A DNA stretch of 64,000 nucleotides from a virus. The notes below the pieces were generated by a model. The model saw only the letters and a list, made by a program, of their open reading frames with translations. It searched no databases and had not been told where the DNA came from. Made by a program: the position numbers and the translations under genes. This document shows positions 1 to 64,000 of this stretch, one piece after another. Where the stretch lies: positions 97,055-161,054 of IMG/VR virus record IMGVR_UViG_3300034104_005002. The stretch is one strand, 5' to 3'. Each line of letters opens with the position of its first letter. The stretch's first letter is position 1.

Positions 1-607
1 TATCATAACCAGAAAGATCAATTTTTAATTCTTCTTTTTTCCTAGAACGGCCCTTTATATTCCTTTCAATTTCATTAAAGGCAATAATTCCATTATATTC
101 TAGAATTTCTCCTTTACGAAGTTTATATATGGACTCCTCTGAAAGGTTGTTCTTTTCTAGAAACTCAAGAAATCCTGTTACAATTTCTTTACGTCCATCT
201 AGGTAAACGACTTCAAATTGTTTCGTTTTTCCCTTGGCCCGATTAATGTTTACGGCAAAGAGTTTATAGTCATTGTCTGAAACCCATTTTAGGTTCGTTG
301 GATGGCAATTATAAATGTTGTTGTCTTTATGAATGACTCTATTATAATTTCTTGGATTATCAATCAGGTAGGATGCAACAAGAGTATCTAAGTAGACTCT
401 CACCTTTTTACCCATGGTTGCGATAGTGACGTATAGTCGGTCCCTATCGTCTGCGGATTTTAAGGGTCTTGAGTACGTTAAATCGATGACCGCAGGAGTC
501 TGTCCGGTCTTTCTCCAGTTACTATGAATTGTTACAGGAACAGATGGATCATTCTCGTCATATGAGAAGTAGTAGCCATCGTGTTCTTTTATGCGAATTT
601 TGTTCAT
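1..607 (-). CDS. HNH homing endonuclease-like protein (runs off window start)
   Basis: Hand translation from ATG at 607: MNKIRIKEHDGYYFSY...LVASYLIDNPRNYNRVIHKDNNIYNCHPTNLKWVS; HNH_3-type motif; not in ORF track because the stop lies outside the window. Confidence 0.75.
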   Translation of the reverse strand, partial: MNKIRIKEHDGYYFSYDENDPSVPVTIHSNWRKTGQTPAVIDLTYSRPLKSADDRDRLYVTIATMGKKVRVYLDTLVASYLIDNPRNYNRVIHKDNNIYNCHPTNLKWVSDNDYKLFAVNINRAKGKTKQFEVVYLDGRKEIVTGFLEFLEKNNLSEESIYKLRKGEILEYNGIIAFNEIERNIKGRSRKKEELKIDLSGYD

Positions 608-767
608 GTCTATATAATATGGATTTACAAATCTCCTTCTTGCGGAAAGAGACCTGGACATTATAGCCCAGGTCTCTAGATTTGTCAAGTGTTTGTTGGA
701 TTTTTATGGGGAGTATTCGGTACTCTGATTGGTTTTATAAGTTAGAAATTTACTAAATAGTTAGAGG

Positions 768-1760
768 TTAGAGCACACGGATTTTTTCGTGTCCTACTCT
801 GATTCTTGGATCAACTAGAATATCGATACCCAATTTTTTTGCATCCAGGTTCATTGACACATCTTCGCCGCAATAGTCTTGTACGCCATTCTCAAACTTC
901 TGAAGTTTTGGACCCCACCAAGGATATTCCATATTCTCAAAAACACCCTTGGATACCATCATCCAACCACCACCGACATAATCAACAGAAAAAGGCTTCT
1001 TTCTCTTAGAAATACTTTCGGCGGTCTCATGATTCATAATACCCCCATTCTTCATAAAATCATCGGCCTCTAGCCAATGAGCAACAGAAGTAGTAAAACC
1101 GTTCTCGGTCATATAATAACCACTGACAATTGGATTGACATTCACCATAAGACGCCGAACCCGCTCTTTTCGTACATTAAAATCTGACTTGTGCATAGAT
1201 TCAAGTTCCTCATCAGAAACTTCCCATAGAGGATATTCTTCCTTATCAAATTCTTTTTCAGAAGGAACGTCCTTTACTGCAAGATCACACAATTGCCAGA
1301 ATTTTTCAGAATTAAAAACAATGTCATTATCGATCCATAATTGCCAATCATATTCTAGTTTTCCTTGCCAGGGTTCTTGCCAGGGACCACTTGTGACATT
1401 CGCGCCAAGAACCTTACATCTTGCAAAGTTCACCATAGAAGAATAATCCTGAGAAATTTGAATTCCCATTCCATTGTTCACTAGATCAAAACATAGTTGA
1501 ACAAAACTTTTTAGAAATGCATAAGAACAAGATCTTCCAGGAAGACAGAAAACGATTTTCTTACCCCTCATCTTGGCTTTTACTTTATTATAATATTCAT
1601 TAAGTTGTTGCTGGTATTGTTGTAGTTCTGGTAAGAACGACTCTTGTTTAGACGAATTTTTTTGAATTTCTTCAGAAAGTCTTTTGATATGATTTTCTAG
1701 ATCCTGAAAATCAAGATTATCTGATGTATTTTTTGATTTAACTGTGAAACCTCGTGGCAT
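768..1760 (-). CDS. conserved cyanophage glycosyltransferase-like (GT-A fold) protein
   Basis: MPRGFTVK start, IVFCLPG, WIDNDIVF (DxD), CGEDVS, RVGHEK motifs; late promoter ATAAATA just upstream. Confidence 0.75.
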   Translation of the reverse strand: MPRGFTVKSKNTSDNLDFQDLENHIKRLSEEIQKNSSKQESFLPELQQYQQQLNEYYNKVKAKMRGKKIVFCLPGRSCSYAFLKSFVQLCFDLVNNGMGIQISQDYSSMVNFARCKVLGANVTSGPWQEPWQGKLEYDWQLWIDNDIVFNSEKFWQLCDLAVKDVPSEKEFDKEEYPLWEVSDEELESMHKSDFNVRKERVRRLMVNVNPIVSGYYMTENGFTTSVAHWLEADDFMKNGGIMNHETAESISKRKKPFSVDYVGGGWMMVSKGVFENMEYPWWGPKLQKFENGVQDYCGEDVSMNLDAKKLGIDILVDPRIRVGHEKIRVL

Positions 1761-1813
1761 TTTAATATTCTCCTAATAATTAAGTTAAATTCGCGTCATT
1801 TTTATGAGCCGAC

Positions 1814-1820
1814 TATTTAT
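1814..1820 (-). promoter_or_regulatory. T4-type late promoter (ATAAATA)
   Basis: tatttat on + strand about 55 nt upstream of the 1760 start. Confidence 0.6.
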
Positions 1821-2097
1821 GACGATTTTTACCCGGCGGAAATTTTTTGGTTTATGGGAAACAAAAAGTGAATTTTGATTTGACCTTTTTATGTAATTTT
1901 ACCCGGCCGGGATTTTTTTATAAGACGTAAATTGGTTCGGGTTTTTGGTGGAAAATGGGGGTTTTATGTAATTATGGGATAATGGGGGTGGATTTGGGGT
2001 TTTATTTTAAAAGGCTTTGATTTTTATGGTTAGGCCCAGGCCGCGATCATAACACACCCCGCCCATACTGTCAACTGCTCGTAATAAACTGTAATAA

Positions 2098-2136
2098 TAT
2101 CACGAACCCACGAAGATTAGGGGTGAGTTCGTGATA
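2098..2136. terminator. hairpin terminator
   Basis: TATCACGAAC...GTTCGTGATA inverted repeat directly after the stop of ORF 2146-2388. Confidence 0.55.
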
Positions 2137-2145
2137 CTAACTGTG

Positions 2146-2388
2146 TCAGACTCGATGACGCAAACCAGCAGGCAATTGTCGGTTCCTACGTGTTAGCTCC
2201 ATCCCATAAGTACAGGCCTGGTCGATGTAGTAACCTTCCCTTACATTATTCCAGCCCTTCATATTGCGGGCCGCAGATTGACAGTCTTTGATAACATGAA
2301 CCAGACTGTAACAATCTAACACTTTAGCATGATCTTCCCACCGTTGGAAGTCTGCTGGAGTGGCGTATTCTGTGGCCATTGTTAACAC
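2146..2388 (-). CDS. hypothetical early protein
   Basis: ORF track; same strand as neighbours. Confidence 0.6.
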   Translation of the reverse strand: MLTMATEYATPADFQRWEDHAKVLDCYSLVHVIKDCQSAARNMKGWNNVREGYYIDQACTYGMELTRRNRQLPAGLRHRV

Positions 2389-2450
2389 TGGGAGATAGGA
2401 GGTTTGAGAGAATTAGGGGAGAGACTGTGCCCTCCCCTGATGTACCTAAC

Positions 2451-2897
2451 TCAGATAATTTCGCTCACGATCTCATCACCGCCAAGCGTACATGGCTCGC
2501 CATCGATATAATCAACCGGCTGAAATGATGGGCATACGCTCCATGTTTCCGTCTCAATAAAGTGGTTCAGAGCAAATTGGGCAAACAATTTTGCGCCACT
2601 GTTTTTATAAAACTGCCCCATGCAATAATGCAACTTATTGGTATCAATCCGGTTAGGATAAACCATAACAACCTCACAGAAAAGCAAGCCCTGTTGCCTA
2701 CCCTCACCGATGCGGAATGATACCTCAAACTTGTATCCACCAACAGCGTAGAAGTGTACACAATCGGTGTAGATTCCACCGATGTCATCATCAGCAGGCG
2801 GCCACGTAGAGTAGGCTTCCCAGTTGAGAGTGTAACGGTTGAGAGTGGCGGTTGTCATCGGATCGGCTCCGGTTGTTTGACCCTTTAATAATCCCAC
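2451..2897 (-). CDS. hypothetical early protein (start probably at MTTATL)
   Basis: ORF track; promoter upstream. Confidence 0.6.
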   Translation of the reverse strand: MGLLKGQTTGADPMTTATLNRYTLNWEAYSTWPPADDDIGGIYTDCVHFYAVGGYKFEVSFRIGEGRQQGLLFCEVVMVYPNRIDTNKLHYCMGQFYKNSGAKLFAQFALNHFIETETWSVCPSFQPVDYIDGEPCTLGGDEIVSEII

Positions 2898-2915
2898 GTT
2901 TCGGCTCGCCGTTCT

Positions 2916-3014
2916 GTATCAACCGCTACCGTTTCCATGATTCGACTGATAAGATACGCTGATGGCCGTTTGGTATCACCCGATACAGTGGCCTGGCCTG
3001 ATCTGTCCTAGTAT
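2916..3014. promoter_or_regulatory. divergent NtcA-type promoters
   Basis: GTA-N8-TAC at 2916-2929 and 2973-2986; the second is followed by exactly N22-TAGTAT (3009-3014), the canonical NtcA class II layout. Confidence 0.65.
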
Positions 3015-3019
3015 TGTTT

Positions 3020-3140
3020 CAACAAAATAAAAAGAGCGGGGGCGCCGCAATGATATAAAACAAGACACTTAATCTGCCATAAAATAATAAAGTATAAAGA
3101 ACAAATAAAGACCCCAGAGTATAAAGAACTCTAGGGCCAC
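3020..3140 (+). repeat. dispersed non-coding element copy 1 (putative sRNA)
   Basis: GCGG-loop-CCGC + AATGATATAAAACAAGACACTTAATCTGC + downstream hairpin. Confidence 0.7.
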
Positions 3141-3154
3141 TGATTGTTATTAAC

Positions 3155-3556
3155 TCATGCGGGCAAACTATAAGCAATCATCTCATTTGTGCCCTTGGGC
3201 TGTAAACGAATCACCCCATCTTTGACAGTTCGATTACATTTAACATTGGTAAGTTGAGTCAGTTCCCGCACTTTACGGGCAATACTCTGGTGGTTTTTAG
3301 TAGTCGTAGTGAACGAATATCCCCACACGGGCTGTAGTCCGGCTGGGGTAATCTCGGCCACGTCTATTTTAATGCGGAACATTTCACCTTTGGCAATGAG
3401 AACATTCTCATAATACTCGGTAAATTGTAGCCGCTCGCTGCCATCCTTGCGGGTTCCAATATAACCAGCAGAGCGAACAATGATAGCATTGCTGACACCA
3501 GCAGCACGGCAGGCCTCACGGTGGGCCAGGAGAGCGGTTCCGGTGAGTTTGATCAT
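3155..3556 (-). CDS. protein with cyanobacterial AbrB (cyAbrB)-like N-terminal domain
   Basis: LTGTALLA...RSAGYI...ERLQFTEYYENVLIAKG resembles the cyAbrB N-terminus (LTGxxLL...CGY...TxFYxAxLxAKG); C-terminus unrelated. Confidence 0.6.
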   Translation of the reverse strand: MIKLTGTALLAHREACRAAGVSNAIIVRSAGYIGTRKDGSERLQFTEYYENVLIAKGEMFRIKIDVAEITPAGLQPVWGYSFTTTTKNHQSIARKVRELTQLTNVKCNRTVKDGVIRLQPKGTNEMIAYSLPA

Positions 3557-3667
3557 GGGTTGTTCCCTTGACTGCTCCCATAGTGTAGCAGCTCTAGAGG
3601 CTAGTGGCGAGGTTTTAACGATTAGCGGTGCTTATGGGTCTGATAAAATATGTTTATGAATAAAACC

Positions 3668-3696
3668 TTGACTTTATGGGTCACTGCTGCTATACT
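3668..3696 (+). promoter_or_regulatory. sigma70-type promoter driving repeat copy 2
   Basis: TTGACT-N17-TATACT. Confidence 0.7.
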
Positions 3697-3699
3697 ATA

Positions 3700-3815
3700 A
3701 ACAACAAAAGAAAACAAAACGCAAAAGCGTGATAATATAAAACGGGACACTTATCCTGCACTTTTTTATTATTATAAAAAACAAAAAAAAACCTGGAAGT
3801 ATAAAACCTCCAGGT
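3700..3815 (+). repeat. dispersed non-coding element copy 2
   Basis: ACGC-AAAA-GCGT + GATAATATAAAACGGGACACTTATCCTGCA + ACCTGGA...TCCAGGT hairpin. Confidence 0.75.
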
Positions 3816-3827
3816 GGTTGATTATAA

Positions 3828-4145
3828 TCAGCAGGTTGGATGTTTCTTATTCTCCCACCGATCATAATGCGCGTCGATTACTTCCTGCAACGGTTCGTAA
3901 TCAGTATAATCGGCGGCGATTACACCGGGTTCATTACCCAGAACCAGGAAGATTGCCACCTTTTTATTGTTATGTTGAAGCCGCAATGTGGATTCGTCTG
4001 TAGCCACAGTTTCCTCCAAGAACTCAGTCTTGGATACATCCGAATATCGAATATTTTCCTCTCCATTGTTTACACTCAAAGGTGTAAATCCGGCCCGTTT
4101 GAGGGACTTAAGCAGGGAGCGGACTTCAGGGTGGTAGTCGTTCAT
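3828..4145 (-). CDS. hypothetical early protein
   Basis: ORF track. Confidence 0.65.
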   Translation of the reverse strand: MNDYHPEVRSLLKSLKRAGFTPLSVNNGEENIRYSDVSKTEFLEETVATDESTLRLQHNNKKVAIFLVLGNEPGVIAADYTDYEPLQEVIDAHYDRWENKKHPTC

Positions 4146-4235
4146 GGGGTGAATCCCTTTGACCCTTTAAGTATTGCAGACCCAGGCCGATCCGTCAAGA
4201 CCCCAAACGATCAGAAATGCTTATGGGTCCAGGGC

Positions 4236-4264
4236 TTGACAATACTGGAAAAGTGTTTTATACT
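4236..4264 (+). promoter_or_regulatory. sigma70-type promoter driving repeat copy 3
   Basis: TTGACA-N17-TATACT. Confidence 0.75.
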
Positions 4265-4267
4265 ATA

Positions 4268-4392
4268 AACAACAAAAGAAAACAAGCGGAGGACCGCAAT
4301 AACATAAAACGAGACACTTATCCTTCTTTTTTATACTATTTTTTATACTAAACAAAAGTGACCCGTAAGTATAAAGAACTCGCGGGTCACTG
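4268..4392 (+). repeat. dispersed non-coding element copy 3
   Basis: GCGG-AGGA-CCGC + AATAACATAAAACGAGACACTTATCCT + GTGACCCG...CGGGTCAC hairpin. Confidence 0.75.
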
Positions 4393-4874
4393 TTTTTTAT
4401 ACTACTTCAGTTAGTATAATTTCCTTTGCGTACCAAAGTTGAACCAATGCATCATCCAATTCTTTAATCTTAGAATCAAAAGTAGCATCTTTAGTGATAG
4501 ACGCGCACCGGATCAATTCTCTACGGCGATCAAGTAAAGCCATGCGAATACAATAACCGCTAAGTGTGACAGACATAACTATAAAGAATGAAGGAAAGTT
4601 GGTAAATTAACTAGATCAAGGTGAGAAATTCTTTTTCGTCATATCCCCCAGAATCCATAGCGTCTTCCAGTTCTGTAACTAGCCCGTCAAAATCTTCACT
4701 AGGGGCAAGATGTTGGTCAGAACATCAACTAGGCTACCATATTCTTCGCGCAAATTATCAAGATACTCCCCACGATTAGCAAAACCGTTGTTCTGATAGG
4801 GGCAAGACATGAGAGGCGTTCCCTTGGTTGACTAGTCAACTGTAACCCATAAAAACCAGACGATCACCGTACCT

Positions 4875-4898
4875 TGTGCCACTTAAACAACTGGCACA
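4875..4898. promoter_or_regulatory. palindromic early-promoter element (example of about 30 copies)
   Basis: TGTGCCACTTAAACAACTGGCACA; recurs upstream of most minus-strand cassettes, about 30 nt before a -10 box. Confidence 0.75.
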
Positions 4899-4908
4899 AT
4901 TAAAATAA

Positions 4909-5292
4909 TTATCCTTGGAAGTTAGGAACACTAAAACCAAACTCAAACTTGAAAACTATAATGTTAAGAACATCGAAAATCTCTCTTAGTTTTTCCTTGG
5001 CCAATGGGTGCTCTAAAGCATATTTTTCACAAGGATAAAGATCATCTTCGTCTAGCTCTAAAAGATCCTCATTAACATCTGGAATCTCGTCAGACTCATG
5101 GAAACTCAGATCATATTTCTCATTACAAAAGAATATCTTACCCATACCTACCACAAAAGTTAGATCATTCTCTTTACAGAATGGAACAACAGTTGATTCA
5201 AAGTATTGTTCTGCAATTGCATCAATTTCCTTATAAGCCCTATTTTCAATCTCCTCAAGTTGTTTGGCTATTTTGTCAGAGATAGTGGCCAT
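4909..5292 (-). CDS. hypothetical acidic protein
   Basis: ORF track; palindrome promoter upstream. Confidence 0.65.
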   Translation of the reverse strand: MATISDKIAKQLEEIENRAYKEIDAIAEQYFESTVVPFCKENDLTFVVGMGKIFFCNEKYDLSFHESDEIPDVNEDLLELDEDDLYPCEKYALEHPLAKEKLREIFDVLNIIVFKFEFGFSVPNFQG

Positions 5293-5417
5293 TGGAGAAT
5301 TGTCTGGTTGACTGGATTAGTATAAGGGAGATAATGGGTTGGTGGTCAGGGCCTTGTGACACTTATGGAACTGGCACACCATCAGTCACGATTAAGGTTT
5401 TTATGGATTATACTATA

Positions 5418-5532
5418 AACAACAAAAGAAAACAAGCGGAGGACCGCAATAACATAAAACGAGACACTTATCCTGCACTTTTTTATTATTATAAAAAACA
5501 ACAAAAAAGAGTCAGAATTAACTAACTCTTTT
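5418..5532 (+). repeat. dispersed non-coding element copy 4
   Basis: about 65 nt identical to copy 3; TATACT at 5409-5414. Confidence 0.75.
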
Positions 5533-5542
5533 ATACGAATTA

Positions 5543-5794
5543 TCAATAATTCAATACCTCATTAGCATTATCTTCGGCCTCTTCAGTTGTAACAAATGGG
5601 CCAAAAAACTCAGAATTAGGAATACAACCAGGAGAACAAACTGCCCAATAGTAACCTGGTTCATACAAATTATCACCAGAAGTTTCACGCAATCCTTCGG
5701 CTTCATTATGTTGATCACAATCGGATTGTGAAAACCAAGTGATCCAAACCGGGGTGGACCCTTCGTTATCAGTGTGTTGGATGGTGGTTTGCAT
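5543..5794 (-). CDS. hypothetical protein
   Basis: ORF track; palindrome promoter upstream. Confidence 0.6.
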   Translation of the reverse strand: MQTTIQHTDNEGSTPVWITWFSQSDCDQHNEAEGLRETSGDNLYEPGYYWAVCSPGCIPNSEFFGPFVTTEEAEDNANEVLNY

Positions 5795-5880
5795 GGTCGT
5801 GTCCGGTTGACTTGCTTAGTATAGGGTGAGAAGGGGACCATAAACAGTCCCCTTGTGCCAGTTGTTGAACTGTCTATTGT

Positions 5881-6591
5881 TTAATAATCCCAGCCGTTTT
5901 CGTCTTTTATGTATACATTACATGACGAAAAATCGACACATAAAGTAGCAGTTTGTCCCTCAATTGCATCACTAAGGAAATTATCCGCTGCCTTACGAAT
6001 AGATGTAAACAAATGATCATAAGAATACATATTAGAAAATCTTTTCTTAAACATCTGATAACCCTTACAGATCCATCCAACGATGGAATCAATATCATAA
6101 TCGGCCAATTCTTCTTCACCATATTCACCATCAGACCATTCATCCAGGGCCTCAATTATACCTTCTCTTACGTTTTTCCTGAGTTTATCCATAATCCACT
6201 GATCCTGCAGATACGAATTACACTTATCAATTTTTGTAAAATCATAATCATCACCATTTAATGAGGCAGTGAGTAGAGACTGAATATCACTACTTACATC
6301 ATCAATCGAGGCTGATCTATAACCTCTAGAATTATATCCACACGCAACTCTCCCGGCAATATAACCGCCAATCGCCATAAGCTCATCAGTATAACCACAA
6401 GAGTGTGGCTTTACAGTATGTTCTAGAATGTCATGGGCAACAACTAGCCCATCCAATCCTGGCTCAAAATAATTACGACCAGTATCTACAACTATACCTA
6501 GTCCACCGTATTCTTCATGCTCTTTAATAACCAGAGAATACTTTTTCATGGGAGGAATCCCAGCGACTTCTAAAGAATAAACCACCACCAC
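5881..6591 (-). CDS. hypothetical protein with HDxxEH motif
   Basis: VVAHDILEH...DELMAIG; start probably at MKKYSL. Confidence 0.6.
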   Translation of the reverse strand: MVVVYSLEVAGIPPMKKYSLVIKEHEEYGGLGIVVDTGRNYFEPGLDGLVVAHDILEHTVKPHSCGYTDELMAIGGYIAGRVACGYNSRGYRSASIDDVSSDIQSLLTASLNGDDYDFTKIDKCNSYLQDQWIMDKLRKNVREGIIEALDEWSDGEYGEEELADYDIDSIVGWICKGYQMFKKRFSNMYSYDHLFTSIRKAADNFLSDAIEGQTATLCVDFSSCNVYIKDENGWDY

Positions 6592-6696
6592 CGATAAGTC
6601 AAGACCTTTACTGATAAGATTATCTGATTGGACCCATAAGCAGGAATGATCACCAGAGGCCCCCAGGAGCCCGCCAGAGGCGTTATAATGGTCTTA

Positions 6697-6797
6697 AGAC
6701 AACCACACAAGCGCAAGGGCGTTATTACATAAAACTAGAAACTACTCCTGCAATTTTTTATTATTATAAAAAGAAAAGAGAGAATAAATCTCTCCTT
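6697..6797 (+). repeat. dispersed non-coding element copy 5
   Basis: GCGC-AAGG-GCGT + TATTACATAAAACTAGAAACTACTCCTGCA; TATAAT upstream. Confidence 0.7.
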
Positions 6798-6936
6798 TAT
6801 ATTTTTAGACGCGCCCAACGTAATGCTGAACGCCAGATTCCAAAGTTAATTTAACCGCCAGCTCCCAGGCCTCGTTTATATCCTGGGGAGCACGAAACAA
6901 CTCCCACTGATTAGCACGGTAAATGATAATCATAAT

Positions 6937-7251
6937 TCAGGCAGCCAGAATAAGGTTTGCAACTATTTTTTCACCAGGCAATTCTTGGAGTTTATTATAA
7001 ACAGCCTCGAATTGTTGAACCATGTTCAGATAATAAGCCGACAGATGTGGGCTATTATCATAAACTGCCTGCTCTTCATCACACAAGACTGAAATAATGT
7101 CCAGGATTTCACCAGAGGTTAGAGTGATTTGAGTCATGGGAAACAGGAGTTGTAGAGATTTTAGTGGTGGGTTTTCATCACACGTTACGTTGGTGATGAC
7201 CCTTTTATTGTAAAGGGAGAGAATGGATGATTGGTCAGGACCTTGTGCCAC
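6937..7251 (-). CDS. hypothetical protein (start probably at MTQITL)
   Basis: ORF track. Confidence 0.55.
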   Translation of the reverse strand: MAQGPDQSSILSLYNKRVITNVTCDENPPLKSLQLLFPMTQITLTSGEILDIISVLCDEEQAVYDNSPHLSAYYLNMVQQFEAVYNKLQELPGEKIVANLILAA

Positions 7252-7639
7252 TTAAACAACTGGCACACCATCAACCACGGTCCAGGTTTTTATAGTTTAT
7301 ACTATAAACAACGCAGGGGCGTGATTACATAAAACGAGAAACTACTCCTGCACTTTTATATTATTATAAAAAACGGGAGAGATTTATTCTCTCCTTTATA
7401 CTTCAGATCCTCCCTACACAAACTGGATTTTGTGAGTTTAGATCGAGCATAAGAATAAATCTATACATCGTCGTTGACATACAAACAAACAGAAAAGCTC
7501 CCATGACTAAACAAACAAAAATGGTACGAATGGTTGAAAAATTAATTTGTCCCATGGTGTTTTTGTGTTGACCCTTTTATTGTAAAGGGAGAGAATGGAT
7601 GATTGGTCAGGACCTTGTGCCACTTAAACAACTGGCACA
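7198..7639. repeat. about 70-bp direct duplication of a promoter cassette (7198-7268 and about 7569-7639)
   Basis: GACCCTTTTATTGTAAAGGGAGAGAATGGATGATTGGTCAGGACCTTGTGCCACTTAAACAACTGGCACAC twice. Confidence 0.85.
7307..7397 (+). repeat. dispersed non-coding element copy 6
   Basis: ACGC-AGGG-GCGT + GATTACATAAAACGAGAAACTACTCCTGCA. Confidence 0.7.
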
Positions 7640-7820
7640 CTCCGTAACTTGATTTGATTGCAATAGATTCATTTTAATAAGAGCCGCATCAAATGCAGAT
7701 GTAATTAAAACGAAAATAACCGAAAAAACAAAAATAACACAAAAGTCCTTAAAAGTAATTGGTCCCATGGTGTTTTTGTGTTGACTGGTTTATTATAAGA
7801 TGTGGTGAAATTGGTTTTTA

Positions 7821-8030
7821 TTAAATATCCTGAAACCCCCTACCACTAACAAGAGCTATCTGGTCAGCATCTTCCGAAACAAGAAAAATCTGGGAACTGC
7901 CAATAATGTCTATACGAGTGCGTCGAGGATAATCATCATGTTCGGCTATTTGCTGAATAAAGAGTATTTTATTTGGATCTAGGTAAACTGGCTCACGAGT
8001 TTGCCAATCGGTTAATTTAAGAAATTCCAT
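7821..8030 (-). CDS. small hypothetical protein
   Basis: ORF track. Confidence 0.55.
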   Translation of the reverse strand: MEFLKLTDWQTREPVYLDPNKILFIQQIAEHDDYPRRTRIDIIGSSQIFLVSEDADQIALVSGRGFQDI

Positions 8031-8189
8031 TGACGATAATGGTGTAATGACTAGCTTATTATAAGGGAGATAATGCGTGACTGGTCAGGGCCTTGTGACA
8101 CTTAAACAACTGGCACACTTATGCCCTTCTCCGCGTTACTAGCAACTAGAATAAACTCAGTCGATAGGAGACACCCACCCGCTCAAAAT

Positions 8190-8293
8190 TAAATCAGCGA
8201 AGGGTCGCAATGATATAAAACTGGACACTTATCCTGCCATATTATATTTTTATAAAGAATAGAAAAAAATCCAGAGTATAAACACCCTGGATT
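8190..8293 (+). repeat. dispersed non-coding element copy 7
   Basis: GCGA-AGGG-TCGC + AATGATATAAAACTGGACACTTATCCTGC + AATCCAG...CTGGATT hairpin. Confidence 0.7.
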
Positions 8294-8304
8294 AGATTTT
8301 TATG

Positions 8305-8667
8305 TCATTCTTTCAGATGACAAATATCAGCATGATTGAACTTCTTAATCATAAGAAAACTGATACGAATTGGTTGCTCTGCAAGATAAAACCACACTCC
8401 AGTTTCATCAATTCCAATTTCACCATCAACCGATGATAGGTCTACACAATCACCTCCATCATTATCAGCAATGTATGGGGAATCATCCATATCATAACCA
8501 ACAAAGTAAAGAGTATCATTCAAGACTACAGCATAGGCCTCTGCCAAAAGATTATGGAAAGTATCAAGAGAAATTGTTGCCATTTGTGTCTGGTGTGGTT
8601 GACTCATACAGTGTAACCCATAAGAACCGGTCCCAGTGGACAGTTCATAAAGTGACACATACAACAA
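8305..8667 (-). CDS. hypothetical protein (start probably at MATISL)
   Basis: ORF track. Confidence 0.55.
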   Translation of the reverse strand: MLYVSLYELSTGTGSYGLHCMSQPHQTQMATISLDTFHNLLAEAYAVVLNDTLYFVGYDMDDSPYIADNDGGDCVDLSSVDGEIGIDETGVWFYLAEQPIRISFLMIKKFNHADICHLKE

Positions 8668-8993
8668 ATACCCCTAAAGATTTTTGGATTTTTTATCCAA
8701 ACTGGGGCAAACCTAGTATTTTATTGTATAATACACGATGTTCGACTTTCTTATAAACTTTAATACTTTATCCCGTAGGAGTATGTAAGAGGTTTATAAT
8801 AAAGAGAGAACAATTGTCTTTTGTTTAGAACAGTGACCGAATCAATGATTCCTGGGTGTTCATTATAAAAAACAATTCTTATCACAATTATATTTAGCAT
8901 CTTTATGTGGTGGACAGTTGCGAAAGTGTCTGTTTTTTATGATCTTTTCTGTTTTTTATGATATAATTGTGGGTTGTGTATTTTATGCAGGCC

Positions 8994-9220
8994 AATACTA
9001 CTACATAAAAAAGACTAAATTATAAATTATAAAATATAAAATATAAAATATAAAATAATACAGATATACTACTACATAAAAAAGACTAAATTATAAAATA
9101 TAAAATAATATAGACATAAAAACAAAATAATACAGATATACTACTACATAAAAACAAAATAATACAGATATACTACGAAATAATACAAATAGTACAAATA
9201 TATTATACACGAATACTAAA
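8994..9220. repeat. extremely AT-rich, A-skewed tandem repeats (candidate origin / unwinding element)
   Basis: ATACTACTACATAAAAA x3, AAAATAATACAGATATAC x3, (TATAAAA)n. Confidence 0.7.
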
Positions 9221-9298
9221 AAATTGCCGTAAGGACGTATATTCGCCCAAATTTTAGACTGCCATAAAAATAAATAACTAGGTTAAGGAATTATAACA

Positions 9299-9877
9299 AT
9301 GAACAATCTAAAAGAAGTCTCTAAAATAGAAGGTCTTGAAGATTTCTCTGGGTATTTTGTAGATATTCATGGGAATGTATATTCCAACAGACAGAAAAAT
9401 AAAGGACTAAAAAAGAAAGCATTTTTTAAGAGTGGAATAGGTCCCAGTTATAACAAAGTTATACTATGTGGAAAGAATGGTGTAACAAGAGCCTTTTACG
9501 TGCATATACTGGTAGGGAAACTTTTTATTCCTAAAAGTAATCATAGAAAATACTTCATTCACAGATCAGATGATGTTTACGATAATTCACTGGAAAATAT
9601 CATAAGCGTAGATAAATACCGCGTTAAAAAGGATCATAAGATGGGGCGGCCACGCACCAGACCGGAAATGATAAATGATCTGGAAAAAGAATCCATCCTA
9701 TCCGATAAATTAGTGGCCGAATTGAAACTTTTTTATAAGGCAGCAGTGATAAAAGGAGCCTATCAGGGTAAAGAATTTGACTTTATAGATGAAATGGTTA
9801 CAGAATTGATGGATATGTACGCGAATCAGAGAGGTTTAAAAAAAATCCTTCATCAGATTCGACAGGAGGAAGGGTAG
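9299..9877 (+). CDS. NUMOD4/HNH-like protein (degenerate HNH)
   Basis: YFVDIHGNVYS, YVHILVGKLFIP, IHRSDDVYDNSLENI; TAAATA late promoter at about 9271; AAGGA SD. Confidence 0.6.
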   Translation: MNNLKEVSKIEGLEDFSGYFVDIHGNVYSNRQKNKGLKKKAFFKSGIGPSYNKVILCGKNGVTRAFYVHILVGKLFIPKSNHRKYFIHRSDDVYDNSLENIISVDKYRVKKDHKMGRPRTRPEMINDLEKESILSDKLVAELKLFYKAAVIKGAYQGKEFDFIDEMVTELMDMYANQRGLKKILHQIRQEEG

Positions 9878-10413
9878 CGGTCTGGGATCGAGAAAAAGTG
9901 AAAGAATCCCTTTTATGGGAGGCTGTCTAACATTTTCCAATGAGTCACATTTTGAACAATATAAGCATCAGGACCTTTCATTATCCAATAATCTGCTCCC
10001 ATTTCAAGATCAACTTGCTCATTGTCCTTTTCCATCAGTGAAAATAACTTCTATAGATCGCCATTCATTGGACATTTACTGGGATCCAATTGTTCATAAT
10101 CAAGAATAGTAATTTTCAAGAGCAATTTCTACCTCGTTAGAGTTTATTCCATGAACATAATTGTATGCCGCACGTAAATAAAAACCACTCCTAATCCCCT
10201 CGCCTTTTTTCATTGAAGAAACTGCCTCGTCTAACATATAAACGAGTTTCAAATCATGGGAAGATTTCATAATCAAGCAGAATAAATTTCAGGATAGAAA
10301 TACCAAGTACCTTTATTATCATCTACCAATCTAAGATCAAATCCATACTTATCTGCAACTGCCTTTAATTCTTGTTCGGCGGATTTGAACAGTTGCATCT
10401 GGAGGATAATAAT

Positions 10414-10698
10414 TCATAGTTTTTGAATAATTTTTGCTGCCTTAATTGCGAGTTTATCGGTTTTTGCATTTGTTTTCAAGAAAACATTTGCCTCAGGTGC
10501 ATTTTGTTTGATTGGTGTTACCTTGCGAATTGGTGTGGAATTAGTGGCCAGTTGCCTCAGAATAACATCGGCCATTTGTTCTACTTTTTGTTCGTGGGCG
10601 ACTTTAATTTTGTTCTTACGCCTAAGGGCGTCATTCATAACTCTCCCCTCTTTAATCAGTTGACTCACACGTTGGCGGCGAAGTTCTAGGGTGTTCAT
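10414..10698 (-). CDS. hypothetical basic protein
   Basis: ORF track; promoter 10710-10782. Confidence 0.6.
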   Translation of the reverse strand: MNTLELRRQRVSQLIKEGRVMNDALRRKNKIKVAHEQKVEQMADVILRQLATNSTPIRKVTPIKQNAPEANVFLKTNAKTDKLAIKAAKIIQKL

Positions 10699-10709
10699 TT
10701 GAGTGGTTG

Positions 10710-10782
10710 TGAACTGAGGTTATTGTAGCAGGTAGAATAGTCTGGTGAGTCTGGCGCTTGTGCCAGTTTGGTGACTGGCACA
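10710..10782 (-). promoter_or_regulatory. early promoter cassette (palindrome + TGcTACAAT), duplicated at 12300-12358
   Basis: TGTGCCAGTCACCAAACTGGCACA-N~30-TGCTACAAT; identical stretch at 12300-12358. Confidence 0.75.
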
Positions 10783-10812
10783 TTATAAAAAGGAAAGGGA
10801 TCTCTCTTATAA

Positions 10813-12285
10813 TCAATCCTCTACAATAACCTTGGTCAGATGGTGCTTTGCGCGAGTTACCTGAACATAAAGAAGATTATCTTCTTGTTGTAATTCCCAG
10901 TCCTGTTTGGCCCATTTGGACGGAGAATAATGATTCATTCCCAGGGAGAATACTCGATTCCATTCCCTACCTTTGGACCTATGAATCGTGGACAATACAA
11001 GAATCTTTTTATTCTCGGTATCATCAAACAATTCCCGAATCTTATTGATTAGAGTAGAAATAGGATCATCAAATGCACACTGATCAATAAAGACCATAAG
11101 TGTTTCTACCTGATCCTCGATTACCTGACACTTGGTATCATTTCCTTTTTCTTTATACTTTTGAATCTCTTTTTCCTTATAAATTTCTAACTTATTGATC
11201 AGGGTCTTGACGGTGTTTACCTTCCACCTTGTTGCAAGTTTGATTAGACCTTCACCGATCTTTCTTCCTTCTACCTTACAAGGAATTTTGTTTCGGATAA
11301 GATTATAAGCAACCTCCACAAGAGGCTTAGTATTGCGGCAGATGATTGCATCCTCTTGAATTACAAGTTTGGCGAGATCTTTTAGGGTACATTCGTCTAC
11401 AATTCCATCCGGGGAATCGGGGTGAGATTCAACATGCGAAACAAATTTTTGGGCCTCTTTTACTACATTTTTGGGGCAGCGGAATGTCACAGAAAGAGGC
11501 AGCTCAACTGCATTAAAATCTTTCTTGATTAGATCCAGGGCATTAGAATCGGCGCCCGTAAATCCATAAATTGCCTGATGTGGATCACCAACCGCAATAA
11601 GCCTACCAGACTTTTTAAGCATCATTTTAACTAATGCCCTGCGAGTTGCATTAGTATCTTGGGCCTCATCAAGAAAAATATAATCGTACTGCCAGATTTT
11701 GAGCCTGTTGCGAATCGGCAGATAAATCATGTCTGCAAAATCCACCACACTTGTAATCTGGTTAGAGATACTAAGAAGATATTGACACGCATCTACAGCA
11801 GTATCATCAGAAACAGTGGTCGGCAGATTATCCCACAGATCATAATGATCAAACATCTGGGTCCAATTATTATAATCATCGTCGATACATGCACCGATTC
11901 CGACTTCTTTGGCCATTGCAACAGCAGATGTCACAAATGGGCGCAGGATTTCGTGCTCATTATTAAATTCTTCCCTGGCCAGATTTTGTAACTTATTTCC
12001 GTCTACACTGATTCTGGAATAGGCCCTTCTAAGAGCACCAAAACCGAAACTATGAACAGTGCCCACCTTTACATCTTTATTGATATTCTGTTGGTTTACT
12101 CTACATTCAATTTCTTTTGCAATTGCCTTATTGAATGCACAAAAGGCGGTGGTGCCTTTTGTTACTTTTAACATTTCAATCAGCGTGCTTGTCTTACCAG
12201 CACCCGCGACGGCAGAAAGTATAATCGATCCCTTCCCACTCTCGACTTCGTTAATGGCGACAGACTGTTGGGGTGAAAGTTGCAT
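10813..12285 (-). CDS. UvrD/Rep-family SF1 helicase
   Basis: AVAGAGKT, LDEAQD, VGDPHQAIYGFTGA, TFRCP, TIHRSKGREW, LYVQVTRAK. Confidence 0.93.
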   Translation of the reverse strand: MQLSPQQSVAINEVESGKGSIILSAVAGAGKTSTLIEMLKVTKGTTAFCAFNKAIAKEIECRVNQQNINKDVKVGTVHSFGFGALRRAYSRISVDGNKLQNLAREEFNNEHEILRPFVTSAVAMAKEVGIGACIDDDYNNWTQMFDHYDLWDNLPTTVSDDTAVDACQYLLSISNQITSVVDFADMIYLPIRNRLKIWQYDYIFLDEAQDTNATRRALVKMMLKKSGRLIAVGDPHQAIYGFTGADSNALDLIKKDFNAVELPLSVTFRCPKNVVKEAQKFVSHVESHPDSPDGIVDECTLKDLAKLVIQEDAIICRNTKPLVEVAYNLIRNKIPCKVEGRKIGEGLIKLATRWKVNTVKTLINKLEIYKEKEIQKYKEKGNDTKCQVIEDQVETLMVFIDQCAFDDPISTLINKIRELFDDTENKKILVLSTIHRSKGREWNRVFSLGMNHYSPSKWAKQDWELQQEDNLLYVQVTRAKHHLTKVIVED

Positions 12286-12360
12286 GATAGGGGTGTCCCT
12301 GAACTGAGGTTATTGTAGCAGGTAGAATAGTCTGGTGAGTCTGGCGCTTGTGCCAGTTAG

Positions 12361-12981
12361 TCAGGTGTCCAAAAGAGACTTGATTTTGTTTTTAAGTTCT
12401 TTAAGTTCTTTTTCTAATTCCTGAATTTTCTTGTCCTTATCATCAAGAACTTCTTTCTTTTCAAGAATTGTATTCTTTACATTGGCGCCCCAAAGATTGG
12501 CGCCCACAAGATTGGCGCCCCCAAGATCGGCGCCCTCAAGATTGGCGTACTGAAGATCGGCGCCCCGAAGATTGGCGCCCCGAAGATTGGCGTCCCGAAG
12601 ATCGGCGCCCCGAAGATCGGCGCCCCGAAGATCGGCGTCCCGAAGATTGGCGTCCCGAAGATCGGCTATCCCAAGATCGGCGCCCTCAAGATCGGCACCC
12701 ACAAGATTGGCGTCCCGAAGATTGGCACCCACAAGATCAGCATCCCCAAGATCGGCGCCCACAAGATTGACCCCCCGAAGATTGACCCCCTCAAGATTGG
12801 CGTCCCGAAGATTGGCACCCACAAGATCAGCATCCCCAAGATCGGCGCCCACAAGATTGGCGCCCTCAAGATTGGCGCCCCGAAGATTGAAGTACTGAAG
12901 AATGGCGCCCACAAGATTGGCGTTCCGAAGATTGGCGCCCCATCCAATAGTGTACTCTTTTCCGTTAATGGTTTTTTTCAT
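12361..12981 (-). CDS. pentapeptide-repeat protein with C-terminal coiled coil
   Basis: (A-N/D-L-x-x)n over about 150 aa. Confidence 0.93.
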
Positions 12982-13085
12982 GGCTGGTTTGGTTGAACTG
13001 AGACTATTGTAAGTCTAGGAAGGTGGTCAGAGGTTGGCGCTTGTGCCAGTTTGGTGACTGGCATATTATAAAGAGCAGAGAGAAA

Positions 13086-13640
13086 TTATCGTAGCTTATT
13101 TCTATAAAATTCAATCACCCATTTTTGAATCTGAATAATAGCCTCGTCCGGTACTTTATAATCAGGATTGTCACCTGATTCAGATTGATAATTATTCATT
13201 TCAGTATAAAGGTCCTCCCAATAAACCTGACCTTGGGGTGAACTATGCCATGTAAACATAGTGACAAGATCCAAAAAATTTGGACAATCTAAGAATGACA
13301 GGGCACGATCTAGTATAAAATCTTTAGGGAGTGTATTCTCTTTTTCTTCTTCTTTCAGTCGTTCAATTTCTTTTTGAAGATCCTCGACTTGTTGCTCTAG
13401 TTTTTGATACTTTTTCATGGGTTTAATTTTGATAATGTTGCATGGAGAGAATGGGTAACGATCAGACTGATAAAAACCATCAACAGTAAATGTATCAAAA
13501 TTTTTCAGTCCAACTTTATAATTAAGTTCAGTTTCTCTATAGCTGATTTTATAAGTCACGACTCCGACAATTTTTTCTCCACATTGTAGAGTTGCCTCTA
13601 CTTCTTGACCTACAAACTTAGAAAGATCAATTTTCATCAC
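13086..13640 (-). CDS. hypothetical protein, IDLSxxVG paralog family
   Basis: N-terminus shared with 29964-30503 and 36676-37245. Confidence 0.6.
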   Translation of the reverse strand: MMKIDLSKFVGQEVEATLQCGEKIVGVVTYKISYRETELNYKVGLKNFDTFTVDGFYQSDRYPFSPCNIIKIKPMKKYQKLEQQVEDLQKEIERLKEEEKENTLPKDFILDRALSFLDCPNFLDLVTMFTWHSSPQGQVYWEDLYTEMNNYQSESGDNPDYKVPDEAIIQIQKWVIEFYRNKLR

Positions 13641-15982
13641 CAGTCCCGATCATCAATTGGCATCCATTCAATATCCATTTCTTCAAGAATATCAATTGTA
13701 ATCTCTTCTTCAAGAAGAGAAATTTCTGCACGACAGATACAATCTGCATATTCTGGTGGATCATAAAGTGTGGCCCCAGAAACCATTACTCCATCCTCAA
13801 TAATTGCCTCCACGATGAAGTAATTATCTCGTGGAGTGATAGATTCAATTGATTTGATCATTTGTCTTGAGAATAAAGAACCGAATAGTGATTTGCCAGT
13901 TCTACTGCAGTCGCAGTCACCGGATCGCCACGAAAAAGACACATTTCTTCATCCTTATAAGCAACCCAGATAGTTTGCTGGGTTTGAATGTCAGAGGCAA
14001 GAATGAAAGACATCAGCAATCGTAGATTTTGTTGAAATTGTATTGTTGCCGGAACCATTCTTGCTCATATTCCTCAAAAATAGGAAGATCAACAAGAAAA
14101 TTGTAATGCTGCGCCCAAAAATTACAAAGCCATGGAATCATCGCATTAAGATCATTTCCATGAAGCGCAAGAGAGAAAGAATAAAGTTCGTTGTCCATAG
14201 TGTGATTTGCTTGGGACTTCCTTATTATGATGGATGGTGGGCTGGTTTGGGTGGATCAGTGGACAGTTTGGGAAGTGTCACACTTCTTTAACTTCTTTAA
14301 GAGTCAAACCATCACCAATCTGCATTGCATAATGAATTTCATTAAAACTATGCGCAATTGATTCAAAAATCATAGAACTAGTAGGTTCCTCTCCTCCCCA
14401 AAATTCACTATCAGTTTTATATTCAAACGTAATTGTAAAAGTTTTTTCCACTTTTGAATTCTCTTCTTTAATTCGATCTTCTAGCTGGGCTAGTTGATTT
14501 TTGATAGAGGCAATTTGTTGCTGAATAGAAAGAGCCATGATAAAAATTAGATAAAAGTATCCTCATAAGGATCATAAGAAGTTCCGAACTTTTCGGCCAC
14601 GGACATTTTTAGATCATTAAATTGTTCCTGTACTGCTAAAATTGTTTCGCGCATCTGATTTTCAATTGAATCTGTTTTTTCTTTGAATAGTTCTAGAGCC
14701 CTATAATTAAGAGTCCCCTCTTGACGTTTGTACCAATAATTAACAACTTGTTCTAGATCAATCTCCACACCATCAATTGTAAGAACCACATCATATTCAT
14801 CTTTAGGTGTAGTTGGTTCAAATAGTTCTTGTTCAAGAAGCTCTACAGCCTTAGCTACTCGGTTTTGGTTTTTTTGATCCAGAATAACAAAACAATCAAG
14901 AATAAATAGACCAAGTGGATCACCATTAAGAGATGTAACACGTCGATTAGAGACTTTCATAGGAATTGGTTGAACTGAGATCAGTATAAAAGAGAATTGA
15001 TTGTTGGTGGTAGGTCAGTGGACAGTTCACAGACTGTCACGCTTGCCATAAAGATACAAATAATCGTCGAGAATAACTGGGGAAATTGAGAGAAAAGTGT
15101 CCAGTAATTCCTGATCACCATTAACTAAATTATAAAAATCTGAATACTCATTTGCCATATATGTCCTGTGATTATAATTCATTGTTGCAATATATTTTAC
15201 TTCTTTATTCTTGTCTGCTGTCAATACATCTAAAAACTCAATTGGTAGTTTTCGATTTAACGCAAGACCAAAACGAACATGAGAATTCCTATATTTTAGA
15301 AATTCTCGCATCTCACAATAAAATTCAGTGGTCTTGGCCTCCTCAAACTTTTTAGAAATGTTCTTAAAATAGAAATGCACTGCGACAGGTGGAAGAATCA
15401 ATAAAAATAGTTCAATCATAATTGGGTAAGAAAGTAATGACTCGATGGGTGCCAGGTTTACTATATTTTGGAGACCGTTTGGATAGTTTAATCCATTTCT
15501 CAATGTATGGTTCTAGACCGAGAGATTTTAGTTGCCTACAAAAATCATGGGCTGTATTATATCTACGAAACCACCTATAATTGGCTGACCTTTCAAAATT
15601 ATATTTGGGTGAAATATCAAAAAATTCTCCACCCTCACACCTGACTTCGTAATAATAATTTCTTTTATGCATTATATTAACCTAATTCATAACCAAGAAG
15701 GATAAGTCGTTTATCGCACCATTCTCGGCAAGGTGGATAAAATCCATAAATTTCTTTTTTTTCTGCATCACCAGATCCCCCTACGCCTCTCGGCCCATAT
15801 CTCCATTTTTTGTAATCTTCTGACCAACATTTACTATCATCATAAGGGGAAATTCTAATCCTGGCGGTTTTCTCAATAAATGCTACCCTATTCTTAACTT
15901 CATTTGGATCTGTTCCTTCTATTGCCCTAAAACAAGAATAGCCGTCTAATGTAATCCAGGAAGTAGTTTTAATCATATTCAA
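13637..15982 (-). other. run of short hypothetical early ORFs (13637, 14013, 14278, 14547, 15027, 15412, 15677)
   Basis: tightly packed co-oriented ORFs with palindrome promoters. Confidence 0.55.
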
Positions 15983-16491
15983 CCCTCCAGCATAATAGAT
16001 TCAAGAGTTCCATCCTCATAAATGGATTCTGCAATGTTTGCCTCAATATCGTCAGATTCCCGGTATTTGTCTACATAGGCTGCAAGAACAGCACCAATCT
16101 GGTTATGATCCCAGGTGGAAATTCGACCCCATTCTGAAATGCGATTGGGATAATGAGAAATAAATCCACTACGAGAAGTGAACATTTGCCTTACCTTGTT
16201 ATTCAATGTGGTGCCTCTTACGGCACACAAAATCTTGGCAAAATCAGAACGGCTGATCTCTGCAAAGATTCGATCATTCATAAAATTATATTCTTTGGGT
16301 GAAATTAGTTCTTCATATTCAATAGAAACATCCATCCACTCGGCTAGTTTTTTGACATATTCTTTTGCATATTCCTCAAATACATTTCTCCAATCACTTA
16401 CTTCGGCCTCTCGCATTTCAAGAACATCATCCATGTAGGAATTATGAATAGATCCATAAAAACCAGAGAAAGGAATCAGAGAAGAAAACAT
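15979..16491 (-). CDS. conserved phage hypothetical protein
   Basis: IPFSGFYGS...SPKEYNFMNDRI...FTSRSGFIS motifs seen in phage early proteins. Confidence 0.65.
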   Translation of the reverse strand: MFSSLIPFSGFYGSIHNSYMDDVLEMREAEVSDWRNVFEEYAKEYVKKLAEWMDVSIEYEELISPKEYNFMNDRIFAEISRSDFAKILCAVRGTTLNNKVRQMFTSRSGFISHYPNRISEWGRISTWDHNQIGAVLAAYVDKYRESDDIEANIAESIYEDGTLESIMLEG

Positions 16492-16557
16492 GGTGTTTTT
16501 TTGAACTGTGATTATTGTAAGGCTAGAATGGTCTGGTGGTGGTGGGTCTTGTGCCAG

Positions 16558-16860
16558 TTATTCAGGTGTCACAGGATCGGTGACATACTTATTTCCATTC
16601 AAAAATTCAATCAACTTTTGTTTCCATACATCATAACCATTTGAAAAAAGATGTTCTTCAGGATTCAAAACAACACCTAGGCCATAAAGAAGATCATCAA
16701 TAAAAGTAAAATCATTATAATTTTCATAACCATACTGATTAGGATAAGTCTCCATGTATTGTTGAAGATACTTCACCATAAGAACCATCCTCTTTTTCCT
16801 ATATTCTGGATCTTTTTTATCCAGAGCAATTAGTTGATCGACAATTTCGTAAGTTTTCAT
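16558..16860 (-). CDS. hypothetical protein
   Basis: ORF track; stop lies inside the next promoter palindrome. Confidence 0.6.
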   Translation of the reverse strand: MKTYEIVDQLIALDKKDPEYRKKRMVLMVKYLQQYMETYPNQYGYENYNDFTFIDDLLYGLGVVLNPEEHLFSNGYDVWKQKLIEFLNGNKYVTDPVTPE

Positions 16861-16926
16861 GGAAGATTAGTAACTGAGATCAGTATAGAGTAAAAATGGT
16901 TAGATGGAATGGGTGGTTGTGCCAGT

Positions 16927-17304
16927 TTATGAGGTGCCTACTTTTGATTCTTCAAGATATTCTTTTGCACATTGTATAATAAATTCCTCTAAAAAGATGG
17001 ACATCAAAACCACAATACCAAGAAGAATGTGCCCTTGATAAACAAGTACCCCGATGATTGTAAAGTAAAAAAATAATTCTACTGTGGGAAAGTAATACCT
17101 GTTCAATTTGCTTGTAGTGTAATAAATTGAACAGGCTTTTTTGCTAGTTGCAACAATTAGACCAAAAACAAAGCCAACCCAGATAATAAATCTTAAGACA
17201 TTCAAAAATCCTGTATTATCTTGAAAAGTACCTTCATAAGTAAGAGCCGACATCGTGACTGGATTAAGTATGATGTACTTTATGGTGTTGAGAAGTTTTT
17301 TCAT
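16927..17304 (-). CDS. hypothetical membrane protein
   Basis: several hydrophobic segments. Confidence 0.55.
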   Translation of the reverse strand: MKKLLNTIKYIILNPVTMSALTYEGTFQDNTGFLNVLRFIIWVGFVFGLIVATSKKACSIYYTTSKLNRYYFPTVELFFYFTIIGVLVYQGHILLGIVVLMSIFLEEFIIQCAKEYLEESKVGTS

Positions 17305-17759
17305 TTTTCGGTGGTGGGAACGTCAATAATAATGATCTCTTGATTGTTATTCAGGTATTCAATTTGAACAACTTTTGGAGTGATCTGGACTTTGCCGATA
17401 ATCAGTGAGCGGTTCATGGTTGTTTGATTGAACTGAAGTCAGTATAAAAGAAAATTGGGGCCAATGGTCGGCCCCTTGTGCCGCTTATTCAGGTGTCACA
17501 CCTAATTTATCATAAGTATCAAAACTACAATAATCTCCCTCTAATTCTTCTGGTCTAGCAACATCTAGAAACATTTGATAGGTATAAAAATCAAATGTCG
17601 ATGATGGGGCAACAAAATTATAAAAAGGATCTCCATCCCTGTATGCTAAATCCGGTAAATTCCAATTAGCCCCAAAATATTTACAACCACTACACCTAGA
17701 TTCGCCATAAATTTCCTGACTTTCACAGGTAATACATCCACCATGAAAAATAGTCATTT

Positions 17760-18455
17760 TCACCCAACAATCTCATTAACTGTTTTCTTGGCAGGAGAAT
17801 GAGCCGGGAATGCAATAATAAAATCCCGATCAACATTTGCACAAAGACCACACGTAGCGCAATTCACATTATCATGAATAGTGGCTGGGCAGGTAATAAC
17901 TTTTCTGCCAGATTCTGTTTGATAAAACCTCTCGGTCTTATCAGAAGGAACAACCGCAACTGCCGGAATTCCATATTCAGACATTACCTTGTCTGCAACT
18001 TCTACTGATTCAGTAGAAGCATTGATTGCAAAACCCCTGGCATTAGCGTTCTCAATGCAGATGCGATTGTGCTCATTAAGAATATGGTGAGTATAGGTGT
18101 AGCCCCTTTTATTTGTATTGGCCGTGATCAACTTTTTGAGTTTGATGTAATCAATGTTTCCGTCATTATGAGGCAGGTCCCCGGATTGATTATGACGCCA
18201 CAATTGATTTTTAGGGAGCCTCGCAATTTGTTTTACAAAATCGTCCCAATCGGTTCCCCTTTCTTTGTTAGAAACCTTGCGCCAATGGATCGCAACCGGG
18301 CCATACTTTGCATAACAACCTTTATCATAAAAAGGACAGGTTGTGGGGCAAGTAGAACGCTCAGAAGTAGAAACCGGAATGTTTCCGGTCTTGCCATTTT
18401 TAGATGCAATTGTAAGAGCAACCTGGGTCATGGGGTAAAAATCCCTTAACGACAA
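17760..18455 (-). CDS. Cys-rich gp88-like / putative Fe-S phage protein
   Basis: NGKTG, CPTTCP...CYA, WRHNQSGD, YTYTH, CPA...CATCGLC. Confidence 0.55.
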   Translation of the reverse strand: MSLRDFYPMTQVALTIASKNGKTGNIPVSTSERSTCPTTCPFYDKGCYAKYGPVAIHWRKVSNKERGTDWDDFVKQIARLPKNQLWRHNQSGDLPHNDGNIDYIKLKKLITANTNKRGYTYTHHILNEHNRICIENANARGFAINASTESVEVADKVMSEYGIPAVAVVPSDKTERFYQTESGRKVITCPATIHDNVNCATCGLCANVDRDFIIAFPAHSPAKKTVNEIVG

Positions 18456-18819
18456 ATGTAGAATACAGCAGGATTAGTGGGTCTGGTCGGGTGCTTGTGC
18501 CAGTTAGTCAGGTGTCATACCCATGTAACAAAAATGCTTCTAGTGTATTTGTTATAATTCCACAATTTAAACCCTTCATCATTTAAATAGGCAATAATAA
18601 TATCAACCTCTTCTTGTTCGATATTGTCTATTTCACAAGAAATAAGACCACCTTCTGCGGCAAGTCTAAGAGATTTTTGACCTTTTCTATGGTTAAATTG
18701 TCTTGAAAAGAAAGTTGTAGCAGATCGTAAGAAAGTGTCATAATTTCAATTAGTTATAAAAGGTAGAAATTACTTTAAGTTGTTCTTTAGTAACCTGAAA
18801 ATTGTAGGTTTTGGTCATT

Positions 18820-19143
18820 TCAGTTGTCTTCTTGATTGCGGAATACTTCTACAAACTCTTCTGCTGCCGCAAAGGACATTTCAGCAAACATTCGATAGGT
18901 GGTTCTATTTTCCACAAGTTCACCATAAGTATCATCGTGGTGAAGGAGGTCGTGATACTCTTTAACCATTTGTTGATAGATTTGTTGACCCAAATCAACT
19001 AGAACATCACCAACTTTGGCGGTTTCGATGGTTGATGTCCCTTTGTAGTTATACGGTTGTTGTTTGAGATCAAATTCCAGTTCTTGAATTTTGGTTTGGA
19101 GTTGTGTTTTGGTGGTCATGGGGTAAAAATCCCTTGTCAACAA
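18820..19143 (-). CDS. chimeric protein, TKTQLQTKIQELE paralog family
   Basis: N-terminus matches 39811-40287 up to VGDVL, then diverges. Confidence 0.6.
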   Translation of the reverse strand: MLTRDFYPMTTKTQLQTKIQELEFDLKQQPYNYKGTSTIETAKVGDVLVDLGQQIYQQMVKEYHDLLHHDDTYGELVENRTTYRMFAEMSFAAAEEFVEVFRNQEDN

Positions 19144-19202
19144 AGATAGTATAAAAGAGAATTGGTGGGTCTGGTCGGGTGCTTGTGCCAGTTAGTCAGG
19201 TG

Positions 19203-19526
19203 TCACGGCTCCAGCAATTCTCTTTGTTCTGGAGTGAGAGATTCTAAGAATTCTTTACGTTTTTTGGCCTTGGATTCTCTGGCTAATTGTTTTTCAATTT
19301 CTTTGTCAAAGTAATCTACCATATCATCATAGGTATAATCGCCAGCATCCCAGTCTGAAGTATTATCGTTTTTTATGAAAACCATTTTGTAATAATAATC
19401 TTTATTACCCTGCCAATCATAATAGAGATTTATTTTATAACCTTCATCATTTTGAACAAAATCAGTACTAATTCCCAATTTTTCGGCCTTCGTTAGAAAA
19501 TTTAGGATTTGTGTTGCAGTAATCAT
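19203..19526 (-). CDS. hypothetical protein
   Basis: ORF track. Confidence 0.6.
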   Translation of the reverse strand: MITATQILNFLTKAEKLGISTDFVQNDEGYKINLYYDWQGNKDYYYKMVFIKNDNTSDWDAGDYTYDDMVDYFDKEIEKQLARESKAKKRKEFLESLTPEQRELLEP

Positions 19527-19832
19527 TTTAAGTTGGGGATAAGTTTAAGATGCAATAGACCAATTCAAATCATTTGTCAGATTAACCCAAAAAAAGTATG
19601 AACCATTTGATGATCTTAAAAAGATCCTATTGTCTTTGTGCTGTTCCACAATGCAAATAGGATCTCGATTCATCATATTGGCCAGGCGATTCTTGGCCTT
19701 TTTAGATTTTGCGATTACAGTAACAGTTTCCATCAGTTTGTGGCAAGAATCAGGTTTGCGACTCTATTTTCTCCAGAAAATTCTTAGAGTTTATCATGAA
19801 AATCCCAAGTATCAAGTATCAAAATTCAAGGT

Positions 19833-19987
19833 TTAATAAGTAACACACCGGAAGGAACGCCCACAGAACGCGAGCGCCTTGATACTACCACCGCTAAAGA
19901 TCTGGCAGCAAGCATCTGTTGTTTGAACTCTTGAAGCTCGGATTCCAGTTCTTGAATTTTGGTTTGGAGTTGTGTTTTGGTGGCCAT
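19833..19987 (-). pseudogene. internally deleted paralog of the DUF1566/C-type-lectin-like gene 39811-40287
   Basis: MATKTQLQTKIQELE joined out of frame to ACCQIFSGGSI...RSFRCVTY*. Confidence 0.7.
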
Positions 19988-20071
19988 GGCTAAAAATGTT
20001 TAACTGAGATCAGTATAAGGCGTAAATGGTGGTCTGGTGGTGAATTAGTGGACAGTTATGAAAGTGTCTAC

Positions 20072-20446
20072 TTAAGAAAGAAGATTTTTAATTTCCAGAA
20101 TGAACCACACTTTCGGGGCATTATGAATTAGAATTAGATCATGAATTTTAGAGCCTAGTCCGCCAACACTAAAAATTAAAAAAATTATAGGAAACGTAAT
20201 AAATATAAGAATTTCACTATTATGCTCTCTTTTTGCTAGTTGAACAATGAATCCAATACTCACCAATAGTCCAATAATAAAAACAACTAACCCAATCGCA
20301 TAAAAAGTGTTAATCCATAGACCATAAGAAATATATTGTTGGGCAATGTCTGGAAGTTGAGCAAAAGAAAAGTCTTTAACTTCTCCCACCGAAGTCATAA
20401 TCTCGGCAAGAATTTGAGAAACTTGAGCCTGAAGTTGGTCGTTCAT
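20072..20446 (-). CDS. hypothetical membrane protein
   Basis: two TM helices; QLPDIAQQY...APKVW motif common in phages. Confidence 0.65.
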   Translation of the reverse strand: MNDQLQAQVSQILAEIMTSVGEVKDFSFAQLPDIAQQYISYGLWINTFYAIGLVVFIIGLLVSIGFIVQLAKREHNSEILIFITFPIIFLIFSVGGLGSKIHDLILIHNAPKVWFILEIKNLLS

Positions 20447-20493
20447 AATTTAATTAGAAAAAGGTTGGTTGTTGTGTTAGTTCTTTAATTACC

Positions 20494-22177
20494 TTAACAA
20501 TCACATTTGTCAAGAACCCGTTCAATTTGCCTTTTCAAAATTGATTTTCCGCAAACAATACCCATTGATTTTCTGCAAACAATACCCTCATTATAGATCA
20601 AGCAAAAAAGAGTCTTAAACGCATCAGAAGTTAGTAATTCATCTGAAAAATGTTCACCTGATTTCAAAACAAAAATCACGTCTCCAGATGGTATATCAAT
20701 GAACTCAACAAAACCATATGCTGAAATAACTTTAAGATTGTCAAAAGTTAGTTCCATAAAAAGTGATTCCTCAATCAACAAAGATAATTTAGCATGAAGT
20801 CTAAAATGAGTCAATAGTCCTTATGACGATTTTGTTATTGTCACATGGTCGCTTGACTTTTATTCTGACTTCCAGTAGAGTTGGTTTGTTCCGAAGATGC
20901 GGGAGCTATATTCTATATTAATTACTTTTTATTAATAATTTTATTGTATTCTTCAAGTGTAACATGTCCTTTAACAATAGGAAAATTACTACTGATTATC
21001 GCTTTTTTATTGTCGTCTCTTTCGACTGGTTCAAGTAGAATATGTCCAGGTATCCAATAAGGCCATTGGATTCTGTTATTATATGCTGTTCTAGATAATT
21101 TAGTATACTCCAACTTAGTACATTTTTGGGGTGAATGAATATACTGATTATCTCCAACCTTTTTATATGGCTGGGTAAAATGAATAATTTCAACATTAAG
21201 TGGTTCAGTATATTGTTCCAAAGAAATTTTAAACAGCTGACCAGTCCTATCCCATTTAGTCATAGACGGTATACGATACACCCAAATCTTTCCATTTTTA
21301 TCAGTATCTTTTTCTGTTGGCCATTTTTCGTCAATAGAAATGAGTTTCATAATAAAGAATAGTGAGTGGTTAGTGTGGATTTTAAACAATTGACCCTAGG
21401 ACTTGACAGGATCCATAATCAGTGATACAATACTGACCTCCTCGATCAAATCACCCTAAACTTTCTTTTAAGGTGATTTAACGCTTGTTTTCTTGCTTTT
21501 ATCTTGTTTTTAGAAATTCCCCGAGTTTTCTTTTTCTTCTCGGAGTTGTGTTGCCAATTGGGAGTGTTCATGACTTTTTAACTATTTAACAAGAAGAAAG
21601 TTATTCATTCCGTATGTAAATACTTTATTTCTATTATTTTTAAAAGTTAAAACAATATCATAAAGATCATCTAGATCTTCATCATCAAGATCCTCATGAA
21701 ACCACCCATAAATGTACATTTTTAGTTCATTATTATCTTCAAACAAAATATCCCTGATTTCATCAACTTCCCAAAATATAGAAATACCATACTCATCTAG
21801 CCTATGAGAAAGACTATTCATAAAACCCAAATTGCCCAGTTTTTCCACGGCTCCAATGAGCCAAATAGTTTTCTGTTCCTGAGTGGCCATGACGAAAATT
21901 GTTTAACTGGAATCAGTTTAAACGACAGTGATGGGTTGGGTGATTAGTGGTGGACAGTTCCTCAACCGACCCAGGTGATAATTCCCCTTTTCATCCACCC
22001 CTTTTTTGTGATTTTACAATCAGGAGTTTCAGGATCTCGATACCATCCATAAACGCCCTTTTCAATAAAACTTTGCCTCAATTCTCTAGAGAGTTGTTCT
22101 TGCTCAATTTCCTTAATCGCGGCCTTAATTTCTTTTTTATCCATTGTTTTGTGATGAATTTCAACGATTATAAACAA
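20494..22177 (-). other. short hypothetical ORFs (20494, 20922, 21582, 21962)
   Basis: ORF track, co-oriented. Confidence 0.5.
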
Positions 22178-22210
22178 AAAATGCCCCGTTGAAGGACATG
22201 AGTGGACAGT

Positions 22211-22579
22211 TTACCAATCGCCTACTGTAAATTTACCATTTTTAATCCATCCTTTTTGGCCTTCTTTATTGGTTGCTCTAATTCCTCTCCCTCTGGTTCT
22301 TTCTTTATACAGTTCGTCTGATGTTTTTTGTCTCCCGGCTTCTTTTTTTTCTTGTTCTTTCTTTCTTTGTTTTTGTAACCTTTCTTGATAGTCTGAATCA
22401 CCATAAGACTTGCTCATTCCAAGTTTTGGAGTTACGGCCTCAAGAAATTGTTTGTAGGTCTTCTTTGTATTTTGCCTCAGGTCCTCAACTTCCTTGCGGT
22501 TAAGGTCTAGGGTGCGGTCACCGGCCTCGGATCCGGCTTTTTTGATTGTTTTAATTATTTCTTGGGATCTTTGGGTCAT
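22211..22579 (-). CDS. basic late protein (possible virion internal protein)
   Basis: K/R-rich; coupled to 22576-22905. Confidence 0.55.
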   Translation of the reverse strand: MTQRSQEIIKTIKKAGSEAGDRTLDLNRKEVEDLRQNTKKTYKQFLEAVTPKLGMSKSYGDSDYQERLQKQRKKEQEKKEAGRQKTSDELYKERTRGRGIRATNKEGQKGWIKNGKFTVGDW

Positions 22580-22905
22580 TTTACTTCAAATGTCTGTCTG
22601 GTTACTTTTCTTTTTGTGGTTGGTTTGGAATTATCACCTAAAGTTACTCTAGGGGTGGATTGTCTATTTCCAGTGGAAGTAATTCCACGTTTACCTTCAT
22701 AAGGACCGCCTGGGCCATATAATCTCTGTTGAATTGTTTTAAGTGCTTCTTGATCTTTTTTGGGTAATGGTTGGCCCTGTGTATAGGAAAGTTTTTCGTC
22801 GATTGTGTCTAACCATTCGTCACTCATTGCCTCATAAATATGAATTGCGCTTTTTACATCAGATGCGAAACCTTCTTGCATCAAAAATAGAATAACTTCT
22901 TCCAT
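22576..22905 (-). CDS. late protein with cyanophage LxxEGxA...MSDEW domain (possible head-associated protein)
   Basis: VILFLMQEGFASD...YEAMSDEWLDTIDE; CTAAATA late promoter at about 22927. Confidence 0.55.
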   Translation of the reverse strand: MEEVILFLMQEGFASDVKSAIHIYEAMSDEWLDTIDEKLSYTQGQPLPKKDQEALKTIQQRLYGPGGPYEGKRGITSTGNRQSTPRVTLGDNSKPTTKRKVTRQTFEVK

Positions 22906-23329
22906 TAGATTGTAAGTATTTTCTACTATTTAGACAAAAAAAGAGGCCCTATGGGGCCTCAGAGTTTCAAACAAGAATTAATTGGCCCTTTACATTCATG
23001 GGCCGGAATATCTCAATCACCCATAATTCCAATAAGATCAAGAGAAACAATGATTGCGATTTTAATGTAAAGCATTAATCTGAAAAAGAAGAAAGCGGTG
23101 TAATTTGGCCAAATGGATTTCGTAAAAACTCTTTAATATCCAATTCTACACCATCAAGATTTGTGATCTTAATTTCTTCTATTTCTGCCCCATCTTGTGG
23201 CCGATAGTTATGAGTCAACTGCCAATAAAGATCAGAAATACCTAATGGGTCTCCAAGAACAGTCACATATTTAAATGGGTCATTTTTTCTGCTGTAAGAG
23301 AGTTTTAGCATTAATCTGTTGATTTATGA

Positions 23330-23608
23330 TCAGAAGTTAAAGGTGTTTCCGTTTGAGGTGATAGAAATTACACGATTGACATCAAAAGACCGCCAGGCTT
23401 TTTCACCTTGATCTTTTGCAATCTTAAAATCCCTCACGCGAATAATGTCAGGGTTGGTGGAATTAGTGCCGGTTCCTACAATTTCTTGGCGATCACGCGG
23501 GTTAAATTGGATCTTGCGGGATTCGCCGTTCTTTTTTACAAATTCTACAGAGATGATAGTGGAACCAGATTCCTTAAGAAATTCACGGATAGTTTCTGCG
23601 CGGTTCAT
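23330..23608 (-). CDS. WYL_2 / SH3-like small protein
   Basis: SVEFVKKNGESR...VRDF...AWRSFDVNRV. Confidence 0.6.
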   Translation of the reverse strand: MNRAETIREFLKESGSTIISVEFVKKNGESRKIQFNPRDRQEIVGTGTNSTNPDIIRVRDFKIAKDQGEKAWRSFDVNRVISITSNGNTFNF

Positions 23609-23707
23609 AATGAATAAAAGTTTGTTGGTGAATTCAGGGCTTTCCCCCTGATGAACCTATTATGCCAAGGGAAAGGGGGGCATGGAAGCCCCCAGTGGCC
23701 AGTTTGT

Positions 23708-24040
23708 TTATCGGCCCATCGCAGACCGAATCTTCATTTCAATCCGTTCATCGAGTTTGGCCAGGATATAGTTCTCAAGCTGAGAATCCAGACTATTTTT
23801 GATGTCAGTTGAAACCATTTCAGTCATTGCCGGAATCTGATAGCGTTTTAGATAATTAGTCATTCTCTTTGAGAATGGGTCAGACTTAAAGTATTCCTCG
23901 ACTGCATTATTCATCGAGGTTGTATCTGGTTTGGCGGTCTGAATTTCTTCATAAAGATAACGAAGAGCATTCAACAGATTAGAAAATTCGACCAGTTGAT
24001 CGTTCACGTTCACTAGAGCCGGGACAGTGGTTGTTTCCAT
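23708..24040 (-). CDS. helical hypothetical protein directly downstream of the E1 gene
   Basis: ORF track; 6 nt from the E1 stop. Confidence 0.6.
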   Translation of the reverse strand: METTTVPALVNVNDQLVEFSNLLNALRYLYEEIQTAKPDTTSMNNAVEEYFKSDPFSKRMTNYLKRYQIPAMTEMVSTDIKNSLDSQLENYILAKLDERIEMKIRSAMGR

Positions 24041-24046
24041 AATAAA

Positions 24047-24760
24047 TCAAGAAATAGAGGTGGACAGAGTGCGGCCATTAAAAAACATTCCGCTTTGTTG
24101 AGGATTAAGCACCCCATCAAGGAAGTTTTGAATCACCGAGAGAGTAATCGCGGCAGCAAAGAAATTTGCCGAGATCAATTGAGGCCTAGAAGGTGTACTC
24201 AGAGCACAGGATCCCTTTTCTGGGATGCTGTCAATAGGGTTACTGATGTTGGGATAAGCAATACTAGGATCCATTCCAACACGTTCACCATTACATTTAC
24301 CAAACCAAAGAGTCTGGCCCTGTACTGATTCCGTGCCGTCACTATTACCTGGGGTAATAAAGAAAAAATCTTTATCAGAACAGGTAGTAGAGATTGCCTT
24401 TAGAACATCATGTCGAGTTGCATCATTGTCAACAGAACAAACAATCAGAGGAGACTCTGCTCGCTCCAGAAGAGGAATGAAAGAAGTCATTGAAATAAAA
24501 TCTTCCTTGCAGTCAACATTTTCTAGACCTTGAAAGGCACAGAAGTCTACCATTGCGCGGGCCTTGTTCATGCCAATTTGTGATGGGCCTACAATTTGAC
24601 GAGTTTGGTTGTGCTCTTCAAATTCATCACCATCAATAAAAACTACTTTGGCGTTTTCTGTGGCCGGATGGTGCGCAACAAGACGGGCAATAGGTGATGC
24701 AAGATAGCCGCCAGTGCCACCTACTCCTACAATAAAAACGGTGTCAGGATTGAAATTCAT
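24047..24760 (-). CDS. ThiF/E1-like ubiquitin-activating enzyme (PRTRC-type)
   Basis: IVGVGGTGG, IDGDEFEEHNQTRQ, GMNKA, CSVDNDATR, GSC putative catalytic Cys, QLISANFFAA. Confidence 0.9.
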   Translation of the reverse strand: MNFNPDTVFIVGVGGTGGYLASPIARLVAHHPATENAKVVFIDGDEFEEHNQTRQIVGPSQIGMNKARAMVDFCAFQGLENVDCKEDFISMTSFIPLLERAESPLIVCSVDNDATRHDVLKAISTTCSDKDFFFITPGNSDGTESVQGQTLWFGKCNGERVGMDPSIAYPNISNPIDSIPEKGSCALSTPSRPQLISANFFAAAITLSVIQNFLDGVLNPQQSGMFFNGRTLSTSIS

Positions 24761-24829
24761 GATTTAAGGTGAACTACTTTGCAAGTATAAAGGAGAAATG
24801 GGAGTGAGAAGCGAGGAGATGGACAGTTT

Positions 24830-25870
24830 TCAGGCTGTCACAAAGGATTCATCTAGCTGGCCAATTAGGTATCCTTCAGAAGAAATATACCATTTGCGGC
24901 CCACCGCATCTTCTTGAGTAGTGTAACCAAAATAGACCGAATCTTCTTTTTGAATTGTAGAAGTTTTTGCTGGAATGATCATTACATGCGGAGCTTCTGG
25001 AATTGGAGTAAATCCGGCCATCAACATCGTAAAGAATGCCTGAACGTCCTGATCTGCATCAATCATAATCAGACAATCATAACCAGAACACAAGAATTTA
25101 TGATCCGATTTATGGTAATTACCACATTCTATAGAATCTTTTAGGGCATTGATATTTTCTGTAAATCTAGCGAGCCTAAGAAGATCATTATTGAAATTTG
25201 ACTGAAAGTAGGAACTAACAATTCCCCGAAGATTCGCCGGAGAACTCACTTGCCCCCAACAGATTTTTCCATATATGTATCCAGTTTCATCTCTCTGGTC
25301 TGAACTGTAAACATTTGCCGCAGCAAATGAAGATGTCTGATAAATTACACCCTCTTCATAATAACCGGCCCGGAGGTGGGCATTATCTCCTTGGTAAACT
25401 TTTTTAAAACGAGGTGGGGTTCCTTTATAATTCAGTTTAATATCAAAGACCATATTGGAAATGGAGATTTTCTTTTCCTCTTTGGGTTTAGATTCATGGC
25501 CTTCCATACAGTGTTGGCCTGTATAACCATCCCACCATACGTCACATTCTGTTTGATTTTCCCTGGCATTCCTAAAGAATTCTGTTGACTCGTTTTCATC
25601 ATAGCTGCCGTCTTCTGCAAACACATTTGGATATGTGGTTTTCAGGTATTGAGTGGTTCGTCGCGGGCAATACTGGCAGTGATTGCTATAAAAATCTTCA
25701 TATTCGTTATAATTTGGATCAACTTCGCCAAATTCAGAATAATTTTCAGGCATCCAGGCCCTAATTGTAAGGGCCTGGGAATCTACCCGATAGGAAATAA
25801 ATTCCGCTTCAGAGGGAAGCAAGTGAGTGTTTACTTTGGCCGGATTTGTGGGAAAAATAGGATTCATCAT
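24830..25870 (-). CDS. putative prokaryotic E2 (family D-like) with N-terminal Cys/His cluster
   Basis: ANVY...GKICWG...YFQSNFNNDL matches the E2-D / PRTRC-B signature; HCQYC...C...HC upstream. Confidence 0.7.
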   Translation of the reverse strand: MMNPIFPTNPAKVNTHLLPSEAEFISYRVDSQALTIRAWMPENYSEFGEVDPNYNEYEDFYSNHCQYCPRRTTQYLKTTYPNVFAEDGSYDENESTEFFRNARENQTECDVWWDGYTGQHCMEGHESKPKEEKKISISNMVFDIKLNYKGTPPRFKKVYQGDNAHLRAGYYEEGVIYQTSSFAAANVYSSDQRDETGYIYGKICWGQVSSPANLRGIVSSYFQSNFNNDLLRLARFTENINALKDSIECGNYHKSDHKFLCSGYDCLIMIDADQDVQAFFTMLMAGFTPIPEAPHVMIIPAKTSTIQKEDSVYFGYTTQEDAVGRKWYISSEGYLIGQLDESFVTA

Positions 25871-26817
25871 ACCTCCGCAAATTGGTGATCTTCGATGTAA
25901 ACAGAAAGCAAGGCCATAAGTTCTTCAATCTCTTCTGGGTTTCCTTTGTTTTGTTTTAGGAAATCCTCGATTACGTCTTCAATTTGATGGAGTTTAATAG
26001 ACTCTTTTTCAGGTGTTTGATAGCCCTGAAATTCATCCCAAAGCTCACTAAAATCTCCATTGATATTGTCCTTAAAACCAAATGGAGACTTGTAATTGTA
26101 ACCATTCCAATTGGTTCTTTGATTGGAGGAGTATTTGGTGACTACTGGTTTAGAATAATCAACATAATCAAGAACGTCTTCATGGAAAGTAAACCCTTCA
26201 AGTGGTTCGGTTTCAATAAGATCTTTATGGGGGATCTTAAAGCGCCGACCATTTGCCACAACAGAAGAAGCAATAGCGTAAGTCCGATCTTTGGCACTAA
26301 TGGATCCAACTACAATATGAATTCCAGGATCTCCCAGTTCATACTTATCATCGGTGCCCGAAAAGAAGGCTTGCATAGTGTTGTGGCTGTGGGAAGATCC
26401 AACAGGAATCCAGCCAATCGGAGGATAACTTGTAATGACTTCTCCAGTCTCAATGTCAATAGCATCATCAAATCTATCAACCCTCACAGATGTGGCAGAT
26501 ACTTTCTGTTTGGGAACAAGAATCCGATAAAGAGAGGGATCTTCTTCGCTGCGAAGAATACGAACCGAAACTTCTACATTAGAAGGAACTTTTTCAATAA
26601 AGTGAAAACAAAGCTGCACCCACCGTTGCCACAAATCCGCCGGGATTTTGTGAATGTCTTCATTAAGAGTGAATGATTCTAGATCTTCTTTGGAAATAAT
26701 TACGTTGGCATCTGGATCATCGGTGGGGCGAATGTACGTTCCCCAACCACCAGTATAAAGTTCAAAACATCCATGCTTGGCGGTTCGTAGAATCTTTGGG
26801 ATTTCTTGTGTTTCCAT
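25867..26817 (-). CDS. JAB/MPN metallo-isopeptidase (prokaryotic JAB)
   Basis: E...VPKQKVS...GSSHSHNTMQAFFSGTDD...IHIVVG (HxH-x7-S-x2-D). Confidence 0.88.
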   Translation of the reverse strand: METQEIPKILRTAKHGCFELYTGGWGTYIRPTDDPDANVIISKEDLESFTLNEDIHKIPADLWQRWVQLCFHFIEKVPSNVEVSVRILRSEEDPSLYRILVPKQKVSATSVRVDRFDDAIDIETGEVITSYPPIGWIPVGSSHSHNTMQAFFSGTDDKYELGDPGIHIVVGSISAKDRTYAIASSVVANGRRFKIPHKDLIETEPLEGFTFHEDVLDYVDYSKPVVTKYSSNQRTNWNGYNYKSPFGFKDNINGDFSELWDEFQGYQTPEKESIKLHQIEDVIEDFLKQNKGNPEEIEELMALLSVYIEDHQFAEV

Positions 26818-26837
26818 AATAAAGAGAAGAAGTTTAC

Positions 26838-26866
26838 AAAAAAGGCCCTTGTTTCAGGGCCTTTGT
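26838..26866 (-). terminator. intrinsic terminator between Ubl and JAB genes
   Basis: AAAGGCCCTGAAACAAGGGCCTTTTT on the minus strand. Confidence 0.65.
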
Positions 26867-27182
26867 GGTTTTTGGACTGTATCAGCCGATAGATTTTTGC
26901 TAACTTGCGTTAACAATGCACAAGTAATTACTTACTTGAGGGGCTATCTCCCAAAGCCTCAAGAATTCTTGAGACGCTGTTGTTTTTGTGTTTTAAGTAC
27001 CAACTAGCTTCCAGAGGGCTCAACTAGCCTGGATTTTGTTTATAGGATTTTTATAGTTAACTTGGCTCTCGTCAACTGTTGAATTTTACTTCAACAAATC
27101 TATTTAATAAAGTAAAAACCTATTGATTATAGGATTTTATTTGTTAGCTAATGTTTATTTTTGTTAATAAAACACTAACTGT

Positions 27183-27449
27183 TTATGAACCCTTGCTTTC
27201 GCTTGTGATAGCACCACGCACGGTTTCACCGGGCCGAGGCTGAGTGTCCGAAGGGACAGATTCGCCATTGATCACATAGGTAGTGATTCGGGCCACATCT
27301 ACACCAAGACTAGAGCCATATTCAGCAAAGAGTTGTGAAACAGACTTGCCGCGAGCATTTTCAAAAGGAACTTGCACGCTTTCGGTGTTCACGGTAAGGA
27401 CAACCGGAAGGCTGGTGTCCATGGTACGAACGTTTTGGAGAAATTGCAT
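27183..27449 (-). CDS. ubiquitin-like (beta-grasp) protein
   Basis: about 80 aa, GKSVSQLF...YVING...PRPGETV pattern, C-terminus SESKG-S; lies beside JAB/E2/E1. Confidence 0.75.
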   Translation of the reverse strand: MQFLQNVRTMDTSLPVVLTVNTESVQVPFENARGKSVSQLFAEYGSSLGVDVARITTYVINGESVPSDTQPRPGETVRGAITSESKGS

Positions 27450-27572
27450 AATAAAGTAAAAGAGGTAAACGACAGTTGGTTTGTTGTGGTGTGAGGTGTC
27501 CCCCTCACCGACCTTTATAAGATAACAGGGGCTGGAGGGCTTTTTGGCGCCCTTGGGCCAGTTTGAGGAGTG

Positions 27573-28044
27573 TCACATCGTCTTCCAATAATCAGGATTC
27601 TCTTCCACATAATTATTGAAAACTTCCAAACATTCTGCAACAGAGAATTCATGAATAGCAGATGTTTCGGAAAAAGAATTCCAATAAGGAGATTTTAGGT
27701 AAATCCAAATGCCATCATTGTTCCAACCACTTCTTTCATCTGAAATAAAATCCACCCTCGGATCATTCTTTATATTTTTTAAAGTTCTGGCTATTTTAAA
27801 CTTAGTCATAATTACCCCAGTTTTCTCTGACAAAAATAAGAAATTCTTCGATTTTTTTATCATTATAAAATGGATCTAGTTTTCTGTTTTCCACAATAAA
27901 ACAAACCAGATTTGGCTGTTTTTTAGAAAGAACATAAAGATAAATCTGCCCCCATCTCAATTGAGGATACCACGCATCGTACTCGTTTACTACATCCCTT
28001 AAATAGTGGTTAAATTCAGTCATTTTTAAGATTGATAAAGGCAT
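27573..28044 (-). other. two short hypothetical ORFs (27573-27863, 27802-28044)
   Basis: ORF track. Confidence 0.5.
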
Positions 28045-28567
28045 TGTTGTTTATTTTGTAGCATGAACCACGTTCACTGATGATAAAAATTTCAGGATTT
28101 CCTGTATAAGGATTGACATCAATTCGGTCAATAATGCCCTTATATATCCACTTTTTACACTTTAACCAAAGTTCTTTTCCAGAGATATTTCCTTTATAAT
28201 CAGTAAAACGAACTAGGCCAAGAGTGTTTCCTTTGTTAACATTACACTCTAAACACATTGTCTGATAGTTTTCCAATGTGTCCTTACCACCTAATGATTT
28301 GGGTTTAATATGATCAATAGTGATCTCCATATCATCTTCAGAGAGAATGCGCCAGAAAATTCTATTGTTATCTTTTAAATCCTTACACTTTTGTAGCCTG
28401 GACGCAGATCGTCCACATGAAACGCAAGTATGTCCAAGTTTTTTAAGAAGTTTAATTCTTTTGGCTGTTCCAAAAAATCTAGAAGAATAAATCTTTTCGG
28501 ACTGAATCACATCATCAAAAGAAAGTTCCTTAACTATTTGAATTTTAGGAGATTTCTTTTTTGGCAT
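28016..28567 (-). CDS. HNH endonuclease
   Basis: CVSCG...TIDHIKPKSLGGKDTLENYQTMCLECNVNKG. Confidence 0.88.
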   Translation of the reverse strand: MPKKKSPKIQIVKELSFDDVIQSEKIYSSRFFGTAKRIKLLKKLGHTCVSCGRSASRLQKCKDLKDNNRIFWRILSEDDMEITIDHIKPKSLGGKDTLENYQTMCLECNVNKGNTLGLVRFTDYKGNISGKELWLKCKKWIYKGIIDRIDVNPYTGNPEIFIISERGSCYKINNNAFINLKND

Positions 28568-28571
28568 TGTT

Positions 28572-28778
28572 TCAGAAAAGCAATTGGTTAAGAATCTGGT
28601 GCTTCAATGGTGTTGGGGTGTATGTATCCAATATAATCAGTTGAGAATATCTGGTTTCACTTACTTTCGCAAACATGTAGTCTTTCAGAGCCTTTCCTGA
28701 CATCCAAGAATCAAAATTGTGTATGTTCATGTATTCTGAGTTCTGTGGATTTTTGAGATCAACAACAAGAAGTTTCAT
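28572..28778 (-). CDS. hypothetical protein, KLLVVD paralog family
   Basis: similar to the 30513-30893 C-half and the 29504 N-half. Confidence 0.55.
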   Translation of the reverse strand: MKLLVVDLKNPQNSEYMNIHNFDSWMSGKALKDYMFAKVSETRYSQLIILDTYTPTPLKHQILNQLLF

Positions 28779-28857
28779 GGGATTGTTTAGATGTACTTAG
28801 TCATTATAAACAAAAAGGCCACCCGAGGGCGGCCTGAGTGGTCAGTTTGAGAATTGG

Positions 28858-29293
28858 TCACTTTGTAGTGACAAAATCCTTGTCAGAGAGTGAGAGAATA
28901 GGCGCCCCATTGATAAGAATTTTTTGGATACTACCATTCTTCATTGCCTCACGAAGAACCTCAAGTCGCTGATATTCCAGAGACTGGGAAGTTACAGTAG
29001 AAGCAAGTGCCTTATTTTCTTCTGCCTTGAGTTGTGCCGTTTCAGTCTTAACTTTCTGCTCTTTATTTGCCGATTGAGCAGCAACCACGCGATTCACAGA
29101 TGCGACCAAATCATCAGGAAGGTCTGCCTTTACCGCCACAACGGAATCAATTTTAATCTTTCCAGCAAGATTATTTTTCTCAAGAGCAAGATTTAGATTG
29201 GTTTTAATTGTATCTTGAATTCGATCAAGACTACTATTCACCTCAAGAGCCGCAAATTCATCAACGTCCAACAGAAAAAATTCTTGTAATCAT
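28858..29293 (-). pseudogene. N-terminally deleted SPFH/band-7-like gene
   Basis: only the C-terminal SPFH/coiled-coil part remains; upstream ATG at 29293 (MITRIFSVG) is out of frame. Confidence 0.5.
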
Positions 29294-29503
29294 AAATTAC
29301 TTACCAACAATCATAAAAAACAAAGTCAAACCGCCAAACATAAAAGTAATAATTGGAATAGATGGAGTGTTCTTATTTGCTTGAGCCAGAAAAATAAAGA
29401 ATACCAAACTAGCGTATTCAAATCCGGTGAGAGTCATAATTGTGGTTGAACTGAAAGTAGTATAGGCCATAAAGGCCGCCCTCGGGCGGCCTGAGTGGTC
29501 AGT

Positions 29504-29851
29504 TCATAAAGTGGCATACTTGTTTACAAGAAACTGAACATAATCATCAGAAGATTCCCCCAGATCTTTACCTTCAGGAATGACCTCCACATAATCACCG
29601 AATTCGGCTAATTGTTCCCCGGCAACGTCATTATCACAAATTACTATAATTGGCCTGATTAGCATTTTGAGCCAATTTTTATAATCTTTCGGTGTTCTTG
29701 GGTCGGTGTTTATTTGTTGGATAATTCCGGCCCGTTCGCTGTATGCAAATAGAGAATAGTCGGCCAATTTTTTACCTTCCATCCATTCTCCGACTTTGTA
29801 GGTTTCAATGTATTCTGGTTGTTTATTGAGGCCGATTGCAAGAAGTTTCAT
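29504..29851 (-). CDS. chimeric ORF: KLL-family N-terminus + Toprim C-terminal fragment
   Basis: PKDYKNWL...CDND.AG...KDLGE..DDYVQFLVN shared with 31277-31812. Confidence 0.65.
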   Translation of the reverse strand: MKLLAIGLNKQPEYIETYKVGEWMEGKKLADYSLFAYSERAGIIQQINTDPRTPKDYKNWLKMLIRPIIVICDNDVAGEQLAEFGDYVEVIPEGKDLGESSDDYVQFLVNKYATL

Positions 29852-29963
29852 TGTCTTGTTTGTTCTATTCCTACATTAGACAAAGCAACAGCAAATAAAA
29901 TTGTACCACCAGCCCCAAACATTGCGCCTAAGACAAAAACAATTGTGAATAGGGTTTTAGAAT

Positions 29964-30503
29964 TCATGGATTTGATTTAAGTGATTTCAGAAGTTTTGCA
30001 ATTTGTTCTTCGCTCATTTGAGAGAGCAATTGTTTGGCCTGTTCGATTTTGTAGTCATTAGGATTATCAAAGGTGGATTTGGTGTTGATTTCATATGCAC
30101 CTCTACCATAAATCTCCATAATATCTAGGTTGCCATTTCTAAGAGAATAGCCAGTTTTGGAATAAGAACACAAATTTCCAAGATACAGACCTTCATCAAG
30201 TTCTCCAACAAAGTATTCATCCATCCGAGTTTTAATCATCACGGTCTGACCCACAAAATCATCCAAATTGATGTTGGGCGCTTTTTGGGCGATACCACTT
30301 TCCTCAAATGGAGTCAGGATTTTAATAATTTTAGGTTTTGACATTCCTACTCCAGACTCATTAAACAACCAACCAGAAATTTTATAAGGATACACTATAT
30401 CTGAATAATGTGTATCCTTTTCAAGTGGTCCAGCTAATACAGATTGGTCACGAAGTTCAACGACGATGGTTTTACCAACGTATTGTGAAAGGTCGATAGT
30501 CAT
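29964..30503 (-). CDS. hypothetical protein with two internal IDL/INL..VG repeats
   Basis: paralog of 36676-37245. Confidence 0.65.
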   Translation of the reverse strand: MTIDLSQYVGKTIVVELRDQSVLAGPLEKDTHYSDIVYPYKISGWLFNESGVGMSKPKIIKILTPFEESGIAQKAPNINLDDFVGQTVMIKTRMDEYFVGELDEGLYLGNLCSYSKTGYSLRNGNLDIMEIYGRGAYEINTKSTFDNPNDYKIEQAKQLLSQMSEEQIAKLLKSLKSNP

Positions 30504-30512
30504 AAGATTGGA

Positions 30513-30893
30513 TTAGGAAAAGTTGTAAATTTGGTTTAGAACTTGGGATTGAATCTCGGTGTATTCAGAACTTGTCAGAACAATTTGTTGCGTTTTGTTG
30601 TCATCGCCAACGATAAACAAAAGATAGTCGGAAATTCTCCGACCCAAAAAGAAACTAGCAATCGTATTAGCATTACGATACATCGTTGAGCCAGGGTTCT
30701 GGATATCAACAACGAGTAGTTTTGTGTTTTCGGCCTTTTCTCGAATTTGATGCTTACGCAGTTCTGAATAGAGGTCGGAAGCACGGTCGGCCATAGTTTT
30801 ATTACCAGCATTGAAATACCTCCCCTGGAGAGACTCAATGCCACTAAGAATCATTTGGTACTTGTTGTCGGAAACTTCGATGGAGATGCTCAT
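30513..30893 (-). CDS. hypothetical protein
   Basis: ORF track. Confidence 0.6.
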   Translation of the reverse strand: MSISIEVSDNKYQMILSGIESLQGRYFNAGNKTMADRASDLYSELRKHQIREKAENTKLLVVDIQNPGSTMYRNANTIASFFLGRRISDYLLFIVGDDNKTQQIVLTSSEYTEIQSQVLNQIYNFS

Positions 30894-30915
30894 GGTAGGT
30901 TATGTTGTGAATTTG

Positions 30916-31209
30916 TCAAATAAGACCAAGAATTTCTTTTTCTTCTTGGGAGAGTTTGTTAAGTGCTTGTTCTTTGAGTTCCTCTTTTCGTTGCTCACTT
31001 TCCATATAATCATACTCAAGCACTTCGACTCTTTTCATGTACCAATCTCCAAAAGTATCTTTAGACCATTTTACCCTACGACCCATGACACCATCTTGAG
31101 CATCAATATAATTGGCCGCATGTTGCCTATGAAGAAAGGCAAGGTCGGGAATGCTTGGTCCCCGGCCCTCTATCATATCAGCATTTCGATAGGTCTGCCA
31201 AATAATCAT
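30916..31209 (-). CDS. hypothetical protein (NADMIEGRGP motif)
   Basis: ORF track; own promoter. Confidence 0.6.
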   Translation of the reverse strand: MIIWQTYRNADMIEGRGPSIPDLAFLHRQHAANYIDAQDGVMGRRVKWSKDTFGDWYMKRVEVLEYDYMESEQRKEELKEQALNKLSQEEKEILGLI

Positions 31210-31276
31210 GTTTTTGGGGGTTAACTGAGTGTATTATACGGGATATTGGACGCAAATGGAGACCGATGTAGACAGT

Positions 31277-31812
31277 TCAAAAACCGGCACAATAGTTATT
31301 TACAAGAAACTGAACATAATCATCCGGTGCTTCTCCAAGGTCCTTATCATCAGGCACTACCTCAACATAATCGCCAAATTTGGCCAGTTTTCTACCGGCC
31401 TCATCATTATCACAAACAACAATGATTGGGCGATTTAGCATTTCTAGCCAGTTTTTATAATCTTTTGGTGGATTATTAGCAAGAGTAGCAAAGGCCGATT
31501 GTTTTAATTCGGTTATCCGACAGGCATCAAAGATACCTTCGGTCAGAAAGATAGGACCATCAGAAACATAATAACTTTCAAGTCCCCAGATTGCAATGGT
31601 TGGTTGGTTTTTATTTCTGTAGGTATAATATTTTCCTTTTTTCGGGCAATTAAAAACTTTTTACATCCCTCTGGTTGATATTGTTGGTAGCCCACCAATT
31701 GACCCGAGAGATTATAAAGAAGAAAAGTGGCGATGTTTAATTCTTCATCAAGAATTGGTCTGTGAAGTTCTAAGTCAAGATGACGTTGTTTTAGGTGGGT
31801 CTTTATGTTCAT
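31277..31812 (-). pseudogene. Toprim/primase-like gene split by a -1 frameshift near 31660
   Basis: frame 1 LYNLSGQLVGYQQYQP; shifted frame GKYYTY...WGLE...FLTEGIFDA...CDNDEAG. Confidence 0.75.
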
Positions 31813-32050
31813 AACCAGTTCCGCCACAATCTTCGCATCCTAAAGTTTCTATAATTGGTTCCTCTGCATAAACATAATACCCATCTGGATTCATGAGAAC
31901 TTTTACGGTTCCTGTTCCACTACAAGTTTCACATTTAACCTTTGTAATCATTTGTTTTATCCTTTCGTTTTGCTTCCTAAGAAGTTCGGTTTCTTCCTTA
32001 AGAAGTTCGGTTTGTTTTCTTATTTTTTCTCTGAGTTTACTTTCGTCCAT
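31775..32050 (-). CDS. DnaJ-type CxxCxGxG zinc-finger small protein
   Basis: CETCSGTG...CEDCGGTG. Confidence 0.6.
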   Translation of the reverse strand: MDESKLREKIRKQTELLKEETELLRKQNERIKQMITKVKCETCSGTGTVKVLMNPDGYYVYAEEPIIETLGCEDCGGTGYEHKDPPKTTSS

Positions 32051-32622
32051 TCTTCATTCTTCCGATGTAAGTTTTCATAATACTCGGCCTCTTTTTTCTT
32101 ATTCTCCTCATATTTAAACATCGCCCGAAGAAGAATCTTTGGGTCCTGAGTGACGTCCTCGCTAACAACAACCGGATAACCATTCTCCCAATCATCCTCG
32201 GTTGTTTCTTCTCGGCCAATATTCTCAAAAGTTGGCCAATCTACTTCAACTCCACCAATCACCTTCTTTTTAGTCTCATAAACATCCTTGAACCACTTTA
32301 CATTCCAAGAACCATCATCATAAATGTTATAAGAAATAAAATGGAGTAGTGGTCCGAAAATATCGGCTTCTTGCCAAATCATTTCATCAAACATCTGATG
32401 TAACCATTGCCTTTTATGTGGTGAACCATACCATTCAAAATACTTTTCTACAAAAAGCAGAACATCGTCAATAGTATCTTTATAGTATGGATTTGAGCCA
32501 TACTTGTACTCATTAAGTCGGGCCAGAAAATTATTGTAATTATCCTCGATTTCTTTGATGGTTTGATTGTAAATGACTTGGGCGGTGCTAGTGATGTTTT
32601 GCATTGTGGTTTCTTTTGGCAA
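32020..32622 (-). CDS. hypothetical protein
   Basis: ORF track. Confidence 0.6.
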   Translation of the reverse strand: MPKETTMQNITSTAQVIYNQTIKEIEDNYNNFLARLNEYKYGSNPYYKDTIDDVLLFVEKYFEWYGSPHKRQWLHQMFDEMIWQEADIFGPLLHFISYNIYDDGSWNVKWFKDVYETKKKVIGGVEVDWPTFENIGREETTEDDWENGYPVVVSEDVTQDPKILLRAMFKYEENKKKEAEYYENLHRKNEEWTKVNSEKK

Positions 32623-32918
32623 GATTAGTTAATCAAATGATTCTAAAATAATTTGGAGTCCAGAAATAATTCCTTCAAGATTGCTCGGTGAAATGCGAAT
32701 CTTATTAGAAAGAAACTCACTTCTACCATCATTCCAACTATCTTGAATAATTTCTATATTCCCTCTATAAAAATCAATAGTAATACTACCGTTATCCAAA
32801 TCTTCAAATTGAAGAGTTCCTTTAAGTGCCATTTGAGTGAGTTGGTTGAACTGTGTGCATCATAAAGCAAAAAGGACTCCCGGTGAGGAGCCCTTGTGAC
32901 AGTTAAAAAGGTGGCTAC

Positions 32919-33470
32919 TTATACACCACAAGTAGCCATTTGTTCTTGTTGAGACTTTTGAACAAACTGAGTAATTTCACCAGACAAATCGTGAGATTCT
33001 TTGCGGGCCTCCTCAAGAATTGGGTCAATGAACCACTTCATAACTAGTTGTTCTGGGAGTCCTTTATATGACTCTGTTTTTAGATTGAGGTTAGAATGCA
33101 TAATCCAGAAAAATGGCTGGGCATAATGGGAAAGCATATTCGTAGAAATTTCTAGAATATCGGAGGGTTTATCATCATAATAATCAATATCATTCATATA
33201 GAGGGCGTGTGCATATCCGGAGATACAGTGAGCAGTCCCACAACTAGTTTTTGTGTGGAAGGCCTTCATATAAAATCTATTTTGATTTGATTTAATAATA
33301 GAGGCAACCTTTACAAGATTACTCCATTGCTCGGTCGTGATGGAACTTCCACTATTGAAAATAGAATCATTCCGCCCAAACATAAAACTAACTGGCCTTA
33401 CACCAGTAATTTGTTCAGACTCAGCAAGCAGAGCAAAATAGTTGTTCTTGAAATCAATTGGAGTCAACAT
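32919..33470 (-). CDS. hypothetical protein with CGTAHCxxG motif
   Basis: ORF track; own promoter. Confidence 0.6.
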   Translation of the reverse strand: MLTPIDFKNNYFALLAESEQITGVRPVSFMFGRNDSIFNSGSSITTEQWSNLVKVASIIKSNQNRFYMKAFHTKTSCGTAHCISGYAHALYMNDIDYYDDKPSDILEISTNMLSHYAQPFFWIMHSNLNLKTESYKGLPEQLVMKWFIDPILEEARKESHDLSGEITQFVQKSQQEQMATCGV

Positions 33471-33556
33471 AATTTAAAATGAGTTGGTTGAACTGAGTGT
33501 ATTATAGGGGATATTGATGGGAGGTGGTAGGGTCCTTGTGCCAGTTACTCAGGTGT

Positions 33557-36105
33557 CTACTCCATCGCAGTAATCTTTATATTAGAAATAGTCGTTCCTT
33601 TTGAGAATTCTTTTGTCTGGTTCTTTATTGCTCGATAAGAAGTGTGAATTCCAAATTTCCAATAAAGAACTCTACCAACAAAATCGTGAAACTCTTTCAG
33701 ATACACTGGTGGAACCTCAATATCTTCCTCTCGTCCTCGGTAATTTCTAATATTTCTTTCATTCCAGTCCTGAGTCATTCTCCTATAATCCCTCTCATAA
33801 TCCTCAAGAGTAATTGTGAACTCTGCGGTTATTTTAATTGGTTTCATTGGAACAATCCAAAAAGTAATAATAACGAGCCGAATTGGGTGGGATATAGCGG
33901 ACTACCTTACAATTTTTATAGGTGTCCACTTCTCCAAACTTTTGTGGTGGTTCTTTTGGCATCTTTGGAATTTTAGATACAAGATAAACAGCCAAAAATG
34001 TTGGTATGGAAAGTACAATACTTAAAATTATACATTCGCCAATATTTAAAAGTGTTTTCATAATAATCAACAGATCACGAAACGATGAAACGATGAGATT
34101 TAAAGATATCGTATCCATAATCAGTACTAACAAAGAATCCCAATTCTTCCAACCTCTTCTTATCCTCAGAGGATACATAAAAAGGTGAAATTGCAGGATT
34201 AACAGTCAAAGAATTGTTTTCACAATGGAACAATGGGGGTTCAAAATTTCCATATTTGGAAAAGATTTGGAGTGCTTCAATTAGGTCGTTCATAATAATA
34301 ATTCAAATTTCGTCTACAAAACTAACAGTCGGAGTAAGTCCTTGAATTTTGTACTCCTCAATTTTCTTGAATGTTTCTGTGGTGAAAGAATCATCTTCTA
34401 GTTCTTTTTGACTAGCAAATTTGAGAAATAAGTTGTAATCATAAGAATCAAGGTCTTTTGATGGGACTATGCTGTTTGCATCAAAAAATTCAACTTTACC
34501 GGACTTTATGAGTTCTTCTAATTCTTTAATTTTCATTTTGATAAGTGTTCTCGTTTGTCAAGTTCTTCTTTTATTACAGAAAGTTTTTGATTAATTTTTT
34601 TTCTATTTTCTCTCCATTCAACACAAGAAGAACAATCACAATACCATACCCAGTCCGCTGCATAAACGTGTAAATACTCTCTTTCTTTACGATAAACCCC
34701 CAAGAGACGATGAGTGGGGAGTTTAAGAATTGTTTCTAGTTTGTTTCTGTTAGGGTCCATAATATTTAAATCGTCTCCATTACTTCTTCAAAAAATTTAA
34801 TATTGGCAATGCGCCTTTGAGCATGTTTGGTAAATTCAATAAGAACTTTGGTTGTTGGTGACATATAACTATCCCATTTTTGGTTAGTCTCCAAGTAACT
34901 CACGAGTTCCACCAGATACTTGACAGAACAACTACACATCTCAAAAGATTTTCCAACAATCCAATTATCAGTGATAAAATCATAAAGAACAGGAGCCGGT
35001 TCTTGGCTATTGCACACCGCCTCAAACATGTCATTACGAAAATCATGCATTTCGTCATTCTCCATGAACAAACGAACCACATTGCTAGTTGAAGAATGAT
35101 GCTCAAATTTCATGGTGGATTGCTGTTTGATTATGGGATAATTTTAAAAGAAAAGGACCCTGGGGGTAGGGTCATTGTGCCAGTTTATAAAGTGTCAACC
35201 TCAATAACCTTCAATAGGGATATACCCGACACTATAACAAGTTTCACAATCCTCCAAATCACACTCTGCCCAAGAGTATTCTGAATGGATATTATCCTCA
35301 TCAAAATCGGCAGCAAATTGAGCACTTACAATTTTGTATTGTTCATTATTTTGGTCAGGGTCATTAACATCAACATAATGAAGTATCCAACTCTCTCCGT
35401 GACCTTCACAATCAGGGCACCTACGAAATCCTGTCTTGCCCGTGAGAATGTCCCGAAGTTCTCCCGCCTCAAGAGAAACGCCGTATTCTGAGAAGTACAT
35501 TATTAGTTTTTGTATTGGGTTTGGGTGGAGCAGTCATCATACGTCTAAATGTGCAGTTTTACAAAGGAGGCTGTGCAGGTTCTTGAAGTGTCACAAGGGA
35601 ATAAAGGTAATTTTTTGACCAATCCAAAAGTAAACATTAGTCTTGAATTAGAGTGATAATAGAAAGAACAGTATTGCAAAAAGCCCAGCCGATACAAGCT
35701 CCCAAAAGAAATGGGTAGATTGCAAGGCTGTTTAGAATAAGAGCAAGAATAAAATAGATAATTGCTCGCTGAGCATATACAATGTAGCGTTGGTTGGGGT
35801 TGATGTTGTACATTGAAATGGGTGACTTATGGTGGTGTGGTGGACAGTAGGTTAACTGCCCATCCTTTTCAATCTCGACTCCAATTGACTTCAGTTCGTG
35901 GATAAAAAAGCATTCCCCCGTGACCATCGGAATCAGATCCGGCATTGCAAACAGGACACGTCATCCATGAAAATTCCCCCTCTAGTTGATCTGTTGAAAT
36001 GTGAGTCAGTTCTGATTGCCTTGCAGTGGCAGTAGAGCCACATTCCATACATCGACCACGCCAGATGCGTTCTTTCTTGGGGATTCCGCGATAAGTGATT
36101 TCCAT
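33557..36105 (-). other. run of short hypothetical ORFs (33557, 33834, 34075, 34303, 34533, 34766, 35201, 35637, 35869)
   Basis: packed co-oriented ORFs, several with CxxC pairs. Confidence 0.55.
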
Positions 36106-36107
36106 AA

Positions 36108-36380
36108 TCAGGCGGGGTCGTAAGTCATTTCAAAAATATCTGGCTTGCAGAAGTAAAATTCGTTCTTTACTCCTCGGATAAGAAAGTCCCCAATAGTGCT
36201 ACTGTGTGGACCCTCAAGAGTAGTGATATACATCAGGCAAGTTCCGTCTGGATTTTGAAGGTATCGGAGCTTTCCAGGATTGCAGCTTTCCACCCACTCA
36301 TAAAGAGCCTGGGTGCATTCAAGTGTTCCGTCAAATTGACGAGCCTCAATAGTGACTGGTTTTTTAGTGTAGAATGCCAT
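36108..36380 (-). CDS. conserved phage protein (KKPVTIEA...TLEG...GDF...CKPDIF family)
   Basis: family motifs. Confidence 0.75.
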   Translation of the reverse strand: MAFYTKKPVTIEARQFDGTLECTQALYEWVESCNPGKLRYLQNPDGTCLMYITTLEGPHSSTIGDFLIRGVKNEFYFCKPDIFEMTYDPA

Positions 36381-36478
36381 TTTTTGTTTGTTTGATGAAT
36401 TAAGTGGACTTTTTTAGTATAGAGTGAAATGGGCGGCTTGTGGTGGTGCAGTGGACGGTTTAAAAAGTGGTTTCATAA

Positions 36479-36679
36479 TTAAGAAAAATTGGGCATAGGA
36501 TGCCAATGGGTTGGTGGAAATGGGTGTGGCCATCTAGCAAATGCGTCCTCACTTTCCATCCAAACATAATATGGGTCAGTTGTATAAGGAACTCCATTTG
36601 GAGTTACTACAACATCCTTGGCAATGACAGCAAACATTTTGCGGTCTTTTGGTGCAGTTTCAATTGGAAGCCAGTTCAT
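36479..36679 (-). CDS. DUF551-like protein
   Basis: WLPIETAPKD...PTHWHPMP. Confidence 0.7.
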   Translation of the reverse strand: MNWLPIETAPKDRKMFAVIAKDVVVTPNGVPYTTDPYYVWMESEDAFARWPHPFPPTHWHPMPNFS

Positions 36680-37245
36680 TTTTTAAGAGAATGAAGAAGT
36701 TGAGCAATTTGTTCCTCAGACAGATTTTTTACGGCTTCTTTGGCCTTTTCTACTTCGGGGTCTACATCAGGAATTTCTTTGGTTTCAATGTGGAAGGCTC
36801 CTTCTTCATAGATTTCTGTAATCCATTGAGTAGTTGGGCAATGAGAACGCTTTCCTGAATTTGTAAACTGAAACCCACCGATGTTTAAATCACCAGAAAT
36901 TTTTCCAATATATTGGGTTGAAAGGCCCGAGTATTCTTTATTCAGCCGAATAAGAATAGTCTTTCCAATAAACTTATTGAGGTCAATGTGTGGATGTTTT
37001 TGGGCAAGTCCGGTGAATTTCATGGTTTTTGTGAATGGTTTGATTGATACGATGTCGTGGGGTTCTGCCACGCAAGAGTTACTATAATATCCTAGTGTAT
37101 TATAATAATTTGGGTTATTTCCTATTTTAAATCTGAAGCTAAAACGTGAATCTAGACATTCTTCAACTACGCCAATATATCCCTCTCCGTTTCGGAGTTC
37201 TATTTGGACCTCTTGATTGAGGTATTTGTCAAGATGGATGCTCAT
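36676..37245 (-). CDS. hypothetical protein, paralog of 29964-30503
   Basis: two repeats; shared C-terminus SEEQIAxLLxSLK. Confidence 0.65.
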   Translation of the reverse strand: MSIHLDKYLNQEVQIELRNGEGYIGVVEECLDSRFSFRFKIGNNPNYYNTLGYYSNSCVAEPHDIVSIKPFTKTMKFTGLAQKHPHIDLNKFIGKTILIRLNKEYSGLSTQYIGKISGDLNIGGFQFTNSGKRSHCPTTQWITEIYEEGAFHIETKEIPDVDPEVEKAKEAVKNLSEEQIAQLLHSLKK

Positions 37246-37879
37246 AAGTTTCTTGTGAAATGCTTGGTAATTTTAGTGGATGGATTGCGGCTGGGCCTTA
37301 AGAGGTGGGCACCTTTCAAATCGTCACAACCACTCCTCTATAAAATAATCAACAGTAATTTCATTCTGTTTACAAAATTCTTCTACATTATCAGGAATAC
37401 TTTTTGTAATTTCAGAAAGAGCGAATCTTTCCCACAAAAGATAGAAATTTTCTTCAGTCATTGGTCTCGTAAAGAATTCAGTTGGTTTTGATAATAAGAA
37501 ATGTCGTCTAGAATAGAATCCACAATGTTTTGTTTATATTGTGGATTTTGGTCTAGTTCTTCTTTAAGATTTTTGATTCTTTTTGTGAGAAGATTAATGG
37601 TTTCTGTGGTGTTCATGGTAAAAAATACTTACTATGTCCAAGAATGGACTGTTGTAACTAATTCTTCAATACCTTCTTTATTAAACTGGTATGTTGCGAC
37701 TAAATTACCTTCACCACCATATAATGGGATTTCATAAAGAACCAAGCCATCATTATGACGATGAACTTCTCCACCAGATTCTTCAGACATATTAATATCA
37801 ATTACATCGCCGCAACTCATATTAGTAATTTTTTCAATGTCTTGATGTAAAGTGTTCATAATAAAGAATAGTAGGTTAG

Positions 37880-37958
37880 TACTCCACCCCAGATTTGAAC
37901 TGGGAATCCGAAGAAGCAGATTTTGAGTCTGCCGCGTTTACCGTTTCGCCAGTGGAGT
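37880..37958 (-). tRNA. tRNA-Leu(CAA)
   Basis: acceptor ACTCCAC/GTGGAGT, D-arm TGGCGAAACGGTAAACGC, anticodon arm GCAGA-CTCAAAA-TCTGC, T-loop GTTCAAATC; CCA not encoded. Confidence 0.9.
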
Positions 37959-38410
37959 AAGAAAAACAAGCCTGCTTCAACTCAGGCCCATTGTAACGGA
38001 TTAAATAGAAGAAAAGAAGCCTGCACAAATTCCTTTTCGATTTGTGTTAAGTGAGACGGAATCCCAAAATTGAGCGAGAGCCCTTAACACCTTTAAAGAA
38101 TAGCACCCGATCAGGGAGAATCTGGTGGTCGTGTGCCAGTTTGTGAATTGGTCTTTTTAAGGGTTTGAATCAGTTGTTCCAGTCTTTCATTTTGTTTTTT
38201 AATTAATTCCGTTTCCTTTTTAATTAATTCCGTGCTCTTTTTAATTAATTCTCTAAGTTCTTTTTCGGTTTTTACCATTTTTCTTGTTTACAAGTTTATC
38301 GACAGATTCCCTAAGTTTATCAGCGGTTTTATGAAGATCATCAGCATCTTTCTCAGATACAAAACGATAATAGCCAAAAAGTGCCCAGACTTTTTAAAAA
38401 GTGGACACTT

Positions 38411-38656
38411 TTAAGATTGGCTCAGTTGTGCAATTTTTTCTTTAATGTTCTTTGCCGACTCAAAATCTTTATTCGCAACGGCCTCTTCTAGGCTCTCTTG
38501 CAGTGAAGAAATGGCCACAAAACTAGCTGATTCTTCTAGTTCAGCAATCCAGGATTTAGGGGCAGATTCCAAAACTTCTAGAGCAGTACTTTCTTCTCTA
38601 AAGATACCCGATTCCATGAGAATTTTAAGAATTTCTTGGGCGATTAGGTCTTGCAT
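38411..38656 (-). CDS. late small protein with C-terminal UVR (UvrB/UvrC) coiled-coil motif
   Basis: LEEAVANKDFESAKNIKEKI; ATAAATA late promoter upstream. Confidence 0.6.
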   Translation of the reverse strand: MQDLIAQEILKILMESGIFREESTALEVLESAPKSWIAELEESASFVAISSLQESLEEAVANKDFESAKNIKEKIAQLSQS

Positions 38657-38761
38657 GATATCAATAAATAATAAGTATTTATGGAAAAACAATGACCCAA
38701 GAAATTCTTACTGGTTTTTGTGTTCTTCTTGTTGGATCTGTTACGGCTTATTTAATTAAGT

Positions 38762-39124
38762 TCAGTAAACCATAATCTCCTTCACCTGGTCATTAGAAAA
38801 ACCGAGGTCCTTACCAAGTTTAAAGGCACGCTTTTTCCATACAATAACAGCAGTTGTCAGTTGCTTCACTTTTGCATGATTGAGATAATGAGCCCGACGC
38901 TTTGCGACAATAAAAAGAGTATTGTAGGCCTTCATGTCCTCAAGAATTTCAACACTCTTTTCTGAATCAATCTCGGCTTTTGGGACCTTACGCCATTTTG
39001 CGAAATAAACTTCCTTATAAGATTGTAGTTCGTCTAGAACCTTATAAGTATCTTCTAGTGAAAGATTCTCAATATCATCAACAGTGAGATCATTGGCGAG
39101 AATTTGGGAGAAATAAGAAATCAT
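38762..39124 (-). CDS. hypothetical protein
   Basis: ORF track, start moved to MISYF downstream of the promoter. Confidence 0.55.
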   Translation of the reverse strand: MISYFSQILANDLTVDDIENLSLEDTYKVLDELQSYKEVYFAKWRKVPKAEIDSEKSVEILEDMKAYNTLFIVAKRRAHYLNHAKVKQLTTAVIVWKKRAFKLGKDLGFSNDQVKEIMVY

Positions 39125-39224
39125 TGGCTTTTTTCGATTGCTCTGTATCTTAGGGCACATGGTTGCCATTTGCTGACAGGGGTGTGACAGTTTTGGAATT
39201 GACCCAAAAAGACGCAATCAAAAT

Positions 39225-39548
39225 TTACAAACTGTTCCATTTAAGCCACAAAATAAATGCCAAAATCCCCAAAGGAATGGCGATATACCAATAAGTCACG
39301 GCAAAATATAAAACAGTACCAATTCCTAAAATCCAGTACTTGATAGTCATATCATCTGGATCCGAGGAAGATGTGTAATTACCACCACTATCCATACTAC
39401 TAACACATCTAAGGTTAGTAATCATTGGGGGATTATTATAAATCGCATTAATTGTTGCTTTTGCGGTGTTTGCGGAACTTGCATTTACTCGCACATTAAT
39501 AAAGGGTCCGTTTTGAACCGCAATAATTTTAGCTTCCCAAATTGCCAT
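39225..39548 (-). CDS. cyanophage-type membrane-anchored hypothetical protein
   Basis: W.A.I....V.V.A....A...I..IY N-domain + C-terminal TM helices. Confidence 0.6.
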   Translation of the reverse strand: MAIWEAKIIAVQNGPFINVRVNASSANTAKATINAIYNNPPMITNLRCVSSMDSGGNYTSSSDPDDMTIKYWILGIGTVLYFAVTYWYIAIPLGILAFILWLKWNSL

Positions 39549-39810
39549 GTTTATTTACCAAAAACGTAGTATCCCTTATAGCCACGATGCCTTACAACAA
39601 AACATTCAGGGGCGATTCCGGGTGAAAGATACCGCCGAGTGGTGGACCTTGCATAGGCATTCCAAGCCGAGTTTTGTTTAGGATCTTGGGGCCAATTTGA
39701 TGCATCATAAAATCCGAAGGTGTCCATTGAATTTGGATTAACTGTAAATATTATAAAACCCGCATTTGTGGTGCGGGCAGAAGTATGGACAGTTCCTCAA
39801 GTGTCAAGGT

Positions 39811-40287
39811 TCAATAAGTAACACACCGGAAGGCACGCACGCTGTTCATGATCGTCTCAATGAAGCTGAAGATGCTACCACCGCTAAAGCCCTGACAGCA
39901 AGCGATGGTAGCAGTAATCTCTGTAGAAGACCAATAGTCGGTGCTGGCGAAGTGTTGAGGAATGGTCTTATAGGCAAGATTAAGTTGATTTATGGTTGGA
40001 ATAAAGAACTGAGAAGGATTAAATCCTTGTTCTTCTAGTTTCTTGAAGACTTCAGGGAATTCTTTACTCCAAGTAGCATAAACATCGGTTGATTTTGGGG
40101 CCACCAAAAGAGCGACACCATTTTCTTTTTTAAGGACGATACAGCCATCCTCAAGAACGTCACCCACAGATGCCTCTTGAATAGTTGGATGGTTTTTATA
40201 GTTATTCAATTGTTGTTTAAAAGAAGAAAGTTCTTCTTCTAGTTCTTGAATTTTGGTTTGAAGTTGTGTTTTGGTTGTCATAATCAA
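39811..40287 (-). CDS. DUF1566 / C-type-lectin-fold protein, probable DGR target
   Basis: FIPTINQL...YWSSTE...A....F.GG.........VRAFR at the C-terminus. Confidence 0.75.
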   Translation of the reverse strand: MIMTTKTQLQTKIQELEEELSSFKQQLNNYKNHPTIQEASVGDVLEDGCIVLKKENGVALLVAPKSTDVYATWSKEFPEVFKKLEEQGFNPSQFFIPTINQLNLAYKTIPQHFASTDYWSSTEITATIACCQGFSGGSIFSFIETIMNSVRAFRCVTY

Positions 40288-40772
40288 TAAAAACTAAATT
40301 TCCAGCCGCGTTTTACAGCCTCTGAGATGATTTGATCTTGAGGCCATTCATAATCGGGGGTTCCTACAGAGATACCAAAGTTTTTCCAGAGAAAATCTTC
40401 GGCATCTGCTAACATAGACTTAGAATACGCAGTTTTTTCAGTGGTGGTCATAATCAGTCTCATAATAAGAAGAACAAACAATGTCGTCGTGATGTGTGGG
40501 AATGGACCGGCGATTTTTGATCCTATTCATACCAGAAATCTGAAACTCCACAGTTTCATCATCGGTGAGAAAAGAATCAATTTGACGTTTTTCGTTCAGG
40601 GTTTTGGGGCTCCTAAGAGCACATTTATTGTAAGAAGTTTGGCGATGGGTGCGGGACATTAGAAACCTGAATTGATTTGATCTTATTGTATCTAGGGATT
40701 TCTAGAATTTTGTCAGAAGTGGACAGTTCTTAAAGTGTCATTCTCGGCTAAGGTCGTGCCATCACCTCCCCC

Positions 40773-41678
40773 TCAGGCACCGGGCACCGGCAGGGCGTGG
40801 TGGGGGAGGGAAACGTCACCTCTTATTTCATTTGCGGGAACAAGCGTCCATGTTGCATAGCCCTCGACTTCGTTTGCGTCGTCGTAGGTCCATCCACTAC
40901 CGTCCCAGCAAAAGCCCTCCGCATCACACCACCCTTCGCGCTCCCATGGCCGCTCCGCCACGGGCACCGGCTCGATGGTGGTGGCAATGTCATCAGGCTT
41001 ATCCATGGTTGAATCAAGAAAAGCTCTAGCCTCGTCCATGCGCATAAGCCAAGTCTCAAATCTACCCCCTTCGCGCAGCGATTCCCAACTCGCAACATCT
41101 CCATTTAGGTGTAGTCCCGCGACCCCTTCAGAGCTGTCAACCAGAGCATCAAGATCATCGAGTAACAGGCTCAGCAATTCATGCGCTTTCGTATCAGGCA
41201 CCGGCTCGATGGTGGGGTGGGCGTAGCGGGTGATCTCTTGGCGGACAACATCAAGCGCCGTGTAGAAATCGGCGTCGTACATAAAGCGCTCACCCTGATA
41301 GCCAACGGTTTCGTACTGCTCCCACAGGCGCATCTTTAGTACGCACCACTCTTCATCTGTCGGTCCCTCTCGCTCGGGCTGGGCCCGTGGTGATGACGCA
41401 CGTTCGATCAATGCTGATCGGTACTGGCCCACTGATTGGAATGATGCTGCATAGGCATCGTGGTTGAGTAATGCCAACCAGTAAGACTGGTTCATGGGAC
41501 GGCCATCTGTGACTGGCCCCGCCACCTCAGGCTCGTGCTGGGCCACCTGCCGTGTTCCATGGCCAGTCCACATTGAGCTGGCTTCGTAGCCACCATCCGA
41601 TAAAAGATTGCTTGTCATTTTGGACAGGTCCGGGCGGGATGGGTGGTTATTTTTGCTGGGCAACTGATGACTAGACAT
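40773..41678 (-). CDS. mosaic hypothetical protein in GC-rich island
   Basis: GC clearly above flanks; repeated PTIEPVP/TTIEPVP; ATG overlaps the stop of the upstream HNH gene. Confidence 0.55.
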   Translation of the reverse strand: MSSHQLPSKNNHPSRPDLSKMTSNLLSDGGYEASSMWTGHGTRQVAQHEPEVAGPVTDGRPMNQSYWLALLNHDAYAASFQSVGQYRSALIERASSPRAQPEREGPTDEEWCVLKMRLWEQYETVGYQGERFMYDADFYTALDVVRQEITRYAHPTIEPVPDTKAHELLSLLLDDLDALVDSSEGVAGLHLNGDVASWESLREGGRFETWLMRMDEARAFLDSTMDKPDDIATTIEPVPVAERPWEREGWCDAEGFCWDGSGWTYDDANEVEGYATWTLVPANEIRGDVSLPHHALPVPGA

Positions 41679-42195
41679 GAGTGGTAAGGGATTGGTGGAC
41701 AAACTGACCCTGAAGCTCAAGAGCAGCCTTTGCGTAGGCTGCTGCAGCGTCTTCTGGTGTAGCAAAAGTACCTAAAAACTTATTCCGTCCATTGCTATCT
41801 TGAATTTGCGCACGCCACTTGTTATGGTGAGGTGAAACACCTTTTAGTCCGCACTTATTGGTAGAAAGGACGGGACGGTTGTATTGATTCTGAGTTCGGG
41901 TAGCCAATCTCAGATTCTCGATCCTATCATCATTCCTGATTCCGTTAATATGATCCACTTCCATTTCCCTGGGATCACGATTAAAGAAACACCAGATGAT
42001 ACGATGTCTCTTGTACTTGACTCCGTTCACAGCAATCCCGTGATAGCCATTTTGCTGCAGCCAGCCAGCGGGTTTGCTCAGATCGATTTGACTGTTATGG
42101 CGATACTTCCAGAACAATGCGCCATCGGAGTCGCTGTAGCGGAAAAGCTCCCTTAAGACATCTTGGCCAGGCAGCTGTCTAAATTTGGTCATCAT
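41671..42195 (-). CDS. HNH-AP2 homing endonuclease
   Basis: HRIIW...VDHINGIRNDDRIENLR + GVS...KWRAQI...FLGTFATPEDAAAAY. Confidence 0.9.
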   Translation of the reverse strand: MMTKFRQLPGQDVLRELFRYSDSDGALFWKYRHNSQIDLSKPAGWLQQNGYHGIAVNGVKYKRHRIIWCFFNRDPREMEVDHINGIRNDDRIENLRLATRTQNQYNRPVLSTNKCGLKGVSPHHNKWRAQIQDSNGRNKFLGTFATPEDAAAAYAKAALELQGQFVHQSLTTHV

Positions 42196-42463
42196 CTTTT
42201 TCGATAAACTGACTAGAAGCGGTAAATTGTTCTTTTGTCAGGGCGGTGCGGGTGCGAATAGCCGTGGCGCAGGCATCGGCTCGTGCTGCACCTGTGCTGG
42301 TTCGTGCCCTTTCGTATTGCTTATCACAAATCCGCGCACATGCTTCCCGTTCGGCGGCGATGGCGGCGATGGCGGCTTCCACTATCTCATCAGTGTCATG
42401 ATTAGGATGGCCAACTGCATAGTCATGTAGTCGGTCTAGTGCAATGTGGATAGGGTCAGTCAT
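42179..42463 (-). CDS. hypothetical protein (AEREACARIC motif)
   Basis: ORF track, GC-rich. Confidence 0.6.
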   Translation of the reverse strand: MTDPIHIALDRLHDYAVGHPNHDTDEIVEAAIAAIAAEREACARICDKQYERARTSTGAARADACATAIRTRTALTKEQFTASSQFIEKDDDQI

Positions 42464-42496
42464 TAATAATTTTCCTTTGAACTTTCACAGTTTAAC

Positions 42497-42913
42497 TCAA
42501 TTTAAACCAGATTTGGAGCCTAAGTGGTCACTTTCAGAATCGTCCACTCCTAAAAGTTTTAGGTCTTCCCTACATTCTTCTAATGTATAAGTCTTTACCT
42601 TACCAGTGTCAATATCATCAACCATCTGAAGTAGATGTTCTAGAAACTCTTTTGGATAAACCTCATCTTCACCGAGACTAGACCAAAACCAACCCAAACA
42701 TTCTTCTAGTGGATCATCATTTTTTAGAAGAGCATAATTATCTAAATTATCTGTCATTAGGTCAGACCAGATTCTAAAGTTCATTCTAAAAACCTGAACC
42801 CAGGTAGGAAGAACGTGAGTAAAAATATACTCGGCCCACGACATTTTTGTTTTATTTTCTGTTCCTAAAATTGGTTTACTTATCATCTTTATTTTTTCCG
42901 TAATTAAATCCAT
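42497..42913 (-). CDS. conserved cyanophage hypothetical protein
   Basis: DDPLEEC..WFWSSL...YPKEFLE..QMVDDIDTGK. Confidence 0.65.
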   Translation of the reverse strand: MDLITEKIKMISKPILGTENKTKMSWAEYIFTHVLPTWVQVFRMNFRIWSDLMTDNLDNYALLKNDDPLEECLGWFWSSLGEDEVYPKEFLEHLLQMVDDIDTGKVKTYTLEECREDLKLLGVDDSESDHLGSKSGLN

Positions 42914-42963
42914 ACCAGATAATATAAAGATCTATCAATACGTTAAACCAGTTAATTTGCATT

Positions 42964-43212
42964 TTAAAACCCCTTCGCTTTTTCTCGGTAGTCTAAAATC
43001 TCGACATAATCTAAAAGTTCACTTGGTGTCTGAAACCAAGTCTGAAGTACGTCCTGGTAATTGTTAAATGTTCTGGTCTTCTTATTTATGAAGTGGATTT
43101 TGTAATCGTGCCGTAAATATGGCTCGTCTGATGTTTGTGTAAAAGTAATTAAATCAGTCATGCTCCATCTGGTCTGGTGCTCCACACTAGCACGGATCCA
43201 CCAATTTGTCAA
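42964..43212 (-). CDS. conserved cyanophage hypothetical protein
   Basis: FTQTSDEPYLRHDYK...KGF. Confidence 0.6.
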   Translation of the reverse strand: MTNWWIRASVEHQTRWSMTDLITFTQTSDEPYLRHDYKIHFINKKTRTFNNYQDVLQTWFQTPSELLDYVEILDYREKAKGF

Positions 43213-43255
43213 GCCCTAAACCCCATATATAATATTAAGTTCATTAAAAGAGCAT

Positions 43256-43519
43256 ATGATTTCTATTAAAAAATTCTGTTCAAACATAAAACTCGGTTGG
43301 TTATTAATTTTTGCCACCTTTACCTTGTGGAAAGATCACTTAAAAAATGAATCCACCTTTTGGGTAAGCCTTGAGCAAGATCGATCCATTCCAACATTTA
43401 ATTGGTCTGATTATGAGTGTTTTATAAAAACCCAAAAGAAACCAAGAGGTCGGGCAAAACCAAAATACCCAAATACAATTGCCGGGTTTTTAAAATGGCG
43501 TTCCGAATTTACTAAATAA
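43256..43519 (+). CDS. hypothetical protein
   Basis: ORF track. Confidence 0.4.
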   Translation: MISIKKFCSNIKLGWLLIFATFTLWKDHLKNESTFWVSLEQDRSIPTFNWSDYECFIKTQKKPRGRAKPKYPNTIAGFLKWRSEFTK

Positions 43520-43757
43520 AACAGGAGACGAAATTCTCCTCTTTAGAGAATAAGATGTATTACTAAAAGATTCCAGAAATGGCTCTTTCATTAATGCTTC
43601 TCCTCTAATTGGGTAACATAATCCAATTCTAAGAGAAATAATCTCAGACGACTCATTTGCAGCCGCCTGTAGAACCGACTCGTCTGACATTATGTCAGGA
43701 AGGAATTAGATTGTGTTACCAACAAACCACCCTTTCTTTTCCTTAGGAGAAAAACAA
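43520..43757 (+). ncRNA. putative structured 5' leader RNA
   Basis: CTAAATA at 43512; long stem GGTAACATAATCCAATTC / GAATTAGATTGTGTTACC enclosing smaller hairpins. Confidence 0.5.
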
Positions 43758-44552
43758 ATGCCAGACACAGTTTATGCACCGGATCCCTGGTCTATTCTTG
43801 CCGGTCAGCACTCAGACATTCGTAGAGAAGGTTCTGTAGAGCGCGGCGAGATTCGTTATGATGTTGCTACTCGCTCAGCCGATAACCGTTATGCTAATGC
43901 AGTCGGTCAAGGCGAAATCAAGTATGCAATTGCCGATCACGCTGAATCAACCAACCGTGATATTTTAACCACTGGTTATCATACTCAGGTTAAAGTCGAT
44001 GAGGCCGCTGATAAGATTCAGCAAAGAGCCACTGATTTCTATCTTGCTGGCCAAGCAAGAGATTTTGATACTTCCCGTGATGTTGCGGCTCTAAAAGCAA
44101 CTACAGACATGGCCTCCCAAAAACTCAGCACCGAGATTCTTCTCACTGCTGAAAGGGGGGCCACTGCTACTGCTCTTGAGTCCGCTAAAGTTGCCGCCGC
44201 TGTTGCCCTAGGTCAATCTCAACTCAGCAAGGAAATTGCCGAGAGCAAGTTTGAACTTAGCAAGCAGGTCGGTTATGAAAACGAGAAGACCCGTGACCTC
44301 ATCAATTCTCTCAAGAATGATGAACTCAATCGTCTTCTTATTGAGCGCAACACTGATCTCCAACATTGCCGCCACGACTATTGGGGTGCCAGAGATGGTC
44401 TCGTCAATACGCAATTTGCAGCCCTGTCTTCCCAGGTTAACTCTCAGCTAAATGCCCTAAACAGCCAAATTGCTGAGACCCGTCAAGGTATGGTTAACTT
44501 CGGAACCATGGCCGGTGTTGGTCAGTCCTCAACCAGCAACGCTGTACGCTGA
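43758..44552 (+). CDS. late coiled-coil protein, probably highly expressed
   Basis: AGGAGA SD, biased codons (GCT, CGT, GGT), terminator after stop. Confidence 0.75.
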   Translation: MPDTVYAPDPWSILAGQHSDIRREGSVERGEIRYDVATRSADNRYANAVGQGEIKYAIADHAESTNRDILTTGYHTQVKVDEAADKIQQRATDFYLAGQARDFDTSRDVAALKATTDMASQKLSTEILLTAERGATATALESAKVAAAVALGQSQLSKEIAESKFELSKQVGYENEKTRDLINSLKNDELNRLLIERNTDLQHCRHDYWGARDGLVNTQFAALSSQVNSQLNALNSQIAETRQGMVNFGTMAGVGQSSTSNAVR

Positions 44553-44570
44553 TTTAATTCAGTAGTTATC

Positions 44571-44595
44571 TGGGGGAGGTAACTCCCCCTTTTTT
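44571..44595 (+). terminator. intrinsic terminator
   Basis: GGGGGAG-GTAA-CTCCCCC-TTTTTT. Confidence 0.75.
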
Positions 44596-44611
44596 AAAAA
44601 GGAGAATAACT

Positions 44612-45145
44612 ATGGACTCAGCAGAAAGAAAACTCATTGATCTTTATAATCTTTTGGCCCAATATCAAAGAAATAATGACCCAGCCCTAGAGGGTGCCAT
44701 TAATTCAACTCGATCTGAAATAACATCGATGTTGAATGATCGTGGCGATAAAACTATCATCAAAATTGATGATAGGGACACTATCAACCACTGCAATGAA
44801 GGACCCCCAGGACCCCCAGGACCCCCAGGACCCCCAGGGGAGCCAGGAGTGTGTACCTGTAAATGCAAAAGCATCCTGGTTTCAGATGATTATGATGCTA
44901 CTTGCGATGATTACTATATCGGTGTCAACAGCAACGAACCTGTTACTATTACACTACCTGAAAACTGCATCGACTGTTATGAGATCATCGTAAAGGCAGA
45001 AATGGGTCCACCACTCGGAAATCGTAAAGTCACCATTACGACTTTGGATGGCTCATTAATTGACGGTGATGATGAGTACATTATTGAAGTACCTTATGAT
45101 TCAATCAACATAATTTGTCGTGGCGGCGATTGGCACATTATTTAA
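44612..45145 (+). CDS. short collagen-like (GPP)n protein with phage fibre-type C-terminal beta domain
   Basis: GPPGPPGPPGPPGEPG, CTCKC, DYYIGVN...VTITLP...IDG...WHII. Confidence 0.75.
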   Translation: MDSAERKLIDLYNLLAQYQRNNDPALEGAINSTRSEITSMLNDRGDKTIIKIDDRDTINHCNEGPPGPPGPPGPPGEPGVCTCKCKSILVSDDYDATCDDYYIGVNSNEPVTITLPENCIDCYEIIVKAEMGPPLGNRKVTITTLDGSLIDGDDEYIIEVPYDSINIICRGGDWHII

Positions 45146-45154
45146 CCTAGAACC

Positions 45155-45952
45155 ATGAAATTTAATATTAAACCATCTCAAATTGACACTAGAGACTTTA
45201 TTTACCGAAACGATAGCACAGAGATCTTGCGGGAATCCGTAGATCTCCGTGAATGGGATACAATTGTCGAATCGCAAGACGATTTAGGTAGTTGCGCCGC
45301 CAATGCAATAACAAATGCCTATGAACTTTGCGTTAATCGAAATTATCCTGAACAGTTTACTCATCTAAGTAGATTATTTGTTTATTATAATACACGCCTT
45401 GAGCACGGAATAATCGAAGAAGACGAGGGAATGTTTCTTAGGGATGGCATGAAATCATTATCCAAATATGGAGTGTGTTGTGAAAAATTATGGCCTTATG
45501 ATATAGACAAATTCAACATAAAACCAAGTGAAGAGGCATATGAGGACGGTATAAAAAGAAAAATTCTTAATTACCAAAAACTTATAAGCACCTATTATAT
45601 TGCCCAGGTGATAAACAACAACAAACCAGTTGTATTTGGAATGACCATTTATGAAAGTTTTATGGATCTAAATGAGCGTATTTCTACTGTTACTTTTCCT
45701 TCTAGAAAGGAAAGAAATCTTGGAGGCCATGCTATGTGTATGGTTGGTTATGATTTAAATAAGAGACTATTTTTGGCAAAGAATAGTTTTGGGTCTGATT
45801 GGGGAGACAACGGCTATTGTTGGATTCCTTTTGATTATATTGAAAAAGAGGCATACGACATTTGGACATTTGATATCCCATCCCAAGCAGGAGAACTCAA
45901 TGTACTACCCCTACCCATACTATCCGTACCACAGGCGGAGATATTGTTATGA
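45155..45952 (+). CDS. papain-like cysteine peptidase (C1 family)
   Basis: QDDLGSCAANA, LSRLFVYY, GGHAM, KNSFGSDWGDNGY. Confidence 0.92.
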   Translation: MKFNIKPSQIDTRDFIYRNDSTEILRESVDLREWDTIVESQDDLGSCAANAITNAYELCVNRNYPEQFTHLSRLFVYYNTRLEHGIIEEDEGMFLRDGMKSLSKYGVCCEKLWPYDIDKFNIKPSEEAYEDGIKRKILNYQKLISTYYIAQVINNNKPVVFGMTIYESFMDLNERISTVTFPSRKERNLGGHAMCMVGYDLNKRLFLAKNSFGSDWGDNGYCWIPFDYIEKEAYDIWTFDIPSQAGELNVLPLPILSVPQAEILL

Positions 45953-46028
45953 CGACTATTATTGGAATAGGTGCTATCCCTATTACAATAGATGGTATCC
46001 TTATTATTCCTACTACCCCTATTATTAA
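45900..46028 (+). CDS. tiny Tyr-rich protein
   Basis: AGGAG SD; MYYPYPYYPYHRRRYCYDDYYWNRCYPYYNRWYPYYSYYPYY. Confidence 0.65.
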   Translation: MYYPYPYYPYHRRRYCYDDYYWNRCYPYYNRWYPYYSYYPYY

Positions 46029-46040
46029 GGAGACTTAAAA

Positions 46041-46289
46041 ATGCATTATCGATTTAGGCCTTATCCTTATTATAGGCGTTATTATAATATTGATCCATAT
46101 TATTACAGGAGATATTATCCTTATAATGTGATTGACAGCCAAATTGCCAATATCGATCAAAACATGATCAATTTTGGTGATATGACGAATGTTACTCAGG
46201 ACGCGACCATTTATCAGTTGAGAAGTCCAGAAACAGAAAAAACCAATGAACCACCCGAAGAAGATGGATCATTGGTCTCAGCCACATAA
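46041..46289 (+). CDS. Tyr/Arg-rich small protein
   Basis: AAGGAG SD; YPYYRRYY repeats. Confidence 0.65.
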   Translation: MHYRFRPYPYYRRYYNIDPYYYRRYYPYNVIDSQIANIDQNMINFGDMTNVTQDATIYQLRSPETEKTNEPPEEDGSLVSAT

Positions 46290-46304
46290 TTTACCAGGCG
46301 GTGT

Positions 46305-48202
46305 TTAATCATCGCCTTTTTCTTTTGTAATGCAATCAGACTGAAAAATGTTTTCTAGTTCTTTAAGTTCTTTAGCGGTGACCGCAACCCATCTTTCTGA
46401 TGGCTCCAGAAAAGTTTCCCAAATCGGAACACCCTCGGATTCCATTCTTCGGTAAAAAACTCCTTTATAAGGAGCAAAATACTGACCCGTAAAGTGCCTA
46501 GAAATTTCTAGTTTTGGATTTTTTAGCTGATCTAAGGTTTGCTGAAGAGTGTTAATTTGGTTTTGGATCTCTTCTATAGTGAGTGACATGATTTAGTTTT
46601 TGTAAGAAATATTTTCGTTAAAAAGTTCTACTAGATCCTGGAAATAATATTCGACTTCTTCAGGATTTCCTTTCCCCAGTTCCCAGGCCTTATCAAAAAT
46701 CCTGTTTGCCTTTGGGTGATTGACCATATTGTATTCTGCAATCAGGTCGGTTTGGAATTCATTTTTCAGTCTATCTTGTTCTTCATAATAATGCTTTAGG
46801 TGGGCATTATATGATACTTCATCAAGAACCTTTTCTTCTACACAGTTCTTTGGTGGTTTGAAATCATCATCAAATTGCCTTTTTATCCCTACCATTACCC
46901 CTTTGCGATAGTAATAAATGGTCGTATAGTCGTCCTTTTTGGCAATTGATACCGATGTTGTTTGATAATAAGCAAGTGGTTTCATGATGTCTTTAGCAAG
47001 GGTCAACTGGACTTTGACTGTCCTGTGACTATTATAGGGCAAATGGCTGGGATTTAAAGGGATGATGCGTATGTGATGCGTATGTCGTGCAGATTATTTG
47101 TTTTTAATAATTACAGGACACGATTTGACTACTTTCTGAATTTCTGCCATAATTTCCTTTTTTTGAGTCTCAGTGAGACTAGGATTGGTTATCAATCTTT
47201 TATAAAGCTCGAAAACCTGATTACAAGTGAGAAGTGTTAGAAGAAACAGATTAAACATTTAGAATTTCCCTGGCTCGTTTTTCTACTGAATCGGGATAGT
47301 ATCCCAATTCTTTCTTTTTATTTTCTACGGCCTCGTGCAGACGACAGACGGTCTTTCGATCAGGAAGTTTTCGACCAAAAATCTTTTTGAGTTCCTCATA
47401 ATTTTTTAAATCGGCTAGAGTGCATTTAAAATTAGCCGGATAAAGAAACCCATAACAATAAGGGTAATTATTAATCCATAAGGGCAATATTTTAAAGGTT
47501 GGGTGTTGAAGAGTGCATGAGTATTCGTCATGGATTACAATAGTCGTATCCGGGTCATCTAGATACTGATTGATAATTTTAGACAGGGCCGGGGAAGTCG
47601 GCTCGTTCCTGATAAGAGTCAGGAAGAAATAATTAACTTTTTTGAGAATTTCTTTCATAATTTAGATAGAGAAGGATCTTCTTTTTTACACTTACCAACG
47701 GTTTCATCCCAGGCAACTCTAAAATGCGTATCAAAATCATCAATAAAATATTGTAGAAACTGATAAGAAGCATTCATCAGGGCTTCGGCCTTCTTATAAT
47801 CTCGCTCTTCAAGTGCAGTAATAGCAGTCTCAATGACCTCACGAACACTACAAGCATTACAGATGGTTCCTTCTAAGGAATTCATGGATTCCCATACTTT
47901 ATCATAATCCATTAATTATTCTCCTTTGGTGGTTTAATTTGTTGAAACGGTACATTTAGGGTGTCTGCATAAGAAACCGGACAATTTTCAGCTGTTCCGT
48001 ATTTGGCGACCCATCGGTTCAGGAGAATCTTAGCAGATTCCCTCCTAAAAGCAAAGGCCTCGCTTTTTTTATCGAAAAACTCCTGGGATTTTGGTGGAAA
48101 CTCGTGGGCCTCGACAATCAGATCATATTCTTTTTGATTCACAAAATCTAGATATTTTTGCCTATTCTCTTCGGATGGATTTTCAATTAGGTCTTCAATC
48201 AT
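46305..48202 (-). other. hypothetical ORFs (46305, 46593, 47251, 47655, 47912)
   Basis: ORF track; 46593-47042 is a paralog of 55227-55616. Confidence 0.55.
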
Positions 48203-48314
48203 AAGTCATCGGGATCCCCAAATCCAAGAAATACAGGGTGTCGTGGAAGTTCTTTTTGTGTACTTAATTATAATAACCCAAAAACACACCAGATTTTATC
48301 TCCAGTGTGCCAGT

Positions 48315-48926
48315 TTAAAAAGTGTCCTTTAGGTCTTGGAGCATTTTCTGTAGTTTTTTATAACGATTGATATAATGAAAAAACAGCCGCAATGTATTGA
48401 ATGCATCATCAGATGCCCTATGTGGCTCACCAATAAATTCTAGTTTGTTTCTAGAAAGTGCCGACTTTAGGCCACCTCTTGAGTTTCGCCCACTGGTCAT
48501 TTGTTGGAAAACATAAAGAGTTTTCACATCAAAAATTCGCCTTCCAAAAAAAGGAAAATTGATGCTCCTTTGATTAAACTCTTCTTTAAGTTCTGATGCA
48601 TCTGAAGAAAAGCCAGACCCACCCCAACAAATTGGATTAACGAAACAATCATAAGACCTTATAATTTTCCCCAATTCTTCGGCCACAGTCTCATGAGAAA
48701 CCGACTTCTCTTTGATAATTTCGTCGGTAATTCCTGTGAGTTCGGTGATAAATGGAGTGATTGGTTCTTGTGGGTCAAGATACCAATTGAATTTTTTAAT
48801 TTCTTCTGGTTTTATAGGAGATGCAACTGCTATACCAACCTCTATGATTTTAGGGGTGGTCCCGTCATTTTTATTGTTTAGTTCCAAATCCAGCGAAAGG
48901 TAGTTGATGTTTTTAGGTTGGTTCAT
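48315..48926 (-). CDS. DEDDh 3'-5' exonuclease (DnaQ/ERI-like)
   Basis: SLDLE, IIEVG, ITELTGI, HRASDDA. Confidence 0.88.
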   Translation of the reverse strand: MNQPKNINYLSLDLELNNKNDGTTPKIIEVGIAVASPIKPEEIKKFNWYLDPQEPITPFITELTGITDEIIKEKSVSHETVAEELGKIIRSYDCFVNPICWGGSGFSSDASELKEEFNQRSINFPFFGRRIFDVKTLYVFQQMTSGRNSRGGLKSALSRNKLEFIGEPHRASDDAFNTLRLFFHYINRYKKLQKMLQDLKDTF

Positions 48927-49957
48927 TAGAGTCTAAGATTTGAGTAAGTGAGTCAACAAGTTTTCCCAGAAGTCTGGCTCTTTGTGGTGGAGTATTGGGA
49001 CAATCCCACAACATATCAACAAATCTATTAAGCCGAGGAATAATTTCTACTCGGATTTGTTGTTCTTTATCAGTGTAGGTCATTTTAGATGTCCTCTTGG
49101 TCACTGAATACTTTGGCAAATTCTTCGGTGGCTTCAAATGCATATTGGGCTGCCATAAAAAAGATTTTCCGCCTCTCTTGTTCGGTAACAGTACCAAGAC
49201 CTTGAGCAGTTTTTGCCCATTCAATAAAGAGAGTTTGGCCGATGTCAACAAATCGTTGGTCACTAAAATTCATTTGGAGTTTCTCCTTTGTGTGTGATTG
49301 TAGTTTATGGGAAAATTGAGTCTTATGGGTTGTAGTGTGGTGTCCGTGAAGTTTTCTCCTAGATTATAAGAAGAGCGGACCCAATCCATCATTCCCATTT
49401 ATTTACTTTTTAAAGATATTTTTGATTAAGTCAAAAATGCTTTCACGTTCTTCATAATACTTTGCATCAGGTCCACATTTTCCTATCCAGGCTCGTTCAA
49501 AATCACAAAATTTGATTGAAGTTCTTCCATCTACTGGACTTGGTGGTTCTTGAAGTTCTGGATGTGTACAAGTACTATAAAAATGGGCAACTTTATGATA
49601 CTTGCAATCTTTACATAGTTTAGTCATTTCAATTCTTTTTAAAGAGTTTGTAAATCGCATCCGCGACAGCCAGGGCTTCTTCGGGTTCCATTGTAATATG
49701 AATTTTGCGGTTCCCCTTTTCCCAATAAGAAATAGTGCAACCATCAGTATCAACCACGATATTCTGGTCTTCTACGGTATAATACCATTCATCACCAGTA
49801 TAAATGCTGATTTGGGTGCTAGTTTCGACAGCCATTGGAAAACCTCCTTTGTGGATGAGTATATTATAAATTGGGATTGGGTTAATCTAGATGCTTCTTG
49901 TGCCAGTTAGTCAAGTGTCCTTTAGGTCTTGGAGTTTTTTATTTTGTTGTTTTGTGT

Positions 49958-50233
49958 TCATGGGTCTACATAAGTTTCCAAGTAAGCAATAATTTTATCA
50001 AGATAATATTCTTCGGTCAGCTTTGCGGCAGGACAGAACCCTAAATGTTTGTTATGGGTCATGAGGAACCACCTCATATTTTCTCCATCGCCGCCAACGA
50101 CAACATGAAGAAGTGAGTAAAGTTGAAGAAACTTCACTGTATCAATGTATCTGTTCGGAATTTGTAGAATTTCCGAGGCCTTATCGGCGGCTTGTTGTAG
50201 AATTTCTTTTTCGGTGGTCATTTTAAATATCAT
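49958..50233 (-). CDS. solo Xre/MbcA/ParS-like antitoxin C-terminal domain
   Basis: LYSLL..VVG....MRWF....NKHLG..PA......YLDKIIAYL. Confidence 0.5.
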   Translation of the reverse strand: MIFKMTTEKEILQQAADKASEILQIPNRYIDTVKFLQLYSLLHVVVGGDGENMRWFLMTHNKHLGFCPAAKLTEEYYLDKIIAYLETYVDP

Positions 50234-51069
50234 CAGATGAAAAGACTAGATTTTCCGGAAGAGCCTCAACATCTAGTTTGGCTCTCAGGTGTCTAATAAT
50301 ATCCATGGGTTCTTGCGAGTTGTTCCAGTATTTTATTTTATAATATCCCGATGAAATCCAATTTGGAGAATTAAAACAAAACTGTCCGGGGACATAAATT
50401 CCATAGCAAAGAATCTTCATATCTCTCTTTTTCACATAAGGACCCTTTCTAACTGCGGCTATCCAATATCTGGTCCTATACTTTTTAAATGTGAATATCT
50501 CTTGAAAGAAGTTGTTTTTAACATCTTCCCTAAGAATATTATAGGTCCAGTTATCAAAGTCAAACAAGTCCGAAGATTTAAGTCTTTCGTTGTCAGTCAT
50601 TTTCTCTTCCAATTGGAACAATAAAAATCAGATGGAGCCATAATGAAAGAGACAAAAATAAAGCAACAAAAAGACCTATAATAAAGGGGATTTCGTCTTT
50701 AGTCATCGGTTCATCCAGTCCCTCAAATCAACAATTTCATACCAATCATACCTATTTGATATTTCATCCCATTTTTCTATTGCTTCCTCTTTGGTTTCGT
50801 AGCATTCAATCCAATCACCGGTACAGTCAGAAGGATAATATTCGTCTCCAGCAATCAAAAGGTAGTGCTTAGTTGACATTAGATTTTTGTGAGGTACAAG
50901 ATTATTATAGGCCAAAAATGACCCCCGTAAAGTGCATATGTTCCAGTTCGTCGAGTGTCCTATTTAAGACCGCCCATAAACGAATAAGATTCTGCGTCAC
51001 CCCATTGAAGCCCAACAGAGACGTAGCGCGAGATAATGAAGTCTTCCCATAAAGATTTAAAAAAGTTAA

Positions 51070-51843
51070 TCATAATTCGTATTCACGTTTAAAGGCATCT
51101 TCCCCAATATTTTTAATCACTTCTTCCTTCCAATTATTGTCTAGCCTAGGAATATCTCTCCAATCATATTCAGATAATGAATATTTGTTTATACCATCCT
51201 TTGCATCTTCAACCAGCTCATTAAAATAACTACCTTCTTTTTTGGTACTTGCGATGATTATTTTGGGGGAGTTATTGCGACCAAAGAAAGAAGCCAATAA
51301 ATTCTGAGAAGTATAGTACTCCATAAACGCAAATTCATCTAAAAATGCGTGAGTATATTCCCAATTCTCCCAAGTTTCAGGGGTAGAAATATTTGTTACT
51401 ATTTTTACCCTAGAATTATTTTTAAGTATTATCCACATTGAGGTTCTTTTTACTATTCCGGGTTTAATCCAATCGGGTAACTGTTCATATGTATTATAGA
51501 ATCGTTCAAGTAAATATTTTGAATTTTGATAACTAAAACTACTAATCACAATATTGCAATTAGATTTAAAAATTGCCTGATGTAAAAGATAGAATAATGG
51601 AACCGATGATTTGCCAAATTGTCTTGGGGCCTTTATAAGATTGTATTTGTTTTTATGAATTTTTTTGACAATTTCTTCTTGGGCGGGATAAAGAAGAAAA
51701 GGCGCATTATCTTCTTTAAGCGAAGAAAATTTCACATAATTGTTAATAAAATAAATTGGGTCATTAGAACATTTAATTGATTCTGAAAAATGAAGAATTT
51801 TGTTTAATAAGTTAATCATATCAAAAGGGTTGAATGTGGTCAA
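51070..51843 (-). CDS. terminase large subunit (gp17-like) ATPase-domain-only paralog
   Basis: DPIYFINNYVK, LYPAQ, APRQFGKS, FLDEFAF, IIIAST; ends at FKREYEL with no nuclease domain. Confidence 0.8.
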   Translation of the reverse strand: MTTFNPFDMINLLNKILHFSESIKCSNDPIYFINNYVKFSSLKEDNAPFLLYPAQEEIVKKIHKNKYNLIKAPRQFGKSSVPLFYLLHQAIFKSNCNIVISSFSYQNSKYLLERFYNTYEQLPDWIKPGIVKRTSMWIILKNNSRVKIVTNISTPETWENWEYTHAFLDEFAFMEYYTSQNLLASFFGRNNSPKIIIASTKKEGSYFNELVEDAKDGINKYSLSEYDWRDIPRLDNNWKEEVIKNIGEDAFKREYEL

Positions 51844-51945
51844 GAATACTTACAATAAAAGGCAGCATAAGAAAAAACAATAGCCAAGAAATTTGGACTA
51901 ATTCAAGGCAAATCCAAAAAAGAAAAATCGGATAAAGAAAATACA

Positions 51946-52848
51946 TCACACAATATTGTTTATAAAATTCCTATCAGGAACGAGGCTCTGCTGATTCCTC
52001 AACATTGTACCATTAAACCCGTCCATTAGCAAGAGGTTGTACCCTCGGCTCCAGGCGCTCTGCAGACCAGAAACATTAGACCGAAGAGGCCAAGAGTGGT
52101 CCGTATCAAATATAATTGGCTTATTACTCTTAGAGAATTGTCCTTTACTTAGGGCAGTAAAAGTCGGACCAAACCAATCTGCTCCTGTATTTTTCATCCA
52201 TACTGATTCATCTCTACCACTAGATGCTCTAATCCCCCGAGCATAAGAAACGCCAACTGGTTTATTCGTCCACTTGTTAATCCATTTTACAACTTGTCTT
52301 TGGAACCAGTTGGCGGATTGAGACATCAACTCATTTCCAACCTCATAAATGACATTATCATAAGGTTCAAGAATTTCTACGACTTCTTTAACATGGGCTC
52401 TTTGAAATTTATTCCAGGGGCCTCTTGTATGAACAAGTTCGTGTGCCTTTGGTCCTAGACCATTGAATGGATGATTCTCCCAGGCTAGGGGAAAAATATC
52501 AGGAATAGAACCTTCAAAAAGAACGACTCCGGTTACAATGTCTCTTTTTTCGGCTCTTTTTACGGCATCTTCTAGATTTTTATAAAAATTCTTGTTTAGA
52601 GAACCGTCTTTCTTCCAGGGACCGTTTTTGATTCTTACAATACCGGGAGTATTACTACCCCATTGTGATTGAGAAAAGTTTGCTCCTTTTGTTTCTACTG
52701 TCCAGAGTCTTGTGAAGTTCCCGGTTATCTTATCAATTCCTATTTTTTCACCACCAATTGTCTGAACAGTGTTCCAGGTGTGATTACCAGCAAGGCGAAT
52801 TTTCTTTCCGTCTTTGTAGAAATTTTTACCTTTTATGGTGATAGCCAT
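51946..52848 (-). CDS. glycoside-hydrolase-like TIM-barrel protein (late)
   Basis: NFTRLW, VIYEVGNE, PIIFDTDH; CTAAATA at about 52870. Confidence 0.55.
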   Translation of the reverse strand: MAITIKGKNFYKDGKKIRLAGNHTWNTVQTIGGEKIGIDKITGNFTRLWTVETKGANFSQSQWGSNTPGIVRIKNGPWKKDGSLNKNFYKNLEDAVKRAEKRDIVTGVVLFEGSIPDIFPLAWENHPFNGLGPKAHELVHTRGPWNKFQRAHVKEVVEILEPYDNVIYEVGNELMSQSANWFQRQVVKWINKWTNKPVGVSYARGIRASSGRDESVWMKNTGADWFGPTFTALSKGQFSKSNKPIIFDTDHSWPLRSNVSGLQSAWSRGYNLLLMDGFNGTMLRNQQSLVPDRNFINNIV

Positions 52849-53042
52849 AATCTTATTAAGAATTCCGACTATTTAGGGTTAGTCCCATATGATAAAGAAG
52901 TCTGATGCTGAAGATGATTCAGTTTTGGTTTCTGCTACAATTTTAAATGTACTTTTAAGTTTATCTAAAGTATAATCTACTTCCCAACAACCCCAAAAAG
53001 CTACGACAAGGACAAGAGTGGCTTCACCCATATAATGCGTTG

Positions 53043-56000
53043 CTACCCCACTACTCGGTTGACAAGCACGGATCTAATCTTGCCGGCGAAGGTAACATTC
53101 TCATTATAGGCTATCCTGGAAGCGTAGACCGGTTCGCCATTGGATGTCTCAAGATTTGAAGCTCTAACAATTCTTGGTTCACTTTCAAGAGCCATGGAAA
53201 CCGTACTAACCGACAGCTGAGCCTCTTCAGAGATTTGTTCAATAGTAAACCAAATGTTTTCGGGAGAGAATCTTGGCTTAATTTTTTTCCCCATTATTGT
53301 CTTCCACTGTACTTTGTGCTTGCGGGAAGGTTTATTCTTTTCGGCCCAGTCGTTGATGATACTTAGGCACTTTTTAAGATGTTCGTCTTGTTCTTGTTCA
53401 GTCATTACTATGCTCCATACAGATTTTAATACTCGATAAACAACAGTTCCATCCATTGTCAAAATCATCATAAATCGGGTCTTGTGATTCTGGAATAACA
53501 TCCTGAAAGTGTGTCAAAACCTCATCTACTGCCATATTGACTTTTACACTCCAATGGGTTCTCTCATACTCGGGGTCATAAAAGACAGATTTGATACCAT
53601 CAAAAAGTTTTTGGCGAAACTCACTTGCGGGTTCTCTCAAATCCACATAACCTCTTTCGTCAATGGGTGCATTAAGTATCCGTTGGAGGTACTTATTTGG
53701 AGTTGATTCTGGTGGAGGGGGATTCTTCTTTTAGTTCATATTCTCCTACTTCATTAGAAGTATATGTATTTTTGGCCCATTCTAACCACTGGTCAGCGGT
53801 CATATTATAATACCCATTAGGTCCGACACTAGAAAGTAATTCTCCAAATATAAGTGCTACTGTTTTCCAGTCATTACTTTCTGGTTTAGTATCCCTAATG
53901 ATTTTATTAGCATCTTTAACTAATGATTGATGGGCCTCATAGCCTTTTTTAAAAACAACCCAAAAAGGTTCTCCCATAGGATACGCCCCATAAATTGTTT
54001 TATAAGCCTCTTCTGCGGGAGTTTTTGTTTTTTCTATCTCTTCAAGAAACTCCAATTTACTTTGAAGTACCTTGATTTCTGATTTTACCTTTTCGATTTC
54101 GTTATCAAAAGTCATTTTCAAATTCCTCCAATTGTTGTTTCTTAATCTCTAGAATTCTTCCGGTCTCTTTATGAACAAGTTCCTGAAGTTCTAATTCGCG
54201 TGTCATCAAATGTTGGGGTCCGAGTAAATCGTGATAAACCTCAATTCTTGCCATATGGCACATATGAAGCAGCTCAAAAAAATCTTTCTCAAGTTGAATT
54301 CCCTCACCTAGCTCCCTACCCAAAAGAGTCTCACAAACAGACTTATGGGCAATGAATTGGAAGTCCCACCACCTCCCATAAGGGTCAATTTCTTCTTCTA
54401 CGTGAGAAGGAGAACATCCATAATCATCATAATCCTCGACGGAGATATAAACAAATTCTCCGCAAGATTGATTATTGTCCCAATAACGTTCATTAAAGTG
54501 AGACAGACTTAGAATAGAGTGTGTAGTAAATTTTTTGATGCCTCCAAAACTATATGTTGGTTTTACGAAAGCAACGAAAACTGGTTCGCCAGCACTGATT
54601 TCAGTACGAGTGATGCAACAAGAAGCAGAAAAACATCCCATGATAATTAAGTGTGTTGGATTTTAATAAAGTACAATATCGTCATTATCTTCATAATCAT
54701 TAACAATCTGAACATTATATAATCTATGTTCAAGTATTGCATCCACCATACGAGCAAGCATTGAATCATCCCTCACCTTCATTATTTCTTCTATGGCCTT
54801 TGACCTAGTAATTCTTATAGTGCTATATGGGCTCATAAATTTTCAATCCTTGGTATAATGTTGAGCATTTACAGTCTCGGCTATTAAAATCTTTTCAAAG
54901 GCTTCTCCAATACTGTCTGCGATTCCCTCATAATGGTCAACCCCATCAGGACCAGTAATTAGTTTCCAGCGATAATTATTATCTTGTGGTTGGTAAATGA
55001 TTTCAATTTTCATTTGCACTCTCTTTTCAGTTGATTTACAAGGTCTTTTGCTTGGTCTAGAAATGCCCTTGATTGATGTGCCCGATCCTTATGAATCAAA
55101 GTCCAATCAGGTTTCTCTGTGCTTTCAAGGACACATCCGGGTCCAATCGTCCCCCGTGTGTATTCGATTGCAGTCCAAAGTCGTTCAAGTTGTTCTTTGG
55201 TGATTGTGGTTTTCATAATTTGCCCCTCAATCCTTAATGAGGTCTACAAGGTCATAAAATTCATTATACACCTCTTCAAGACCACTAGCGTGCCCTTTAT
55301 CCCAGGCAAGTTCAAACGCCCTGTGCCTTTTAGGGTTATCGCTCACATTAAAATTTTCAAAGAGGTCATTGATAAACTCTCCATGAAGTTTATGAACTTC
55401 CTCAACATACTGTTTTTGATGTGTCTTATATCCTTCTTCATTAAGAACTTCTTGGATTACCGCGTTAGGATACTCATCCATCAATTGCCTTTTGGATTTT
55501 TGAAACCCAAAAGATTTAGTAACACAAATCCCTTTATCATAAACATAAAGGGTGATATAATCTTTTTTGTTAGGGTATTGAATTTGATAATTGGAGTAAT
55601 ATTCAAAGGGTTTCATAAAAAGTCTCCTGTGTGTATGAGGTCATTATAAGGCAAAAAGGGACACCAGTGAAGCGCCCATGTGTCAGTTCTTCAAGTGTCC
55701 GTTGTTAGTTCATAATTCTCAAGTAACCATCTTTCGTAATGCAAAAAATTTATACTAAAGATAAACTTTCCAATAGTAAATTCTATCCAAATCAGAGAGC
55801 CATCATTAATCTCAAAAATACTCCTGAAGTAAAATTTCGGGAGTAATGTTGAATCAATTTCCGAAAAATAAAATGAAAAGAGTGTCTTTCTACCGAATGG
55901 TAGGATATTTAAACGAAATTCGTTGGTTCCTTTGCTATAATGACTTTCAAACAGTTTCATTTTCTTTACAATAATGGTTATATTCCCAACGATGTGCCAT

Positions 56001-57876
56001 TTCTACAAAGTCTTTGCTGATTAGACAGTCTTCATTTCCAGTCTCATAAATTTTATCCCAGTCAATGGGATTTTCTTTGCTCCATTCTTCATAGGTTAGT
56101 TTAGTCATCGTTCAGCAACCACCTCAAAATCGTTTATAACAATAGATCTTTTACTTTTAGCAAGAATTCCTTGATTTGGAAAATAAGGAACTGCTATAAG
56201 ATTATAATAGGGAATCTTTTGTTCATAAAGTTTGTAAAGATGTCCATCTTTCTTGTATCGGTAGAGTTTCATTTTTCAAATTTCTTTTTAAGTTTTAGGT
56301 AAAGTCCATACTCATCAGTAGACTGTTTAATTTTGGCTTCTACAATATGATGCCTAATATAATCATCAGCGGACATTTTATCAACCTCATCGATAATTTC
56401 GCAAATAACAATCTCATCAGAAATCGCAAGATGTCTACCTAGTTCTTCTTCGTATTCGTTAACAGTATCAATTCCGGCGTTGTCCATAAGTTCTTGGCCA
56501 GCTGCTACAACCGCTTCTGGAAGGCTTTGTTCGCTAAAAACTTCTAATTTTGTGGACTCAAAGGTAGTTAATCCCGCACCAAGAGTGTCTCTTAAGATAA
56601 TGTAGGTCACTTCAGTTCCTCAAAATTTCTCTTCAATTTCTTGTTTTGTTGCCATCTCCACATTAGGATAACTGACGTCCTCGTAATCATACAATTGAAA
56701 ATCTTCAATCAGGTCTGTAACGACATTATCACACAGGTAATCAGTAAAAAATCCCGTATCAAGTTCTCCATCACTCGTAAGCATATCATTCTTATGCTTT
56801 TCAGGGTCAAACCTCACATAAAAAGTTACTTTATAACCTTTTAAATTTTCTAAAGCATTATTTATTTTTTGCTGTTCTTTATGTTTTTGAATTTGAAGTT
56901 CAAGTTCGTTAAGTTGCTCTTCAGTCAGCTGTGAAACGTCAATCATTTCAACTCCTCCAGTGTATTCGCAATTTCAAGAATGTTCTTTTCAGTAATACCA
57001 ATATACTTGAGTTCTTCTACAACTTTACGAAGAGCAGCAACGGCAATAATGTGAGGATGAGATTGTTCCATATTACCCCAGTCAAATCTCACTTCTTCAA
57101 TAGCATCTGCAACTGCTTGTGCTTCTTTAAGCATTTTCATTTCATTCATCTTTCAATTGACGGATTTCACTTTTAAGTTCTTCTTTTAGTTGAGAAATTT
57201 GAATTTTAAGTTCTTCAATATTATCATAAAGTTGTTCTAAATGGTTTGCAAGTTCTATACTATCAACTTTATATTCAGAGAGAGCCCCCATTCTCGTAAG
57301 GTCTCTATGTATTGTGTCCCAAAGTGTTTCCATAAGGTCTCCTGTGTTTATGAGTGTATCATAAGGCAAAATCCACTCCACCACAAGGCAGAGTGGACGG
57401 TTGTTTAAGTGTCTCAGTTAAAAAGCCTCAAGATTTTTTGAGCATCATAACTAAGACTTTTCAGGTCTTCGTCTCCAAATGGATTGGTGATTTTGGTTCC
57501 AGTCGGCAATTGTTCTTTAATTCGGTTGAGTCCGTTTACGGTGAGTATTGCGGTTTCTTTTTGACCAACAGATTCACCAACAACACCCCCCAAACAAAAC
57601 CCCAATCCAAAAACAAACCCCAAAAATACAATAAGAAGCACGCCGCCTGTAAAAGAATCATCGTTGTTCATAATTCAATCCTCAAAGACTAAGACGACGA
57701 CCAAGAAGAACACCAAGTCCACCACCAAGAGAGAATACTGCAAACTCTCGGAGAGGATTGTGACTGTATTTACGAACAATCATTTGACTCTCAGGAACAG
57801 TAACAGTTTTTCCATCTGAATCCTTAACTGCAACTTGTTGTTGGACAGGGGCAGATTGTCGGTTGTTATCGAACAT
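53043..57876 (-). other. run of hypothetical early ORFs (53043, 53398, 53693, 54105, 55010, 55227, 55691, 56269, 56620, 56943, 57142, 57414, 57682)
   Basis: packed co-oriented ORFs. Confidence 0.55.
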
Positions 57877-57879
57877 ATA

Positions 57880-58030
57880 GTAATAAAAACCAATAAAATT
57901 CTATAAAACTCTATTGATTTTCTAGACGTTTCACCGCAGATGCTAAATGATGACTAGCACCATTTAGTCTTAATTCCGCTCCACGTCCGTAATCGACATA
58001 CTCTGCCGATGTTAATTCTTGACCCGAAAG
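57880..58030 (-). ncRNA. putative TnpB omegaRNA / right end
   Basis: 13-bp GU-containing hairpin AATCAATAGAGTT/AATTTTATTGGTT at the tnpB stop; extent inferred from family knowledge. Confidence 0.45.
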
Positions 58031-59107
58031 GTCTGACCATCCTTTTTTGAGGATGTTGATAGAGGCATTTAGGTCTCTATCGTGATTAGAACCACAAGAA
58101 GGACAAGTCCATTCTCTAATGTTTAGAGGCATTTGGTCCTCTTTATGACCACAATTAGAACAAGTTTTACTTGATGGATAAAATCGGTCTATTTTAACCA
58201 GAGTTTTTCCGTACCAATTACACTTGTATTTTAACATATCCACAAAAGTAGACCAAGAGGCATCGCTAATGGATTTAGCAAGTTTGTGGTTTTTTAACAT
58301 TCCGGAAACATTTAGGTCTTCAACAACAATTAAATCAAAAGTCTTGACAAGTTGTGTTGAAACATTATGAAGAAAATATGTTCTTGAGTTGGTAATATTT
58401 TCATAAACCTTAGCAACTTTAATACGTTGTCTATTGTAACGATTACTACCTTTGGTCTTCCGACTTAAATGTTTCTGTGCTTTTTTAAGTTTAGATTGGT
58501 TCTTTCTAAACCATTTGGGATTGTTAATGACTTGCCCATTACTTAAGATGAACAAATCCTTTAAACCCAAATCAATACCTACTACTTTACCAGTTGAGGG
58601 TATTGGGTTGAGTTCTTGTTGAACTAAAATCGAAACAAAATATTTGTCAGTTGGAGTTTTAGAAACAGTAATACTTCTAAAGTCGGCTTCTTCAGGGATA
58701 GTTCGGTCTAGAACAATTTTGACCCAACCAATTTTTTCAAGTCTAACTAAAGACTTTTCTTGGTCCAAAGTAAACTTTTGATTGGGTAGTCTAAATGATT
58801 GTCTGTTAAATTTTTTCTTGAACTTTGGTCGCCCAAGTTTAGTTTTTCGTTTTTTATTGAAGTATTGTTTTTTGAATTCAATAAAATCTCTTGTTTTTTG
58901 TTGGAGGGTTGCTGCAGAAACTTCCTTAAGAAACTCAAACTCCTCTTGGTCTTTTAGTGTCTTTTCATTTACTGTAGAACCATCATTATTATTAAAATTT
59001 TCAACAAGTTTGTTCCAGACAAATCTACAACAACCAAAAGTTTTAGAAAATAAAATCTCTTGTTCTTTTGTAGGATAAATCCTATATTTGTATGCCTTTA
59101 AATGCAT
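57911..59107 (-). CDS. tnpB: RNA-guided endonuclease TnpB (IS200/IS605 family)
   Basis: KAYKYRIYPT, GIDLG, VVEDL, CSNCG...CPSCG, DRDLNAS; catalytic D/E/D present; no tnpA nearby. Confidence 0.95.
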   Translation of the reverse strand: MHLKAYKYRIYPTKEQEILFSKTFGCCRFVWNKLVENFNNNDGSTVNEKTLKDQEEFEFLKEVSAATLQQKTRDFIEFKKQYFNKKRKTKLGRPKFKKKFNRQSFRLPNQKFTLDQEKSLVRLEKIGWVKIVLDRTIPEEADFRSITVSKTPTDKYFVSILVQQELNPIPSTGKVVGIDLGLKDLFILSNGQVINNPKWFRKNQSKLKKAQKHLSRKTKGSNRYNRQRIKVAKVYENITNSRTYFLHNVSTQLVKTFDLIVVEDLNVSGMLKNHKLAKSISDASWSTFVDMLKYKCNWYGKTLVKIDRFYPSSKTCSNCGHKEDQMPLNIREWTCPSCGSNHDRDLNASINILKKGWSDLSGQELTSAEYVDYGRGAELRLNGASHHLASAVKRLENQ

Positions 59108-59134
59108 CTGCTCTTAAATTCGATTGGCTTTAAC

Positions 59135-59216
59135 TATTTAGTAAATTTTATTGTTAAGGGGAGAAATAAATCTCCCCACCTGTTAAGCGCCAACCGAACA
59201 AGGCATTACTATTTAG
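59135..59216 (-). promoter_or_regulatory. two late promoters (CTAAATA) upstream of tnpB
   Basis: tatttag at about 59135 and about 59209, with a GGGGAGA...TCTCCCC hairpin between. Confidence 0.6.
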
Positions 59217-59429
59217 TCAAGTTTTTATTGAAATTTTATTTTATAGATTTTTGTATTTATATACCATACCTCGTGAGGATATATCCTGGAATTCTTTGCT
59301 TAAAGTAATTTTTAGTAATCTTCTACAGGTATTGTTTCCATAGGTTCAATAAGTAAAACAGTTGCATTGGATGATATTTCCGCATTCAATAGAGGTTCCC
59401 ACTTTTTTATAAGTTTTTCCTTTTCTTCT

Positions 59430-62400
59430 TCAGTCATTACTTACTTCCTCATAAGTTGTCTCACCCAGACAAGTTTTTCCTGTCCACATTTTACCACAAG
59501 TCAAACAATTTACTTTAAAAGTCGTTGTGTTTCTATCTGGGTTGGTATTCACTCCATTCTTATCGTATATTGGAATATATGCTACAAGAGTTGTGCTCCC
59601 ACCACTATAAGAAAATTGACAATCTTCTCTAGGACATTCAGGATTTGGGGTTTTCATTTTTTATATTTTTGTTGAATTTTAGCATATCGGTTTTTGACAT
59701 CATCATAAGATTTAATTGCATTATCAGGATTGAAAGAATTTGCTATGGTATAAAATCCTTCTCCAATAGTAGCAAATCCCATAAGAATGTATTTAAAGAA
59801 GTTAGTCATTTTTCGCCCTTCACTGGAAGGTCTACAGTATCAGGATTTTGCACATAACCAATAACAAAATGTGACCCATCATCTGTTTTTACAATTATCA
59901 TGTTATTGCTTTTAAAAATTGCCGAATTTTTACCTTTCGTCCAGTTTTTGATATAAGGATGTTCTAGAAGTTCTTGCGTTGTAGTAAATTCAAAATCAGC
60001 CCGGTCTAGTTCTCTTATGTCAACAAACCCAGGAACTCTTTGTCTAAAGTAGTTTTTATTCATTTTTCATCAATACTCCCAACCAAAGATATTCAATTCA
60101 AACATTTTATCTTTCCAAATTTTAAACCCAAGTGATATAAAACTACTCCTATCATTAAAAATAAAATAATTTTTGCGATATTTAGAAATACTAAAAATAA
60201 TTAAACTTCTGTCTTTGTAGAAATGAGGAAGAATATAATGTGTAATCAGTTTCTTTTTCTTTTGGTTTTTATTAACAATAAAATAAGATTGTGAATAAAG
60301 TTTAATCATTTTTTATACCAACTATCAATAATATCGTATGCATTATCACGCAAAGTTTTTTCATCCATAACGAGTTCCCCATTAGAGTTTCTTATTTCAA
60401 TAGGGTAAGAAAGATTCTCATCAATTTCAAATGCTACTCTACTCAGCAAACTATCTAAACTATCAGATACTAATTCCCCGCACCTTTTATGGTAATGGCC
60501 ATAAACGTATATGTAATTTTCTTTAGTCATTTTAATTACCAATCAAAACATCAAGTATAGTCCTTTGTTCTTCTCTATAAAAAACACCAACCATAAAAGA
60601 AAGGCCATCTGCTTCATAAATTATTTTCTTCGCAGTAATATGAGAAACTTTATCCTTCTCTAGTTCTTCTGGTGTAGCATATTCAAGATATAGGGAGTAT
60701 TCTAGTTCATTAAACTCTTTTGAAGGCTTAATGTCGTCAGTACTATATGTTTTTCTCTTTCTCATCAGAAGTAATATTTAGGTCAGTATAAGCAAGAATA
60801 TTCATAATCTTATCCATAGTTCTTGTTCTTACCTCTTCTGGAAACTTTCCACCATAATTTATCACTCTCAGGCTATTGTAGAGGGTATCATGGATTACGT
60901 ATAGGTCTGCACAAGTTAATTGATGTTTCATTTAGGATTAATATCAGTAGGTAAATCAACAATAAGGGCATTAAGGAAAGTACCTCCCTTATCATCAGGA
61001 ACTCCCCTAAACATAATTTGAGGGAAGGTATAATCTTTAAACCCAGTAGATTTATAAACTGCGTTATAACGACGCAATAGGTCTTCAAAGTCCCTCATAA
61101 AGTTATCTACGTGTCTTTGTTCGTATTCAGTCATAATAACCTATGTTTAAAATACCATAAAATTCATCATACCAAGTCCATCCAAGTGTTTTTCTATTTG
61201 TTGTCTCATAGTCCGTAGTCATTATAGCACCCCACACTTGAAATGCACACCAGGAAATTGGGAATCCACTATAAAACCCATATAGTTTCATTGCAACATT
61301 ATGAGGTACGCGATTCATTATCCAACGCAACCAGTTTGGACAATACATTAGGAGTTCATAATCAGGGCAATTCATTTTTCGTCTGCCCATTCTGGAAAAT
61401 TCATAAAATACCCCTCCCCATTATGATTTTTACATAAAATGTTGCTACAAGAAAGCCAATAATCAAAGTCTTTACTTTCTGGTCGCGCTTCCAGAAGAGA
61501 TTGATTACATAAGTATTCTAACACAGGACTTCCACAATCCGCACATTCAGCAACAATTCCTAGACAATCTTTTGATTTCATTTTTTGTCCACCCACTTAA
61601 AGTTTAAAAAGTTTCGCATAAAGAAGCGAACAATTCTATTTGGTTTTTTTGTCATATAGAATTTTACGTCTGGTTCAACAAAATAATATCCAACACTATT
61701 TTTACTAGGATTTAGATTAAACTCGGTTCCACAACTATAACTACTAACAGTTATTCCTGTTCCGGTTGTAATGAAAGTAACTGGAAGACTGAAATATCCA
61801 TAAGTCTTGGCATACTCAAATCTACTATTTGCCTGGTCACATTTAAGTTTGAACTTATGTTCGGCACTTTCTTTAGATAAGGCAAATTTCCTCTTGGTTT
61901 TTACCAAAAGGTCAACAAATTTACTATCTAGTTCTTGTTTGAATTCTTCTAAAGATTTTGGCGGTTTTGGTATATCAAGAACATGTTTGATTTCATCAAA
62001 ATACTCATAATCCTCGGGAAATTCAATTAAACCAAGTAAATATGGTAGAGTATCTATTTTTTCCCACTTAAGTTTATCTACGTTAATTTTATAATATTTT
62101 GGTTGTTCAGTCATTTTTTAAAATCTCCATAATAGAATTTATACAATCTGGGCAGGGAACCTGTCTCCCTCCGCTCATTACAGTATATGTAGCGTGGTCA
62201 ATATCCTGGAATGCCCAGTCAAAACTAGAAAGTTTTTCTCCACACCAAGAAGTATTTTGTTTGTCTACGTGAGTGTGTTGGATACACCTTATGTATTCGG
62301 GTCTTGATTCGGTCATTGGCTATACTTCAGTAGCATTTTGAGTGTAGTTTTTGGCGACATATCATCAATCATATGAGGTTCAAGAAGGTCTACGAGTTCC

Positions 62401-63931
62401 TCATACTTTCTCTTATAGTCAATACCCAAGTCAACCTTATCACTTGAAAGAGCATCCCTGATGATTTCTATGGATGCTAATAATTTGTAATATTTGTCTG
62501 TGCTTGAATTTCCAAACACTTGATCCATATAAGTATTTTTATCAAAATCGTACTTATGAATGACCCTATGCACTTCATCTTCTGTTAAGGTGAAGTGAAA
62601 ATGATACTCTGGATAGGGTTTAGTGTGTGAGATTTTTGCTGCGTAATCAAAGTTCATTTTGCCCTCATTGCATTAATTACAGCGTCTCTTGCGGTTTGTC
62701 CTTTTGCGTGGTTCATAGGGAATCCAGTATTGATAAAGCACCAATTACTCTCGCCATTCATTTGTATAGAATGTGATTTGAATTGATTGAGTAGAAACTC
62801 AAGGATTTCTGTGTCCGAATAAGGTTCTTCTGTTATTTTTTCAATACACTTAACTCTCACTAATCCTTCTGCTTGTTGTTCTGCCTCCTCATATGTTGCA
62901 TATCTTGTTGCTTCATACAGGCAACACGGGTGTCCATTTTCAAAGTTGTAGGTATTATCATTGTCGTCATCATATTTAATGACGTAATATGGTTCAGTCA
63001 TTTTTGCCTCCAGGTGCATTTTTTAACCAGGCGACGTACTCATACAATTGCGTCATCATTTCTCCAAGTAGTGGGCCAGCATCCTCATGAGTTATAGATG
63101 CGTGTTGTAGTTCTCTGTTTACATCTCGGTATGAAAAATAGATTTTATTAGGTTCAGTCATTTTTACAAAACTTCTTAAAGGATTCAATAAACTTATCTG
63201 GGTCGGTATCATCAAAATATGCTACCATAGAAACAATCTCTTCTGCTACTTTTTGTGGTGTTGGAATTTCATCACTCCAATTACATAAGTATGGAGCATC
63301 ACCACCAATAAACTCCACAACCTTACACATTACTTTTTCCCAAGAATCTTCGGGTAAATCACTGAATTTCATAATCCCAAAGTCGTTGGTACACCAATCC
63401 TAGCACATCCTGGGTGGTTCCGCAAGTGTCGGTTGATACTGGAAGTTTTGCGGCCTCTTCCAAGATGAGTTCTAGTTCTATAAGTGCGAAATCAATCATT
63501 ATTCAATTCCAAAATGGGTTTTAATTTCGTCTCTAATTTCTAAAAGGGCATCAATAGTCCAATCTCTTGCGAGTTCTCCAAGAGGACTGTTTCCAATATA
63601 AATCTCATAAGTCTCAATTTTATCAATACATTCTTTCACAATTAACTCTGTAAATTTTTCAGCAAAACAATTCACGAATAATCTCATAAAGTGTCTGTGG
63701 TTTTTGTTCTTCTACTCGGTGATACTGAACTCCATTCACAATCACCATTCTTTCATCCAAATAATCAACGTGATGTTTTGGTGGTGTGCGATGATTACAA
63801 TTTGCTTGGTTAGTCATTTGTGATTTTAAATAAGGACAATTTTCTGGAGAAACACAGCCGCCTTGATGGGCACTAGTTTTTATGTCATTTGGGGCATAGC
63901 ACCATCCGCAATCATAATAGTTACAAGTCAT
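59430..63931 (-). other. run of short hypothetical ORFs (59430 to 63659), several Cys-rich
   Basis: packed, often overlapping ATGA junctions. Confidence 0.55.
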
Positions 63932-64000
63932 TTTTATCTCTATACCTTTCTTCCAAAATAGATTTTAGTTTTTCTAATGCTTGACTTCTGTAAACTTCCT

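Follow-up and report, generated by a model that had tools for sequence, protein, structure and literature searches.

The locus and its repeated units

The window, a 64,000-nt stretch of IMG/VR record IMGVR_UViG_3300034104_005002 (positions 97,055 to 161,054), comes from a T4-like cyanophage found in lake water. Near its beginning lies a series of minus-strand ORFan genes, grouped in cassettes of one to three and separated by plus-strand repeat units of ~100–165 bp (Table 1). The proteins encoded by these convergent genes are 42–236 aa long and mutually unrelated, and several of the genes have their own promoter, with a -10 TAYAMT, 6 nt and GTCAAC, ~15 nt before the ATG. Substitutions accumulate at the third codon positions of the minus frames and two of the minus ORFs have PHROGs matches, which bears out the preliminary description of the units as lying opposite to the genes; the unit promoter is opposed to the genes in 12/12 loci. 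An inverted copy in one genome, G002, lies in the sense direction upstream of a helicase gene and has no terminator, and given this copy the unit may additionally serve as a leader.

Each unit contains, from 5′ to 3′, a host-type promoter, a leader, a small hairpin (hairpin 1), a 25-nt core, a TATAAA box and a large hairpin (hairpin 2), with promoter and hairpin 2 inside the same unit in 7/7 copies. The seven cores were found on the plus strand where the preliminary description had placed them, spanning 3053–8237 and differing from its consensus by 0–2 mismatches each; 0 are expected by chance, no shuffle having matched. The T/A-rich tract and second hairpin that it reported are likewise present in all seven copies, while the supposedly shared A-rich leader holds for copies 1–4 and is almost missing from unit 6.

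Table 1. Features of the unit region and other annotated positions in the window
Feature	Position	Strand	Promoter elements and remarks	Hairpin 1	Core	TATAAA box	Hairpin 2
Unit 1	2973–3138	+	NtcA-type box 2973–2986; -10 TAGTAT 3009–3014	3036–3048 (GCGG/CCGC, 5-nt loop)	3053–3077	3093–3098	3110–3138
Unit 2	3668–3815	+	-35 TTGACT 3668–3673; -10 TATACT 3691–3696	3719–3730 (ACGC/GCGT)	3735–3759	3773–3778	3791–3815
Unit 3	4236–4390	+	-35 TTGACA 4236–4241; -10 TATACT 4259–4264	4286–4297 (GCGG/CCGC)	4302–4326	replaced by TATACT, 4344–4349	4358–4390
Unit 4	5409–5532	+	-10 TATACT 5409–5414	5436–5447	5452–5476	5490–5495	5505–5532
Unit 5	6684–6798	+	-10 TATAAT 6684–6689	6711–6722 (GCGC/GCGT, G.U pair)	6727–6751	6765–6770	6774–6798
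Unit 6	7299–7395	+	-10 TATACT 7299–7304; leader nearly absent	7311–7322 (ACGC/GCGT)	7327–7351	7365–7370	7375–7395
Unit 7	8147–8293	+	-10 TAGAAT 8147–8152; long leader	8197–8208 (GCGA/TCGC)	8213–8237	8251–8256	8268–8293
ORFan genes	2451–2897, 3155–3556, 3828–4145, 4397–4576, 4909–5292, 5543–5794, 5881–6591, 6805–6933, 6937–7251, 7403–7555, 7607–7768, 7821–8030, 8305–8667	-					
NtcA-type box	2916–2929		back to back with the box of unit 1				
Palindrome GTGNCA-N10-TGGCAC	5356–5377		between divergent promoters of unit 4 and gene 4909–5292				
Similar palindromes near units	7244–7267, 8093–8118						
Further palindromes without unit	~4875–4898, 5854–5872, 7616–7639						
AT-rich tract	~8990–9180						
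UvrD-like helicase gene	10813–12285						
tRNA	37880–37958						

No further copies of the core were found in the whole 161-kb phage record, nor was a complement of the core found within the phage genome. The relatives examined, the cultured Synechococcus phages B3 and B23 and about a dozen uncultured contigs, have 6–10 clustered copies each; in B3 and the IMG/VR and metagenome contigs, the copies of a genome form a single cluster. Matched stretches of the unit region are only ~70% identical between B3 and the window, and certain core positions do not vary in any copy, those of B3 included. Family-wide counts below refer to 57 distinct copies, and the orientation count to 12 loci. An exact-pattern scan of 185,579 species genomes revealed no homologue, and no match to a host genome was obtained.

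Hairpin 1 and the core

Hairpin 1 is a 4-bp stem with a purine loop, which lies a constant 4 nt from the core, so that the identical spacing noted earlier is confirmed. The covariation of its stem is also upheld. Several stem alleles occur (pair 1 is GC in 27, AU in 18 and GU in 14; pair 4 is CG in 31 and GC in 27), 97.5% of cells are paired as against 21–61% when the partner is slid, and 0/500 shuffles reached the observed score. Copies of a diverged subfamily retain the hairpin with quite different 5-bp stems. Read in the plus sense, the stem has 18 G.U cells and 0 A.C cells, which supports a structure formed by plus-sense RNA or by the plus single strand.

The core, AAAAC..GA.ACU...CCUGC in RNA letters, is unpaired in minimum-energy folds. 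It is conserved as spaced blocks and is followed at a distance of 13 nt by the TATAAA box in 39/57 copies, an arrangement that would fit a DNA-binding site equally well. Of the occurrences of ATAAAGAA within the units, 24 lie on the plus strand and one lies on the minus strand.

Promoters and the central palindrome

NtcA-activated promoters of cyanobacteria carry GTA-N8-TAC centred near -41.5 and a TAN3T -10 box. Unit 1 displays this geometry, with GTA-N8-TAC (GTATCACCCGATAC) followed after 22 nt by TAGTAT, and is predicted to be such a promoter; together with 11 other family members it makes up the 12/57 copies with GTA-N8-TAC 22–23 nt upstream of TAnnnT, only one or two such units occurring per genome. 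The predicted promoter here differs in belonging to a non-coding unit of a phage. Copies 2 and 3 have TTGACT and TTGACA, respectively, at N17 from TATACT, and TTGAnn-N17-TAnnnT is kept in 16/57 copies. In both classes the spacers are unrelated in sequence and the spacing is kept, which suggests, as had been proposed, that each plus-strand unit has its own promoter. From the end of the -10 to the core there are 38–40 nt in most copies.

The promoter types assigned in the preliminary description stand for copies 1 (NtcA-type), 2 and 3 (sigma-70), and copies 4–7 show a -10 hexamer alone. A ‘LysR box’ had been assigned to copy 5; the T-N11-A pattern is too degenerate for assignment. Copies 4, 6 and 7 do have a palindrome nearby, as claimed, but the divergent gene promoter shares it, and gene promoters without a unit have it as well. 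The centre of the palindrome at unit 4 (5366.5) is ~54.5 nt from both inferred start sites (5312 and 5421), and the palindrome is the putative central operator of unit and divergent gene promoter alike.

Hairpin 2, termination and coding potential

The terminal hairpin had been taken as part of the unit, but it is the intrinsic terminator of the convergent minus-strand gene, with a GC-rich stem and a T run on the transcribed strand. The minus sense is more stable in 51/57 copies, with 75 G.U pairs as against 23, and a copy that has no converging gene has no hairpin 2. Intrinsic terminators were called for every unit except unit 3 on the minus strand, but on the plus strand only for units 5 and 6. 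T-rich tails, though common on both strands, are weak past units 1 and 2, so that termination in the plus direction at hairpin 2 is doubtful and read-through antisense RNA possible.

The earlier statement that none of the units encodes an ORF needs amendment, since plus-strand ORFs of 44 and 77 aa overlap copies 3 and 4. These overlap by chance: in copies with the GCGT-GAT arm a TGA interrupts the same frame, and no ORF is conserved. A search of Rfam (release 15), as the preliminary description had suggested, gave no match for the units at the gathering threshold, the best hit in the region being L20_leader at 28.9 bits vs 58.7. The sole Rfam hit in the window is a tRNA. With promoters of their own, no conserved ORF and a structure backed by covariation, the units have the sequence attributes expected of small-RNA genes.

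Recombination at the units

Comparison of close relatives points to a role that the preliminary description did not mention. The segment 4234–4338, at unit 3, is a repeat that matches both flanks of a 707-bp cassette in a sister strain (L016). The leader and hairpin 1 of unit 4 are identical to those of unit 3, but the orthologous unit of a strain with 98% identity differs there, a sign of a conversion patch; other cassette swaps among strains fall at repeated promoter sequences. These footprints identify the units as breakpoints of cassette gain and loss, with conversion between copies.

Comparison with known systems

The convergent antisense and type I toxin–antitoxin layouts of txpA/RatA and bsrG/SR4 share a bidirectional terminator. 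As in these pairs, a small RNA gene and a protein gene would converge on one terminator, giving complementary 3′ ends. Here, however, the conserved RNA part lies outside the overlap and the partners are the unrelated ORFans rather than small hydrophobic toxins.

Multicopy small-RNA families, such as Yfr2-5 and Cyano-1 of marine picocyanobacteria, Qrr1-5 and LhrC1-5, offer another parallel for the units. They too consist of several ~100-nt paralogous units, each with its own promoter, with a 5′ hairpin, a conserved unpaired sequence and a terminator hairpin, and with a copy number that varies among relatives. Unlike them, the units match no Rfam family, cyanobacterial ones included, and are phage-encoded, strictly antisense behind ORFan cassettes and equipped with a terminator borrowed from the neighbouring gene.

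In genomic setting, the units resemble the PeSL (promoter-early stem-loop) cassettes of the T4-type phages RB49/phi1, T4/PST and KVP40/nt-1 (Arbiol 2010, PMC2839356; Comeau 2014, PMC4122927). Both combine a terminator stem-loop and an adjoining near-consensus, sigma-70-like early promoter in one intergenic composite (7/7 copies here), both are repeated between small ORFan genes in the hyperplastic region of a T4-like phage, and in both the insertions, deletions and replacements of close relatives end in the repeats, as the 707-bp cassette and the conversion patch illustrate. The PeSL promoter points with the genes, however, and is followed by the Shine–Dalgarno sequence and start codon of the next ORF (PMC2839356, PMC4122927), whereas that of the units faces the other way in 12/12 loci, precedes a non-coding leader and serves no ORF, the genes beside it having separate promoters. 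The PeSL descriptions of PMC2839356 and PMC4122927 mention neither a covarying mini-hairpin nor an invariant core of 25 nt nor a TATAAA box.

Proposed small-RNA genes and the alternatives

The explanation that we favour, with a probability of about one half, is that the units are autonomous genes for early small RNAs, perhaps responsive to nitrogen status, and that they double as PeSL-like recombination joints. Early in infection, host RNA polymerase would read each unit as a non-coding transcription unit, starting from a promoter of host type, whether consensus sigma-70, NtcA-activated or reduced to a -10 with the shared central palindrome, proceeding in the plus direction against the gene flow and stopping mostly at a bidirectional terminator that the convergent ORFan gene supplies. 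The predicted product is an RNA of ~90–135 nt, depending on the copy, made up of a leader (A-rich in copies 1–4), the 4-bp GC hairpin with its purine loop, the single-stranded 25-nt core and a 3′ part with one or two boxes resembling AUAAAGAA, of which one falls in the apical loop of hairpin 2. Since the constant parts are the same in 6–10 paralogues per genome and in phages with only ~70% identity over the matched stretches, the most likely role for them would be to engage the same trans partner in every case, and a protein is more plausible here than a base-pairing target. Having many copies would serve dosage and open the system to several regulatory inputs. As ~100-bp direct repeats between cassettes, the units would also serve as joints for homologous recombination, by which ORFan cassettes would be added, deleted and swapped and the units homogenised.

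A more specific and less probable version of the small-RNA reading holds that purine-loop hairpin, invariant core and repeated AUAAAGAA boxes of this multicopy and partly NtcA-controlled phage RNA act early in infection on an RNA-binding factor of host or phage, which they would titrate or redirect; the target may be a ribonuclease, a translational repressor or a defence sensor. If true, cyanophages would thereby gain their first described family of protein-sponge RNAs. A sponge, an antitoxin or an anti-defence mimic, as envisaged in the preliminary description, would be candidate roles of the units.

The strongest competitor, though a rather unlikely one, places the role at the level of DNA and transcription: the unit would be the second arm of a bidirectional early promoter, core and TATAAA box would be bound by proteins as DNA, with the RNA as a by-product. 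Firing against the upstream gene could insulate the cassettes, by blocking read-through or by collision, or else activate a weak divergent gene promoter via local negative supercoiling or a shared regulator. The midway position of the palindrome, the back-to-back NtcA-type boxes and the spacing of core blocks and TATAAA box agree with this, as do the resemblance of GACACTT in the core to a palindrome half-site and the strong minus-strand terminator that directly abuts the unit. Against it, the covariation and strand-specific G.U pairs of hairpin 1 would be useless to duplex DNA, and such a partner is missing from most of the other early promoters in the window.

Antitermination systems such as lambda nut and PR′-tR′ suggest a further, improbable alternative, in which promoter, hairpin and core form a cis-acting leader that modifies the elongating polymerase or the nascent RNA (nut/put-like or stabilising). 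Transcription would then pass the terminator and run antisense over the convergent early genes, timing their shut-off or protecting their mRNAs. The succession of promoter, short leader with purine-loop hairpin and terminator is of this kind, plus-sense terminator features are weak in some copies, and the inverted copy in G002 enters a helicase gene with the terminator absent; antisense RNAs are known to shield cyanophage mRNAs from RNase E (PMC3113571). On the other hand, T-rich tails do follow many copies in the plus direction, an antiterminator protein could not be identified, and 7–10 separate promoters contrast with the usual one or two of antitermination systems.

T4 origins of the oriF/oriG type consist of a MotA-dependent middle promoter and a downstream DNA-unwinding element, with a persistent R-loop. 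That the units are an array of such transcription-primed origins, or accessory sites of one origin that includes the AT-rich iterated tract near 9 kb, as the preliminary description had considered for R-loop origins, is very unlikely. An AT-rich tract ~60 nt past each promoter, the abundance of purines and G on the non-template strand of hairpin 1, boxes of the TATAAA type that recur in the 9-kb tract and, in relatives, behind some units, the adjacent UvrD-like helicase gene and the uniform direction of all units would suit an origin, but inspection of the sequence by eye showed no MotA box, conserved hairpin covariation is not among the known features of oriF/oriG, and cassette turnover speaks against an essential, fixed structure; the cumulative GC skew is flat here, without a turning point, and uninformative.

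Just as hard to sustain is the idea of purely recombinational or selfish repeats, i.e. PeSL-type cassette boundaries kept by conversion with no function beyond ordinary promoter and terminator activity: the indels bounded by units, the conversion patch and the ORFan-rich hyperplastic surroundings are in line with it, but the invariant core positions, kept even in B3, the orientation against the genes in all 12 loci and the covarying hairpin 1 argue for selection on the unit sequence itself.

Distribution of the unit

The window makes up the last 64 kb of an uncultured viral record 161 kb long. Its nearest relatives in culture are B3 and B23, two freshwater Synechococcus phages of the Kyanoviridae (244 kb), with ~72% identity across matched stretches. 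The minus strand carries nearly all of its genes. The unit considered here, a repeated plus-strand element made up of a promoter (P1), a leader, a small hairpin 1, a 25-nt core, a TATAAA box and a large hairpin 2, recurs among small ORFan genes over 5.3 kb; ten of these ORFs were searched, with no match in Pfam and two in PHROGs, both of unknown function. Relative to orthologues, substitutions concentrate at third codon positions when read in the minus frames (e.g. 43 of 68), which indicates that the long plus-strand ORFs are shadow frames.

The seven plus-strand copies claimed in the preliminary description are all present as matches to the 25-nt consensus, shuffled sequence giving none, and no further core copy was found elsewhere in the whole 161-kb record. 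An exact-pattern scan recovered the same core from B3 and from roughly twelve contigs of IMG/VR and of metagenomes; the family is sharply defined and, since both B3 and B23 carry it, testable in culture. A covariance model trained on 57 distinct copies, pooled from the window and its relatives, revealed 6–10 copies per genome, in one cluster every time, and the units run opposite to most of the ORF content in 12 of 12 loci, with a single inverted unit in one genome. By the same model, 9 of 47 loci from a metagenome scan were true members, with no new context among them. A host origin was rejected, as the core pattern, searched exactly in 185,579 species genomes, had seven hits, about the estimated chance number, none of them cyanobacterial.

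Coordinates of the features discussed, in the window unless another contig is named
Feature	Position	Strand	Detail
Core, unit 1	3053	plus	
Core, unit 2	3735	plus	
Core, unit 3	4302	plus	
Core, unit 4	5452	plus	
Core, unit 5	6727	plus	
Core, unit 6	7327	plus	
Core, unit 7	8213	plus	
NtcA-type boxes	2916-2929, 2973-2986		back to back at unit 1
12-nt motif	3629-3640, 4218-4229, 6632-6643		TGCTTATGGGTC; other orientation GACCCATAAGCA
Palindrome	4872-4902, 5352-5382, 5851-5872, 7241-7271, 7613-7643, 8091-8121; near 17470, 19190		GTGNCA-N10-TGGCAC
Unit 4 palindrome centre	5366.5		
Unit 4 divergent starts	near 5312 and 5421		predicted
Cassette-flank match	4234-4338		unit 3, P1 to AT tract
Inverted unit	L017 4230-4389	minus	
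UvrD-like helicase gene	L017 2711-4195	minus	494 aa
Tandem repeats	L028 about 100-580; L026 1-45	minus	TATAAAGAATAAAGA-type
Split gene	4621-4810	minus	43-aa ORF 4679-4810, then another frame to about 4621
GC-hairpin block	1760-2140		hairpins near 1826 and 1897
Conserved block	8753-8877		matches L007 15124-15245
Extended -10-like site	near 8958	plus	TGATATAAT
AT-rich iterated tract	8990-9180		many ATATAAA units
ORF	9299-9877	plus	no Pfam hit

Hairpin 1 and the core

Hairpin 1 has four base pairs and a purine loop of 4–5 nt (AGGG, AAGG, AGAA, AAAA, AGGA or GGGCG). The covariation proposed earlier for this stem holds: 97.5% of its cells are paired in the model-fitted alignment, compared with 21–61% when the partner is slid, and no shuffle reached the observed covariation score. 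The outer pair is GC in 27 copies, AU in 18 and GU in 14, and the inner pair CG in 31 and GC in 27. Wobbles fill 18 cells, each of them G.U when read in the plus sense, and A.C, the minus-sense wobble, does not occur. In a diverged subfamily a hairpin is retained at the corresponding position, built on 5-bp stems that are quite different.

The core starts 4 nt past hairpin 1, is unpaired in predicted folds and is conserved as spaced blocks, AAAAC..GA.ACT...CCTGC. After a variable AT-rich stretch of 13 nt, a spacing kept exactly in 39 of the 57 copies, comes the TATAAA box, followed by an A run leading to hairpin 2, and (G)TATAAAGAAC recurs in about half of the hairpin-2 loops. Within units, the plus strand has 24 occurrences of ATAAAGAA and the minus strand has one. 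Several tandem repeats follow a unit in two related contigs, L028 and L026, so the TATAAA box can be iterated. A consensus fold of the whole unit showed no long-range structure.

That the units encode no ORF, as first described, was borne out: each plus frame is stopped in some copies and no ORF is conserved, so protein coding was rejected. No Rfam family matched at gathering or permissive thresholds, and a search of the phage genome for antisense targets of the core returned chance matches of 9–10 nt only. A minus-strand phage promoter in the core was rejected for want of a consistent -10/-35 and because C.A mismatches would arise in hairpin 1 on that strand; a second plus-strand sigma-70 promoter (GACA-N17-TATTAT) was likewise discarded, given that TAnnnT stands at that spacing in just 40 of 57 copies and the fixed TATAAA lacks the final T. 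DnaA boxes and IHF sites were dismissed by eye, the matching positions not being the conserved ones. Nor is the TATAAA box a T4-type late promoter, TATAAATA being rare and CTAAATA a strand-biased motif; the latter, with 36 occurrences on the minus strand, which carries the genes, and seven on the plus strand across the whole record, is probably the core of the phage's late promoter.

Judging from sequence, we put at roughly 0.5 the probability that each unit constitutes a small-RNA gene in its own right, one which the host polymerase would read and whose predicted RNA would bind one common partner through its constant hairpin, core and boxes, the repeats additionally working as recombination joints. 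The main rival, clearly less favoured and on balance unlikely, is that the unit acts at the level of DNA or transcription, as the second arm of a bidirectional promoter providing insulation or coupling, with the RNA incidental; conservation of the core in spaced blocks and the fixed box spacing fit it, but the hairpin-1 covariation with its strand-specific wobble does not. T4-like cyanophages account for a large share of picocyanobacterial mortality and, to our knowledge, almost nothing is known of the non-coding RNAs that they make. The family combines host-type promoters, an RNA structure conserved across paralogues and phages, and a location at the joints of ORFan-cassette exchange; if the RNA is functional, it would add a regulatory layer in early infection.

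Promoters and the shared palindrome

Among the 57 copies, P1 takes the form TTGAnn-N17-TAnnnT in 16, with unrelated spacers, and GTA-N8-TAC followed 22–23 nt on by TAnnnT in 12, the latter being the canonical geometry of an NtcA-activated promoter. The remaining copies retain the TAnnnT hexamer, often preceded by TGn, and in most of them its end lies 38–40 nt from the core, copies such as 6 and 7 having a shorter or longer leader. Of the promoter types first assigned to single copies, the NtcA-type P1 of unit 1 and the near-consensus sigma-70 promoters of units 2 and 3 stand, but units 4–7 show just a -10 box. An NtcA-type P1 would, from its sequence, sense nitrogen status. The leader is A-rich (AACAACAAAAGAAAACAA) in units 2–4, differs in units 5 and 7 and is nearly missing in unit 6.

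The promoters of the genes are separate from P1 and consist of a -10 box, TAYAMT, then 6 nt, GTCAAC and an ATG ~15 nt further, some also having TGACCA 18 nt upstream together with the palindrome. Many minus-strand early genes have the palindrome upstream, with AAGG and a TGACC-type -35 after it, and at units 4, 6 and 7 the palindrome falls midway between both divergent predicted start sites, from which the two promoter arms look co-regulated. It also serves gene promoters without any unit, and is probably the operator of some regulator.

Two further elements were noticed beside P1, namely the paired NtcA-type boxes at unit 1 and a 12-nt motif, found in many relatives too, which sits between divergent promoters, a few nt 5' of the P1 -35, and is a possible further regulator site.

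Hairpin 2 and strand tuning

Hairpin 2, included in the element as originally described, is tuned to the minus strand: 51 of 57 copies fold more stably as minus-strand RNA (mean -15.0 versus -11.5 kcal/mol for plus), with 75 G.U pairs in the minus sense and 23 in the plus sense. A consensus scan called a terminator for six of the seven window units on the minus strand and for two of the seven on the plus strand. Hairpin 2 therefore belongs to the convergent gene as its intrinsic terminator, and the unit can share it. One unit thus has two hairpins tuned for opposite strands, and this opposite tuning is the strongest indirect indication obtained here that transcription of both strands reaches this point.

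In L017, a related 127-kb contig, an inverted unit stands back to back with a normal one and has P1, hairpin 1, core and box without hairpin 2, which indicates that the unit proper extends from P1 through the box. It lies upstream of, and in the same direction as, a UvrD-like helicase gene, so that a unit may also act as a leader. The reading of the units as cis-acting leaders that give read-through antisense RNA seems improbable to us.

Exchange between copies

Compared with L016, from a 98%-identical strain, the window is missing a 707-bp cassette, both flanks of which match unit 3; the remaining differences are replacements or deletions ending in repeated promoter sequences. Unit 4 differs from its orthologue solely in a ~25-nt patch over the leader end and hairpin 1, and this patch is identical to unit 3 in the window. 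Copies therefore exchange sequence and mediate cassette gain and loss, as likewise described for the promoter-early stem-loop (PeSL) cassettes of T4-type phages (PMC2839356, PMC4122927). PeSL-mediated shuffling was judged unlikely for the studied region of cyanophage S-PM2 (PMC4503421).

Part of the hairpin-1 covariation is whole alleles moved between copies by such exchange; several distinct stem alleles exist and every one pairs. That the units are purely recombinational repeats is very unlikely in our estimation. Should the RNA not be functional, the units would still carry over to cyanophages the PeSL concept, in which regulatory repeats act as joints for recombination, and they show a new, inverted architecture for PeSL-like repeats.

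An array of R-loop origins, also raised in the preliminary description, is given very little weight. GC skew is monotonic and uninformative, giving no sign of an origin.

Other features of the region

Within 8955-9298, the plus-strand extended -10 promoter-like site lies 5' of the AT-rich iterated tract and also of one of the region's few plus-strand ORFs, and the tract may serve as a long 5' leader, either in place of an origin or in addition to one. The non-coding block that precedes it is 81.6% identical to B3, well over the level of the adjacent genes; the B3 counterpart adjoins a tRNA-Leu, and the block in the window contains no tRNA and has no Rfam match. At the other end, ~400 bp of non-coding sequence hold two similar GC hairpins followed by plus-strand T runs (TTTTACCCGGCGG..TTTTTT and TTTTACCCGGCCGGG..TTTTTTT), along with G/T-rich repeats, and possibly mark where the early region ends. 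A small minus-strand gene that looks split by a frameshift is conserved to B3 (71–76% identity), and represents either a pseudogene or an indel that arose in sequencing or assembly.

What the first reader, a model, noticed from the sequence alone, without database searches (positions are those of the whole stretch)
23708..27449. Phage-encoded ubiquitin-like conjugation operon (Ubl, JAB, E2, E1)
Seen: four adjacent co-oriented early genes. They encode an ~80-aa protein ending SESKG-S, a JAB metallopeptidase (HSH-x7-S-x2-D), a protein with NVY...ICWG...FNNDL, and a ThiF/E1 (GxGGTG, DGD, NKA, SC). Known: this set and these motifs match prokaryotic Ub systems of the PRTRC / E2-family-D type, whose Ubl ends in KG, and bacterial Ubl systems (Bil, CBASS Cap2/Cap3) act in antiphage defence. 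Inference: a lytic cyanophage carries its own protein-tagging pathway, under phage early promoters and without the ParB partner. JAB would trim the terminal Ser to expose Gly. It could modify host proteins for takeover, counter host Ubl-based defence or attack co-infecting phages. The helical ORF 23708-24040 is a candidate adaptor or substrate.
Basis: partly seen in the sequence, partly recalled or inferred. Interest (0 to 1): 0.92.

Follow-up and report, generated by a model that had tools for sequence, protein, structure and literature searches.

The report
Phage ubiquitin-like tagging gene cassette
A large T4-like (probably cyanobacterial) phage carries five conserved genes that look like a complete kit for attaching a small ubiquitin-like protein to other proteins. 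It is a stripped-down, very divergent relative of the never-tested bacterial "PRTRC" cassette, and what it tags is unknown.

Summary
On the minus strand lie a Ubl (27183-27449), a JAB peptidase (25867-26817), a 346-aa Cys protein "X" (24830-25870), a ThiF-type E1 (24047-24760) and a 110-aa protein "S" (23708-24040). All quoted motifs are present and invariant in relatives.

- **Ubl:** it models as a beta-grasp. Relatives end in invariant KG followed by 0-3 variable residues.
- **X:** no library HMM hits it directly. Its profile reaches distant relatives that pass Pfam's cut-off for Prok-E2_D, over the invariant CWG cysteine. Its model resembles UBC folds only weakly (Z 3.2-3.9).
- **Synteny and selection:** the five-gene order is kept on every long enough related locus fetched, including 225-258 kb phage contigs. 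dN/dS is 0.07-0.18.

The parts list matches operon type 6d of Iyer et al. 2006 (PRTRC), but every PRTRC HMM test fails its cut-off and no ParB is present. I call it a new variant of a known, untested kind.

New here: X carries a four-Cys insert that takes 14 of 15 amino-acid changes against a 99%-identical strain. In some relatives a group I intron splits the JAB motif. "Early promoters" is not supported, and "cyanophage" only indirectly. This scan has already noted PRTRC-like cassettes in phages on other DNA. The biological role is inferred only.

The parts
27183..27449 (-). Ubl: 88-aa ubiquitin-like beta-grasp protein ending ...SESKG-S
   Evidence: The AlphaFold model has pLDDT 78 and a beta-beta-alpha-beta-beta-beta order. 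Foldseek matches SUMO, NEDD8 and ISG15 at probability 1.00, TM 0.5-0.68. VIA Z reaches 8.9; MoaD scores 7.5 and bacterial BilA (8tyz_B) 7.1. K86 and G87 are invariant. Tails after G are 0-3 variable residues (50 of 120 have none). 189 homologue clusters were found. No PRTRC_C HMM hit.
26880..27182 (-). About 300-nt structured non-coding insertion directly after the Gly87 codon; it creates the one-residue Ser tail
   Evidence: It is absent from the closest relatives L026 and L027, where the Ubl-JAB gap is 64-66 nt and the Ubl ends KG-stop. It folds at -101.9 kcal/mol, z = -7.0. No other copy is in the window or the loci. No Rfam match.
26835..26864 (-). Conserved terminator-like hairpin (GGCCCT-N6-AGGGCC followed by a T run) between the Ubl and JAB genes
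   Evidence: Seen in the sequence and picked up by the terminator scan. The same hairpin lies at the same place in L010, L026 and L027. Its function as an attenuator is inferred.
25867..26817 (-). JAB/JAMM metallopeptidase, 316 aa, with a conserved N-terminal domain and a variable C-terminal extension
   Evidence: Prok-JAB scores 24.1 bits (cut-off 25) and PRTRC_A 24.7 bits (cut-off 101.8). E82, H143, H145, S153 and D156 are invariant. The N-domain has invariant R11, W25, R30, W63 and W66. In relatives L010 and L007 a group I intron sits right after the HSH codons.
24830..25870 (-). X: E2-like protein, 346 aa. A UBC-like core carries invariant Cys204 (ICWG). A four-Cys insert spans residues 48-132. 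The C-terminal domain is SH3/Tudor-like.
   Evidence: No direct Pfam, NCBIfam, PHROG or PADLOC hit. The A1 profile finds 166 representative proteins. Distant ones P0297, P0311 and P0321 score 27.9, 27.1 and 26.6 bits on Prok-E2_D (cut-off 25), over the CWG Cys. Five of 90 hit PRTRC_B. hhalign of A1 against A3 gives 100%. The model has pLDDT 88. VIA matches many UBC/UEV chains at Z 3.2-3.9 over 100-126 residues, rmsd 3.5-4.6 A. Co-fold with E1 and Ubl: weak support, 0.45 against a best control of 0.00.
25475..25729 (-). Codons 48-132 of X: fast-evolving insert with invariant C65, C68, C109 and C121
   Evidence: Against L026 (99.2% nt identity over the cassette), 14 of X's 15 non-synonymous changes fall here; neither of its 2 synonymous changes does. 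Binomial P = 3.4e-8. Family-wide identity to the window is 27% here against 43-58% elsewhere. No second copy exists in the 161-kb record.
24047..24760 (-). E1: minimal ThiF-type adenylating enzyme, 237 aa, with invariant Cys185
   Evidence: PF00899 ThiF scores 34.1 bits (cut-off 28.1). The best NCBIfam hit is PRTRC_ThiF at 46.4 bits (cut-off 144.75). The N-terminal Rossmann part also matches CBASS Cap2-type and BilD models. Invariant: GxGGxGG, D43, R54, K66, D111-N-D113 and C185.
23708..24040 (-). S: 110-aa fast-diverging protein of no known family, always directly after E1
   Evidence: It is syntenic in almost all loci. 75 homologue clusters exist, none with a Pfam domain. Identity falls to about 21% between subclades, yet N21, Y28, E31, E32, D85, D97 and R99 are invariant. 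dN/dS is 0.14. The Atlas model is poor (pLDDT 0.52) and its neighbours are uninformative.
23676..23693 (-). GC-rich hairpin just downstream of the S stop codon; possible operon end
   Evidence: Terminator scan: six G-C pairs, but a weak T tail. Function is inferred only.

Best explanation
This is a working, phage-encoded ubiquitin-like protein conjugation cascade.

Shown: the five genes are real, conserved together and under purifying selection. The Ubl has a beta-grasp fold with an invariant C-terminal Lys-Gly. JAB, E1 and X keep every expected catalytic residue.

Inferred mechanism:
1. JAB removes the 0-3 residues after Gly87. In this phage that is one Ser, added by a recent insertion.
2. 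The ThiF-type E1 adenylates Gly87 and probably takes it as a thioester on Cys185.
3. The Ubl passes to Cys204 of X, a divergent family-D E2.
4. X transfers it to lysines of target proteins. The hypervariable four-Cys insert and the conserved SH3-like C-terminal domain would act as built-in target or partner recognition, so no separate E3 is needed.
5. JAB may also reverse the tagging.
6. The 110-aa protein S is a dedicated partner: a specificity factor, a regulator or the preferred substrate.
7. The conserved hairpin after the Ubl gene would let the tag be made in excess over the enzymes.

Most likely role: tagging host or phage proteins during infection, to favour takeover or to blunt host defence. 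I prefer this role weakly and give it about 0.4.
For: - **Fold and termini of the Ubl:**
- **JAMM motif and conserved N-domain:**
- **E1 family membership and invariant nucleotide-binding, Mg and Cys residues:**
- **X linked to Prok-E2_D and PRTRC_B through its own distant relatives, over the invariant Cys:**. The model gives consistent but weak UBC-fold matches.
- **Co-fold of E1, Ubl and X:** weak support. Score 0.45 against a best control of 0.00. The runs agree in at least 71% of contacts and the partner's pLDDT is at least 83. That mark was reached by 58 of 80 solved complexes and 2 of 110 mismatched pairs, but scores of 0.60 or under are more often wrong than right without a good prior.
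- **Five-gene synteny in every locus that is long enough:**
- **Purifying selection:** dN/dS 0.07-0.18.
- **Same parts list as operon type 6d of Iyer et al. 2006 (PMC1779556):** Ubl, JAB with an N-domain bearing conserved R and W, E1, an E2-like protein lacking the HPN His, and a fast-diverging helical protein.
- **Amino-acid changes clustered in the X insert between near-identical strains:** this fits a recognition surface under diversifying selection.
- **Group I introns at the JAMM motif codons in relatives:** such introns usually sit in conserved sites of expressed genes. That generalisation is from my own knowledge; the introns themselves are.
Against: - No biochemical data exist for this family or for PRTRC in the literature I could search.
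- X has no direct hit to any curated E2 model.
- Its structural match to UBC is below the level the tool calls trustworthy (Z under 4). Foldseek finds nothing.
- The HPN His is absent. The downstream conserved His described for type 6d E2s is not among the invariant residues here; N227 and D229 are conserved instead.
- The target is unknown.
- Promoters, timing of expression and host are not established.
- The clustering of changes rests on one pair of strains. Relaxed constraint on the insert could contribute.
Confidence: 0.62

Rival explanations
1. The chemistry is the same, but the role is inter-phage competition or defence. The phage tags structural proteins of co-infecting or superinfecting phages, as the bacterial Bil system tags a tail protein. 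It would then be a phage-carried defence system, not a takeover tool.
For: [quoted passage not shown] The X insert shows arms-race-like change. The E1's N-terminal part weakly matches Cap2 and BilD models.
Against: Ubl, JAB, X and S hit no PADLOC defence model. The E1 is a single 237-aa adenylation domain, not the multidomain BilD or an E2-E1 fusion. The cassette is a stable, syntenic part of a whole clade of large phages, not a sporadic island.
Confidence: 0.15
2. It is a sulfur-carrier pathway and does not tag proteins. The beta-grasp protein is thiocarboxylated by the ThiF-like enzyme after JAB trimming, as in the CysO/Mec+ or QbsE/QbsD systems. X would then be a Cys-dependent sulfur relay or sulfurtransferase that makes a thio-modified nucleoside, cofactor or metabolite for the phage.
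For: The E1 is a minimal MoeB/ThiF-sized enzyme (237 aa). The Ubl model also matches MoaD (Z 7.5) and TtuB (Z 6.6). JAB-trimmed sulfur carriers are described in Iyer et al. 2006.
Against: X is linked to Prok-E2_D and PRTRC_B, not to sulfurtransferases. No rhodanese, cysteine desulfurase or biosynthetic partner is in the conserved set. The tail is Lys-Gly, whereas ThiS/MoaD-type carriers usually end Gly-Gly (own knowledge). The best E1 models are PRTRC, Cap2 and BilD types.
Confidence: 0.1
3. It is a non-conjugating assembly chaperone pair. The Ubl and JAB would act as lambda TAPI/TAPK do in tail assembly, and E1 and X would be unrelated neighbours or inactive relics.
For: Phage Ubl-JAB pairs without an E1 or E2 are known in lambdoid and T1-like tail modules (PMC1779556).
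Against: E1 and X are always present, are under purifying selection (dN/dS 0.07 and 0.18) and keep all catalytic residues. The cassette lies among small non-structural ORFs, not in a tail module.
Confidence: 0.04

Closest known systems
Operon type 6d of Iyer, Burroughs & Aravind 2006 (PMC1779556), which I equate with the PRTRC cassette (NCBIfam TIGR03734-03742) of plasmids and ICEs. The equation is my inference: the best HMM matches here are to PRTRC_ThiF, PRTRC_A and, via relatives, PRTRC_B.
   Same: It has the same five parts: a small Ubl with C-terminal Gly; a JAB with an extra N-terminal domain bearing conserved Arg and Trp; a ThiF-like E1; an E2-like Cys protein without the HPN His (Pfam Prok-E2_D); and a fast-diverging small protein. 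Both sit on mobile DNA. Neither has been tested experimentally in the literature I could search.
   Different: No PRTRC HMM reaches its cut-off. There is no ParB. X is 346 aa, with a hypervariable four-Cys insert and an SH3-like C-domain. It conserves N227 and D229 where type 6d E2s are described as having a conserved downstream His. The carrier is a T4-like virulent-type phage genome, not a plasmid or ICE.
E2_D-like + JAB + ThiF module of jumbo Bacillus phages vB_BauM_KLEB27-3 (OM634661: gp196, gp195, gp194), Edson (PV796108) and vB_BceM_WH1 (LC597490)
   Same: These are phage-borne sets of an E2-family-D-like protein (21.1 bits), a JAB (annotated as PRTRC_A domain) and a ThiF. The A3 profile of X's distant relatives hits gp196 weakly.
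   Different: The gene order is E2-JAB-E1. I saw no Ubl gene next to them. E1 identity is only about 25%, and X has no tblastn match there. The host is Bacillus.
Bil (BilABCD) anti-phage Ubl conjugation system
   Same: It has Ubl, E2, JAB and E1 as separate proteins. JAB exposes the Ubl C-terminus. The Ubl model here resembles BilA (8tyz_B, Z 7.1).
   Different: [quoted passage not shown] Here the E1 is one 237-aa domain, and only its N-terminus matches a BilD model at 21.5 bits. Bil is bacterial and defensive; its E2 family differs.
Type II CBASS Cap2/Cap3 and Bub (6E) pathways
   Same: Both combine ThiF-type adenylation with E2-type transfer and a trimming peptidase.
   Different: Cap2 is an E2-E1 fusion that conjugates the CD-NTase itself. 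Bub uses Ser/Tyr oxyesters and a DUF6527 protease. Here the proteins are separate, a dedicated Ubl is present, and Cys is invariant in both E1 and X.

Membership tests
PRTRC cassette (TIGR03734-03742) | ThiF-family protein scoring above the TIGR03736 cut-off | tested here: not met
   46.4 bits against a cut-off of 144.75. It is nevertheless the best NCBIfam match.
PRTRC cassette (TIGR03734-03742) | PRTRC_A (JAB) protein above the TIGR03735 cut-off | tested here: not met
   24.7 bits against a cut-off of 101.8. The match covers only the JAMM motif region, residues 142-181.
PRTRC cassette (TIGR03734-03742) | PRTRC_B / Prok-E2_D protein | tested here: inconclusive
   X itself has no hit, even when the HMMs are run on its own genome alone. 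Distant relatives found by X's profile pass the Prok-E2_D cut-off at 27.9, 27.1 and 26.6 bits (cut-off 25). Five of 90 hit PRTRC_B at E <= 5e-4.
PRTRC cassette (TIGR03734-03742) | PRTRC_C small Ubl protein | tested here: not met
   TIGR03738 has no match in the 161-kb record at E <= 10.
PRTRC cassette (TIGR03734-03742) | ParB-related partner | tested here: not met
   There is no ParB_N (PF02195) match in the record at E <= 1. The record is estimated 68% complete, but none of the syntenic loci shows a ParB next to the cassette either.
Operon type 6d (Iyer et al. 2006) | Gene set of Ubl, JAB with an N-domain (conserved R and W), E1, E2-like protein and a fast-diverging helical protein | tested here: met
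   All five parts are present and syntenic. The JAB N-domain has invariant R11, R30, W25, W63 and W66. S diverges fast but keeps invariant polar residues. The helical nature of S was not tested here.
Operon type 6d (Iyer et al. 2006) | E2-like protein with an absolutely conserved His downstream of the Cys | tested here: not met
   The invariant residues after C204 are W205, N227 and D229, with no invariant His. The description of the feature is from PMC1779556.
UBC/E2 superfamily | UBC fold | tested here: inconclusive
   VIA-align matches many E2/UEV chains (Pex4p, UbcH5c, UBE2G2, Ubc13, Tsg101 and others) at Z 3.2-3.9, rmsd 3.5-4.6 A, with 100-126 residues aligned over model residues 10-261. 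Foldseek found nothing in PDB, BFVD or the Atlas.
UBC/E2 superfamily | Invariant catalytic Cys after the beta-meander; HPN motif upstream | tested here: inconclusive
   C204 is invariant and lies inside the Prok-E2_D match of relatives. Only the Asn-like position (N186 in A-N-V) is kept; His and Pro are absent. Structural equivalence of the residues could not be checked because no coordinates are available.
JAMM/MPN+ metallopeptidases (Pfam Prok-JAB) | E...HxH-x7-S-x2-D zinc site | tested here: met
   E82, H143, H145, S153 and D156 are invariant. The Pfam score of 24.1 is just under the cut-off of 25.
ThiF/MoeB/E1 adenylating enzymes (PF00899) | Score above the gathering cut-off; nucleotide-binding Gly loop, Arg, Lys and Asp residues | tested here: met
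   34.1 bits against a cut-off of 28.1. The motifs are invariant.
Ubiquitin-like beta-grasp modifiers | Beta-grasp fold with a conserved C-terminal Gly that is exposed or exposable | tested here: met
   fold; invariant KG with 0-3 variable tail residues.
Bil (BilABCD) | Multidomain E1 (inactive + active adenylation domains + Cys domain) | tested here: not met
   The E1 is 237 aa with a single domain. The BilD model matches only residues 3-121 at 21.5 bits. The architecture of BilD is from PMC11601596.

The most novel reading that the evidence does not exclude
A virulent T4-like phage uses its own ubiquitin-like conjugation machinery offensively. An E2 with a built-in, rapidly evolving zinc-finger recognition module tags specific host proteins, such as defence or housekeeping factors, during infection. 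This would be a bacterial-virus counterpart of the way eukaryotic viruses exploit ubiquitin. The E2 insert would be evolving in an arms race with its targets.
Probability: 0.3. Interest if true: 0.85.

Novelty: new variant of a known kind. Interest (0 to 1): 0.6.

Why it matters
Bacterial ubiquitin-like conjugation (CBASS Cap2, Bil, Bub) has so far been studied as host defence against phages. The 6d/PRTRC type, predicted in 2006, has no experimental study in the literature I could search.

A compact five-gene version fixed in a whole clade of large environmental phages suggests that phages also use this chemistry. It offers a small, soluble-looking gene set for reconstitution.

The hypervariable four-Cys insert in the E2 points to where specificity may lie. 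The three cultured Bacillus jumbo phages with a related module give a route to genetics.

Tried and rejected
- **Sequence searches that found nothing.** DNA and protein searches of X against deposited phages. X's profile against PDB sequences. E1 and JAB against PDB sequences.
- **Fold and language-model searches of X that found nothing.** Foldseek in PDB and BFVD, and the Atlas search by shape, gave only noise. The language-model Atlas search gave only unnamed clusters under 0.9.
- **Direct HMM tests that found nothing.** Prok-E2_D, PRTRC_B and PRTRC_C run on the own genome gave no match.
- **Genome scans.** The scan of 185,579 prokaryote genomes with the X alignment found no relative. Scans with the distant alignments A3 and A4 could not run because they have no conserved stretch.
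- **Contexts of distant relatives.** The contigs carrying P0214, P0297 and P0311 are too short (under 3 kb) to show an operon. P0297 has no match in plasmids.
- **Protein S.** No family, no informative Atlas neighbour, and a profile search that stayed within the phage clade.
- **A DGR as the cause of the clustered changes in X.** Rejected for now, because no second copy of the region exists in the 161-kb record.
- **The 365-nt gap.** It has no Rfam family and no repeat elsewhere.
- **Defence-system membership.** Only the E1 N-terminus matches Cap2 and BilD models.

Full report
**What is there.** The window is bases 97055-161054 of a 161-kb IMG/VR virus record estimated 68% complete. Five ORFs lie head to tail on the minus strand:
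- Ubl, 27183-27449, 88 aa
- JAB, 25867-26817, 316 aa
- X, 24830-25870, 346 aa; its start overlaps the JAB stop by 4 nt
- E1, 24047-24760, 237 aa
- S, 23708-24040, 110 aa

Each is invariant across relatives.

**The Ubl.** Pfam gives only a sub-threshold Ub-Mut7C hit. A 62-sequence alignment gives an AlphaFold model with pLDDT 78 and the beta-beta-alpha-beta-beta-beta order of a beta-grasp.
- Foldseek matches SUMO, NEDD8, ISG15 and ubiquitin at probability 1.00, TM 0.5-0.68.
- VIA-align gives Z up to 8.9. Hits include MoaD (7.5), ISG15 (7.7), SAMP1 (6.9) and the bacterial BilA chain 8tyz_B (7.1).
- All 120 listed relatives contain S/A-E-x-K-G near the end. Fifty stop right after the Gly and 70 carry 1-3 unconserved residues.

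This pattern is typical of a modifier whose Gly is exposed by a peptidase.

In this phage the single Ser is a by-product of an insertion. The closest relatives L026 and L027 end KG-stop and have a 64-66 nt gap before JAB. The window has about 300 extra, strongly structured nucleotides inserted right after the Gly codon.

**JAB and E1.** JAB has the full JAMM site (E82, H143, H145, S153, D156). It also has a conserved N-terminal domain with invariant Arg and Trp residues. Its best curated matches are Prok-JAB (24.1 bits, cut-off 25) and PRTRC_A (24.7 bits, cut-off 101.8).

E1 passes the ThiF cut-off (34.1 against 28.1). Its best NCBIfam match is PRTRC_ThiF, far below that model's cut-off (46.4 against 144.75). 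Its N-terminus also matches Cap2-type and BilD models. The Gly loop, D43, R54, K66, D111/D113 and C185 are invariant. Placing C185 on a crossover loop is my inference.

**Is X an E2?** No library recognises X directly.
- It has 60 close homologues, all unnamed.
- A profile of 55 of them, run against 1.84 billion representatives, finds 166 proteins.
- Ninety distant ones (alignment A3) align to the X family over the full length (hhalign 100%). They keep the same CxxC...C...C, N-V, C-W-G and N-x-D-L residues.
- Seven of the 90 hit Pfam Prok-E2_D and five hit PRTRC_B.
- Three proteins from the distant hits pass the Pfam cut-off: P0297 at 27.9, P0311 at 27.1 and P0321 at 26.6 bits, against 25 (P0297 is not in A3). 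The matched stretch always contains the CWG cysteine.

The AlphaFold model of X is confident (pLDDT 88). Foldseek finds nothing. The exhaustive VIA search lists many UBC/UEV chains over residues 10-261, but only at Z 3.2-3.9. It also finds an SH3/Tudor-like barrel at residues 302-346. A co-fold of E1, Ubl and X gave weak support: 0.45 against a best control of 0.00.

I conclude that X is a very divergent family-D E2 with two extra modules. Homology is reasonably secure through intermediates. Structural equivalence of the active site is not shown.

**Conservation.** The order Ubl-JAB-X-E1-S is kept on every related contig long enough to show it. These include 225-258 kb contigs full of small phage-type ORFs. 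Against L027, dN/dS is 0.09, 0.11, 0.18, 0.07 and 0.14 for the five genes in that order. The X family was not found in 185,579 prokaryote genomes or in deposited phages.

**A hot spot in X.** L026 is 99.2% identical in DNA over the cassette. Against it:
- E1 has one synonymous change and S has none.
- X has 15 non-synonymous and 2 synonymous changes.
- 14 of the 15 lie in codons 48-132, the insert that carries the four invariant Cys. Binomial P = 3.4e-8.

Family-wide, this insert is 27% identical to the window against 43-58% for the rest. No template-like second copy exists in the record, so a diversity-generating retroelement is not indicated. This suggests a recognition surface under diversifying selection. 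It rests on one strain pair.

**Comparison with known systems.** Table 1, row 6d, of Iyer et al. 2006 lists a Ubl, a JAB with an N-domain bearing conserved Arg and Trp, an E1, an E2-like protein lacking the HPN His, and a rapidly diverging alpha-helical protein. The phage cassette has the same parts.

It fails every PRTRC HMM cut-off and has no ParB. It also lacks the invariant downstream His described for 6d E2s. It is not Bil, because its E1 has a single domain. It is not CBASS, because there is no E2-E1 fusion. It is not Bub, because Cys rather than Ser/Tyr is conserved.

I found no experimental paper on PRTRC. The 2021 jumbo-phage survey from Aravind's group does not mention such systems.

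Three cultured jumbo Bacillus phages carry an E2_D-like + JAB + ThiF trio, annotated only as hypothetical or 'PRTRC_A domain'. Earlier notes of this scan report PRTRC-like cassettes in phages on other DNA. I did not check those notes.

**Host and timing.** The terminase is closest to T4-like Synechococcus phages, at about 39% identity. A related contig (L016) carries a cyanobacterial-type tmRNA at 104.8 bits. No psbA is in the record. Promoter-like sites are no more frequent than in shuffled sequence. A hairpin followed by a T run between Ubl and JAB is conserved in the window, L010, L026 and L027.

**Verdict.** This is a real, conserved, probably active Ubl conjugation cassette. It is a new variant of the 6d/PRTRC kind, in a clade of large T4-like phages. 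The mechanism is inferred from residues and homology, and the role is unknown.

Noticed in passing
L010:4160-4400, L007:6761-6997, and by sequence L011 about 4175-4460: Group I introns (Rfam RF00028, 59.2 and 56.3 bits, cut-off 50) interrupt the JAB gene of related phages exactly after the His-Ser-His codons of the JAMM motif. The reading frame resumes at N-T-M-Q-A-F-F-S-G. L007's insert is longer and may hold a homing-endonuclease remnant. The window's JAB gene is uninterrupted.
   Followed up: partly
window 26880-27182 (minus strand): About 300 nt of hairpin-dense non-coding DNA (MFE -101.9 kcal/mol, z -7.0) is inserted right after the Ubl Gly87 codon. It is absent from the closest relatives, has no Rfam match and has no other copy in the window. 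It contains a promoter-like TTGACG-17-AAAAAT at 27075-27047 and could be a small RNA gene or a mobile-element remnant.
   Followed up: partly
L016:687-945: A related phage contig encodes a cyanobacterial-type permuted tmRNA (RF01851, 104.8 bits) and several tRNAs. This is a host clue for the clade.
   Followed up: no
L016:7804-7896: The last 31 codons of the E1 gene are duplicated about 1 kb downstream of E1, with extra DNA between E1 and the S gene. This suggests a mobile insertion at that junction.
   Followed up: no
L025 (Bacillus phage vB_BauM_KLEB27-3, OM634661) 2693-5741; also PV796108 and LC597490: Three cultured jumbo Bacillus phages carry an E2-family-D-like protein, a JAB (PRTRC_A-like) and a ThiF side by side. 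I saw no Ubl ORF in the gap between the JAB and ThiF genes.
   Followed up: partly
L024 (Clostridium argentinense plasmid pRSJ17_1) and other 110-225 kb non-mobilizable Clostridium, Thermoanaerobacterium and Bacillus plasmids: The nearest plasmid relatives of the E1 (24-29% identity) sit among hypothetical genes on large non-mobilizable plasmids that may be phage-plasmids. No JAB or E2 was recognised next to the one examined.
   Followed up: partly
window 57911-59107 (minus strand): A TnpB / IS605 OrfB-type protein (Cas12f1-like TNB, OrfB_IS605 and HTH domains) lies inside the phage genome.
   Followed up: no
window 51070-51843 (minus strand): Only the N-terminal ATPase part of a T4-type large terminase is encoded in this 257-aa ORF, so the gene may be split or interrupted.
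   Followed up: no
window 45155-45952 (plus strand): A papain-family (Peptidase_C1) cysteine protease gene lies on the strand opposite to most neighbours.
   Followed up: no
L007:2730-3023: A related large phage contig encodes a ClpS homologue a few kb upstream of the Ubl cassette.
   Followed up: no
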